64,000 bases of DNA, taken from the NCBI GenBank assembly GCA_017499595.2, contig CM038999.1, positions 1,488,001 to 1,552,000 of the forward strand, in the 5' to 3' direction. Both the position numbers and the translations under genes were made by a program. Source of the DNA: Psilocybe cubensis. Its lineage: Eukaryota. The notes under the pieces are model-generated. The model was not told the origin of the DNA. It made no database searches and worked only from the letters and a program-made list of their open reading frames with translations. Below, in pieces: positions 1-64,000 of the stretch; positions within the stretch are counted from its first letter, which is position 1, and each line of letters opens with the position of its first letter.

Positions 1-25
1 ATCTACCACTGACTTATTTCTATAG

Positions 26-431
26 ATCATTGGTATTGTGTACTCTGCCAAATTGACGGCTATCCCATCCGAGCTGCTCTTCACTCCTGAAAATTACTTC
101 ACTGGATTTGCCATTTTCTGGGGCGGTCTGACTGTTGGGGCTTGCAATATGTTATGCGGTATCTGCGTAGGCATCACTGGAGCGACGGCTGCCCTTGCAG
201 ATGCAGCAGACCCTGATTTGTTCGTCAAAATTCTGATTGTGGAAGTCTTTGGCAGTATTTTGGGACTTTTCGGGCTAATTGGTGCGTCAAACTCTGTTGC
301 CTTCACCTATCATATTGCTTAGTTTGTTGCTTCTAGTTGGCTTGATCATGGTGGGCTCAACAGGTGACTTCAAAGCTGCGCCTGGCGTCGCTGCGGCGGC
401 GCAGGCTGTTGTCTCTCCATTTGTTCACTAG
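26..431 (+). CDS. VMA16: V-type ATPase proteolipid subunit c'' (3' part; gene begins before the window)
   Basis: Exon 26-281 encodes [63 protein letters not shown], typical of subunit c''. GT-AG intron 282-336, then last exon VGLIMVG...PFVH with stop TAG at 429-431. Confidence 0.93.
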
Positions 432-1778
432 AAGGCACAAGAAGACTCATGGACATATATATACATAATTGCGCAAATTCTTGCGGAGTTCAATAATAAC
501 GTGTGTGACAGAGAGCAAGCAAGATGCAGGACTTATGGCTCTTCCCTTGGTTATTCCATACGCAGATAAAGATGTTTGCAAGGCGATGATCACGAGCTTT
601 TCAGAGGAGATCTTGCAGAAGTCCTTCAACTTGTTCGTAATGATGCTGAGCGCCCACCGAAGAGATAGAATCGAAGTTAACGGTAATCCAAAATATCTTC
701 CAGTGCAAAACTCTTGGCCTTAGAAGATCGTCTCTTGAAGTAGATTTCATTTTGAGATAGACTAGTTTTCACGATGTTTCTTGAGTATAAAAGGCGTAAA
801 ATGGAATTCTCCGAGTCGCACAGGGTCCGGGGGTCCACCAACGAATGGAAAAGAAGTTTGAGTAAGTCCTTTACACCTGGTTGATATAACTTCGCGGATA
901 AATTTATCCCTGATAATACCAGAAAAAAATGAAGATTCTTATAGTGGCATGGTCAAAAAGAGTGCAAAACGCACTTTTAGGTTGAAGAAACAAGTATCGA
1001 ATTATTGGGTCACCTGACATGCTCAAAATACGCGTTTAGGGGCTTACACAGTTTGCTCGCCTCGTCGACTTTGCTTCTACTATCGAGGTTTTTTTGAATA
1101 TTCAAGATAATATGTTTTTAAACGCCAAATTACTCTGTTATATAAATTCCCTGGAGCTTTTGTTTGGGAGAACTCAAGTCATGAAACGACATCCAAGATG
1201 ATAAGATAATTATATTATCCTACTACTCCACCATGGAGAAATACTAAGCTTCTCAGGCGGCGACGACGTAACATAATAACCGTCTCCTAGATCGGAATAC
1301 TTTTTCTCTACTGCTGCATCTACACGTTCGTTTGACTACGCGTAGCTAGGATCAGCTTGGAATCACTGCCTCTGTTTAATCATGAAGCATCGGCACCTCG
1401 CAGCAGGACTCTGATTCACTGATTCCAATAATTGGCACAGGCGCAGTTGATCCGCATACAGAAAATATCCAGCAAAGGAGGAGGAGATAGTAACGACGGG
1501 CCGTACGTAGTCGCCTTGACATGACTACAGTACTGCGGCCAAGACATGCGTGGGAATATGCGCTCATCCTGGACCAGCCTCAGCGAGGCTGTAAACGTTG
1601 ACGCTAAACGGCCAATGCTGCTTCGTGAAGTATATCAACGCGTACGTAGACTCGATCTTCCCTCTTCTTTACAGATCTAGAATTCTTCATAGGTGGTCAG
1701 TCTATGTGAGTGCGTTGAATTTTGCTTTGTCCAAATGGCTCCTTCACACAAGTTGTTTCCTCAGAACTTATTGATGCC

Positions 1779-3503
1779 ATGGAGCAGTTGCATATGGAAC
1801 TTGACGTGTCTACAAACCATGTCTTATACGATACCTCCCCGATTGCACGGCTCCCAGATGAGCTACTCGAGCTGATATTTCTGCACAATACTTTCAAGGA
1901 GCTGAAAGAAGACAAAACTTCGCTCGTTCACGATCCTTACAGGACTACGATCACGACCCTTCTCGTGTGTAAACGATGGTACACCGTCGCACTTTCATAT
2001 CCCCCACTATGGAGCCGTATTATCGACTACCGACGGCATTCACCTCAATGGATTGCTGAGCTGCTCTCGCGGTCCAAACACTCGCTTATAGACGTCGGCC
2101 AGGACTCGGTTTTCGAGCTTGTGCGTCTACGGGATGCGCGAGGAAAGACGATCCTTAAACATATATTCGACCATGCATCGACGCTGCGCACGCTCAGCTT
2201 GGAGATCACCTTCGCTCCTTGGGAATTTATCTGCAAGGAATTTCTACAATACCCCGCACCGGAACTGGAATACCTGAATATCATCACCTCCTGCCCCTTT
2301 CCGGACTGTCTTTATCCAGGACCTCTCTTTGCAGATTGTGCGCCGAAGTTGAGGAGGTTCCATCTGCAAAGATGTCTCGTCGATTTTACATCGCCTATGC
2401 TATGCAACTTGACAGAATTATCTGTCATGGATATTCTCTCCCCTTTCATCGGCCTCATGCGCAAGCTCGACCACCCGCTCAAAGTCGCTCCCACTCCAGG
2501 CGGATGGCTTTCAATTTTACAGCACATTCCTTCTCTGAAATATCTCACACTCAACAACGCCATCTCCCATCCAACGGACAACGAGGCAATGCCGGACATT
2601 ACCCTTCCGAACCTGCTCTTCCTAACAGTCGGCGCCAAATTCCACGACGGCACCGCCTTCCTACACCACCTCTCCATCCCCACATCGTGCGGGATCAGAC
2701 TCCGCTTCAGCCACGACAAATCAAGCACAAGCGCAGACGCCGGCCGACTGCTCTCGTTCCTCAGCACCCAGCTGTCCTTCTGGCCGGACGACACGCCGGA
2801 GCGCTATCTGCAGGCGAAGATCCTCAGCGGGGACCGCATCCATTTCGGGAACTCGAGGCGCGTGGGCCATATTTGGGATATGACAGAGGCGGACGTGATC
2901 GCGGAGCATGCGGCGAGCACCTGCGATCCGCTGCTGTGGCTCGTGCTCTCGTTCGACACCTCGGACGACACGCTGCATTTTTTCAACAGCCTCCTTTCGC
3001 TGTACGAGCCGACGTATGCGACGACTACCACCCTCGATCTATGGATAGACGAGGAGTTTATGGCTGCCGCTAACGATAACAATGCAGCGGGCAACGGCAG
3101 CGCGCTGACCAACCTCGGCCCACCCTTCCCCTCGCTCGACATCCTACACTCCTTCACATCCGTACGCACACTCAACCTCCTCGAGCGCTCCCCCCTCTAC
3201 CTCCTCCCCCACCTGCAAACAGCCTCACTGCCCGACCACACACTCTTCCCCTCCCTGCGCTCGCTGCGGCTCACACGGACCAACTTCGAGGGCGAGCAGC
3301 GCACGGCGTACTTCACGATCATCGCGTTCCTCATCTGGCGCACGCAGGTGCACAAGCCGCTTGGCGATCTGCAGATTGTCGAGAGCAGGATGAGCAGGGA
3401 GACGGAGGAGGCGATTGCGAGGGCGGGTAATGTCCGGGTTATGAAGGCTTCGGGGTCCAGTGCTTTTGTTCGCGATGGTGGGGATGGGTTGGGTGGGAGA
3501 TGA
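1779..3503 (+). CDS. F-box / LRR-like protein (agaricomycete-type), single exon
   Basis: Uninterrupted ORF (~575 aa from ATG 1779). F-box-like SPIARLPDELLELIF...VCKRWYTVALSYPPLWSRI followed by LxxLxL repeats (LRTLSL, LEYLNI, LTELSV, LKYLTL, LRSLRL). Confidence 0.85.
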   Translation: MEQLHMELDVSTNHVLYDTSPIARLPDELLELIFLHNTFKELKEDKTSLVHDPYRTTITTLLVCKRWYTVALSYPPLWSRIIDYRRHSPQWIAELLSRSKHSLIDVGQDSVFELVRLRDARGKTILKHIFDHASTLRTLSLEITFAPWEFICKEFLQYPAPELEYLNIITSCPFPDCLYPGPLFADCAPKLRRFHLQRCLVDFTSPMLCNLTELSVMDILSPFIGLMRKLDHPLKVAPTPGGWLSILQHIPSLKYLTLNNAISHPTDNEAMPDITLPNLLFLTVGAKFHDGTAFLHHLSIPTSCGIRLRFSHDKSSTSADAGRLLSFLSTQLSFWPDDTPERYLQAKILSGDRIHFGNSRRVGHIWDMTEADVIAEHAASTCDPLLWLVLSFDTSDDTLHFFNSLLSLYEPTYATTTTLDLWIDEEFMAAANDNNAAGNGSALTNLGPPFPSLDILHSFTSVRTLNLLERSPLYLLPHLQTASLPDHTLFPSLRSLRLTRTNFEGEQRTAYFTIIAFLIWRTQVHKPLGDLQIVESRMSRETEEAIARAGNVRVMKASGSSAFVRDGGDGLGGR

Positions 3504-4433
3504 TGTATTGTAAGTATTTGTGTGTGTATTTTAGGTTGTATATTTGGTGTATTAGTTTTATGGATATATTTATTCGAGCGCGTTAAATGACGCGACGCGT
3601 CCCATTCATATTTCTCAGGGGCTCATCGCGCGACGCACCACCGTCGATCCAAAAAAAAAAACAAAAAATAATTCATCAAGATGCCGCCATTTCCAAAGTA
3701 CACAATGTAGTTTGTAAGTATGTATGTAACAACGCGCACAAAAAATAGAAACTAGCAAGACCACTCTAATCTATATAGCAATAATACAATATACCATAAT
3801 ATAAGACGAATAAGTAGAAATGTAAGGTGACAACTAGTATAAAGCAGCGTATCATATCGCATCGTACGGCTTCCCATCGCACCACATCGCGTCGTATCAT
3901 ATCATATCATACACGACCCAACCACACCGAAAATCAAGGTTGTCAATAACACCCTACCCAAAGAGAACTCGCCTGCAAGAGGTATACGCCACTCAGCACA
4001 AAGCCCTCCGTTCTCCCGGGTTCCTCTCTGGGAATTCCACCGCAGCCGACTCCAATCCAATCCAACCCAACCCAATCCGAAGTCCAGAGTTCGCACCCAT
4101 GATAAAACACAGCGAGATAGCGCCTATCGCCCCTTGCTGAACCACCAAGAAAAAAGAAAAAAGAACTCCGTAAAGACGATAGTTGGAGTAGTGAGTGTCT
4201 CGTCGAAATCTTTTCCCGATGGTTGGTATTTAACGTTTAACGTTTAACTCTTCTTGAGGATGGCGGCAGTGAGAATTTGCCAATTGATCGTTTTTTCGAG
4301 TTGGGGTTTGTCTCGTCTGGTTTAAAGAAACACCTTAGCACGCGCTTTCAAATTTCAAGCTTCAAGCATTATGCTTGATGTACCCCGGAGCTGCGCCTCG
4401 AACCGATACAGCGCAGCTCGTCTCGATAGGGCG

Positions 4434-6895
4434 TTAACGCCCCGACCCGGCAGCAGCGCGCAAGAGCATACCCAACACCTCCCAATAAAACGTTTTATCC
4501 CGTCTATCCTGCTCGTCCAGCTCTGCGTCCGGGTCCGGGTCCAAATTCACTTTCGAGTTCGAAGTTCCATCCTCTACATCCATCGCCTCACCCTGCTTCA
4601 CTGATACTTTCGGTGGACCGAACACCTCATCAATGATCCTCTTCACATCCGCATCCTCTCGCTCCTTCTCCTCGCGCTTCCCTACCCCATCCTCCCCATT
4701 CCCATTCACATCCGCACCCATACCACCCGCCCCCGCCAAAGCCCGCACATCACACTCCCTCACCGCCCGCGCCCCAATCCACGCACGCACCAGCTCAAAC
4801 CGGATACGCAACAACAGCGCGCGGGGCGTCGTCCACGGCGTATGCGCCGCCACATGCGGCTCTGCGCTCCCGCGCGGTACGGAGTCTTCGTCCTCTCGCT
4901 CGGTGTCTTCTTCTTCTTCTTCGTGCGTCGCTTTGGCTTTTCCTTTGCCCTTTGCTTTGACCTGCGCTTTGGCTCTGGCTTTACCCTTGGCCATAGTTTT
5001 GGCTTTGACATTGACCCTGGCGGTGGTTTTGGAGGTTGGAGTTGTGGTCCTACCGTTTGCCCGCGACCCGCGCGTGGGTGTGGTTGGACCCGCCGCTAAT
5101 CGTCCCGAGGTGCGTCGCGTCTGGCGGTCTACAGGGTTTTCTGTGGTGCGCCGCGGTGTGCTCGGGACAGCAGCAGCAGGCTTGGGCGCGGGAGGATTCA
5201 GCTGGATGAGATGGGCGATCTCCATTAGCGGCGGGAGCTGTATGCGCATCTGCGGCAGCGGTGGTGCTGGTGTTGGTGCTGCCGGCGCTGATGCTGGTGC
5301 AGGTGTTGGTGCAAGCACTGGTGTCGCAGGAGCTGGTGGCGCAGCCCGCTTGGGCGTCTGTGGTGCGACAACCGGTGGCGGGCCCATAGCTCCGGTACCA
5401 TTAGGCACAACCTTGTCGTTTTCTTTTTTTTTCTCTGGCGTTGTGAGACCGTTCTCAGCGGCGGCAACAGCAGCAGCAGCGATACGCGCCGCGGGTTTAG
5501 GGCGCGGCCTGATTCTCGGTCTGGTGGCCACAGGCGACCCCGGTGGGAAGGTCATACTATTAACACTCCCCCTCCCTGGCGTCGCAGTCACATCTGCACT
5601 TGTTGTTGTCGCTGACCCGCCTGACATGGGCGGGGGCGCGTCGATGGGCAGCATGCGGGTGTCATATTCGGGCTCGGGCTCGAGGAGGGCGAGGATCTTT
5701 TTGCAGAGGACGAGTTTGAAGGAGATGGCTGCGGGCGAGGTGGAGGAGAGGCGGGTGAGGAGGTCAGTGAGTATCGAGCGATGGGTGTGCGATGGAGAGG
5801 CAGAGGCGGCGAGGGAGATTTGGGAGAGCACAGTAGACGCAAAGGGGATAAGATCGAGATGACCGGATTGGGTGAGCTCCAGGAGCTGAAAATAGAAATT
5901 AGTTTACAAAGATATGGGAAGAGAAAAGCAAGAACACACAAGGTTGAAGAGACGCAGGCCCGTGCGTTGACGGCGTAAATCGGATTGTTTGAATGCGAAA
6001 AAGATGATTTTGAGAGGCTCTGATGCGTCCCAGCGCTTGTGGCTGCCAATGGTGGGTGGGGGTAGCTGCCTGAGCAGCAGAGAAGAGTGCTTGGCTGGAA
6101 ATAATCTGAGTACAAAGGAGAGGGAAGAAAGACGCGATACTCACGCTCGGGAGACTGCTCTGCATCTGCCTCGAAGAGGTCGACGAACCATTCGAGGGTG
6201 TGCCACGCGTTGTCGCCGACTACGAGACTGTCGTCCTCGACGGTCCAGTCTGTGAATGAGCCTGCGAAGGAGGATTCCCTGGCGATGGTGGAGGACCTGC
6301 GCTGCTTTGCCATGGCCTTTTGCTCTGCGGCGAGACTTGCCCTGTAGGTCTTGACTATCCAATCTGAGCGGAGAACATCCCAGACGGAGCGTGCGTTCTT
6401 GAGAGCGATGGCCTGGGGATGAATGGGACTGTCGATGTACTCAAAGGAAGCGAGCTGGGGGACCTTTGACTCGGGGTAAAAGGGCAGAGCTGGTGCAAAG
6501 GCAGCGGCAGGGTTTGTGCGGACAAAGGCACGGAGGAGACGGTGAGCAGCGCGGACGGCGGATGGATGGAGGACGATGTCTGATTTGTGGTGCCTCATCA
6601 TCTTGCGGGGCGACTGGCGCAGGAGCTCTGCAGGGTCGTGGACGGGCTGAGTGGGGTCGTCGATGCGGGAGGGACGGGCATTGTGGTGGAGGGAGATGTA
6701 GAGTGTGTGGAGAAGGAGGATGCTGGGGAGTCTGTTAGTGGGAGTGGCGCAGAAAAAGAAAAAAACATACGGAGATGGTCTGTGGTGGGGAGAGCGACAA
6801 GTATCGAAAATGGCAATTGCATGGTCAAACTGGGCCTCCTCGATGGCGCTCTCGACGAGGATGCGCAGCTGTTTGTCCATTTCAGGCAGCGCCAT
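4434..6895 (-). CDS. Multi-exon hypothetical protein: helical N-terminal domain and long Pro/Ala/Lys-rich disordered C-terminus (possibly Nse5-like)
   Basis: Overlapping ORFs 5588-6910 and 4434-5831 are joined by GT-AG introns (approximately 6770-6724, 6144-6094, 5939-5886). ATG at 6895 (MALPEMDKQLRILVESAIEE). No family motif recognised with certainty. Confidence 0.7.
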
Positions 6896-6970
6896 GGCCG
6901 TCGAGAACAAGACGCGCCAAAGTCACGAAGCGTCACACTCACGAGACTCTCTTGTAACCCTACCATCATC

Positions 6971-8240
6971 ATGACTTTGAATGCCCTCCCTGAAGCTGCC
7001 CCCGTAACAATGGCCTCTCCACCAACCCAGCCGCCCTCCCCGCCCAGGGACACCGTCGTCGACCCCCGCGTCGTCGCCCTCCGCGCCATGTTCCCCGACT
7101 ACGACGATCTCATCCTGTATGTCTTTTCCTCATCACCCATCCCCCACCCTCACTCTCTCCCAGCCAGTCAGTCCTCGAGTCTGCATCTGGCAACCAGGAC
7201 AGAGCAGTCGACATCCTCCTCGGCATGACCGACCCAGAGTTCAAGAGCGAGGCGCCTCAGCAGCCCCCTCCTCAGCCCCTCGTATGTCCCAAGCCCTTTC
7301 CAAAATCACACTCACTCATCTCATCTTATCCAGTCCCAGACAGAGCTCGACGAGCAGTTCGCCCGCCAGCTCGTCATGCAGGAGCAGCAGCAGGAGACTC
7401 AGCATTGGCTTGCCCAGCAGCAGCAACAGCGTCCCCCCGCCATCCGTCGCTCCTCTTCCCGTAGCGCTGCCTCTCCGCAGCATCAGGAAGGCCAAGACAG
7501 ACCGAGCGAGCTCCAAGAACAATTCACCAAGATCGCAGAGAGTCCGTCTATCTCTCCCCATTTATCTTATCTCCTACTGATAACCTCACTCAGCCGGCAA
7601 AAAGACTTTCGGCAACATCTTTTCAAAGGTCAAAGCAAAGCTCCAGGAGCTCGAGACTGGCAGACCCGCCAACACACAACCTGCGCCCTCAGCTTCTCAG
7701 CCCTACCAGACTTACCACCCTCATTCCCAGGCCCACACGCAGACCCCGCAACAACAAGCTCCCTACTTTGACCCCAGCTCCGATCGCGCCGTCCAGGGTT
7801 ACGATGTTTGCAAGTACCATCGCTGTTTCCTTTCAACCTGATGCTGATCTTCCCTGTAGCGATGCCGACTCCCGCAACATCTACATCACCACCATCATCC
7901 TCTCCCCCACCCTCACAACAGCTCCAGCCCCAGGCTCAACCCCAACTGACCACCAACGCCGTCCCTCCTCCCCCGGCAACCTCCCAAGGCGCACCCATCG
8001 ACGGAGGTGCGCTCCTTTCTCCCCTAATCCTTCTTATCCCAAACTAATCATTTCCCAGGAAAACTCGGTCTCATGCCCAAACGCCCCGTATCTCTCATTC
8101 GCGAACCCAACGCGCAACCAGCGGCCGGGTCCGGCTCTGGCTCACAACAACAACGAAGTCTCCTAGACGACGATGACGATGACGGTCTTGAGTATGCCGA
8201 GAACCCGTTCGACGACCACACCGCGACCGGGAAGAAGTAG
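6971..8240 (+). CDS. CUE5: CUE-domain ubiquitin-binding protein (Cue5-like)
   Basis: Spliced product contains the CUE motif LRAMFPDYDDLIL/QSVL...DRAVDILLGM, then QTELDEQFARQL and a C-terminus KLGLMPKRPVSLI...DDDDDGLEYAENPFDD. Stop TAG at 8238-8240. Confidence 0.85.
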
Positions 8241-8437
8241 GCCGATAGACTTGCTGATGAAGATAGATGAAATTATATCTAAATATCCTTTGCTGCTCTC
8301 TTGTGTATGTTGTTTTTTATGTCTTTTATATACGGTATGTATGTGTGTATGTACAACGCGGACGGATGGAATTTTTTTTGTATATTGCAATGCACATTAT
8401 TTTGCTGGAGCTGTTCTGTCTTTGTTGGACATATAAT

Positions 8438-10660
8438 TTACCGCCTCTTCTTCCGCCCGCCTTCTGCGTCCTCGTCCTTTGCCGCCTTGCGCTTATTCTT
8501 CTTCTCGTCCTTGGCCCCGGCGCCCTCCTCTTTCTCAACCCACCCAGCCGCCTCATCCACAACACCCAAAAGCGCCTCCAACACGCGCTTCTCGCCCAAC
8601 CGCACCATAATCGCATGTCTCCTCCTCCTCTTCCCCACATCCCCCACCGACACCGGCACAGCATCCAACGCACCAAGCGCCGCCTTATCCTCCAGCACCC
8701 CGCCACCCACATACATCCCAGCTCTGCGCACGAGCACGGCGCGCGCGACGCGCAGCGCCCGCGCGTCCGCGCCTGGCTTGGGCATTTTGTCCTTTTGCTG
8801 CGCGCGCGCAAAGTCGGCGGCGGGTAGGCTGAGCAGGCGGATGAATGCGAGGAGGGAGGGGGTGAGTGTTTGTACGAGGCGCTGTTTTGGATCGGCCGTG
8901 CTGCTCTGAGAGGCGTCGGTGTCCGCTAGGGGATGTTCCAGCACGAATACACTGGAATAACAAGAAAGAAACAAGTTAGTTATGTGTCTTTTTTTGGATG
9001 TGATAGGGCTTACTCTTCGCCTACGTCCTCCATCCACCAGTCGATCCGCGGCTCCATGTCGTCCATCGTCATTGGACTGTTCCCTCCGCCCACATTGGCG
9101 TTGGCGTTCAGCTCGTCCAGCACACACTGCACGACGAGGTCCGCGCGGATCTCGAGCACGTCCCCGGGGTTGCCGTACTCCTGCTCTTGCGCATTTCCGC
9201 TTTCGCTTTTAGATGTGAAAGGCAGGGGAAGCCAGTCGACGTGTCCATAAGCTCGCAGGAGCTCCGCGTTTGGTGGGTCGCCGTACGTGTTCCACTGTGT
9301 TCATAAAAAGTAAAAATCAGGCGAACAAGAAAAAATATTTTTAAAAAAAAGAAAAGTAAAGACGCACGATTTGTTCTCCGGCTTTTATCACTCGCGTCGA
9401 AACCATCTTCAAGCACTCAGGTTCGTAGAACAGGCGGACCTGTGTATATAAGAACGCGTTGGTACCTCTAACTAACCACATTCAACACGAACAAAAAGCG
9501 CAAAAACGCACATTTTCAGACTTATATCGCGCGTTGAGGATATCAGCAAGCGGGACCATGGCAATTTCAGTATTATCATCTTCGTCAGCTTCATCTCCAT
9601 CTTCATCCTCTCCCTCGTCATCGTCCTCGTTGTGTTCATCCACGGCACCATCTTCATGCTCGTGGCCAGTCGCTTCCGGCTCATCAACGTCCATCGCACT
9701 GCCCATGCTCGCGTTACCCACATCCTGGTCCTGTCCCGCATCAGCAAGCTCGCTCTCATCCTTCTCAACCGTGAAGCTGCGCGACTGGATACGCGTGCCC
9801 ATCATATGAAACACGTCGAGCGAGTACAGCGTCGGAATGTCCTCTTGCGCAAACAGATCCGGACGGCTCTGTATGGTGAAATAAGACAAATGATGTGTAA
9901 TTAGTTATGTTAATAAACCCAGTGGTACGCACCTGGATCGCGGGGAGCACTTTTTCAGCGTAGGTTTTTTCGGCGTCGTCTTTTCCTAATTTGTCTGTGT
10001 GTCGTAGGTACGGATTAGCATGGTTTTGAGGAGGGAAGGGGAGGGGAGAGGGCGAGGAGAGGAGAGGGTAAGTGCGAAAACGGACCTACCACCGATGTTC
10101 CCTTAAGCTCCGCCAGCTCGTCTTCACTCCAGAACATAGGCGTATCAAACGTCGTAGGCATCATCTCTAAAAACATTTTTTTTTAAAAAAAAATTGGTGC
10201 GCGTGCAATAATCAGCAACCCTTCTCAAACAAAACAAAAGCAAAAGCAAAATTGAAGAAAGCCCCGTACCAAAGTAAGAACACCATTTCGACTGTGCGCC
10301 TTGTGCCGCCTCCCACATCATGCATAGGATGAGGCCTGCCCAGCCGCGATGCAGCTCGAACGTCTTCTTCCACGCGCGCTCGCCCATCTTGGCAGGCAGT
10401 GCGCTCGTGCGCGGTGTGAGCAGCAGCTTACGCGGGATCGAGAACACGGTGTGGTTTTCCTGGTGGAAAAGTTAATTAGGTGTTAGACATTATTAGAGGT
10501 AGATGTTTAGAGCAGTACGTACGGGGATGTCGACGAGCGCGATCGCGCCGCGTCCGCCTTCTGACGCTGGGAAGTCCATAACGTCCATCGCAGCCGTGTC
10601 GATATACCCGTCATTCGACTGGAACCACGAGAAGAACGCTTGCATCTCGGGTGAAGGCAT
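8438..10660 (-). CDS. RKM4: SET-domain N-lysine methyltransferase (Rkm4/SETD6 family)
   Basis: GRGAIAL, FSIPRKLLLT, GWAGLILCMMWE, IQSRSF, an acidic insert, MVPLADILNA (NA in place of NH, as in Rkm4), NTYGDPPNAELLRAYGHVD and a basic C-terminal tail. Multi-exon. Confidence 0.85.
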
Positions 10661-10927
10661 TTTTTTATTGCGTTGTATAAGCAAAGCTCTCTGGTAAATG
10701 TAATTGAAGATAGATAAAAATGAGAAACTGTGAACGTGAACGTGAAGACGCAAACCAAATAGCGGGAGGAGCGATCACGGTAGACGACGGAAGCAATTTT
10801 GCCAACTTTTTTTCTTTCGTTGATAGCGGGCGGGCCGAGTTACCGATTTTGATCGTTTTCCCACGATAATTTACACGCGTTGCGTGTCCGCGGCCGCAGT
10901 TCGAGTCGCTGAGCGCTCGCTCAACTT

Positions 10928-11655
10928 AGAACCGCGACAAATGATACTGATGAACAGATTTGTTCGTGTAAGTATCATTCTATTTTCCGTGTGCGATGAC
11001 AGCCAAGTCTCATAGTTGTCCTACTTCGATCATATACTACCACAAAATTGGGTAGGCGCTCTACATAGCCCCTACATTAAACAGCGTCAGCTTGTCGAAG
11101 TGGTTGTCAGATCCAGTTCGCTTGGAGGCTCGAAGCATTCAACTAGACTGGCATTTTGCGAGTCATTGTGCAAGTTCCATGGTGCAAGTGCAATGGAGCA
11201 TATTGAGCGCTATTGAACTTCTGCGATGTTAGAACGAAGCTGTTATGGTAACCTTCATGGCTTCGAGAAGTCACTAACTGACTTCGTATCGCGTTCTGTC
11301 TGGGAGAGACTACAACTGAGAACCGCGACAGAAATACTGGTGAACAGATAAACCTCTAAATGGCACATTGGGCAGAAGAACATGACAGCCAAGTCTCATA
11401 GTTGTCCTACTCCAATCATATATCACGAAATGGAACGGGCGCTCTATATAGCGTCTACATTGAATATTGTCAGCTTGTCGGCAAGGTTCTCAGGTCCAGT
11501 TCGCTCGGAGCCTCTAAGCGTTCAACTAGGCTGGCATTTCGCGAGTCTTTGCGCAAGTGCCATGGAGCATATTGAGGGCTACTCAACTTCTGAGATATTA
11601 AAAGGAAAGCTCCTATAGTTACCTTCAAGATTTCTAGAAGTCACTGACTGACTGC
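10928..11655. repeat. Diverged tandem direct duplication, two units, period 391 bp
   Basis: Both units start AGAACCGCGACA (10928, 11319). They share ATGACAGCCAAGTCTCATAGTTGTCCTACT, GTCAGCTTGTCG, TCCAGTTCGCT, ATGGAGCATATTGAG and AGAAGTCACT(A/G)ACTGACT in the same order. Confidence 0.9.
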
Positions 11656-14600
11656 GCGCTCACAGCTAATCTAAGACTCAGCGAGGGGCTCAAGCATTGG
11701 TCAAGCAAAAGGACCCTTTCCTGTTCACTGTAGCCCTTCCTTGCGCACATGACGCGAGCTTCGAGCGCCCGCCGGGAAAAAAATAACCTTCTTTTGTATA
11801 AAACACACATCATTATAAATCTACCTTGGTGATCAAGCGCTAGTTTTTTTTTTTTCTCGAATTGCGAATTGTTTCGTGTCCGCCCAAACGCTAAAAGCTC
11901 CGTACTAAAAATAGATGCCGCGACAGATGTAATGGATAGACAAAATTGAGTACTATAAATTAATGGATCATGTATGTATATGTACGTTTTTACGCATTGA
12001 TCGATGACCGGAATAATGCGGCAACTTAGAGCGCAAGGTCGCTTCTGGGACAAAGTATTGTCGAAATGAAGCTCTGACGCCAAAAAGCGCAAGGCTAATG
12101 AAAACGTAAGAAAAAAGTGTGCAAGGAATTAAAATACGGCCGAGCCGAAGGAAGTGACTTACGACAATGTCTCCAAGTAATTCATATCAAGCTTGGTAGG
12201 GACCAGACTCCGAGTCGGATGAAGCGTAGAACAAATAAGTCAGTAAGAATCTCCAATGGGACAGTCCCTAGTATAACCTCCGAAGTCATCCTTCATTTGA
12301 ATATAACGTTTACGATATACTAAGCTTAGTTCCAAGTCGTCAGACACATTATCATACAAGAACTAGAATTATTCTCTGAAGAGTATCGAATAATAAGAGA
12401 GCCGACCATCGTCGGTGCAAGTACATGATTAGTCGGCATCTCCTTGTGCTTCTCCGTCACATTGAGTGCATGCATTGCGTGCTCAGTGCATCTACCCAGC
12501 TAAGGCTACTCATATCCGAATAGATTTTTTCAGAGTAAAGAGACCGCCGAGTCTAGATGTTTCTCGACTCTTGAAAAGGTGTTTGCCCGTGCTGCCTTCC
12601 CACGGAACTATGCAGAAGCTACCAAGGCTCTGAGTAAAATTACTGTTGGCTTTCAAAAATAGTAATTGTGAATCCTTAAGAGTCCAAATGCTGGATTGAT
12701 TAATATTTGCGACAAGACTAATGAACATTGAGGGACGGCCAAAACAGATTACAGCGGCACCCACTCAAGCCGGCGCCACTGTCAAAACAAGCAGCGAAGT
12801 CTCTGCCATCAAGACTGCTTCCCGTTCCCATACACCTGAGACGTCGTCAATGCTTTGGTTTGTGATATGTCAGGGTCGCTCCGAAGGTGAATGTTCTCCT
12901 AAATCCAACGTGCATCAGATAGCGCCGTTTGACAGAAGTTCTAGCATCCCTCGCTGGTAGTTGCATGCTATTCCCTCCAGGAGAGCCGTGGCCCGCCGAT
13001 AGGTTCTTTTTGAAAGCTAGAGTAAGGCTTGAACGCGGTGTAATACTCTATAGTGTTAATTAATGATTAGCAGGTATAAAATTAGAGTGAGGATCGCGGA
13101 AGCATTTACAACGACCTACTCATAAAGTCGACGCATCAAGCACGACATTTCTTCAGAGAAAATATGACAACATAGACGTTGCTCAACTTTCAGAGCTTGA
13201 AGAAGTATGCATAGGGGGAAAATTGTCCCAGTAGTCGATGAAACGGCGCCTTGTTCCTTTATTCCATCTTTCCCAACATCAATGACTCGGACGTTAAAGA
13301 TAGACGCAGCTTGATCCATTCTAGATTACTATGAGGGTGTCAGCATCAAATTGGACACAGAATAGTGATTTCCAAATGCGTCGATCAAGAGAAATCCATC
13401 CATGGGATACATCATAGAGTTACCCACATCTCAAATTAGTATTAGTTCAGTGAATCTATCCCAGACAAGCCAATCACCTAAAATCGTACAACTCGAAGCC
13501 TTCGTGAGACACAGAACATCGCAAAGAACTCCTAGAGAAATCCTAACAAGCGGTTAGAATGTAGTCAAAACAGGCCGAAGTAGAAGGCAAGTATACCCGG
13601 AAGAAGGTGGAAAGATATATTACTCGTTGTAGGTCTCAAAGTACACTTGTGCATCGAGATTAGGAGGACCTCATGACGTTCATAATTGCTCTGAACACCC
13701 ACTACTCAGCCAAGGCACTAGTCAACAACTTGCGCTGCTTATGACAGATTGTGAATTACATACGCACAAGTAGTCACTTGCGAGAAACGACTCACCATGA
13801 AATGGTTAACCATTGAATACCGATAAATGAAGGAAACCAACACTTAAAATGAACGCTGTCTTTGTCGTAGTTGAGGATTTCGGAATGCTCCAAGAGTTTA
13901 GGTAGACCGTTTGCTGGTATTGGAATGCCCCACTGACAACCTGGTAGTCACGAGTGGAGTGAAATTTGACAAGCCTTGAGAAAGTTAAGACTTTTTTAAT
14001 AAGACTTTTGACATTCGGTTTGACAATCGAACTTTGGTATGCGATAACGATAACTCGTTGAAGATGCGCATGGAGATTCAGAGATTCCAATGAACTGCCA
14101 TGTATAATACAGAATCAAGCCATTACGTAGATAAGTCGAGTCTGAGAGGAACAAAATTCGTGAACATCGCACATTGATGTACTGTCAATGCCTAGAACCC
14201 AGTAGAGAATACTATATCCAGTGTTCGCAGTTTGAACGTATCACAAGTGGTGGAAGTGGGCAGAAAGAAGTTGCAGACAACATGTCCGACAATGGGATGA
14301 AAAAATATCACGGAATGGTTAACGAGGAATTCGTCAAGACATGTTTATTGAACAACCACCTTAAGAAGATATTCGCAGAGGTTCCCTGGAGCAAAATAGA
14401 TAAATCTTCGCTTTCGCAGCGAGAGCGCACCCATGAGTCCAGAAGATCGCGAACTGTTCCCACCGATTGTCGATAATGATAAACTGTGTTCCACAAGTTA
14501 ACTCTTTGCCAGTATTAAAGTCTTCAACGCAGTCAGAGTAAATTCAACCCTAATCACCCAGATGAGAATTTATCTCCTGTTTTGAATACAGTTTTGAGTC

Positions 14601-15875
14601 CAACTCGGAAGGGTTTCACTTTCAGAAGCCTCAACGATGCCCGAGGTACCGTGGGTGAGCGCTCGGACCAACACCAGAAGACATAGAAGCCTTTGAATCA
14701 CCCTCGTAAATGGATCCAAACACTCCCAGGGTGGCACAATATCCATAAAATCCTAGGTTAACCACAATCCGTGGCTGACGTCAATAGGGAGAGGGTAAAT
14801 TCAGGCCTGTGAATGTACACTGAAAAAGAAAGCGCTGCAGTCTATGGTTTCTGGGAAGAAGTAAGTGTAAGTGTTAAGAACCAATGAAAGGGATGTGAAA
14901 GAAATTGGGATGCCGGAGCGATGTGCTGGTCGGACGTGACAGAGCCGTGAAAAAACCTGGGGGATACGTTGGAGAAATGAACAAGTTTGAATCTCTTAAG
15001 CTTTGATTGCTATGTCGCCTTTGATTATCAAATTAGCTATAGATTATGTATGTATACTTACAGATAAGTAAAAGATTTATTAAATGCCCAAATGGAAATT
15101 ATGTCAAGTTGAGCGCCCAAGCTCAATCCTAAATCGGCTCCAGTTTGATCAGCAAGTGTAACTTAACCAAAACTTGCTCCTGCCTTGGCTACAAGCATCG
15201 GCTGATATGAGCTCCTTCTATCCGCAATAAACGGGCATCAATGAAGACTCCTAAATTGTCACTCCCGGTGCCCATCTCAGAGGCTCAACCAAGTCACTTC
15301 ACCATCACAGTTAAGTTTGATAGAAATGCGGAACACTGATAGTACACTACTGGTAAAATCTAGCTTCGTGTTTTCGATTTCAAGAATGGGAAGAGAGGTC
15401 AGATAAATTTTTCACATTTCAGGAATGAGCTGAAATCTAAAGATCCGATACAACAGGTTTAACTAGTCTTTGCCATCCTCAAGTATGAAGAACCCAATTT
15501 GCCAACTGAGAGCTCTTCCTTTCTTGCACCGACTTGTCGATTTCTTATTAAATTACATTAGGTTGTCAGATAGGAAAGGATGTATACATGGGCGTATGAC
15601 CCTAATTATCCTCGGCATACGCGTATCTCGAAGGCCTGAACACCGTGGATAGTGGTATTAGTAACAGGGTGTTGTATGCAATCAAAATGTGCCTTCTAAG
15701 TTCTTTCAATGATCATCTGGTAGCAGCTTGTGTACGTCGTTTTCCTTCGCCGGTACCGCTCTTGTTTAACTACCGTGAATTAGTGTGAAGGAGGATCAGA
15801 CACTGAACCAGGAGCACACCTTCTAGTAGTATTGCTACTCAAAATGCTTCGGTAACGAAAATGTTTTTTTGAAAG

Positions 15876-16260
15876 GCGGAGTACGCAAAGGCACCACAGA
15901 AGAGCTTCTTACCACGACTTCGTTGACATTATTGAAAATGCGGATATGCCATTGGAGCTAATTTCTCGGCGAAAGGCCTTCCGTGTATCACCTGTTGATC
16001 AAACGTTGCATTTCCTGCTGCAGTTGTTGCATGATTTCTCAGGTAATTACTCCATTTTGTATCTCAATGGCCTCACAATATTTAGATGATCCTTATACAG
16101 CGGAATCTAATCACGCTAGCTATAGGTATAAATGAATGGCACATTCACATTGAGACTAAATAAAAGCATGGTCTTCGATGATAAAACCACCCTGGCGGAA
16201 AAAGGCATTGGATAGCATTCACTTTCACCTACATTGAGTAGTACTCTTTGGAGCTAAGTT
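15876..16260 (+). pseudogene. Probable decayed gene with a ubiquitin-like domain
   Basis: Three phase-compatible exon-like blocks (15876-16042, 16086-16125, 16167-) give ...KAFRVSPVDQTLHFLLQLLHDFSDDP...MVFDDKTTLAEKGIG, then TAG at 16213-16215. Spacing resembles the ubiquitin fold. No intact start exon found. Confidence 0.35.
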
Positions 16261-17275
16261 TTACTCTCGAGCATCTATAAAGGAATCGCATTACTCTCGA
16301 CGCCACCAACCGACTTTAATCTCTTGAGCATCAGCCCTGAGGACAAGCTGAGGGAGAGAAAGAATAAAATAGTGCCCACAAAACGGCAATCTGGATCCCA
16401 TCTAGGGTCCCGGTTTAAGTACCTTCCTTAGACAAGGATAACGCGCTTTACTTACGTCCATATGCCAAGTATGGTACTCTTGAATTTCTCAACATCCTAG
16501 ACAGATGATTGCCCACAATTCGGTGAGTCCACCGTAGCCTCATTGACGAAGGCGCGTGCATCATACACCACGTTTAGTGGCTAACCATAAGCGTCCGAAG
16601 TTTGAATCAGACACTTAAGTCATAGAAATGAAGGGCATTGTTTTTTGAGAGAATTCAAAGATTCTAATCCTTTGCAACTCATTTCTAAAAGAAGGGGTGA
16701 ACCAGAAATGCAACTGACACGGATTTTCGAAAAAGAAATGCTTTCGATGAGCATCTCACTGGTCAAATAGATCTGATAGACAGCAAAATCTGGAGTAAGT
16801 ATCTGTCACTGTGCTTGCAATCATATTGAAGCTAATATGTGTGCTACTATCAGTAAAACAACCTGTTATAGAACCCTCAGTGGCTCAGTGCTGTGTGATT
16901 GACAAGTTTCTGAAGTTACCAAATGGAAGATAAAACACAAGCGATATCATACACTGATACACAGGTAAACGTCTATCTAAAGTGTGAGAGTTTCTTATGT
17001 GATGCGTACCGTTTTTGATTCCAATGCCATTAAAGAGTGGAGGGGGGATTACGAAGGAAAGCCTCAATGATCTTGTCATGATATAACAGACTCTCAGGGG
17101 ATGTTACCTATTTCCGGAAGATGATCGTGGGAATGGTACATAGTTGTTTTAGGCAGTTCATGGATGTCACGCCAAGGTCACTTCACTTCTCTTGCTTCTA
17201 CTGCCTATTTTCCAAACTCCCCTACACTCCTTCGGTATACTGTTACCCTTCAATTTCAGCTGTGCTTCGAAATAA

Positions 17276-18789
17276 ATGGAAATTTTGAAACGGCTACAGA
17301 AGAACCGAGACGCACTATTAGAACAATATCATACCAATCTCGAGGATATTTACAGCCTGCAAGACACATTGATTAGGGACATATTGCCTTCTGTCACCGA
17401 TGAGCTTGAGCTCAGTGTAGAGTCCCAGGAATGGGCAAAGGAATGGCTTTCCGATACTTGTACGTAAACTTTATCTTTCAAAACGCTTTCAATGTGTATC
17501 AACATTGCACTAAGCCTCCATGTTTCGTATTTCAAGGGTAAGGCCAGCTCCATCTTTGACCGGGAAATTGTTCGATCCAGTCCCTTTCAGCGCAACAAAT
17601 TCACGCGGTCATTCTCCTTGGAGGCAGTCCAGAAAACTTTGCTATGGCGCCTGGATAATTTATGGCCAATAGAACCTCCTAAATCGATCCCCAATCTTCA
17701 TTGCCTACCCGCCGATATCCGCGACCCCTTAGGCAGGCCTATCTTGGTCGTGGAAATGAGTGCAGTCGACGAGTCCCTGGATTCTCAGAAACGTTCTATA
17801 ATCCAGGCCTTCGAGCAACTTAGGTTACATTTAAGGAAGCTATACGACAGCTCTGATGACGATGCAAGGCCGCCGCTTCAGTATGTGGTTCTGCTTGACC
17901 TGAGCCAACTGTCCCTTCATAGCATAGTAAATGGAATCTACACGCTTTGGATAACTTTACTCTAACATATGATTCAGAACATTGATTTATTCACGTGGGC
18001 AGTACGTGAGGTGATACCACGTTTCTCTGGGCTGGTTGCAGCAGGTACGAAACCATTTATCATGCATTCCCCGTGTCAAATTAGAATATTTTTCCAACAG
18101 TCTTTATGCTTAATTACTCTTGGGCTCACGCTGGCCTCTGGAATGTTTTTAAGTATGTGTTAATATATTTTTGCACCGAAATAGGCAAGCTGACCGTTCC
18201 CGTTATCGTTATTGTTTTTAAGGCGTCTATTGCCAGAGAGTGCTTTATCTCGAGTTTTCTTTCCATCAAAGAATGAATTAGTAGAATACTTCTCTGAATC
18301 GGCATTGCCGCAAGGTAAGTAGAGGTAAAATTAGCACAGTTTATTCTATTCTGACACCGCACGACAGAGTATGGTGGAAATATGCCCACCTTGGCACAGA
18401 TGGAGGATCCAATGCGCCCTCATTTACCTATCCCAGAAACACGACCAAGCACCATACTACCGACGGCCGCTTTGCTCCCGGTATCCGAATCATCGTCGAT
18501 TTCTCCCTCATGGATTTCCCCAACCTCACTTTTAAATCCCTTCTTCGGGTACTCTGTATCAGCAACCTCGACGGATGGTTCCCGAACTTTTCGTCACGGT
18601 CGTCGACGAAAACGAGATCTTGCTCGGACATTACTGTCTCTTTTTTGGTTGCGCTGGCGGAAACATATCACCTTCGGCTTGTGCCTATCAATTGCCTTGG
18701 TCCTCCTAAGGATTAGCTTTCGTTCTCGCCAGGGTGGTATACAACTCCTACGACGGACTATTATGCCTCGATTCATCAATAAATGGTAG
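17276..18789 (+). CDS. CRAL-TRIO (Sec14-like) lipid-binding protein with C-terminal transmembrane segment
   Basis: Spliced product has KTLLWRL, DPLGRPILVV, QYVVLLDL, VFMLNYSWAHAGLWNVFK/RLLPESALSRVFFP, LPQ/EYGGN and a hydrophobic tail ITFGLCLSIALVLLRI. Confidence 0.85.
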
Positions 18790-18989
18790 TGAAGTTGCAG
18801 TACTTTTTTGTTTTTGGATTTGATCAAATTTGTTTCACTTATCCGTCGTGTATTTCAATGAAAGTGGTACTTACACCGCGGCATGCTGCATGTACACATA
18901 ACGGTGCCTATTTCTTTATTTCGGGCTTGGTGCCAGTAGCGTGCCGTGGGCTAATGTCATTATGGACGATGTTACACATTATTCATAAA

Positions 18990-20329
18990 TTACAAAAAAT
19001 ATTCCGGGAGCTGGTAAAGAAATTATTAAATAAGATTGGGGTCACGCTGCAGATAAAAATTTGTACCTTCCCTGCTGCATTTTGGGCAGCCTGTTGATTG
19101 GGTCCATCTCTGTCATTTTCAGGAGCAGCATCAAAGACGTTAAAGTACATCGAACCACCTGGGCCGACTTCAAGTATGCTCGCAGAGTTACCACAGCGGT
19201 AACAATAATTCGGAGCCGACCATACAGTCGAAAGGTGTTTGTCGAACAGTGAAGAATACCCTTCCATACAAAGCTGATGGGCACGAAGGATATGCGACAT
19301 GTTGTTTTGATCTAGAAACTTGTATACCACTCCAGATCCAAATGTATATCCAGCACCTCTGGTCTCCGGTCGTTAGTGCATTTTGCAAACGCTATGTGTG
19401 GTGATATACCTTGGAGAGATAGCAAAGTCCTCTTTCTCTGGATCTGGATCCGACCATACCAGGTCTGCCATTGGGCCTTCATGAGGAATTTCTGTAGGAA
19501 AAATTAAAAGGCGGATCAGACAGAAGCGAAGAGAACCAACGCAGTACCTCTAAATCTATCTACCACCTTAATTTGATCAATGGAATGTATCGAAGGCGAA
19601 AGGCCTGTCAAAAGTTGGTTAACTCAGCTTGTTGTTGGAGCTTTGCCGTATAATCCGACAAGACGCACCTCCATGAACACAAAATATCCGATCGTCAATA
19701 ACAACCGACAACGTCAGAAAATCGAACATGTCCGTGAAGTAAGTCCAGACATGAGAGGAACCATATTTCCGAACGCATTCCGTGTAGAATCCATACGTCT
19801 TTGAAGTCGATAAGAGAACAATGAAAGCTGCTCAGTACTAGGAACTGACTTGTGTGACTGCTCTCGATTCGTGGTTCCCCCTGATGAGTTGCACTCGATC
19901 TGGATACCGAAGCTTGAGACATGTTAATAGGGATATTGTTTCAACGCTGAATAAACCACGATCCACGTAGTCGCCTACGGAAATGTTAAAATGATTGTTC
20001 AACTTCGCAGGGATGAGGCCTCTGTCGCACCGAGAAACAGGTAATTTGTGTTCGGTGCGTATCCTCCTATACGAAATATCTCTATCAAGTCGTAGAATTG
20101 GCTTCAAAGGTGCATCTGCCATCAGCTTGTGTGGGCCCTATGCCATATCGCTCATGACTCACCCATGAATATCACCGACCACAGTCACCGGTGCGCTAAC
20201 ATGAACGACATTAGACTCGCGCATAAGGACCTCCTTTGTTTTCTCGCATATTTCTCGCAGTAGGACTTCGTGTAGTAGTTGTTTTCGTAGTAACTGCTGA
20301 ATACACGCGTCTAGATCAAAAGGAGCCAT
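18990..20329 (-). CDS. PPG1: PP2A-like Ser/Thr phosphatase catalytic subunit (Ppg1 type)
   Basis: [40 protein letters not shown] and [15 protein letters not shown]-terminal LPEYFL, stop at 18990-18992. Confidence 0.92.
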
Positions 20330-22125
20330 TTCTTGCGTCAATAGATTCAAGGGAATTCGAGTGATCGTTTGCTTGGTTAAGCTTGGCTACAGCTTCTGAC
20401 CCTTACTGACGGCGACCTCGATACGTTCAAAAGAAAACTCATTCTTCTTCTTCTATCCAGGAGCTTACTCAGTAACTCAAAGCTAACTCTGACGTGAATC
20501 CTCATAGGATAACCTCCATATAAATCTGTAGCTATTCTTCTTCAGGAATGCCGTCCTGTTTAATGAGATCGACCATCCGCGACATCCACCAATGTATCCT
20601 CAGGAGTGACTTCCGTTTGCTTCACAAGTGCTTCCTACTAGGCTTTCAAAAGGTCAGGAATTTTTACAAGAGCGGAGCTGGCTCAGATATTGGTCACAGC
20701 ACAAAGTGCCTGTCGCATTCCATCGCAAAAGTCCACACTAAAGATTGGCCCGTCAACACCTCTGATGTGATTTGAAAGTGTCATCGGCATCTAAGTATTC
20801 TGTGGGGTTGTCACGCATATTTTAAATATGACGAAGTGCCATGTCAAATGACCGGTGCAATTTTCAGGACAATATAGTGAGTTTAACGAGTTTTAACATG
20901 GCGTTCACCGATTAGAATGCTTTGATCTAGTTTGAACTAAACATCGAGAGTTAATACCTCCGAACATATCACATCGCCCCTTTAATTAACTTCATCAGTT
21001 CCTATCGCCGTGCTCAATCAATACAACTTGGCATTCCAATCTTACAGTATGCTTGCAAGTCTTTCAAAAACGTATGACGGTGAGCATGATCACCCGTGCT
21101 GCTTGTTGTAAAAAAGCTGACAGAGAACCAGTGGCGGTCGGTGGTATTCTATTGTTGATACGAACGAACACGTCGAACAACATGGCTATAGCAATGGCAT
21201 GCGTACAACACCCAGGAGAAGGTATAATAGAATCCTGTGTGCACCAAAGAATCGTAGGATCATTTTCGTTGGATACACTACCGTGGACCATGTCTCTTTT
21301 CAGACTGCAGATCCGAGTGTTATTTTAATGGGGTCTACATTTGAAATATTAACATTCCAAGCTCCGCGTTAATGCACCTGCCGCGAAATCCGGAAATCCT
21401 GAGAGGACTTTGCTGATACAGGTACGTGACTTTAAGTTGACGGTGTTGCAAAAGTGTCTTTTAGGTTTCTCTCTTATTCAGGCAGACCGGCCAGATAATT
21501 GACGTCAAAGGGAAAATTTACTGAGTGCGTGTGTAAACGCTGCATTTATGCACTCATCTATATCGCGTATCGATAGAGTTCAGTTTATGGCATATTTGAC
21601 ATCGTGTGCCTAACCTCTTTTGGTCACAGCTTTCTCGATAACTTCCATCTTCCCCTACCAAATCTGAAATTTTGGAAGGCACGCGCACATCTACAGATCT
21701 GCAGCTAAGCTTGGTTCCCCGAGCGAATTACTTCTCAAAAGGTTTTCGATGAATGATTTTCAAGGCGGCTAATCAGAAGATATCCTCAGTATTACCTGGA
21801 GCTGTTCGAAGGTGGGCATTCTGAGGCCGTAATGCGCAAAGCAGATAGCTAAGTGCGAAATAGTAGGCTGCCGTGGATAGCGGCCCTCATTCGTCCTTCG
21901 GGACACCAGGATCGAAACGATTTATGATCTAATTCGAACGCGGATTCTCCTTCCCCGATGACCCTATACTTAATTGCCAAGTTGACACCTGACGGTTCCG
22001 TCCTATTAAAGGACCAACCTTCCAGGCATCCCTCGGTCCAAATTTCCACCTGTAATACTCTCTGAGCGTACAAGCGCAAATCATCTTGTCATTGCTCACA
22101 TTCCCCCTATTTGACGCCGTTCACT

Positions 22126-23096
22126 ATGTACCAACGCGATCCACGTTCCTTCGCCTACGATGATCAAGGGGCAGCGTATTCGTCTGGTCATAACAGTGCG
22201 GATTATCCTCCGAATGGGTATCCTCATCCACAAAGCTCTGGACATTACTACGCGCCACCTGGTCATGGTGTAGGTGGCGCTCATGAAGGTCTGTTCGTTC
22301 CTTACTCCGTACGTTGTCGATCGTTGAATTCGTATGTAGGCGTCAATTCTGGTCCATACTTCCGTAGCATGACTCCATCTCTTGTCGCTGCAAATCGATA
22401 TCCTCGCGATCCAAGATATTATAACCAACAAGGCTTTGGAGGATCGTCTTCCTCAACTTCTCAGTCGCTATATGCTTCTCAAAATCAACCGTATCCTCCC
22501 CAATACCTTCCCACTTCCGACCAGAGGTCGGTTCCTCTTAGTCCGACGCCTAATCCACCTGCACATTTCATCCCTACTCCGTCGGAAATAGCCCACAATT
22601 ATTCCAGCTACTCACACCATTTAGTCACGCCTCATTCGCCTACAAGCCCAGAAGACCAATACCACTCCTCAGCCGATTATTCTTCGCCGCCACATATCGT
22701 TCCATCATCTCATGGAAGTCAAAGTCACCGGCTGTCTCGAATTGCGACTGGTCGTCCGCAATCGGTGTCTGCAGCCACCAGTACATCTCCTATTTCTGCA
22801 TCGTCACCCTCAGGCGAACGATTTCCTTGCGAGAAGTGTGGCAAAACTTTCTCGAGGTCCCACGACCGAAAGCGCCACCATGAAACTCAACATCTTGCTA
22901 GCCCAATACTCCACATATGTCCTTACTGTTCAAAAGAGTTTAGCAGGTAAGAACCCATGTTTCGGCAGTTGTTCACGATTCTTTATTCAAATACCTTTTT
23001 TAATCTTCTTCTCCTTCCTGCTCTTCTGTTTTTAGAAACGACTCGCTTAAAAGACACCTAGATAATGGGTGTGACGAAATGCATTCGCATTCGTAG
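22126..23096 (+). CDS. C2H2 zinc-finger transcription factor
   Basis: Ser/Pro/Tyr-rich N-terminus. Finger 1 is FPCEKCGKTFSRSHDRKRHHETQH. Finger 2 CPYCSKEFSR/NDSLKRHLDNGC spans intron 22947-23036. Probable in-frame 51-nt intron at 22289-22339. Confidence 0.88.
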
Positions 23097-24654
23097 ATTA
23101 CTCCTGCCATTGGTGCTTCGGGTGAGCATACGGTGTCTTGCCAATACTCGGTTCAACATTGACCTTGAATTCCTTCCCTAGACACTGACCCCTATGGTTG
23201 TCGTCCATCTGTTTATATACACATAACCACTTAATCGGCCGCCATATCAATCCATACCTTCTTGGTAGGCTGTTTTAGAAACCCAGTTCCGCGGAAGGTT
23301 AGAATTATTTGTCTTCGTAGACCAGATGACAAGTCTACCACTCATGGAGCTATCACATCTATCCGTTCAATAACATGAATCCCGAATAGCGTCCTTTCCA
23401 AAAATAGGTGAATGAAGCATGTAACGGCACATCGCGCTGAAATGCTTGACTAAATCTGAGATAACCAACACCTTGGAACGAAGAAATAATTGCCAATCTA
23501 CCCGATCTTGCATGTTCTTACGACAATCGCAAGACGATCATTCAGGGTTCGGATTCCCGGCCTATAGACTTGGAACTGGTGCTCGACTCGCGTCTTTGCC
23601 ACACTCTGTTTAGCGTTCCCGATACTTATGAAAGTAATCAAGTGAGAGACGATGCTCAGGCATTGGATTGGACAGGAGCTTTGCCGTAGAACTGAAAAGT
23701 GGTCCATGATTTAGCCTTCGTTCATCAACAAGATTCTCACGTCCGTTGATGTTAGTAATGGAGAAATGCACTTGCGTATGTACCTGTGGACTCAGTAGTC
23801 ACTCGGCGGTTTTCTTAATTATGTTAGTTTTAAGTGAGGGTGGGAGACCACTGAGTCGGGGCTGCTGGTCCAAAAATCGGTCGAGATGAGATAGGACCTT
23901 TAACAGCATTATTATATCTTTTTAGCCAAGACTGGTTGCTGGCAAAAAATGATGGGCAGAAAATGACATACGGATACCCGAATAAAATTCTGTGTAAACA
24001 AGGCTTATTTGCGATTCAACTCACAATGTATGACATCACACTTTGAACCGACTTGCGCGTCTTCATTAAAAATTTCATTGATGATGCAGCGAATTGATAA
24101 ATTAAATCTAGAGCGGTAAAGTTCTTACTGATCTTGACCAAGATTTCTACTCTGGACTACATCGTAGTGCGCAACTCCGAAGTTTGCCTAGAAAAGGTGT
24201 GGTTGCTGCCTTGAAACAACTTGAAACAACTAGTAACAATTTGGTATCTTTTTATTTTGAATCACCAGCACGAGTGTCATCTCTGTTAGCGATAGCCTGC
24301 AAATCCCTGCTGCCTTTTGACTGAACTGCCAGATCCCACACGGGGCTTGTTCGCGCAAGGATGGCCCTATTTCTTCAGAAACATTAGCTGTTTGCAAAGT
24401 CAAATATGCCCTCAAACAGAAAGAGATTTCCGGGTGCTCGGGTCGTTAAAACGAGGCAACCAGGACGTCCCTTTTAATACGACGATAAATCCTGCTTTAC
24501 AGTCACAGTTTGTTGCGTTGATAGTGGTGTAGCTGTGGGCGTGTGAATTGATAAGCAAATGTGCAGGCAACTTGCAAGAGAATTTCGACAAAGGTCAATA
24601 TCCCAACATATAGCGATGAATGGTAACGAATAGTACCTGTTAAACTGAAAATGT

Positions 24655-25784
24655 CTATTCCGATTCCGATTCTGAACCTGAACCTTCTGAACTGTTTCCT
24701 CCTGCAGTTTGCAACCCTTCAATCTGGACAGGTGCGTCGTTGTTGCCCAACTCTTCGTCCTCTTTGGCAGACTTTGCCTCTTTCTTCTTGTTGATTTTGT
24801 CGATGATCTTGTCGGCACGGTTGAAGATACCACCAGTGGGTGTGCCGCATGCAAGGCACTTGGGAGTTTTAGCGTACCGTTTTATGGCACATGCGGAACA
24901 ATAATAATGGCCACAGCGAGTAACGACTGGATCCGTGTAGTGCTTTCGACAGATGAGACAAGCAAATGGGACATCTTCATCAGAATCGTCGCTGTCAGAC
25001 TCATCTTCCACTTGCTTGCTAGCATTTTCAGCCAATTTATCGAGCTGCCATCCTGCAAGATCTGAACAAGAAAGTTAGATCATCTATTCGCTTGATTAGG
25101 GTTGGGAAGCACTCACACGTTCCACGGTCGTGAAGGAATTTACATGTGTCGCCGAAGCCACAATAACCAGTTTCTGTCAACGATGAAATGAATTAGCGGA
25201 ATTTTATACAAAGTTACTTTTAAATACGCACCTTTGTAATCCTTGCATACATCCGGTTGATAGTCAACGATCGTTACAGTTCGGATAGTACTTGTACTCC
25301 GCTGGGGACCAACGCGCATCGCTTTGGGGACCTCCGTGCTCTTTTTGATATGAGCTTTGTATGCACTTTGACCATGATACTGTCCATCATCTGGTATCTC
25401 ATCCTCCACACCCGCATCCGCTTTCTCCTTTCTACGCCTCTTCGCAAGCAGCTCCTCGGCCTCATCGCCAGCTAGGATTTCAAGAGCTGCATTTGTATGA
25501 GACCCTGCAGCGGTCCACTTGACATCTGGGCCGTCCTTTTCAGGAGCGTCTATATCGTCAAAGCCATCGCGTTGAGCAACCGTGCGCTTTGTCCCTGCAC
25601 TAAGCAAATTATTGGCCGTTTTCTTTGTTGGGAGTACGACCTCTGACTTGGAAGAGGACGGAGAGGCGAAAGCCGCTTGAGGTTTTGATGAATCTGGCGA
25701 AGCTGAACGCTTACGTGTCGTTGTAGGGCGGCCTTTTCCTTTTTTTTTGAAGAAAGGAACGTTCACAGCCTCAGCAGATGCCAT
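24655..25784 (-). CDS. CWC24: Pre-mRNA splicing factor Cwc24 / RNF113A (CCCH zinc finger + RING)
   Basis: IRTVTIVDYQPDVCKDYK/ETGYCGFGDTCKFLHDRG (CCCH finger) and VPFACLICRKHYTDPVVTRCGHYYCSACAIKRYAKTPKCLAC (RING). Confidence 0.95.
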
Positions 25785-25940
25785 GTTGTCGTTGGTGATG
25801 GTTAGAGCTTAAAGATCGATGTTCGCAAAGTGCGTCTGTTGCTCAACTTACGTATCGTCATGAATTCGGGTTCGGCTGGCTCGGCTCAATGACTAATGTT
25901 CTCACGCATTCGTTGCTGACTAATGATCACGTCTTTCAAG

Positions 25941-26004
25941 TTCAAGTCGCGAGGCTGCGACTTGAAGACGCCATGGTCGTCGTAATACTCTCTCATATAT
26001 AAAA
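25941..26004. promoter_or_regulatory. Perfect 10-bp dyad and TATA box upstream of CWC24 (TATA faces the + strand)
   Basis: TTCAAGTCGC (25941-50), 6-nt spacer, GCGACTTGAA (25957-66). TATATAAAA near 25996-26004 followed by a CT-rich tract. Confidence 0.4.
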
Positions 26005-27667
26005 CCCAAAGTCTCCCTTGAATCCCTCCCCACCTCATATATCTCCCTGACACGTCTACGTAATATGCCCTATCGCCAGCCGTAATTGCCCTCTCAACGA
26101 CCTCGCGGGCGAGTCTAGCTCTTCAAACAAGTCCGAGTCGCGTCGGTCGATTAGCGTCACCAAATGGGTCCTTTGATTTTCCTTCAATGTTCTGTTTTCC
26201 CGATACACCCTCTGGAATCTCTACATATAGGCTTCGCGTCTTTTCGCTAATATGACGTCTCGGCATTTTCTCGTCCATGCTAGCCACCTTTGGTCGATGT
26301 TTGGTTCGTTCTTTTATCTCTCTCTGGAATGTGAAAATAGTCCAGCTCACTATGGCCTTTCTGGTTATCTTCTATATTACATTTACACGGACAACCTGCA
26401 AAAAACTTTAATTAGCCTACAGAGACTTCCTGACAAGCGACGCGTCTGATATCATCCAGAGGCACAGGTCCTGCGTCATGTGAATAGCTCACTCAATACT
26501 TTGCGCAGTTCAGTGTGTAAGGGATTACAACTGAGCAGTGCGCTATGCGATGTGTAATCAGACCGTCTGTCATGCTGACTGGAAGGCAGCGACCTATTTA
26601 TACGAGTCATTGCCATCAAGACAGCTAGAAGGCGGTTACACGACAGCATTCTCTTCGATGGCTCCCCAACGCTTCCGCGACTATCGCTTGGGAACATTCG
26701 CGGGTATAATCGTTATCAACCTTTCTGGGTGGTAATTTAACATTTCTTTGTCAGGGATTGCGCTCAGTTATTCGCTCTAGTCTTTTACTCTGCCTGACTC
26801 CTGTCTACACATCGGCAGTTTGGTTTGATATTGCAGTAATCAACGATCGCCGTTCTATCATGGGTGATTATCGGACATGGCCAATTTATCTCTTGAGGAA
26901 GCCTTCTGACTAAACTCTGGCCGCGGGCACGCTCTTCACGTGGGCTTTTGTGCCAGGCTGCAGAGACATCAGTCTTTCCATGTGCGTCTATGACCATGAG
27001 GCAATCTGCACGCAGATGTCGTCATATTGTTGGTACGACCGTTCTCACTGGATGTTAGAAGCTCGCGATGTCGATAAGCTGTAGGTATCGCATTTCTCAG
27101 ACAGCCTTCTATTCTATGCACTGCATGCACACATTGGACACGACAAACGTTTCACCAACTCTTCCGGCTTTTGTATTTTCATCGACGGACACTTGCACTC
27201 CAAGGTCGCCCTGTCCATTGGCCGCCACAAATACAAAAGTAGGTGTCGTGCCTCACTGGAAGCGATCCCCATAACCGGAGCGAAGTGGGCATCGGTCATG
27301 TGGTTTTTCAGGGCTGCTTACTGAGGCGCCCCACTGAGGTTGCTGAGTGGACACTGTCTCTCATTTAGTTTTGATTTTGAAGATGTATAAATGGATGTGG
27401 TTACGAGACGCAGAGTATACTGTCTACGTGTAGATACGGAGGTTCTGAATATGTCTTCGGGGAGAGGGCAGGACAAATAAAGCAGTGAAAGGAAAAGCGG
27501 CTTTGTAATGGAAAGTGTATTTGAATTAGATGCGAAAATGGTCGGACCGATAGCAAAGGTCCCGGCTTAACCGACAACACAAGAGCCTGCTTTGGGTTTC
27601 CATTTTTCTTGCGCTACTACCACCACTATCGTCAGTTCCACATCTGAGTGGGGTCACCGTCCACCCA

Positions 27668-28576
27668 ATGCCTTCTGCAAATCTTCAAGGCCTCAACATC
27701 GTGCACCCTCCTCACGAGCCCTCCGACGCTCACGATCTCCTCTTGGGCCAGGCTTACCCAGATCTCACCGCTCAACTCGACCTCTGGACCAACCTTGCTT
27801 TCGACTCGGAGGAACCCATTGCTACCAGACACGACGACCACAAGAAGGCTCATCTAGATGACGATGAAGAGGAATCCCGTGCCGCAGAAAAAACTGCCCA
27901 TAACCTGCCCGCACCTCATATCCAGCAGGGAATTCCTGCCCCTCATGCCAATCTCTTCGACCTGAACACTTTCCTTGCCGGCTTTGGTATTGATTCTTAT
28001 ACTGCCCACCCCTCCCAACTTCAACAACAACCCAATGCGATCGCACCGTCTCTGGCTCAACTATTGGCTCTTCACCCATCCAACCCTGCTTATCCTCAAA
28101 CCGTACCTCAGTTTTCTGTTCCGGCCGCACCTTCTGCGTACACCCGCCCTACCATTCCGGAGGCGGAGTCTTATCCTCCTTCGAAACGTTCCCGAGCTCG
28201 CAAGATGTCCATTAACAGCGCTGAATCCCCCGATTTTAGGGAGGACAGTCTACCACCCACTACCACCGCTCTCTCTCCTGCCGAAGATAAGCGTCGCAGG
28301 AATACTGCGGCCAGCGCTCGATTCAGGCTCAAAAAGAAGGAAAGGGAAGCAGCTCTCGAAGGAAAGGCAAAGGAACTGGAAACCAAAGTCGCCGAGTTGG
28401 AGAGGGAGTGTGAAGGGTTGCGCAGGGAGAACGGCTGGCTAAAGGGTTTGGTTGTCGGTGTCACAGGCGCTGCTCAAGGCCCTAATTCTACTCAAAACCT
28501 CAACGTTTCCCCTCCTCCTTCTTCGACCACGGTATCGGCTGGAACCAAACGACGCCGAGACGAAACCACTGCATAA
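27668..28576 (+). CDS. metR: bZIP transcription factor of the sulfur-regulator family (MetR / CYS-3 / Zip1)
   Basis: Basic region AEDKRRRNTAASARFRLKKKERE plus leucine zipper. N-terminal LDLWTNLAFD resembles the conserved MetR/CYS-3 N-terminal box. Single exon. Confidence 0.8.
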   Translation: MPSANLQGLNIVHPPHEPSDAHDLLLGQAYPDLTAQLDLWTNLAFDSEEPIATRHDDHKKAHLDDDEEESRAAEKTAHNLPAPHIQQGIPAPHANLFDLNTFLAGFGIDSYTAHPSQLQQQPNAIAPSLAQLLALHPSNPAYPQTVPQFSVPAAPSAYTRPTIPEAESYPPSKRSRARKMSINSAESPDFREDSLPPTTTALSPAEDKRRRNTAASARFRLKKKEREAALEGKAKELETKVAELERECEGLRRENGWLKGLVVGVTGAAQGPNSTQNLNVSPPPSSTTVSAGTKRRRDETTA

Positions 28577-31446
28577 CAACGCTGTTTGTCCTCATATTGA
28601 ATGAAGAAATTTTTATCATTCTATCCCTATACATTCTTATAAATTTCTACACGTAAATCGTCGTAAAGTATTTGGGTTGTTGATCTTTTTTATCTTTCTT
28701 TCCTCCTTCCTTGTTGTATCCGTATCATCAGCGACACCGCGCAGAGACCATTGTAAGATTGTATATCGCTACCTACTCTACCCCGGATACTTTGTTATCA
28801 TTGCACTGCCCATTACGGCAATATCACCTCCTATGCCTGCCGTAAAGGGTTCAACCTTGGCCCTTTTTTCACAAATCGCTTTACCCAATGAATTGGAGGT
28901 TTGCTTCAGTACCTGTATAGTTCCTGTGGATGCATATTCGCCATCAAATGTATCTCCCGCTTAATCCCCGGACTGGATATATGATGGTAAACATAGTTTT
29001 GAGAAAGCTGGTCACCAGGGGTCTCATTTCTCCAAACTGAACATAGCTTGCTTCAGCAATCCCAACGACCTTGCCTTGAATTGCCTAGCCCGCAAAGCTG
29101 TCCCTCGCTCCGCTAATCCGAGTTGCGATGCCTGCAATTCGGAATTGCTTAATCATAGGGGTCCATCTCCTTCATTTTTGGAATCGCAATTTCAAATGCC
29201 CTTGACTCCTTCGGCCCTCTCGCTGTTCGTTTTAGTGGCTAGCTCAACCGATCGGCTTTACTTGGGAATAGGGTTGAAGGGTTAGTAGGGTTAGCGTCGC
29301 CAAACATTATCAGAAACATATGTCAGCTTTCGAACAGATTATCATGCAGAAATCAGATCAAATTCGAGTGCGGCGGGCTGGGGGAACCTTGCAATAGCCG
29401 ACAGTCGACCGGACCCCCGAATCACGAGCGCCAATTGTTAGGATGGCACAGCCACAATCATCCACTCGATCAGACTGGGCACACAACTTGACTAGTAAAG
29501 GCTCAAAAGTCGTGAGCAGTTCTGAGCTCTTTCAAAATCTCTCTTAGAACGCAAACCCTCAGAGAGGCCTCGTATCTGATAGGAATGATGAGTCACGTAT
29601 GACTCTGTACCTTAAGAAGGTTCAAAAGCTACTTGTTGAGTCAAAAGCTTGTTTTCAATTCAATCTCGAAGAAGCACCATTTCTTCCTCTCCATGAGGAA
29701 TTGATGACAACTGCTACCGTCATACGTAAGAAATGTTGTCCTCATATGCCACACCGGGCTACGAGAATCTCTGCAAACAGTCATAAGCAATTAATGATCA
29801 CACGTTGGTAGCTGGCCAAGGCTTTCAAACCTCGATGTTATTGATGTATTATAAATCCCATTTATGCAAAGGGGCATTGATTACGGTTCTCAAATTAAAA
29901 CCAGAACAAAAAATGAGTAAATATGTGCTGGTTGGCATCTGAATATCTGTCCGATGGTCCGAAGTCAATATAGTCACCAAATTCTTCATACCAAGGAATT
30001 CTAACGACCAAAAATATCAGTATCAGATAGAAGCAGAGATTCACTTGGACAGTGGCAGGACCCTTAAGGACATTTCTACCGCACATAGATCTTCGACTCG
30101 CTACGAATTACCAATCCGCAAACAAGGTTACATAGTAGTAAAGTAAACCAGGTTTTTGTTGTCTTTGAAGTGTTCATCTTTGTAGTGTGGTATATCATTT
30201 ACGTAAATAGTACATAGATCAAATACACAAAGCGTACGAGCGATCTTCAGGACTCCGTACCACGCTATCCTAAATATGCCATCATCAGTGGTGTTTTGGC
30301 TAAATTCTAGATATGCTAGCCACTATTCATACGATGAGCCATTTACGTCAAATGATGAGACACAATTTCTCATGTCAATGACATCTGTATAGGCTTATTT
30401 CATTTTCTCTCAGTGGATCCAATGAAAATACGCTTTCTGTAGAACGAAAGAAATTGGTATATAAGGACAATTGAATCATCGCACAATTACTTGCAATCAA
30501 TATTACCCTTTTTTGGATCTTGCATCGGCAGGTACTTTTGATACCAGAACGTCGCTGAGATTATAGAGGAAAAGGATTCAAGCTATCTGCTCGTTTTGGC
30601 AGATCCGAATTACTCAAAATTGACGACATTATTAGTATAATTGGTCCCCTTGGGTCAGACCCAGCCTCCAGGCGTCGTCAAGCGCCACTCCTCGCCACCG
30701 CTTGACTGATGAGCTCTCTGTGGAGTCCTATATGACTCTTTAGAGGCATTACCCTGTTCTATCGTGGGCATATACTAAGTTATGTGGTGCCATCATCCGT
30801 ATAGAACCAAGAATCAATATCTCTTGTCAACAAGCTTAATCAGAGGCTCAGTCAGATAAAGAAGGTACGAGTCTTGACGCACAAATTTTATATAATCAAA
30901 TTTCTTTGAAGAAAGTTATTGGATTGGCGAATTGCACGAGGTCAAGTTACAATTATACAAAGTCAAAGATCATCAATGATAAAGTTAAATCTATTCCAGA
31001 GCTCGTCCTTGCCATCTCATACCACTACTAGTACTGGTAACTTCACAAAGTCAAGACTCGAAAGTTCAACTTGAAGATAATTTCCAGGTCTAAGGTATGT
31101 TTTCCATATGGATGCTTTTAAGAAAAACCGTATAGTAAAGTACGGGCTGAGAATGTTTAAAATCGATTTTAACCATTAGAATTGCTCTAGTCACTGGGTA
31201 GTGAGCGTCGTCGAGTCCTAAGGTGTCTGCAGTGGACAAAAATAGCTCGCATGACAAATGAGATACGCGGAGTAATAATGACACGTGCTACTCGATCATA
31301 TGATTCCAAGGAGTGATCGGAGGTTCGTTGTACGGTCATTCTACGGGCAATGGTTGAAACAACTTGTCCAGCAAGTAAATCGATCCTTACAGACAGCGTT
31401 GACGCCTACGCTGTGTATACCCATCTGCGTCGCCTCGCTGCTGCTT

Positions 31447-32929
31447 ATGTCGTACGACAAATCTGACGATCTTGCCTATAACCCATTTGCACATGAGGAC
31501 GACCACCGCCCCCCATCAGCTTCAAGCTCAATTCAAGGATATTACAGTTCAGCTTTCTTTCCAAAAGTTTCACCATCTAAGCCAACGCTTCGTCGTCGGA
31601 AGTCTTTGGCAGACAAATCTTTCAAGCTTGAGCAGCACCCTAGGAACCATGCTCGAATTCCGACAGAAATACAGATAACGCCGCCATACAGTGCTGGTTT
31701 ACATCCTTTGAAATCAGCGTTGGCAGCAACTAATAATGGTTCAATTTTACATGATTTGGACGTCACGAGACCATATCTATCTCGCATTGTTAATGAAGGA
31801 AACCTGGTAGACGCACCTTTACTGGTGGACGGCACGGTCGCAGACAAAATCCCTCCATCTCAGGTTTCGGATCTGGAGAAAGATGTTATTGTTCATCAAG
31901 TATGCTTTTATTATTTCCTTTGAAATGGAATTCAATTCATGTATATCTTAGGTTTCCTCAAAAGATTCTTTGGCAGGTGTCTCTTTAAAATATGGGATTT
32001 CTCTTCCGAATTTGAGAAGAGCAAATCAACTGTGGACGTCGGATTCTATACATCTGCGGGACGTACTGTATATCCCTATCGACCAGGCCTCACGGGCACG
32101 CGAATACGTACCTGAGCCTAAACTTATATCCCTGACCCCAGATACGCAAGATTCACCCAACGACCCTTTTGACGACGCCTCTACTGCCAGCTCACCATTC
32201 AAAACTGAACCAACCAATTCACTACCGTCTAGTTCTCCTGTATCTGTCCGAAGAATACCCGCCAAGCAACTGACATATTTCCCCCCTTCGAGTAGCAAGG
32301 CAACGCGGTTGAAAGAGAACGAGGACAGAGACGCTACAAGTGTATACCTTCATTCTCCTGGAAACTCTAAGACGTCGCCCGGACCTAACAGATATAGCCC
32401 AACTCCAGCTAATAATTCACTGGCGTCTATTCTCACAGCACTTCCCATCGCCGCCTCCACTAGAGACGAGATCATCACCCGACTGTCATTTGATAGCGCC
32501 AGTTCCAGTTTTAGTGATCGCTCACGATTCGAATCAGATGAAGAAATTGGCCACGAACTTGGGAACGTTTCTAGACAAAACTCAACACAAAGCTATCACG
32601 CCAATACAACAGACAACTTGGACGAACTGGACGAGGTAGCAATGCCTACACCTAAAGCTTCCCAACAACCCCACCGTATTTTACCTGCTAGAAGTCAAAC
32701 CATGTCAACCACATCGTCATCGCTTCCAAAGGCATCATACATCCATCCAACATCTTCGACAGCAATCCCTCCAAGATTTTATATTTCCCACATTCATGAA
32801 GCATCTATTCGCACCTCCCAGCTAGAGCCGTCCCCTGCTATGGAGCTCCCAAATTTCCGAAGCAATACAGTGGGCAGATCTGTGGGAAGAGTGTATCAAA
32901 ATCACAGTGAGGATGAACCTGTTTCTTAG
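31447..32929 (+). CDS. Intracellular LysM-domain protein
   Basis: LysM motif VIVHQ/VSSKDSLAGVSLKYGISLPNLRRANQLWTSDSIHLRDVLYIP across intron 31900-31951. No signal peptide; the rest is Ser/Pro-rich. Confidence 0.85.
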
Positions 32930-34283
32930 CCTACCATGAATGGAGTGAACCATGGCTTCACAAAGGGGAAGGAATGAAGTTTCGAACTTGTAACGACAAT
33001 TTGTTCGCACAAGTAATCATCGATTCGTATCATAACTGGTTTGCCCCGATATCTGGGTACATTCAATTCCACACGTTTCACCTTCACGGACAGCACCAAC
33101 CCCTGTCCTTACTGTTGGCGATATATGGAACATGATACCCTCGAAGATTTGCTGCTGGGAAAGATGTCTATCTACATGGAAATAGGTGTTTCGTAATCAT
33201 TGCATCGTTAGCCCAAGGGAACATCGCAATACGAAAAGAGGCATTCATCACTCTGTTGGTTGAACTTTCGACAGATGACGACAACCGATCCCTTCTATCT
33301 TACACTCTGAAAAGATATTCAATTTGGTTTTAAAACAACTCGAAATCTGGTTGGTGTATATATACATCCAACTATAATGGAGCCTGACAGGTATGATGAC
33401 AATGGGCGTCCTCGCCGGTATCGGACCATGCAATAGCAAAGGATAATATGTTTAGAAGGAACAAAAACCCCAGTGCCGTCCCCTGGCCTACCAATCTCAG
33501 CAATACCACAACCCACGAGTGCCTTTCTTATCATTCATCGGCCCCCGCTCCTCGTTATCCTAGACGCATCTATTTTTCAAGTTATTTGACAAGGGCTCTC
33601 CTCCGAAAATGATACTGTATACGCGGCGATACCAATAATGAGCACACTCATAACTATTTCGGCGCCCATCTCGGTCATGTTAATAGGTTACATAATTTGA
33701 TCCTAATTTTGGGCTGTTTTGCGTTCAGAGATGCTGCAGAGCAGCAGATCTTAGTACTGGCTGGATATTCACAAATGTCCTCCGCCACATTAGACCTCGG
33801 GAGTTGTCAATAACTAATCTTAAGCAAACACAGGTTATTGCTGTCGCGCAGGATCGGACACAACATACCTTAAGGTCGACCGCATCTGCCAACAGTTGCG
33901 ATTGACGGACATTTAGGCAGGGCTTCTGATACGTTGTGTTTGTTGTGGTGCATCTCTAGAAGTTGGTTTTCTGTGAGGGATCAAAATCAGATCGGGTCTC
34001 CCTTCTGTAGACTTGCTTATCTATCACACGATTTCTGATTATTTCGTGCAGCGGACTCATCATTTACCAGGCCCCGGCAAGACGTCACAAGAGGAATTTG
34101 TGGACGTATTCCTCTGCATTTGAGCTTAACTCATCAAGACCAGTCCAACTGAAAAAGTGGCGCCCAATTTTCATTCATTCTGAAATTTCCAATCCAATCT
34201 AACGTGTGAATATCATCATCATTGATATACATTTGGATATCTCTTTCGTTCGGTATTATGTATCTTGTGTTGGGAAATGATGT

Positions 34284-35122
34284 TCAAAATCCTTTTCCAT
34301 AGTTGCCTTTCTCGTAGAAAGCTTCCACTCTTGCAACGATATTGCTCAAGGCAGCCAACCACTTGTCTAACTCTTCGTTGAGTTTTTCTTGTGTTGCAGG
34401 CGCTCCACCATCTGGGTCAGCAGCAAGTTTAGCATAGAAATCGGCACGATATGGGCATGCCTTCATTGCCACCTAGATGAAAGACTCTTGTATAAGTTTT
34501 CCAAATTTGAGAGTGAGGGGTTCTACTGACACTAAAAATTCCTTTGACAACGAAATTGTGGAACTTTTTCAAGGTATTTTCGTAGGATTTAGTAAACGCA
34601 GCAGCAAGCTCCTCAGACTTGTTACTTTGAGCATTCTGAAGTGCTTTGCAGGTGAAAGACAATCCTCGAAGAAGCCAGAGTAGACCTTCTGTTGCGGTTC
34701 GCTTCTTTTCCCCCTTTTCATTCTCCACAAGCGATTCTAAGGTTCCAGAAAGAGTAGGCGTGGCCTGATAACGGGCGCGTACTTTCTGTAGACGGGTATA
34801 TGATTAGAGATTACGCTTGCTATCAAAACTACCATCTCACAGCAATGTTCCCCTTAAGATCGGATTGAACTACGGAGAAGGCGGTCGATCCAAGGAGATC
34901 TGCGAACAAGTTTTTTTTTTAAGTTGAGCCGACTTCAAAAAGAATACGTGTACAGACCGAAAAGGCCTACCAGACCGTCGGCAGCTTCGAGAAACGTCAC
35001 CGTATCAACGCCAGCATCGGTGATAGGGACATCTGCGAAAGACTAAGGCCTTTTGTAAGAAACGTACATGTTGACAGCTGACATTGATATCTTACCTTTA
35101 CGGTTTCAAGATATGGAGCCAT
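34284..35122 (-). CDS. het-c2: Glycolipid transfer protein (GLTP / HET-C2 family)
   Basis: FLEAADGLVGLF/DLLGSTAFSVVQSDLKGNI, ATEGLLWLLRGLSF, YENTLKKFHNFVVKGIF and AMKACPYRADFY. Confidence 0.92.
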
Positions 35123-35345
35123 TGCCTAGGAAGAACACTGTTGTAGTTTGGTGTAAGATTAGGTTGGGAAATGGGAAGGGAGATTTGGATTTGTTACATC
35201 GCGTTGGCAAGGCGCGACTTCCTGATCACCGGATAGAGGGTATGAATGGGAATCATAGATTAATCTTATCTTATCTTTCCTCTAATGACTCCATCTCGCA
35301 ACAGAAAAATGTTCTTCTCATCGACAATCACCAACATAGTAGACG

Positions 35346-36118
35346 ATGCCACACGCAGATTCATCCCTTGTTCCAGACAGGTCAGAATAGCGCAATATGG
35401 CAGTTATATTGAAAATGTCGGTTGACGATCACCTCTTAGTATCACAACTAAAGCTCAATTCTGGGAACACATCTACATTCAATTGGAAGGGCTACTGGAC
35501 GGTCAGAGGCATTGGGTATGCTGTTAATTATTCATCCATTAAATGGCGAATAAAATATCCTTTACAGGTTTCTAATACGGCCAATGCATCTTCCCTTATT
35601 TACAATTCCTTGCTCGCGTTTCCGAGATTTTTTGGAAAAGCAGATGATAAAGCGGTCAACTGGTGTGGTATGTCATTACTGTCCTAATATCCTTTTACTT
35701 GTTCTGATGGTTAAGCAAAGGTTTCTATATCGACTCGAACCTGTTCCCATCCCCTCGTTTCCCCAAACCAGTGTTCATGAACGACGCCAATAAACTGCTC
35801 CTAGGCCCGTTTTGCGGCAAACCTGCATGCCAATTCATTCAAACTGCCCCGGGAAAGGCTAAGGGAGTCTGTGCAGACGCGTATCTCAAACGAGAAACTC
35901 TGGTGGTGCCTGAGGTTGACCTTTATCCCGGGCACATAGCGTGCGACGGTGAAACCAAAAGCGAAATTGTCGTTCCTCTGATACATACAGCTGAAGGTAT
36001 AACTACCGTTCTAGGGGTGCTAGACCTTGATTGTCTTGCTGTCAATGGATTCGACGATGACGACAAATTTGGGTTGGAAAGAATAGCAAATTTGATTGTA
36101 AAATCGTGCAACTGGTAG
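35346..36118 (+). CDS. msrC: Free methionine-R-sulfoxide reductase (GAF domain, fRMsr / YKL069W family)
   Basis: MPHADSS start, VSNTANASSLIY, VNWC/GFY, LGPFCGKPACQ, GVC, YPGHIACDGETKSEIVVP and GVLDLDC. Confidence 0.93.
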
Positions 36119-36150
36119 TGGAATGTTATGTTAATCGTTATCAGAAAGCA

Positions 36151-39100
36151 CTAGTTAGCGTTGGTTTTCTGCCACGCAAGGAAATCCTCGTGTAATTTTG
36201 CTTGGTTTGTATATTCTTTTTGGACCTTCTTCGCCTGGTTTTTCGTCAATTCTTTGCCTTCACCGTCGGTGAGAGGGAGCCCTTCATCATTCCACGACGA
36301 ATATAATCCCTCTTGGACATTCGGGGGCTTAAACATCTCATGAGGAGGCACACGCCCCTTCTCAATTTTCTGGAGTCGTTTTTGGCGTTCTGCCTCGACA
36401 GAAGCTGCCTTCTTAGCCGCTTTTGCTTCCATCAATGCACGTTTTTCCTCTCTCGCCTTCATCAACTCTGCTGGATGAACCAATTTGACCAAAGCTTTGC
36501 CATCTAAATTATGGAAAACAATAGAAGTTAATAATAAACAACAATTGCTATGTTAGCGATATCACCTTCTTGGTCATCCAATGCGACGCCCACACTAACA
36601 AGATCGTTATCACGTAGTTTGTCGCACAGTGCAAGAATATCCTTCAGGGCATTGTCACCTTTAGCCATCGCCAGCTTTCGAACATTATCGCGGAATGATG
36701 ACAAGATCCTCAACGACGGCATCAGAATCTCTTCCCTCTGTAGAATGGAAAAACAATTATGCTGCGGTTATCTTTCGGAACTTCGGTTATGGGACATACG
36801 TTGGCATTTCCTCCAGCTTCGTCTAATTGGCCCCAACCAATTTCGGACTTCTCACCCTCCCCAAGGCCGAACATTTTCAACATCTTGCCAACCCAATTAG
36901 CGATATTTTCTACCAGTTTGACGTTGAGCGCTTTGCCACGATTATTGATGTATACGTTTGTTTTCGATACTAAATCACGGAGGACGTCTACTGCTCCCGG
37001 TGTATTGAAAGAATCACAAAGGTGTTCCCTGAAAGTCATTTGACTCTGATACAAACTACAATTGAACTATGAGTTGTGTTAAAAATAAGCGAGAACAATA
37101 TCATACGTTGATAATAACTCTTGCTCTGGTAGTTCGAAGTGATGTCGACCGTCAGATGCCACTTCTTCTGCGTTTGCTTGATATACGAGTGCCTTGACTG
37201 TGGTAAAAAAATTCTACAAGGTAGTGAGCAATTATACTACTACAACAACAACAACAACATATATCACTGACGTTGAGGGTAATCTCGAGGTTACGAACCT
37301 CCCCTGTCATCAATGCTTCGGAAAAGTCGACCTTTGAATTCCAGAGCTGAGTCAAAAAGGCAAGCCGTAATTGGCGAGCAGTAAACTTTTCCAAGATTTC
37401 CTAAGCAAATGTAATAAGTGAGAACCGTAATGATACCCTTTTTTTTAAAAAAAAAAACACGAACATCTATGGTAATGAAATTTTTCAATGATTTACTCAT
37501 TTTTAATCCTTCAATATGTAAATGGCCTGTGTGAAGGAAGTAATTAACCCAGGCTTTGCAGTCGTGGTAGGCCTGAAAAAGAATATACATGAATAAAATT
37601 TAATTGTTGCTGCAACAAGGAACCAGTACTTCGGATTGAGCCATCTCGTTATCGTGATGAGGGAAGGCAAGATCGATGCCCCCCGAATGAATGTCCATAT
37701 TGTCTCCAAAGATGGCGCTAGCCATAACGGAACACTCGATATGCCAACCTGGACGGCCAGGACCCCAAGGTGATGGCCATGATGGTTCTCCTGGTTTCGA
37801 TGCTTTCCACAGTGCAAAGTCAGCGGCCGATCGTCTGCCAGTTTTGCTAGCTAGTGACCCTGATGACTGAAGGTAAGAAATTGCGTTGATATGAAGAGAT
37901 AGATAGTACCTTCTCCCTCTTCAAGAAGATCCCGATTTCCGGTACTCCAGGGCTCTAATTTGGCATAGTTATGGTTTTCGGATTTGTCAAATGCGGGAGT
38001 ATTGAAGTATACACTTCCTTCCGACTCATATGCATAACCGTTCGATATGATGCGTTCAACAAAAGAGACAATTTCTGGCACATATTCAGTAACTCGTGTC
38101 ACTATATCAGGATCTCTGACTCTTAGGCGAGCCATGTCATCAAAGAATTTGCCTTCCCAAAAGGAGGCGAGCTTTCTGGATATAGCGGGATCTGTAACTG
38201 TAGACTTGAACTGAAGCAGTAAAGCAGTATTAGACGATTATACATAACGAGGAGTATGAACCAAACCTCAGCATCAAGACTCAGCACCAGTACATCCTTT
38301 GATGAGTCGATAAGTTGGTGAGCATGATTGCAGCTGACACTGCCATTTTCTAAATGAGATTTCGCAATATCGATGGCTTCCAAGGTGCGGCGCTACAAGA
38401 CGAAATTTGAGGGAAATCGGGTGTAATCGATGTCACGACTCACTGCTGCAGAATAATACATATCGAACTTTTCGTCCCTTTTCAGGCACTCTTGTTTCCA
38501 TGCTGAGTTTTGATAAGAAGCACATATTGTACGCCACGACTCCTCTTCCCGCCCTTCGATAATCTTCTCGTTTTCAGGTACACCTTTGTTGACGCGATTG
38601 CGAAGATAACTTGTCCAAGAGTTGCGGATTTTATCGAGGAGGGAGGGTGTCAAAGTACTCGTCTGAGATCTGAAAGTTTCCAAGATATGATTTTGACGAG
38701 CTCGTTCAATGATCTAGATGAGATAAAAAATGAAAATTACACTGTCAAGAGTGCCAACGGAAATTTCTACCTTGTCATCAATGTCCGTAACATTCATTAC
38801 AAATTGGACATCATAACCAAAGTAATCCGTCATAATGCGTCTGAGTATATCTTGAGTAACATAGTTCCTATGTAACAATAATTAGAACCAGAATTAAAGA
38901 CTATCTTTTTCCTGCACCTTGCATGTCCCATGTGCGAAGCGTCGTACACGGTGGGGCCACAATTGTACCACTTGACAAGTCGGCCATTTCGAGGAACGAA
39001 TTCAGTCTGCCGAAGATTTCAGGTGAAGGATGGCGACATCATAACGATGATATAACCTTAGTTCTTGTTAGAGAATTATACAGTCGTAATACTGGCTCTT

Positions 39101-39272
39101 CCGTTTCTTTCGCTGGAATGGACCATGGAGGTTGTTGCACGGACATTGTGGATAGTGTTCGAATCTTCTGACCGCTGAAAAAAAAAACGTTATTCACCGA
39201 TAGATGCTTGGCTGGTGGTAGTTTACAATGAACGCTGGCAAAGGCTCTAATCATTAAAAGGATAATCTTCAT
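36151..39272 (-). CDS. CRS1: Cysteinyl-tRNA synthetase (start at 39146, with in-frame upstream ATGs at 39254 and 39272)
   Basis: [27 protein letters not shown] (HIGH motif), [48 protein letters not shown] (KMSKS), LCDKLRD. Multi-exon. Confidence 0.96.
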
Positions 39273-39316
39273 TTTGCAGTCGGAGTCATTTCAATTTGCT
39301 CAACGTGTCATGAGAA

Positions 39317-39326
39317 GTCACGTGAC
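39317..39326. promoter_or_regulatory. Palindromic E-box (Cbf1-type GTCACGTGAC) in the CysRS promoter
   Basis: Perfect 10-bp palindrome GTCACGTGAC 45 bp upstream of the first CysRS ATG. Confidence 0.5.
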
Positions 39327-40470
39327 ATGACGTTTATATTTTACCACCTTTTGGACTACGGCACAGAAGCGGCATGCCAGCCAAAAAGGCCTGAGACAGA
39401 TTGAAAAACTTATCTACTATATACTGTCGACAATGTTTGATAGATTAAGTCTGTCAACTACATTAATCTTCGTCAACTGTTTTCTCTCTATTTGTGCATA
39501 CCGCAGGCTAGTCAAACTTGCGTGACCCTGTGGACCCATAAGCGCCCATGATTGACCCTACATACTAATTGTTGTTAAGATTACGTTCAAGGAAAATGAA
39601 CTTTGACTCGGGAATATTGAAAATCGTGAGCTGTACTAAAGTAATCATGTTACTAAGTTACTTCAATACAGTTCCTTGAACTTGTCATGGGTACCTCAGT
39701 AATCGATGCACACGAATCTCCTGTTCACATTTTTTGTTGTTTGTCACTAGATTGATTTTCGGTGATGCATCATCAAATTTTAATTATTACAATTTTAACT
39801 GAACCTCTTGTAGTGATCACAAGCATTTTCTTCCAGGCGATTTCCATTATAGAAATTCACATGGATGAGAAAATTTGATCGCCCACTGATCCCTCTGTGA
39901 TGCTTCTATATTGTTCACACGTACAATTGTTCTTATACTGTCATATGTTGATCCTTCATTAAAGATCAATACTTGACAGCCACCCATTGAGAAAGCCTTC
40001 CTGTTTCTGGAGCATGTTTAGGCTTCTGGGCTCTTCCCGTCCTAGGATATGTTTCAGAGGAGTGATCTATCCACTTATCACCAGTGCACAGCATGGACAT
40101 CATTGTCATAAGGTGGTCCAGCTTTCACTGTTAATTGTATATATTAAAAGTATGTCTTCTGCTGAACTGCGCAACTCAATACCCCACTGTCATTTAAATG
40201 GGCAAATTGTGGAATAGTTTGACTGGCTATGGCACAATATCGGAGACAAGCACGCAGACTGTTAAGGGTGGTTATCAATAACCTGCCTTCAGCTAAGTCA
40301 CTACTATGCATGGTATATGAACCTAGGAAATGCCCTCGATGAGCTCAAGATTCTTTATCGGCGAGCGTGAATGGGGCAGTATAGCTATTTAATTTGATAT
40401 CTATACAATATGCAAGGCTTGAGCTCATGAGATTTTCTTTCACATATCTACATCAGCAAAAGTGCTCGGA

Positions 40471-41722
40471 TCCCCAAATGCCTTGTCAAGGCATTTGGAG
40501 GCGTCCAAAGGCCCCAATGCCCGAAAGGCATTGTGCGGTTCGTAACGAGAGACTCCGAAGACTGAAAGGCTTCGAATTATTTATTCCAAGGAAATGATTT
40601 AGGTAGTACTAAATATAGCCAAATCATTTGGTTAAAATTTGAGAGTGTCCGTAACATTTAGGCAACATTTGGGAGTCCCAAAAACATTTGGCAAACATTT
40701 GCCAGTGTTTAAATGTTTTACACTGTTCACATGGTTCCTTATTTAGTGGATCCCTCAGATTATCATAGCAAGTAAAAAGAACTTGTTGCATTAAGAAAAC
40801 TTATACTACAACATGACTCCAAAAGGTACAGAGAAGCGAGAAAGTGGGTAAATAACAAAATGATGCTGAGATGATGTCATCAATAGATGTTACCCATGAA
40901 TTATAGGAGCTACTTTGGTTGCATGATGTAAGCAAGGTGTGTGTGCAGAAGTGCGCATATACTCACCTAAAAGTTTGGGAACTAGTGAATAATTATATAC
41001 CAAGCCGGATATCCAGTAGATCTAAGGCAGAAGGAGAACGGTCTACGGAAAGGCAGATACATGGTCAGTTGAGGATGATCTAATCAGAAAGGAAGTGGCA
41101 GAATTACCTGTGAGTTAGATTCAGCTATGATATACGAAGACTTAGAGTTGAAAAGTCCAAGCCCAAGTCCCACCAAGCGTCGCCGGAGTAGTGAACATGA
41201 GAGTATGTGGAAAGAAAGAAACGGGGGTTGAAAGAGATTATTATGCACAAACAAACAAATATTTGATCTCCGATTCACTCCGATTCATGCTGATCGCATT
41301 GTGACTTCGTTGACAGTCGAGAAATTGTACAGACCGGGTGACCAACTGTACAGAATTCTAATTAGAACTAATGTGGCTGTATAGCCAGTAAATTTTGGTG
41401 TGGATGAATTATTTCATCAGCATTTGAAAGTCCTGTAAACATTTCTCATAACCGAAGTGTAAAACCAAATGTTTTGTGACCTCTTTTAATTTTGTTAAAT
41501 GATTCCTTCAAGGTTGCACAGTCTACGAATTTTTTTTTGTAAATTGTAGTTACTAGAAATTATTTGGTGCTTGTTTTGTGCTTCAAAAATGTTTGTGGGG
41601 CCTCCAAATGACCACCAAATGATTTGAGTGTTCCCAAATGTTGCCCAAATGTTTTGCGTGACATTACTGTGTCACGTAAAACATTGGCATGCCTTATAAG
41701 GCTCCCAAGGCATTTGGGGGTC
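40471..41722. mobile_element. Degenerate foldback / MITE-like DNA transposon relic
   Basis: Arrays of AACATTTG(G) at 40620-40725 are mirrored by CCAAATG(TT) arrays at 41455-41720. CCCCAAATGCCTTG (~40472) is the reverse complement of CAAGGCATTTGGGG (~41707). Internal hairpins present; no transposase ORF. Confidence 0.55.
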
Positions 41723-42333
41723 TGGTCACTTTTGCTGATGTAGCAGTCTTCCCTCTTTACGCTAGTTACGCGCCATTGTGACCACATTGTTATACAGTTT
41801 TCCTGATTCACAAACAACAAAGTATCTTGGCTGGTTAGTGTTACTTCTTAATGTAAAGTAATTTAAATGACAATTCGGCGCCCCATTTTGCCCGGGACCT
41901 TTCTGATATCAAAAAGCACACCCAACCTGCTATGTTCTACATCACGTTATAAATAGACCACTTCGGAAGATCTGGTTCGAAACAATAATTGATTTCATGC
42001 ACCATCTAACATCTATCTGGTATTTCGAAATCAGAAGATTTCCTTTGGTCTATAGAATACTCCGAATCCGTGGAAAAAAAAGACATGGGAGGCGACTCGG
42101 ATCTCTCAATGCGATGATTTAGATAGCGTCTATGATTTTCACTGGAGATCACGCTGTGTTGTCCGCATTTTACTCTCTGACTTATAATAGCAAATAGCAA
42201 TGAGTAACATGATCTAGCGATCACCGTATTTATTCAATCGGCAGTCATACTCAGCGCGATTCTTCGGCCGTATATAAAGAGATTCTCACCTTCTTCATCA
42301 GTTGTCGATTTACTCCCCTCCTCTCCCAATACC

Positions 42334-43481
42334 ATGCAACCTCCTACCTGTGTAGGCATTCGCGTTAGGTCACCTCTTGATGCTATAACTATAATCCATG
42401 CTGTTCACCTAGGGATACTCCCACTAGTGCACCGCCGGCTTGACACCGACGAACGTCGAGCCATACAGTCTGGCAGTGTATATGTATGGGAGGAGCGAGG
42501 CCCTAATGCAGAGGCAACAGGAGTAATAAAGTCTTTCATTGCTTCACTGTGCACTTAGCGCTGATCAATGTCGCAGTTAGGGATTGAAAGGTGGACAGAT
42601 TCGATTTCATGGGGTCCAAGTCGAGTCAGGGATGTAAGTAAAATTGGAATTTTTCCTTTGCATAGCATGATACACTTGCTTAAAAAAGATATGATAGGAG
42701 TTCCTTTTCTATCATGAGAGAAAACCCGCGCAACCCGAGCCTGATAATAGCACAGACTCGAGTGATACAAAGTATGTCATTTATCCAACTGAAAATTATT
42801 AAAATGGTAGTAATTTTGCTTTACAGTTTCCAACCCAGATACTACTACAGAAAGCCCCTAGTAAAGCAAACGTATTCCGTGTTCGTAAGGACTCACACCG
42901 GGAGGAGAAAGTGGCATCTAAGTAAGCTGGCAAAACCATAATCCCTATTCTTCGTGGACTGATGTCAAATCTATTTTTATCGCGATCATAGTTGCGTACT
43001 TCACGCAAGATACAGTGGATCAGCTTCGCAGCATTGAAGACCACCCGCAACTGAGAGGACTCAATGTTCCTGACGGACTATATGTTTGCGCCCGTAGTGC
43101 CAAAGGCCGCCCTCGCCACTCTTCGTCAGGTTCTATCGGAAACTATCCAATACCCACAGATCCAATACTTGTGAGCTACTGCTTCACTCGTTTATTATTG
43201 AAGAGAAGCTCATTCTTGCATCAAAGACTTATCCTGCTTTGTACCCACCCAGAGTCCCGCTTAGGGCAATCAATCCCACTGAACGTCTGGCTCCGTTGGC
43301 CTATTTGAAGAGGGTGCCCCCACCACGCCGCCACGCGGTGGATCAAATGGCTCTTATGTCTTTCTCCGGATTGCTGACATCGGATGAAAGCATTCGTAAA
43401 ATAGATATCGACTCAGAGGATTACTATCCTTGGCGCAAATACGAGTCGGATTCCGACTTTCGAGTACCATTTCGTCGTTGA
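42334..43481 (+). CDS. Gti1/Pac2 (WOPR) family transcription factor, paralog 1
   Basis: MQPPTCVGIRVRSPLDA...RRLDTDERRAIQSGSVYVWEER...LGIERWTDSISWGPSRVRD/EFLFY...LVKQTYSV...RKWHL/xAYF. Confidence 0.9.
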
Positions 43482-45113
43482 AAAATAAGCGCTGGCGACG
43501 TTCCAGCTACGGTCTCGGAAAACTCGTGCTGAGAAATCCGTTAAAGGAACGATCAGTAAATCCCCATAGATAAGAATCTCCTAGCACATAACTTCGCTTC
43601 AGTGCACGATGTATTGCAACACACTTGACACTTCTTCGATGCTATCCTTATCATTGTAACATCATTGTACTTTTATTGCCTCGTTTTATCCTTGTAGCAT
43701 GTCGTTATAAATTATGTAACCTATCCAGTTTTGATTTGGTGTATGTAGGTTGATATAGTTCAATTGCATTCAAACAAACATAAGTTCGCATGAAGGTTAA
43801 AAAGATAGATTAGAACGTTTGAGGGTGGTGGTCCCGATAGTAACGCAACTTGGACACTTAAAGGGTCTGTCCAGGTCAAGGCTCCCAGCTAGCACATTTA
43901 AGGGCATCATAGCGTGACCGGCGCAAGCCGTGGTCAATGGGAGTGATGGACGCGTATCCTGTTGTAAAGCAAGGGAATACTTGATTCTATGTTCGTTTGC
44001 AGATATCGCATGTTGAGCTTCGTGGTTGAGCTTCGTGGAGAGAAAGGAAGTGAGCTCACGAACATTACTCGCCAAGAAGGAGGTGCCTGATATATGCGAA
44101 CTGCGGCCGCCAATGTGTTCTTGTCATTGACCTAAGATTAACGTTCTTTATAGAAAGACGGCGTTTAAGATAAACATACAAATGTTGTCATCTTGGAACT
44201 ACACAGTGGTTCTGAGCGATGGGCGCACAGTAGATGTGATAAGGTGAATTGACAAAAGAGCGTCTGCGTACATCGCCAATTGCTTTTGCATGCGTGGCCA
44301 CGAATCGTTACATAGGAATACAGTCGATGATGTTTCCAAATACCTGAGGATATGGACCACCGACGAAATGAGGGACATGAGAAAGCAAGAATCACAAGCA
44401 CCAAAATGTTATACCTGCCTGTCGATTTGACCCGATTCAGACTGATTCAGAACGGAAGGGACCTCGCCCGTGGGTCTGTGACGTATTGAAAAGGCCGACA
44501 GTCAAGGGCACGTAAGTTGATGCCTGCGGCAGCAAAATAGCGATAGCCTGAGATCTCACTTAATAGTGAGATTACAGAAGGCCAGTTTCGCAGTGTTCCT
44601 GTGAAACCAGAGACAAATCCGTAGCCGTGTGAGTGCGTAGGACAATTGAGGACCAGCGAATAAACAGAAAAAACGGGGTTCGATAAATCGAAGCGATTGT
44701 CGTAAGTGTATTGGTCGTGAACATGTTTGCGACAGTATGTTGCCGCTTCCTGGCCGTAGAACCATGAATAGGTTCACTGTCAAAAGCCACGGCGTTCTCA
44801 CCAGCGGTCGACATTGCGAAAAAATGAGAAATAAACGAAACAAGGAAGGAAGGAGAAGTGGGGATATGTGAAAGATGGCAGAGGTTGTCCGGGGGTAAGT
44901 CTTGTGAATCTGTTATCTGCTGAATTTGAGTAGTTAGAGTAATTAGGGTTTTGAATCTCGATGAGAAAACAAAGATCCAAAAATGGGCCGATCAGATGAG
45001 CAGTGCTTCTGCTCTTCGTCAAATGAATTTGTTGCCAATCATATTCATAAGGAGGACTAGCATTTCTCACTCACCTTATATTCTTCTTTCTCTTTCCCCC
45101 CACTTACCTCCGA

Positions 45114-46755
45114 ATGCAGCAGCCGACATGCACCAATGTTCGTATTCGCTCAACAGCCGATGCTCATAAGATATTTGCTGCTGTTCAACAAGGAATCCTC
45201 CATATGGTCACCAGACGCTTGGATGCAGATGAACGAATTGCACTGCGGTCTGGATGCGTTTATGCTTGGGAGGAACGCGGACCACATAGTGAACTCACTG
45301 GACTAGGCATCGAGCGGTTCACTGAAGGTCGGAGGTGGTCTCCTTCTCGTGTGCGAGATGTATGTCCATCAACGTTCTATTGTTTGGCCCCCTAATCATT
45401 ATTATGTGTACAGGAGTTCCTCTTCTACTATGAGAAGTACTCTCCTCCTGCGGAAGCTAATCAAATAGGGTTCGTCTGTTTGTGCGTAGTGCTGACACTC
45501 AAACTAAACTGCGAAATCCTGTCGCGGTAGTAACGCCTCGGACCGTATGCCTCCTCGCGATTGGGACCCTTTAGTAAAGCAGACATACTCTGTATGGGTG
45601 GAGACAGAGAAGGGAAAAAGGAAATGGCACCTTAGTGAGTATACCATTTTAGAGAATTAGAAACAACGTTGACAACGTATCTTCCACCTAGCTGCCTATT
45701 TCACGCAAGCGACCATAGATCAACTAGGCACTATCGATGAGAACCCTCTAGTTCGGGATCTCCCCGTTCCTGATGGCATGTTTAAGAGTACCAGGGTTGG
45801 AAAGAGTCGAAACAAAACCGACGATGGTAGCCGTACGGATGCTGCTAGGGCAGCGACAACCATTCCACGAACATACGCACCTTTCCCAACGCCTTACCAG
45901 TATCAAGCACAGAATGGTTCTCCGAGTATGACTCCAGTTCTGATGCATGAACCATACCGAACTACTCGTGTCGAGGAACCGTCTCCTGTGCTTGAACCAT
46001 CACCGTCTCCGGATTCATTCCAGGACCAGGGGAATTATGGGTTACACCAGAGGTCATACTCTTCGCTTAATAACCCTCCTGCCTCTACGTCTACTCCTCC
46101 ATCTTATGCAAATCGAGTTTATTCCCCAGTTCCCTTAGCCGTATCTCAACCAATTGATCCGCATAGTCACCTACCGATCTATCCAGCTCCCGGTGTTCGT
46201 GTTGTAGATCGGCAATCGCGTACTATGCCAGTGAGCTCACCTTCATGGGACGAGGGGAATACTTCATACTACCCGAGATCTAGATACCCGGATGACCAAA
46301 GACATGAAATAGCCTCCCAGTATCCTATGTCTTCACCAGCGTCGTACATGACTTCAGTTGATTACCAATCCAATTTGGTTACCTCTCCTCAGACATACAT
46401 GCCTCCGGGAACATCACTGCCTCAGTTATCTACAAGCCTAGGGAACAACATGTATTCGCCCTCAATGTCCAGCTCATTGCATTCAGCTCTTATTCTGCCG
46501 ACCCAAAATAACGATGCCAATGAGTCGTATACTTTATCACCCCTTCAGATACCTGGCAGGCTACATGCTAATGTTTATTCTCCCTCACGATCTTTGGAAA
46601 TGCAAGTTCACAGCGAGGATACACCGTCAGAGGACATCGACCATGAAGGGTCGCTGGCTCCTTTGGATGTGCTTAGGAGGCCAAGCAGATTCCGCAGAGA
46701 CCCAATGGACGAAAAGACATTGAGGTTACTTCGTGAAAAACGATCGAGTTCTTGA
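45114..46755 (+). CDS. Gti1/Pac2 (WOPR) family transcription factor, paralog 2
   Basis: MQQPTCTNVRIRSTADA...RRLDADERIALRSGCVYAWEER...LGIERFTEGRRWSPSRVRD/EFLFY...LVKQTYSVW...RKWHL/xAYF, then a long Ser/Pro/Tyr-rich tail. Confidence 0.92.
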
Positions 46756-46985
46756 TACTTTAACCGGCCTGATTCCACCGAATTCTTTCTTGTGCGATAT
46801 ATCAGTATATTAATACTGTCAAGATATCCTTTTCTCCATTGAGGCTTTCGTTTTATTTATGTCTGCTCAGTCTGTACATTAGCAATAGCATAGCCAAGGA
46901 TGAACTTTGACATAATCCCCATAGGACACAGGCTTGTATGTAATATAGATAGTTGTAGAAGCTCGTCGTCGGGTACAACAAAAAG

Positions 46986-47059
46986 TGATTCGACCCAGGC
47001 TCGAACTGAGGACCTTCTGTGTGTTAGACAGATGCGATAACCAACTACGCCATCGAACC
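46986..47059 (-). tRNA. tRNA-Val (anticodon AAC), intronless
   Basis: GGTTCGA TGGCGTAGTTGGTTATCGC A TCTGT CT-AAC-AC ACAGA AGGTC CTCAG TTCGAGC CTGGG TCGAATC A folds into a full cloverleaf with A and B boxes. A T-run Pol III terminator follows immediately. Confidence 0.97.
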
Positions 47060-47282
47060 GTTACAGACAAGTATATATTGTAAATTGTCAAATAGCTGGA
47101 AGTAGGGTCCGTGCGTGAGATAATTGTGAGTCATTCTATGTCGTCGGAGTTTGAAACTTCCTGGGTTTGTTCGGATTTGCATGTGGTATAAAAGGGAAGC
47201 CCTCTTGCCTTTCCCCCACGTCGCACGTCGGACTCCCCAGCGGCTGTAGTCAATTCAACCAACGTTGCCACAACGTCCGACC

Positions 47283-48455
47283 ATGTCGAATAAGATAGTG
47301 GTGAGCTGCTCACCAATACCTTGTGTGTAGTATCGCAATTGGTTTTAACACCAATGTTTTCCTTGAGCCTACTATCTATCGAGCTGTGATAGACGATGTT
47401 ATCCGTGCCATTAAGCCCGAATTCGACGAATATGGTGTTTCTGAGGATGTCCTAGCTCAACTGCAGCGTGTAAGTTTGACTTTCTAACAACCTCATTTAT
47501 CTTCAAGCTCTGAATATCAGCCTTGATGAATTCTACCATATCATCCTATAGAAATGGGAGGACAAAGTTATCGCATCCCACGTAGCAGAATTTGAAACAC
47601 CTGCGCCACCCCCATCTGCCCCATCGGCTACCCATCCTGCGATAGTTGCTGCAGCGGCCGCTCAGCAGCAACCACAAATACATCACGTATATCCGACACA
47701 TCCCCTTATGATTCCACACTACGGCCAGCAACACAACCCTTACGCCCCCATAGCTACCCCACAACCGACAGTGAAAGCTGAACCTGTTGATAATAGATAT
47801 GTGTTAAACCCGCCTCCGTACACTTTACCCCCTCTTCCGGGTCCCAATATTGCAACCAGGCACTTACCTGCCCCAGCGACAGTGTCCCCTAATCCAGGTG
47901 GACAAACGGGTGTAATCAATTTCCCTCGAAATGGACAAACTCAATCAAGCGTATCGCGACCATATGCTATCCCTGCTCAGACGTCTACGACACAGACCCC
48001 AAGGTTACCGCAAGTCGATGGTCCATCTGAGTCATCTGGTGACGAGGATTCGTCTTCTCCTCCTCCTGGACAATTTGCTCCAAGAACCTCTCACCCTTCT
48101 TTGCCTCAGCCTCCAGCCCCTTCTGGACCTTCGAATCAAGATTCCGAGGCCATCAACAGTGACCTCGATGATTCAGATACAGAAAATGAAGACGAAGACG
48201 AAGATGGTGGCGCAGGGGAAACCGACATAGTTTTTTGCACTTACGATAAAGTAAATGATTCTAAATTGTTTTCAACACCTGGCTAATTTTTGAACAGGTT
48301 GCCCGCGTCAAGAATAAGTGGAAGTGTGTATTAAAAGACGGTATGATCCATATCAATGGCAAAGATTATCTTTTTGCCAAATGTACAGGGTACGATTCTT
48401 TGAATTTTTTTTTAGTTGTCATCTCTCATATCTCAGCAGAGAGTTTGAGTGGTAA
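47283..48455 (+). CDS. TOA1: Transcription factor IIA large (alpha/beta) subunit
   Basis: MSNKIV/PTIYRAVIDDVI...GVSEDVLAQLQR/KWEDK, QVDG, INSDLDDSD and IVFCTYDK/VARVKNKWKCVLKDGMIHINGKDYLFAKCTG/EFEW. Confidence 0.95.
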
Positions 48456-48928
48456 CCGGTAATCACTTATCGCCCTCCCGACGAACTACAGTCGCCTTTT
48501 ATGAATGTATTAATATATTTCACGCTTTCCCTCCCTCAGTTTATCTCCCCCTCTTCTTGTCGTGTTGGAAACATTTCCCCCCTTTTTGTCCTTGCATGTC
48601 GTTAACTTTACTTGCACCGCTGCACATTACATCTATCTCCATCAACCACAGTCTACTTGTCGTGATTGGCGTAATTTACGCCCATCCAATAAAAGCTTTT
48701 TGAGTACCACAATTCTATATTAGAATCTTTATATATGCGTGTTCTTCCATCATGACGATGTGTGCCATGTACATACACCAGCTCCACTTGAAGTCGATCC
48801 CCACTCACATCACACCACACAGGACCTTGCGAGAATGACATAGTGTGGATCCTCAAGGCCTCAATCTCTGGTATAAAGTACCTTGTTTTGTAGTCTCGTG
48901 TCCATTGTTTCCAACCTTGTTGCCTTAC

Positions 48929-49458
48929 ATGCCTCTGTTTAAGTCAAACTCAACCGCCTCTTCTTCCGGTAGCGATCAGCGATCCAGCACCTCACCATCG
49001 AGGAAGAAGAGTATTTTCTCATCCAACCGTAATTCGACACCACCGCATTCTACGAACAATTCTGGGTCGGGATTTTTTTCCCATAGACGATCAAGCTCCT
49101 CTAGTACAGACCGTCACAACGGAGGAAAGGGAAATAGTTTTCTTGGAATGGGTCGAAACAATCGTTTAGACGACGATCCATCTATCCAGGGTGCCAGGGA
49201 AAAAGTTTCCGCGGCTGAAGATGCAGAAAAGGAGGCAGACAGGGCATTGATTGAAGCTCGACAACGCGTCAAACTTGCCCGTGAACACGTTCAGATGCTT
49301 GAGCGCGAGGCACTCGAAGAGTAAGTTGCATACATCATACATGCACAGAATACATTGTTGACTGGACCACTTGCAGGGCAAAGCGTGCCAAAGCTAAACA
49401 AGCTCAGGCAAAGATCGTCAGCAAAAGTGCAAAAGGATTGGGGCGCCATGGAATGTAG
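48929..49458 (+). CDS. Small fungal hypothetical protein (Ser-rich N-terminus, coiled-coil C-terminus)
   Basis: MPLFKSNS...DDDPSIQGAREKVSAAEDAEKEADRALIEARQRVKLAREHVQMLEREALEE/AKRAKAKQAQA...KGLGRHGM. One intron at ~49321-49376. Confidence 0.75.
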
Positions 49459-49682
49459 ACTACAAATCTCAATCCATTGTAATCCGTCTAGCATTGGAAC
49501 CTTGCCCTTCCTATGTCGATTGTCTTGGCTTTAACTTTCTCGGTTGTTGTGAACGGACACGTAGTGTAATGTACGAACATATGTGTAAAATGGCTTTCAT
49601 GTTCTTCCAGATGAGAAGGGTGATAATACATTGATAAGATTGAGATAGTATTTGGATCAATGATTATTGACACCAATACATC

Positions 49683-51315
49683 CTAGAAATAGGAGCCCGC
49701 CCCTGCATAGTTTCCTGTAGACTTGGGCAATTCTGCTTCGGGTGAACGTTCTCGTCCGTCCTGGAGGTCATGATCTAACGTTTGAAGTTGCTCCGTTTGT
49801 CGACACGCATGTTCCAGAGATCCAGGACCAAAGGCCGGAATTGGGGGCGTAAATGGCTTCGACGGCAAAGCAATTCTTCCACCAGGAATGCGAGACTGCA
49901 GATCCTTCTGCGTTGGAACAGGCTGGAAATGAAGCTTAACCGCCACAATGGCATTGTGAATATACAGTGTGAGTGGAAAAAATCACAGAGGAAGCTGCTC
50001 ACAGTATCGTTCATTTTCTTGTAATACTTGAAAAACACGTTAACATTCGTTAATTCGTTGTTAATGTCGCTTTTCCGTAGTTCCTCTTTCTCCTTCTCTC
50101 CGTTTCCGAGCGACACGAGCCTGCCTCCGTCTTTGATGTCCTCCAATTCCTTTTTGGCCCACTGCAGGAAGGCTACGGCTTCACCTCCTCTATCGGTACC
50201 GCCTTTTTCCCCTGCATCCACACCGAGCCATTTATGCGATAGCGCACTATGGAGAGACGCTTGATTACTTAAATAACGACGCAAATCCGACGCAACGTCC
50301 TTAACTGAATGCCCGGAAGATGCATTCTTGCTAGCCCCCGGTGTCTTGGCCAAAAGACGCGCGGAAGAGTATAAAGAGGTGCATTCAATGTGTAACTTCG
50401 CGAGGAGCGCAGGTGGCGGGTGGGATTTAGGTAAAGGGGGACCTGGTGCGACGTTGCTGTCGTAGGCTGATTTCGACAGCAATCGTCTGATAGCCAGGGT
50501 TTGGGCGTCTGCGAGTGACATCCTGATTTTTAGATTGAGTAATGCTCTAACTTCATGAGACAAAATTTGACCGACTTCGATAAAGCACTGATGACTTCAC
50601 GACTGAGGTCGGGGGGCCTATGGAATCCAGGAGGGCTGCCGCGAGAAGACTCCCATTCCGGCAGAACGCTGTCACTAATAAAAGTGAACACACCACTTGC
50701 CCTGCATATAAAATCGACGGCAACGTTGAGCTTGTCTTCCTTTGACTTTCTTTCCAAGTCTGATATGGCACGATCGAGTTCATATAGCCCCACCGAAGCC
50801 ACGATCGAATGTGCCAGATTAGAAAGAGCAAAGGCATAGGTCAGCAGAGTGAACGAGTAGTCTGCGTACAATCCGGGAAAGTCGAGCTTGGGTGCATTGA
50901 ACAGGTTTGCTGAGAGTGTCGTTCGCCAACCAAATTCTACATTCATCTAGTGAATCAGTTTTCGAACAGATAGATATGCGCGGCAATAAATCATACTGGG
51001 TTCATTCTTCAATCCAATATCGTCATGAGCGACACATTCAATCAACGCTCGGATATAGGGTAGATATTCTTCAATTGCCTAAAGATTTGTTGTCATAATA
51101 TCCATACATGAAGCAGAAAGATCTACCTTCACGAGACCTAAGAAGTCCTTTTCGTCATGATCGGACCGTTTGCATTCTTTCAATGCTCCTCGCAAGTTGG
51201 CCCTAGCTTGGGTTGCTTCCGGTATGAGATGGGTATAGATTCTGTCCCTGCTGTGGTCAACGCAAAAATCTGAAAATGCTACAGCGCTGGTGGTTGGTAG
51301 TTGGTATAAATACAT
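49683..51315 (-). CDS. palC: pH-response regulator PalC / Rim23 (BRO1-like)
   Basis: MYLYQLPTTSAVAFS, RANLRGALK, EFGWRTTLS, LAKLHI, KWLGVDA, GEAVAFLQWA, YYKKMNDT and an aromatic C-terminus AGAGSYF. Confidence 0.88.
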
Positions 51316-51802
51316 GGCCTGAGTTCAAAGTTCAAGTCTAAGACCTCCGATGTTGTACCGGTACTTATAAGGCAATTAGAGTCAAAAGCGCGGACCTGGT
51401 ACTGTAAATATCTCGTATGCATGAACATTAACTTACATAGATTCTCTTTCAACATGAGCAAATGTTCTATCTTTCGGTGTGAGCCCAAAGCTGCCTTCTG
51501 TCAACATTGCCAGTTCATCCTTGTAAAATCAGCCTGAAAACCAGATTGCCGCAGGCCTGGATGCAGACTACAGTGAATGAATGCCAAGATGCCTACCATA
51601 AGTACATTCAAAGGCGAAGAAAAATATACTCTACAATGATAAAGAAATATGAAAAATACATCAAAGTCTTATAAGTACGTCACAGAGCAGAACTACTACC
51701 AATGTCAGCCATTGGGTAGTGGTAGCATTGATCACCGGGAAATAAGGGTGGCCAATATTACTTTGGTAACTGCATGAGCTATCGCCAACATTTGTCACGG
51801 TT

Positions 51803-54800
51803 CTATGACCCCGGCGGCACAGGCGGAAGAGATTTATCGCCGGGCGATATGCCATCATGAGTAAACTCATCGTTTCTTCTGGTACGGTGTCTTTGTTGGT
51901 ATGTCGAAGGTTGGACGTCGTGACTTGGGACATCGGATGGTTGATAAGATAGGGCAGGTGACAAGTTCATAGCTTGTATATCGTACATTCTATTTGTCGA
52001 TTCATGGTGATCACCACTCAGCATCCCAATTGGTCTCACAGTTAGACCAGGGTCGTACAATCGAACCCCCCTCGAAGAGGTTTCATTTCCGTGTCTGGAT
52101 GATGGTTGCCGCAATTCTAAAGCACTACGAGAACCCGAGGGCACCGCACCGTGATCATAGTCGTAGTAAGCGTTGTCTTCATCATGTTTGTATTGTTCAG
52201 GGTCGTATTCAAGGGAATACTCAAAAATATAAATCAATTCCGGCATATTCAAATTTTTAGATGATGGAAAGCATACTTTAGGAACAACATTGAAGACTAC
52301 TCCATCTACTATCGGATCGTTATTAACACCTTTGATCTTGACGTTCTGGGATTTCTTGCTGACTCCTCGGGTTAAGATTTTTTCGTTTTCGTTGCCTTTG
52401 CCTTCGTAATGTCGGCGTAGAATTGGTAACGCATGTGAATGAATCATTGGTGTAAAAAGTACGGCTTTTAGAGCTGGATGGCAGTATCGATCTTCAAGAT
52501 TATAACTAGTGCTAGACTGCTGGGAACGAGCGACGGCTCTTGAGAATTCTTGATGTTCTGGTAAGTGATACTGGAAGTTGTTGGCAAACTTCCTATTCAG
52601 GTAGAATTTGAACAGAAGGAGAATTACGAGAGGGGGGATTGACGCGACGAGTTGCAAAGATTTGAATTGATTTTGGAGACCAATGGCTGTAAATTGATCG
52701 GTTGACTAATTAAGCTAATTCACGAAGTGTAATAACTTACTGAGAATTATCATAAACTGCATGAACATTGCGGAAAATATAAGCCGATTTGCAACTACAT
52801 TCCACATCCGCTTATGAAAGGGGAAAGAGTCAATGTGTAAAGTACCTAAGAGAAATATCACTCACACCACCACTCTCCACTTTCGTGACATAGGTATACA
52901 TTAATTGGTATTTGTAAACCCAGGAGCACAACCAAAAGACAATAGCTGCAGCTAATGTCACCAAAGGTGCCAGTGGCGCAAACAGCAGACCCACAGTAGC
53001 CATAAAAAGCTTCAAGTCACCATTAGTGAAACATCGCCGCGAACGTCGGTAAAATTATTTACCAGGCTAGAGCTTAAACGGAATCCAGCGTCAATACATC
53101 AGACAGGAATCAAGTACATATTCCATACTATTGAATTGCGTAGTCAAACACGGGGGGTTTGGTGTGCTCTCGAATCTCTCTAGGAGTGCGTCCGTGGATT
53201 CTGACGGCAACATGAGTCGGAGATGTATAGTGCCAGTGTTTACCAACCTAGCTCTGACGGAAAGCCATATTAAGTTGAATAGCTGAGACAAGTTGAGAAT
53301 GGCGAAAAATCCTTGCAAACTGATAATTATCAGCGCTTTTGAAAAGCCAAGCAAAGTATATACACACGGAAACCATTTGAGCCAAAAGGACGATTGATCC
53401 ACGTAGGTCCGTGTTACTCTCGCTGGTAGTTCTTTCCGTGCACAAGTTCTTTTGTTATTCTGTTGAATTATCAATAAGAACACAACGTACTGTCAAGGTT
53501 TTCAATAATGGTTTTGAAATTAGCGCCTTGTCTCTGTACAGCTTCCACAATTTCCAGTGCGGAGTCTGCCATCGTGTTTTGAGAAAATTAGCAAGGATCA
53601 TTGAAAGATACAAAAGTGAGTTCAAACTCACGGAAAATCACCCCAAGAATGGTAAAAATAATCAATTGGCTGACAATTAGGAATGCAAAGTATCTTGCAA
53701 TAACAATTCTAGCGAGGTTTGTATGAGTAGGTGCACCCATGTATTTCGACAACCAACGCATGAGCCGTGGTAAAAAATAATTGAAAAAAGCTGCAATGAT
53801 AGGCGGGGCAAGTCCAGAGACCAATGCGTAGGAGATGGGAGAACTGTGTGACCAGGTCCGAAGGAAAGGTATATAACCCGAAGCAGCAAGCTGGCGAGAA
53901 TGGATTAGGTTAGTCAATATTCAAGACACTAATCGGCCAAAAAAGGTCCTGTATACACTCACAGCGTCAAGATTTGCTAGAGAAGCGATTGGAAATAGGG
54001 GGAAAAGGCTCAAGGCACTGAAAAACATCATCAACAGGAAGCCTGTGGTTCGTCTAAACTGTTTGCTTGGTTTTGAAAGACCTATATTGCTCCAGATCTC
54101 AAGGATATGTAAGAAAAAGAAAGCGGATAATCCAAACTACTTTGTAACATACGATGTCTCTGGGGTTGGGAGCGAGTTTGAATGTTAAACCCTTAGGGTG
54201 TTCTCCTTTTAGTTCTCGAGCAGCAGCATGAGCCAGAGGAATGGTGGCTATTGTGGCGAACCCATAATTCTCTGTGCGTTTTGGATCAAGCTGTGCGCGG
54301 TACTGTTGGACCGCACCTTCCGCACGGCGTACCTTCGACCTTCGTAATTGAAAGCAAGTCAGAAGGTGAAAAATGAACAAGGATGGTGTAATTATGTGCT
54401 TACGTATAGTATTTGATAGCATCCACGCGAGTCCCTCCAAGACCGCAAAATCCTCCAATGATGATGGTTGGTCTGTGACTGGACGGTTTTCCTCCATTGG
54501 TATACTTTGCAACGACTTCTTCCAACTGAATTACCGCTTCGTCATGCTGTTCTATTAAACGTGGAAGCTCCCCGACATGTTTGCCTATGCGAGTTGAGGT
54601 AACAGGGTATGGCAGCTGCATTGACTGAAAAATCTTAAATAGAGCTGCATCGGATTGACGTCGCGGTGGAATATTTGTGATACAAAGTGTCCGGGCGTGA
54701 GACATGCGTTGGTATTCAGCTGACCGGAGCCAATGTTTCCGTAAACTGTATATTCCCTTCCAGTGGTGATGTATAAAAAGGATAAGAAGGCAAGTGAAAA

Positions 54801-55417
54801 TATAAGTTGCACCAATGTGCGCGTAAAGACGAACACCTTGAACGTCTCGGATGGACATAGCGCTGAGGAGGTCATACTGGGGTGGTCTGACAGATAGTGA
54901 GTACAAGAAATCAAGAGGAATGAGAGCCCCACATCCTATCACAGAGATAAGAGTGAAGAGCCATCTCAAAAGATGAAGAAATCGAAGGAAGACAACAGCA
55001 TCGAGGCCGATAGTAGGGAAGAGTTCGGCTTCGTGATTGTGCAATAATGGTGGGATCCAGCCGCAGAATGAGTCTGAGATGCGTGGAGGTTTTTTATGAC
55101 TTGAGTGATATTTGACCTTGGGTTCATAAACAGCCTTAGGGTTTCCGAGCATAAATGAAAGATGACAGGAAGGTAGGTGTACGATGACTTCTAATACCTT
55201 GTGACTGGGTCGTAAAAAATTGAACATTACTATCGTGAAAATCTTTGCCATATGATTCTTAGCAGAATATAGCGCATACATAAAGATATTAACGTACTGA
55301 CAAGACTGTCATCACAAGGACTTGTATCAAAACAGCCCTCGGTGCGAGGCTTTGGCTGATGTTGAACAACTGTTGCACTCCATTAGCGTCAATTCTGGAG
55401 ATTAAAAGGAGAATCAT
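51803..55417 (-). CDS. OSCA/TMEM63 (DUF221, Rsn1-like) calcium-permeable mechanosensitive channel
   Basis: FNFLRPSHK/VYEPKVKY, IGLDAVVFLRF, ARTLCITNIP, VDAIKYYT, NYGFAT, LAPNPRDI/IWSNI, LLFAPLAPLV and VYKYQLMYTYVTKVESGG. Confidence 0.92.
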
Positions 55418-55680
55418 GATTTGCAAGGGGCTAATTGAGCAGCCCTCCCATTCTTAAGGCACCAGGGGAGCAGGAGAGGAAAGGATTTATTCAACAGTGG
55501 TCTCTATGATATGTGGTTGAAACTGAACACGGTGCGTGAAATCCCTGACTACCCTTATTTGGCAAGGCAATCACTCACGATCATGTGATCAAAAAATATA
55601 CACAACCGCTTTTGACTTGTTACGAACTACTTCCACCTTGAAAACTACTTGACAGAAGAATAGAAGAAACCGTTCACCTT

Positions 55681-56740
55681 TTACCAATACGGGAGCTTGG
55701 TTCCATCTACATGCATAAATTCTCCGCCATTTCTCTCCCTGGTGGAGCCATCTATGATTTTGACTAGTGATTCAACGACATTGCCTGCAGATAGCTGAGG
55801 CATGCTTTCTATCATGCGCTGAAAATTTCCCGTTTTGTCGGCTTCAACAATGTTGTCGACTTTGCCAAATTAGAATTTGAAGAAAAAAAAGTTGAATTCT
55901 CAACTTACCCATATCTGTGCCCACCGCGCCGGGAGATAAAGGGAATGCCACTGGTCTCAAGATGGTGAGATAGCTATACAATACGAATCCTTGGTTTGTG
56001 CTCACCTAACCACTCATTCTCAAAATGAATCTTACGTGTTGCCCAATGAAGTGCTGCTTTGCTAGTTCCATAGCACACACTTCCAACGGGACTTTCGATA
56101 AATCCTCCACTGATACAACCTCCGCTACTACCAAGGGAAACAAATCGTGGATTTAAACTTTTTCTAAGGAGCGAATAAGCAGCCTGAAAGAGGGCAATAG
56201 GACCCATCGCATTGACCTTTTTATACAGTGGTGAGTGGGTTGGAGCGGTCAATCATAGGAGCAGGCATAACATACCAGAAAGTGATTTTCCATATCACTG
56301 AGGGTTACTTCGTTGACTTTTCCAAAGGCATTGGCAACACCTGTGAAATGCACAACCAATCAGATTCATATTCGAAAGCAGCTCTTAAAACACACCGTCT
56401 TACCCATGCAAGCTATTACAGTGTCCACCCGACCATGACGTTTGTCGATTTCTTTCATTGCCTCATGGTTCCCTGCGACATCCCCGGCAACGCATTTAAT
56501 AATCGCGAGTCGATTTGGGTACTTTGACTTCAACTCTTGCAAAGCGATTGCTTGGTCAGGATCTCGCGCTCCGGCATAGACAAAGGCTTCCTTGTTGGAT
56601 GCGAGTATGTATGAAGTCATGCCATAACCTACAGGTATCGTTTAGTGAAGATTAATTTGAGGCAAGAAAAATTGTTTACCTATACCACGAGGGCGATTTG
56701 CGCCAGCTATGATATAAATTACAGAGTCACCAGAGGCCAT
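55681..56740 (-). CDS. Short-chain dehydrogenase/reductase (CsgA/sniffer-like)
   Basis: IIAGANRPRGI/G (Rossmann motif with a small insert), VYAGARDP, VNAMGPIALFQA, catalytic YGTSK, LSPGAVGTDM and GEFMHVDGTKLPYW. Confidence 0.9.
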
Positions 56741-57300
56741 GATTGTTTGGGATAGTCTGGATGAAGCTTTTCCTACCCCACTTATAAAGGGGCAGCCAAT
56801 TCCAATTACTTAACTTTATGTTAAGTAAGACCAAACTTACATGTTAAAGACTGTGAGGGTTCCCATTATGATTAGCAATTCCCTTTATTAATCACATCCT
56901 TCCCGACGTTGATATAAAACACTTTCTATTACAGGAAATAAACTAGGATATGTTACGTGAGAAGTATTACTCAAGAACGGGAACAGAGGGCAATCGTTTC
57001 TGTACTAGCTAACCAATCTTGCAGTTGCGAGCGGCCAACATCTAGTTCTCGTCTATTACGGACATCGAAAGAATTTCTGCTTCTCCAAGTAGAACTGTCT
57101 AAATATTTAATTCAATCTTGTTATATGTGCCATATGTTGCTAAGTAGTAATAGTATTTCAGTCACGGTACGTGTACCTGCAACAACTTCACAGGGCACTA
57201 GTACTAGTAACAACAGTTGAAGAGTCTTAATCTGCCACGGTTTTAGAAACAGGTGTGATAGTATATTCACCAGGGAAAGGGCTTCTAGCCACATAGGGTG

Positions 57301-57345
57301 ACCTATCAGTGCAATCGTGGATGATCCACGATTGCACTGATAGGT
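57301..57345. repeat. Perfect palindrome, 22-bp arms with a 1-nt spacer
   Basis: ACCTATCAGTGCAATCGTGGAT-G-ATCCACGATTGCACTGATAGGT. Confidence 0.97.
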
Positions 57346-58185
57346 ACCTGCCTTAAGGATAACGCTTATTCGCTACGGAAATGGCTTGGGAAGTGTTCAA
57401 ATTTCGCAATCACAACACATCGGCGGCATTCTTGTATGCTGGAAGTGTGAATGACGCATAGGAAAGACAACCGACGAAAACAAGCTACGTTAAAGTTGGT
57501 TACTCCCTTGTAAGTTGTGCTCCTTGGCAAGAAACGGTACGAAAGTTGCACAATTCCCTACTTACCCTTGCAACCTACGTTTTGCACAACTGGTAGTTCT
57601 GGTGACAGGGTCACCCAGGGTCACCTGTTTCAAAATCTCAAGCACACCCCGGGTCCCGGCACAATTGATTCATGATCGCGGACATCCAACTTGACGGGAT
57701 GATCGGGGGGCCATGGCAGAAATCGCAAAACACAAAACGACCACCATGCAGAAATGCCATTCTTTTGTTCGATTCATTCTCAACTGCAGGACTAGCACAG
57801 ACTCTCCCCAGATGCAAGTCTTCGTTCCGAACATTTCTCCAAATCCGGTGACTCTTGACATCTGTGGAATATCTGTGCTCATCACGCTGTAACCATTACG
57901 TCTACTTATGTTCACGTACACCCGTAGCATCAAAAATCTGTCGACACAACGAAAGATGTCATTATAATGATCTTGGCTACTTAATGAACAAGGCAGTGAT
58001 ATGTGCCATATATACTCTTGTGGACATGTCACTCAGCGTTTGCTTGTACGTTGACTGACTGTCATGGCTTGCTGAGCAGGTTTTTCTGGGTTTCTGTTTG
58101 AACGCGTTTCCTCTCCTTTCGTTCATATCTCCTCTTTCCTTTCGTTCTTTCTTCCGCCCTTTGCAAGGGACATTTTCAGGCCTTG

Positions 58186-60168
58186 ATGGCTTCCTTCAAT
58201 ATGACAGGTGTGTTGGTTCCATCATTTTGAGATCATGGAAGTTGGTTGACTGTTTTTCGTAGTTGAGGACAGCTCTCCTCTTATCACTTATTTACCGGCA
58301 GGTTCCTGGACTGATACACCCTCTAACGACCCACTTGCATCTGTGAGCCTTCCACGCAACCTGTTGATCCATCTTTAATTCTTTACCGATTTTCAGTCTT
58401 ATTCAGGCGGCTCGTACCATACTTCGGCGGTGCAGGGAGCAACAGCTACGATAACGTTCACTGGTTTGTCCTTTACCTGCTGTAGATCCATTATAACTGA
58501 ATACACAATACAAGGGACTGGACTATCGATATTTGGAGGTCGCAGGTCGAACTATGGTACCTACAGCCTTAGCGTAGATGGGCAAACCGTTTCAAATGGC
58601 AATGCACAATCAAATGACCCCTCCACTCAACAATTACTTGGAACCGTATCTCGCCTTCCTTATGGACAACACACCGCAGTCTTGACGAATACCGGTAGTA
58701 ACCCAATTGACATTGACTGGGTCGACTTTGAAGCCCAAATTGGAACATCTGGGTAATTTGATTGGGATTGAAATCGCTTTAGCCCAGCTCTAATAATATG
58801 TACAGCACCGTCATTAAGAAGACATTTGATGATAACGACTCAGCAATTCAATATTTACCTTCACCTTCAGATTGGCAGACGAATCAGAATTCGGCCTTCG
58901 CTGATGGCACACTTCAGTATGCTTTGAATTTTTTTGTCAATGTTGTCATGCTGAAGTGCTAATTCTTTTCAGCTTTTCAAGTACTGCTGGGGCTTCGGCC
59001 TCCATTACCTTCTCAGGGGATGCTGTCGCCGTCTATGGTACAGTTTCCCCCGACCATGCCAACATTCGAATGACTCTGGACGGACAATCACAACTTATGC
59101 CAGGAGGTTCAGGTGGCATGGCATCTGTGGTCCATCCTCAAGTAAGTCGCATTGTTTGCCACACAGAGATCGAGTCATGCTGATGCAAAATAGGTTCTAC
59201 TGGTATGTCGATCTACATGGAATGCACTACCTCTTTACTAAGAATATATAGTGGTACAAAAGCGACCTAGGTCCTGGACAACACACTCTGGTGCTTTCCG
59301 GTGATGTTCAAAGTAACACTGGTCCATTTATTGACCTTGATTCCATCAACGTGTTTGACACCACCTCTTCTGCGACGACCCCAAGTGTCACAACTACCGA
59401 GAGTTCTGTGTTAGTTTCTCAATTATTTTGTGTGTATTTCGTATCTGATTTTGACGTACAGTGGGCCCAATTCAAGTGCTACCGCCGTGGCGGCGGCCCT
59501 TCCAAGTTCTTCGTGAGTATTGGTGCATGCCATCTAATCCGTTTCAGGATTTAATCTACTTTGCAATTGCAGAACGACTGCCCCGGCATCCGATTCGTCA
59601 AAGTCTGGCATGTCAACTGGGGCAACCGTTGGCATTGCCTTCGGAACGTTAATCGCCGTTATCTTTCTTGTTGGCCTCCTCGGATTTCTTCTGAAACGCA
59701 GGCGGAACAACGCGAAGACCATTGAGAAATCGATGATAGCTGTATCTCCAGTCTTACCAATGCAAAGGGATCCAAGAGCAATGGAGGCAGGTATGATGAA
59801 GTCGCTTGAAAATCCGGTGTTTCCTCTCCCTCCGCCTCGGGCGTCGTTGCGTCATTCGATTGCGCCGAGCTATTATAGTGATCCTCAATTCAGCGGTCAC
59901 TCAAGGGATGCGAGTATGAGGTCCGACAAATCCACGACGCCGTTAGTTCCGCCCATTCCTACGATTGTGGTGAGCGAACCACAACAACAGTCACGTTTCG
60001 CTTCCAGGAAACCTCCTCCCACTAATTCGGGTCTGGTGAGTATTTTCGAATTATTTGTCGCCCTTTCGAGATTTGAACGCAAAGCCACACGCTTAGAACG
60101 TCAACGGTAGTCCGGCTAGGCCGAACAAGCGACCACCTACATTGGACTTTGTGATCATGGAGAACTGA
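58186..60168 (+). CDS. Single-pass membrane protein with two beta-sandwich (galactose-binding-like) repeats, agaricomycete-type
   Basis: Two repeats: VEDSSPLITY...ATITFT/GTGLSIFG...YSLSVDG...HTAVLTN...IDIDWV and FDDNDSAIQY...ASITFSGDAVAVYG...HTLVLS...IDLDSI. Then a Ser/Thr linker, TM VGIAFGTLIAVIFLVGLLGFLL and KRRR. Confidence 0.8.
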
Positions 60169-60644
60169 GAGAGATGACTTTCGGTTATGTAGTACTTTGT
60201 TCAATACAAAACATGTTGAAATCAATAAACGTGATTGTAGAGATCGCGGGGCTCCCAAGAGGGATGATGTGGAGCGTCTGGGATCACATCAGTATCGCTG
60301 TGTCGTGGTGGTGGAAGACAACCATCTGAAGGGAATGTCAAAGGAATGATTGTCTGGTTATGGTAGGGAGATGAGTTGCAATGGAGACGATCATTGTCAG
60401 AATTCAAAGTCCGCTTGGAGGGCCAGAGAATAGTTATTACTGGTGCAGTGGCAGAAGCCGGCCTTTTTCATCCTTTCGTTCTTCTCCGTTCTGGGCTTGT
60501 CCTTGTCTTCTTCTTTCTCTGTCTTTTCTTTCAGCGAGCTGTGCTCGTTTTCTCTTCATTTTCTCTTGCTCAAACACTAGCTTCTGGAAGTCTACTATCT
60601 GTCCCGAGTTCAGCATCCACTATCTTTAACAGCAAGTAAGCAAA

Positions 60645-61267
60645 ATGGGCAACCTCATCTGGCACGAATACTCCCGCCTGGTGGCCGTTACCTCCAGCGT
60701 TTGTGAGTAAATCCGCATTCCCTTTATCCCCTGCCTCTAAGGTGTTCTCTAGATGCCGTATGGAGTGGATTCTTTGGTCTATTCTACCGTAAATTCTTCT
60801 GGGACTTTGTTGGCGGAACCTTGCGTGATCCTGGAGGTCTTCAGTGAGTGGCACAACTTCAATGGTAATCCGACCACATAGCTTAATGGCATTGCAGAGC
60901 CCCACCTAGTGCGGCGTTGTTCATCACCCTGATCATCAAAGTTCCTGTCATTCCGATCTTTGCGATGTTGTTGGGCATAATCATTCTTTGCATCGAATTG
61001 CCTCTCCCTGCGATAAAGTCGATGTCGCTCTATCGCAGTCTTGCGATCCGGCCTGTGTTGCTCTTATTCCAGTTTTTCTTATGTATACTCTATTATCAGG
61101 TATGCCATTCCATCTATTGTTCATCTCATTGTTGACAAAAATATCCCTAGGGCACCAACGCGGCCATATGGTCTTTAATAGCGGCCGGATGTTATACGAG
61201 AGCAATTATGTTGGGTGAAACGATGAAAGAAGCCAAAGAGAATCGCGGTAGAGGGGGCCAAGCTTAA
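60645..61267 (+). CDS. noxD: NoxD / Pro41 (fungal p22phox homolog), NADPH oxidase partner
   Basis: MGNLIWHEYSRLVAVT...KFFWDF...KVPVIPI...IELPLP...LYRSLAIR...LYYQ/GTNAAIWSLI...GE matches my recollection of the Pro41/NoxD pattern. Confidence 0.8.
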
Positions 61268-61802
61268 TGCTGAGGTGTTGGATTCATTTTAGGACGACGA
61301 GAATCTCTCGAGATAGAAGTGTGGGGAGAAAAAGAGTTTCCTATTTCTTTGGGCGGGCCCATTTTCTTTTATATGTTACCTACGGGCAATCTAACCACCG
61401 CTAACTCTGATTTTTCTGCGTTCTCATTACTGCGTGCACATTAGCTGTTAGTCTATCACTTATACCCGTTGTTGTACATATGTGTAGGATCACGAAACGG
61501 CATTGAAATAAATGGACTAGCCCTAGAGCGAAGGATATTTCTCCGTGTGTACGATAACTTGCCCCGTTGCTCAATGTAACAATTGCATTTGTCTAGAGCA
61601 ACGGGACTGGAAAACCCTCGTACGGACGTGCTGGGTCGCGAACTGGTCGGGACCCGAGTGTATCTTTCGTAGTTGTGGGAGAGAGATACCGTCCCGACTC
61701 GGGCTTGGCGCTATATTTTGTTACATCCCACAGCCTCGTACTAATCTAATCACACCATCACCAGCAACTTTACTTACGACATTATAACAACTGACGTCGA
61801 CC

Positions 61803-63135
61803 ATGCAGCATTATGATATACTGTCCAAATTACAGTCAAGCTTCGACAACGCGCTCAAGACGGGTGACCTCCTGTTCTTTCCATCGACTGTAGAAAGGCA
61901 TACCGAGGCGGATGTCGAGGTGATTGTGGTCTTCTTCGACTCTCAAGCGGACTTGTCGTGGCTTAGGAATCGTTAATCGTTGATTGTTATCGCAGTATCA
62001 AATCCGACTTTGCCCTGCGTTGCAGAACAAGCCTGCGCTCCCGACCCCCCACTTTGACCAGAAAGAGAAAGTCAAGTTTGATCCATTTGCACCGCCGTAC
62101 AATGCGAATCTGCTTGTTGGCGAGCTGACGGATGAAGAGTCGAAAGAAGAGTTCATTATCCTTGTAATCCGTTTTTTTTGGTTGTTCCCTCTATTCATTG
62201 AATCCATGTACTCACCATGTTCGTTTTTAGTTGAACAAATATGCTGTCATCCCCCGCCACTTTTTGCTAGTGACCAAAGGTCCAGTTTTTTGTCAATTAA
62301 CAAAATATCTCTCCTTGCTGACCTGACGGGTCATAATACAGAATTCAAATCTCAGTCGTCTCCACTGATGCCTCCCGAGCTCGTCCAATCGTACCTGCTT
62401 CTCGTCGCCGCCCAGAAGCAAGGGCACAAATTCTTTGGATTCTACAATTGCAAGTCTCCGATCGGCGAATGCTTGACGCTCCTTCCACTCAGATATCTAT
62501 CCATTCAGGTGGCGATAACAGCGGAGCCAGTCAGTCGCATAAACACATCCAATTCGTACCCTTAGACAGCGGCGAAGACGGACCCCCAATCGAACTACTC
62601 GCAAGACGCACCCGGCTTGAGCATCAAGGTATCTAAAACTTCTTTCTCCAACAAAACAAAAAACGCGCATATTATTCCGGCTGTGAATTTTCTAGACAGG
62701 CCGTTTTCGCTCACGCAACTGCCGTATGCAAGCCACACGTACCGGTTCCCAAGCCACCTACCTACATACGCGCCCGAGCACCTCGAATCGCTCCTCGCAG
62801 ACGCCTTCCTGCAGCTTCTCGACCTCACCATCTCGACCATCCGACACGACCCAGACTATCCCACCGGCAGCCCGTCCTACAACGTCATCCTCACTCTAGA
62901 GCACCTCCACCTCATCCCCCGCAAGCTGGAAAACTACGTCCTGGCAGAATCGGGCGACAAGCTGAGCGTCAATGCGCTTGGGTACGCTGGGATGCTGCTT
63001 GTGAAGAGCGCGGAGGAGTTTGAGGTTGTCAAGCGCGAAACGGTCGGCAAGATTTTGCGGGGCGTGGGCCTTGCGAGTGTGCATGAGCTCCAGGTGGAGG
63101 GTACAGCACAGGAAGCGCCGCTTGCTGGATTGTAG
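61803..63135 (+). CDS. APA2: Ap4A phosphorylase / ATP adenylyltransferase (HIT/GalT-like)
   Basis: CPALQNKP, FDPFAPP, LNKYAVIPRHFLLVT, FYNC/GDNSGASQSHKHIQF (HxHxQ), SYNVILT, LIPR and SVNALGYAGMLLVK. Confidence 0.93.
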
Positions 63136-63693
63136 GCTTACCAGTGACCTTTCGTTTTATCTTATCTGCTTTCGGAATGGGCGCTTTAGCTCAGGAGATA
63201 GGTTCATATACACACGGGAACCGTAGATTTTGATATCCTGAATGTCATAGATTATCACCGTGAATAGAAAGGATTGTGCAGTACATTACCCGATTGTGGA
63301 CGGATTCAAGAGGTTAGATGGAGAGATGTTGTTTGCTCAAGACTATGACGTTTTTGTCAGGTACCCCATACATGAAAAGCGCTCGAACGTTCCTTCAGAC
63401 AAGGGAAAAAAGGGAGCATCTTTCATTCATTCATAAAAATGTGTTAGGCATGGGGATAGAATATAAGCAATACAGTGAATCTTTCATTATTTATACAATC
63501 TATCAGGCAAAGGGATAGAATCCGACCATCCTTGTTAGTGGATGGTGTTTGAAAAGAAACTCGAAAATTTCGTCAAGGAACCATTAATCGTACATATCGA
63601 TACCCATCTCCATCTATGCGGTATGCGATCGCGTGCGTGTCGTGTTATAGGTACAGTGTGTGCGTGTTCATGCAGTTGATTTTAGGGGAGGTG

Positions 63694-64000
63694 TTACAGT
63701 CGAGCAGCCTTTGTAGAGGTTGAATTCGGATTTGAGGATAGAGAAGACGTGGAAGTGGAAGAAAGGGATGTGGGCGAGATGAGCGCGACGACGACTGAAA
63801 TGTCGTCGCTCTTCCCACCCCTAAACGACCGCCCCGCAAGTCGCGCGCGCCGTGCGAACGGGACTTCATCCTCCTCCTCTTCCTCCGACGCTTCATCCGA
63901 CTCCTGCTCACGCACCGCTCGGGTTCGTGCGCCCGCCTTCGCCGCATCAATCTCACACTCCCTCTCCTCAGGTATCACATCAACACCAAACCGCCCTCCC
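63694..64000 (-). CDS. PTC7: PP2C-family phosphatase, Ptc7 type (3' end only; gene continues beyond the window)
   Basis: VPFARRARLAGRSFRGGKSDDISVVVALI matches the Ptc7 C-terminal PF...GGKxDDIxVVV motif. Ends KAARL, stop at 63694-63696. Confidence 0.8.
   Translation of the reverse strand, partial: GGRFGVDVIPEERECEIDAAKAGARTRAVREQESDEASEEEEEDEVPFARRARLAGRSFRGGKSDDISVVVALISPTSLSSTSTSSLSSNPNSTSTKAARL

Follow-up and report, generated by a model that had tools for sequence, protein, structure and literature searches.

A conserved in-frame presequence upstream of the annotated start suggests that a single cysteinyl-tRNA synthetase gene of Psilocybe cubensis serves two compartments

The window analysed here, a stretch of 64,000 nucleotides from Psilocybe cubensis, carries a cysteinyl-tRNA synthetase (CysRS) gene on its minus strand, with 13 exons separated by 12 GT-AG introns of 50–64 nt. 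The coding region as annotated occupies positions 36151–39146 (minus strand; stop codon at 36153–36151) and encodes 775 amino acids; its 12 joints are all seen in two RNA-type contigs. Joining the exons at these 12 RNA-supported introns gives 775 codons from the ATG at 39146, and 817 from a further ATG at 39272. The 775-residue model agrees letter for letter with the NCBI entry for a putative cysteine--tRNA ligase of P. cubensis, which starts at 39146. Pfam matches to the model comprise tRNA-synt_1e (PF01406; E = 7.6e-119, 397 bits, cutoff 27) and DALR_2, a DALR anticodon-binding domain (PF09190; 26.5 bits, cutoff 22). With the catalytic and DALR domains both present, the predicted product is a class I cysteinyl-tRNA synthetase. 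A convergent ORF of 113 amino acids lies next to the gene at 35777–36118 (plus strand), and its match to GAF_2 (24.4 bits) falls below the Pfam cutoff of 28.6. The RNA contigs extend past position 36000 toward this neighbour; hence, the two genes may overlap at their 3' ends.

Two contigs assembled from a single study, X1 and X2, each cross the CysRS gene with 12 GT-AG joints at introns of 50–64 nt, such that 12 of 12 coding introns have been removed. The underlying runs are not recorded as RNA; we count both contigs as RNA solely from these joints, which indicate derivation from spliced RNA. Two DNA runs, X3 and X4, span the same stretch of the gene without joints. At the 5' end of the gene, X1 is unbroken across 39057–39256. 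It includes the ATG at 39254, beyond which it extends only 2 nt, and everything between that ATG and the annotated start, unspliced. X2 is unbroken across 39057–39207 and ends short of the ATG at 39254. Contig ends are not transcript ends, and we do not take the missing cover upstream of 39256 as evidence of where transcription starts; contigs can also hide rare isoforms.

A first-pass annotation of this DNA had noted that ATGs at 39272 and 39254 read in frame, without stops, into the start at 39146, and had described the added peptide as basic, free of acidic residues and ending in an R-x-L-S motif. Both descriptions hold. There are zero stops between these ATGs, and the upstream reading frame is stop-free from 39290 (minus strand). 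From the ATG at 39254, the added peptide has 36 residues, including five K or R and no D or E, and its terminus, ...KIRTLST, precedes the internal Met. The coding stretch of this presequence spans 39147–39254 (minus strand), and consists of the ATG at 39254 (context TTAATGA, with T at −3) followed by 35 codons. The second in-frame start codon (39144–39146, minus strand) is the annotated and presumed cytosolic one; its context is CACAATGTC, where −3 is A. The 105 nt that separate these two ATGs contain no ATG in any frame, a property matched by 19% of shuffled sequences. The further in-frame ATG at 39272 (context AAAATGA) is followed by five codons (MKIILL; 39255–39272, minus strand) and sits 16 nt past the end of X1, the longest RNA contig. 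The presequence start in orthologues aligns with the ATG at 39254 and not with that at 39272. We judged targeting only from composition and conservation, which suggest that the longer form is imported into mitochondria; the R-x-L-S ending may mark the site at which the presequence is cleaved.

Two promoter-type motifs that are conserved in relatives lie just upstream. The first, TGACTC (39283–39288, minus strand), is 34 nt upstream of the ATG at 39254 and resembles a Gcn4/CpcA site. The second, CACGTGA (39318–39324, minus strand), lies inside the palindrome GTCACGTGAC, and its CACGTG core is E-box-like. Within 100 nt upstream of the first ATG, TGACTC/GAGTCA is found in 14 of the 21 lineage groups defined below, compared with 0.91 expected from shuffles, and CAYGTGA in 12 of the 21, compared with 0.42 expected. 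Eight lineage groups have both motifs together, and the carriers among relatives include loci L001, L005, L006, L007, L012, L023 and L040. Since these motifs are only 8–70 nt from the first ATG, their position suggests that the mRNA leader is very short. The same region contains a six-codon upstream ORF (MTPTAK, then a stop; 39269–39289, minus strand), whose TGA overlaps the in-frame ATG at 39272. We considered and dropped a reinitiation-type role for this ORF. Short upstream ORFs are present in many relatives, with no common position or frame, and the ATG of the ORF in the window, at 39289, falls within the conserved TGACTC; hence, the ORF is probably a by-product of a motif that is conserved as DNA.

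To see how the presequence is represented among annotated orthologues, we took the 120 best CysRS matches to the full-length protein, all of them from Agaricomycetes or unnamed organisms. The full-length query was used in place of the protein encoded by exon 1, since a search with the latter among longer proteins returned only three matches from 11 candidates. An N-terminal extension of 18–37 amino acids is annotated in 31 of these best 120 orthologues, and begins with MI or ML in 25 of the 31. The 31 extensions have on average 4.9 K or R and 0.29 D or E, as compared with an average of 2.86 D or E in the first 36 mature residues, and 23 of them have no acidic residue. The conserved internal Met (of MSVQQPPW) stands directly after the extension in 27 of the 31. 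The extension of Gymnopilus junonius is 36 amino acids long and starts with MIR, as in the window. The remaining 89 of the best 120, P. cubensis included, have models that begin at the second Met and lack the presequence; as the window shows, annotation from the second Met can hide the extension.

We also scanned metagenome contigs with the first exon, and identified 57 fungal loci, 54 of which carry further CysRS exons. From these we kept sequences in which an upstream in-frame ATG lies 15 or more codons ahead of the internal Met, giving 35 distinct sequences (34 loci and the window). The loci left out were 14 duplicates, seven in which our pattern did not find the internal Met (L036, L046, L052–L055 and L057) and two in which an upstream in-frame ATG is missing (L056 and L044, the latter cut off by the end of its contig). 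Several of the seven loci lacking a placed internal Met still have a basic upstream stretch. In the more distant loci L036, L046 and L052–L055, this stretch is kept and the conserved internal Met is out of place or absent, and these loci may use a different start arrangement. The 35 sequences fall into 21 lineage groups; the grouping is crude, and the loci are not phylogenetically independent. Across the 21 groups the extension is 23–48 codons long, and in 15 of them it has no acidic residue. The orthologous extensions begin with MI or ML at the place of the ATG at 39254. In 34 distinct metagenome loci the upstream frame is open, with an in-frame ATG and an extension. A stop-free upstream frame would by itself be weak evidence of coding. 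Because the frame is conserved across species, comparison argues that the presequence is real, and the region is conserved as protein.

The gap between the two starts is free of ATGs in any frame in 28 of the 35 sequences, compared with 11.0 expected from shuffles, and in 17 of the 21 lineage groups, compared with 7.0 expected. At −3 of the first ATG, 13 lineage groups have T and three have C, such that 16 of 21 have a pyrimidine there; in the window, −3 is T at the first ATG (39254) and A at the second (39146). Of the 21 groups, only 10 have a purine at −3 of the second ATG, and a strong second AUG is therefore not common to these relatives in general.

We conclude that this one nuclear gene probably yields both the mitochondrial and the cytosolic CysRS from two in-frame AUGs, without splicing. 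Initiation at the AUG at 39254 would add the 36-residue mitochondrial-type presequence, initiation at the AUG at 39146 would give the 775-residue cytosolic enzyme, and no splicing would occur within the presequence. The leader would be very short, and the first AUG would be weak, with U at −3 and a position close to the cap; hence, many scanning ribosomes would leave it unused and, with no further AUG over the next 105 nt, initiate at the AUG at 39146, which has A at −3. Shifts of the transcription start near 39254 may contribute to the choice. We hold with about even confidence that, within this two-AUG design, leaky scanning is the main selector; we chose it because the ATG-free gap and the −3 pyrimidine at the first ATG match the layout described for Cryptococcus. 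Two features count against simple leaky scanning. A −3 purine at the second ATG is confined to 10 of the 21 lineage groups, and the ATG at 39272, which is in frame and in good context, would capture ribosomes if it were transcribed. The suggestion in the first-pass annotation that one gene makes mitochondrial and cytosolic isoforms thus survives in part: a conserved, acid-free presequence between in-frame ATGs probably does give two forms, whereas the splicing that was proposed to switch between them is not borne out by the evidence given below.

This layout is already known from dual-AUG, dual-localized tRNA synthetases, and the window adds no new mechanism. In Cryptococcus, dual-localized aminoacyl-tRNA synthetases, including CysRS (CNAG_06713), are described as having a first AUG in poor context and, downstream of a predicted targeting sequence, a strong second AUG (Wallace et al. 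2020, PMC7049704). According to the same account, the contexts of the annotated AUGs share an unfavourable U at −3, ribosomes occupy both starts and commonly leak past AUGs that are weak or close to the cap (PMC7049704). The P. cubensis gene resembles the Cryptococcus CysRS gene, as described there, in coming from a basidiomycete and in having a first AUG with U at −3, an acid-free presequence, an in-frame second AUG with A at −3 and no AUG between the two. It differs in having an additional in-frame ATG (39272) and a six-codon upstream ORF immediately upstream, and in that relatives often have a weak −3 context at the second AUG. A −3 pyrimidine at the first AUG followed by an ATG-free gap, described earlier for Cryptococcus, extends over many Agaricomycete lineages. 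The practical outcome is a correction of the start: the public model begins at the second ATG, 39146, and omits the conserved presequence, such that the probable mitochondrial isoform is absent from protein sets.

We considered a variant within the two-AUG design, in which the choice of transcription start alone sets the isoform, with little leaky scanning. Transcripts that include the ATG at 39254 would then give the mitochondrial form, and transcripts starting between 39254 and 39146 the cytosolic form. The Saccharomyces cerevisiae genes CRS1, HTS1 and VAS1 are described as working in this way (PMC7600831, PMC9604717). As the first-pass annotation had noted, a single CysRS gene, CRS1 (YNL247W), supplies both compartments in yeast by means of alternative transcription starts; the two transcript classes include a long one that is under the control of Hap1, and the long form bears the targeting sequence (PMC7600831, PMC9604717). 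Our proposal shares with the published description of CRS1 a single CysRS gene for both compartments and a targeting sequence on the long form; unlike the two transcript classes reported for yeast, the features in the window suggest that ribosomes bypass a weak first AUG while scanning. Several observations fit a choice between transcription starts, namely the conserved promoter-type motifs that lie merely 8–70 nt upstream of the first ATG, the lack of a −3 purine at the second ATG in 11 of 21 lineage groups, and the different ends of the two RNA contigs (39256 and 39207), although contig ends need not be transcript ends. However, ATGs are scarce between the starts (absent in 28 of 35 sequences, compared with 11.0 expected), and a −3 pyrimidine stands at the first ATG in 16 of 21 groups; scanning from a first to a second AUG would lead one to expect both. 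We therefore regard start choice acting alone as a tentative, less favoured account, whose likelihood overlaps with that of the two-AUG design of which it forms part; the ratio of the two forms would be set by leaky scanning or by start-site choice.

It is improbable that the extension is an untranslated leader, with the 775-residue protein as sole product and a mitochondrial CysRS encoded by another gene. The NCBI models of P. cubensis and of 89 of the best 120 orthologues do begin at the second Met, and Coprinus cinerea, also a member of the Agaricales, is reported to have two CysRS copies, one of them with a predicted targeting sequence (PMC7049704). However, 21 lineage groups share an open frame, an MI or ML start, a basic, acid-free composition and a junction at the internal Met, and an untranslated leader would not be expected to keep these features. 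In addition, P. cubensis has one entry among the best 120 matches, such that no paralogue of about 60% identity or more shows up there, which is a weak test of a second gene.

The mechanism proposed in the first-pass annotation was a regulated intron within the presequence, with retention giving the mitochondrial form and splicing the cytosolic form. The segment in question (39175–39226, minus strand), which we read as coding, is 52 nt long and not a multiple of three; it starts with GTAAAC and ends in a run of ten T residues followed by CAG. Its GT..AG ends are real, and its length is within the 50–64 nt range of the gene's own introns. An overlapping GT..AG pair with better signals (39168–39233, minus strand) is 66 nt long, a multiple of three. 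Splicing-based dual targeting has been described for tRNA synthetases, by exon choice for human LysRS and zebrafish HisRS (PMC7600831) and by trans-splicing for Trypanosoma brucei IleRS (PMC3273800). The mechanism first proposed for the window CysRS is of the same kind as in these reports; unlike the cases described there, the window has no junction in its RNA contigs, weak splice signals and a segment that is not conserved. If true, a splicing switch would be unusual for a fungal tRNA synthetase.

We trained donor and acceptor weight matrices on the gene's own 12 RNA-supported introns, a set that makes for rough scores. The 52-nt segment scores 0.15, compared with 1.25–18.9 for the real introns when each is left out of training and 13.3–24.0 when they are self-trained. 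Its donor, at −2.95, scores lower than those of all 12. We then scored GT..AG pairs of 45–70 nt within the coding exons as decoys, and nine of 110 score at least as high as the segment; across the whole window on both strands, so do 1721 of 8575 pairs of 48–66 nt. Thus, the segment has the GT..AG ends, the length that is not a multiple of three and the T run before CAG that had been noted, but these scores do not raise its likeness to an intron above chance. The 66-nt pair, with a score of 11.37, outscores all 110 exon decoys and falls below all 12 self-trained real introns. Neither the junction 39226/39175 nor the junction 39233/39168 is present in either of the two RNA contigs, although these have joints at all 12 of the other introns; contigs could miss rare forms; the 66-nt pair, like the 52-nt segment, is unspliced in X1. 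The absence of a joint across 39175–39226 in X1 and X2 is the simple two-ATG outcome that the first-pass annotation had itself set against its proposal, and leaves room for a minor spliced form.

Comparison with relatives and the consequences of excision point the same way. The longest T run in the presequence region is at most five in the 34 relatives, compared with 10 in the window, such that the T run is missing in 34 of 34. A GT..AG pair of 45–70 nt whose length is not a multiple of three can be drawn in 27 of the 35 orthologous presequence regions, window included. However, we found no position or length shared by the best-scoring pairs among the 35 sequences, contrary to the idea that orthologues keep such an intron here. 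Conservation of the region as protein, with extensions of 23–48 codons across lineage groups, also speaks against an intron. Furthermore, the first-pass annotation had suggested that splicing leaves the shorter start alone, which it would not. Once the 52 nt are excised, an out-of-frame ORF of 50 or 44 codons begins at the two upstream ATGs, runs over the ATG at 39146 and stops at 39070–39068; because of this overlap, splicing should hinder the main start rather than free it. The 52-nt segment hence looks like a chance resemblance to an intron that is not spliced, and a splicing switch between the two forms is very hard to credit.

We think it highly doubtful, too, that a minority of transcripts is spliced at the T-rich end of the presequence in a condition-dependent manner, using either the out-of-frame 52-nt segment or the in-frame 66-nt pair (39233–39168). 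If this did occur, the weak intron would abolish the mitochondrial presequence or shorten it, and would constitute a species-specific layer of splicing above the conserved two-AUG design. The run of ten T residues (39178–39187, minus strand) lies within presequence codons (..VFFFS..), and accounts for the likeness to an acceptor. Its length is identical in the four runs X1–X4, with no insertions or deletions recorded, and a slip of one base within it would abolish the long isoform only.
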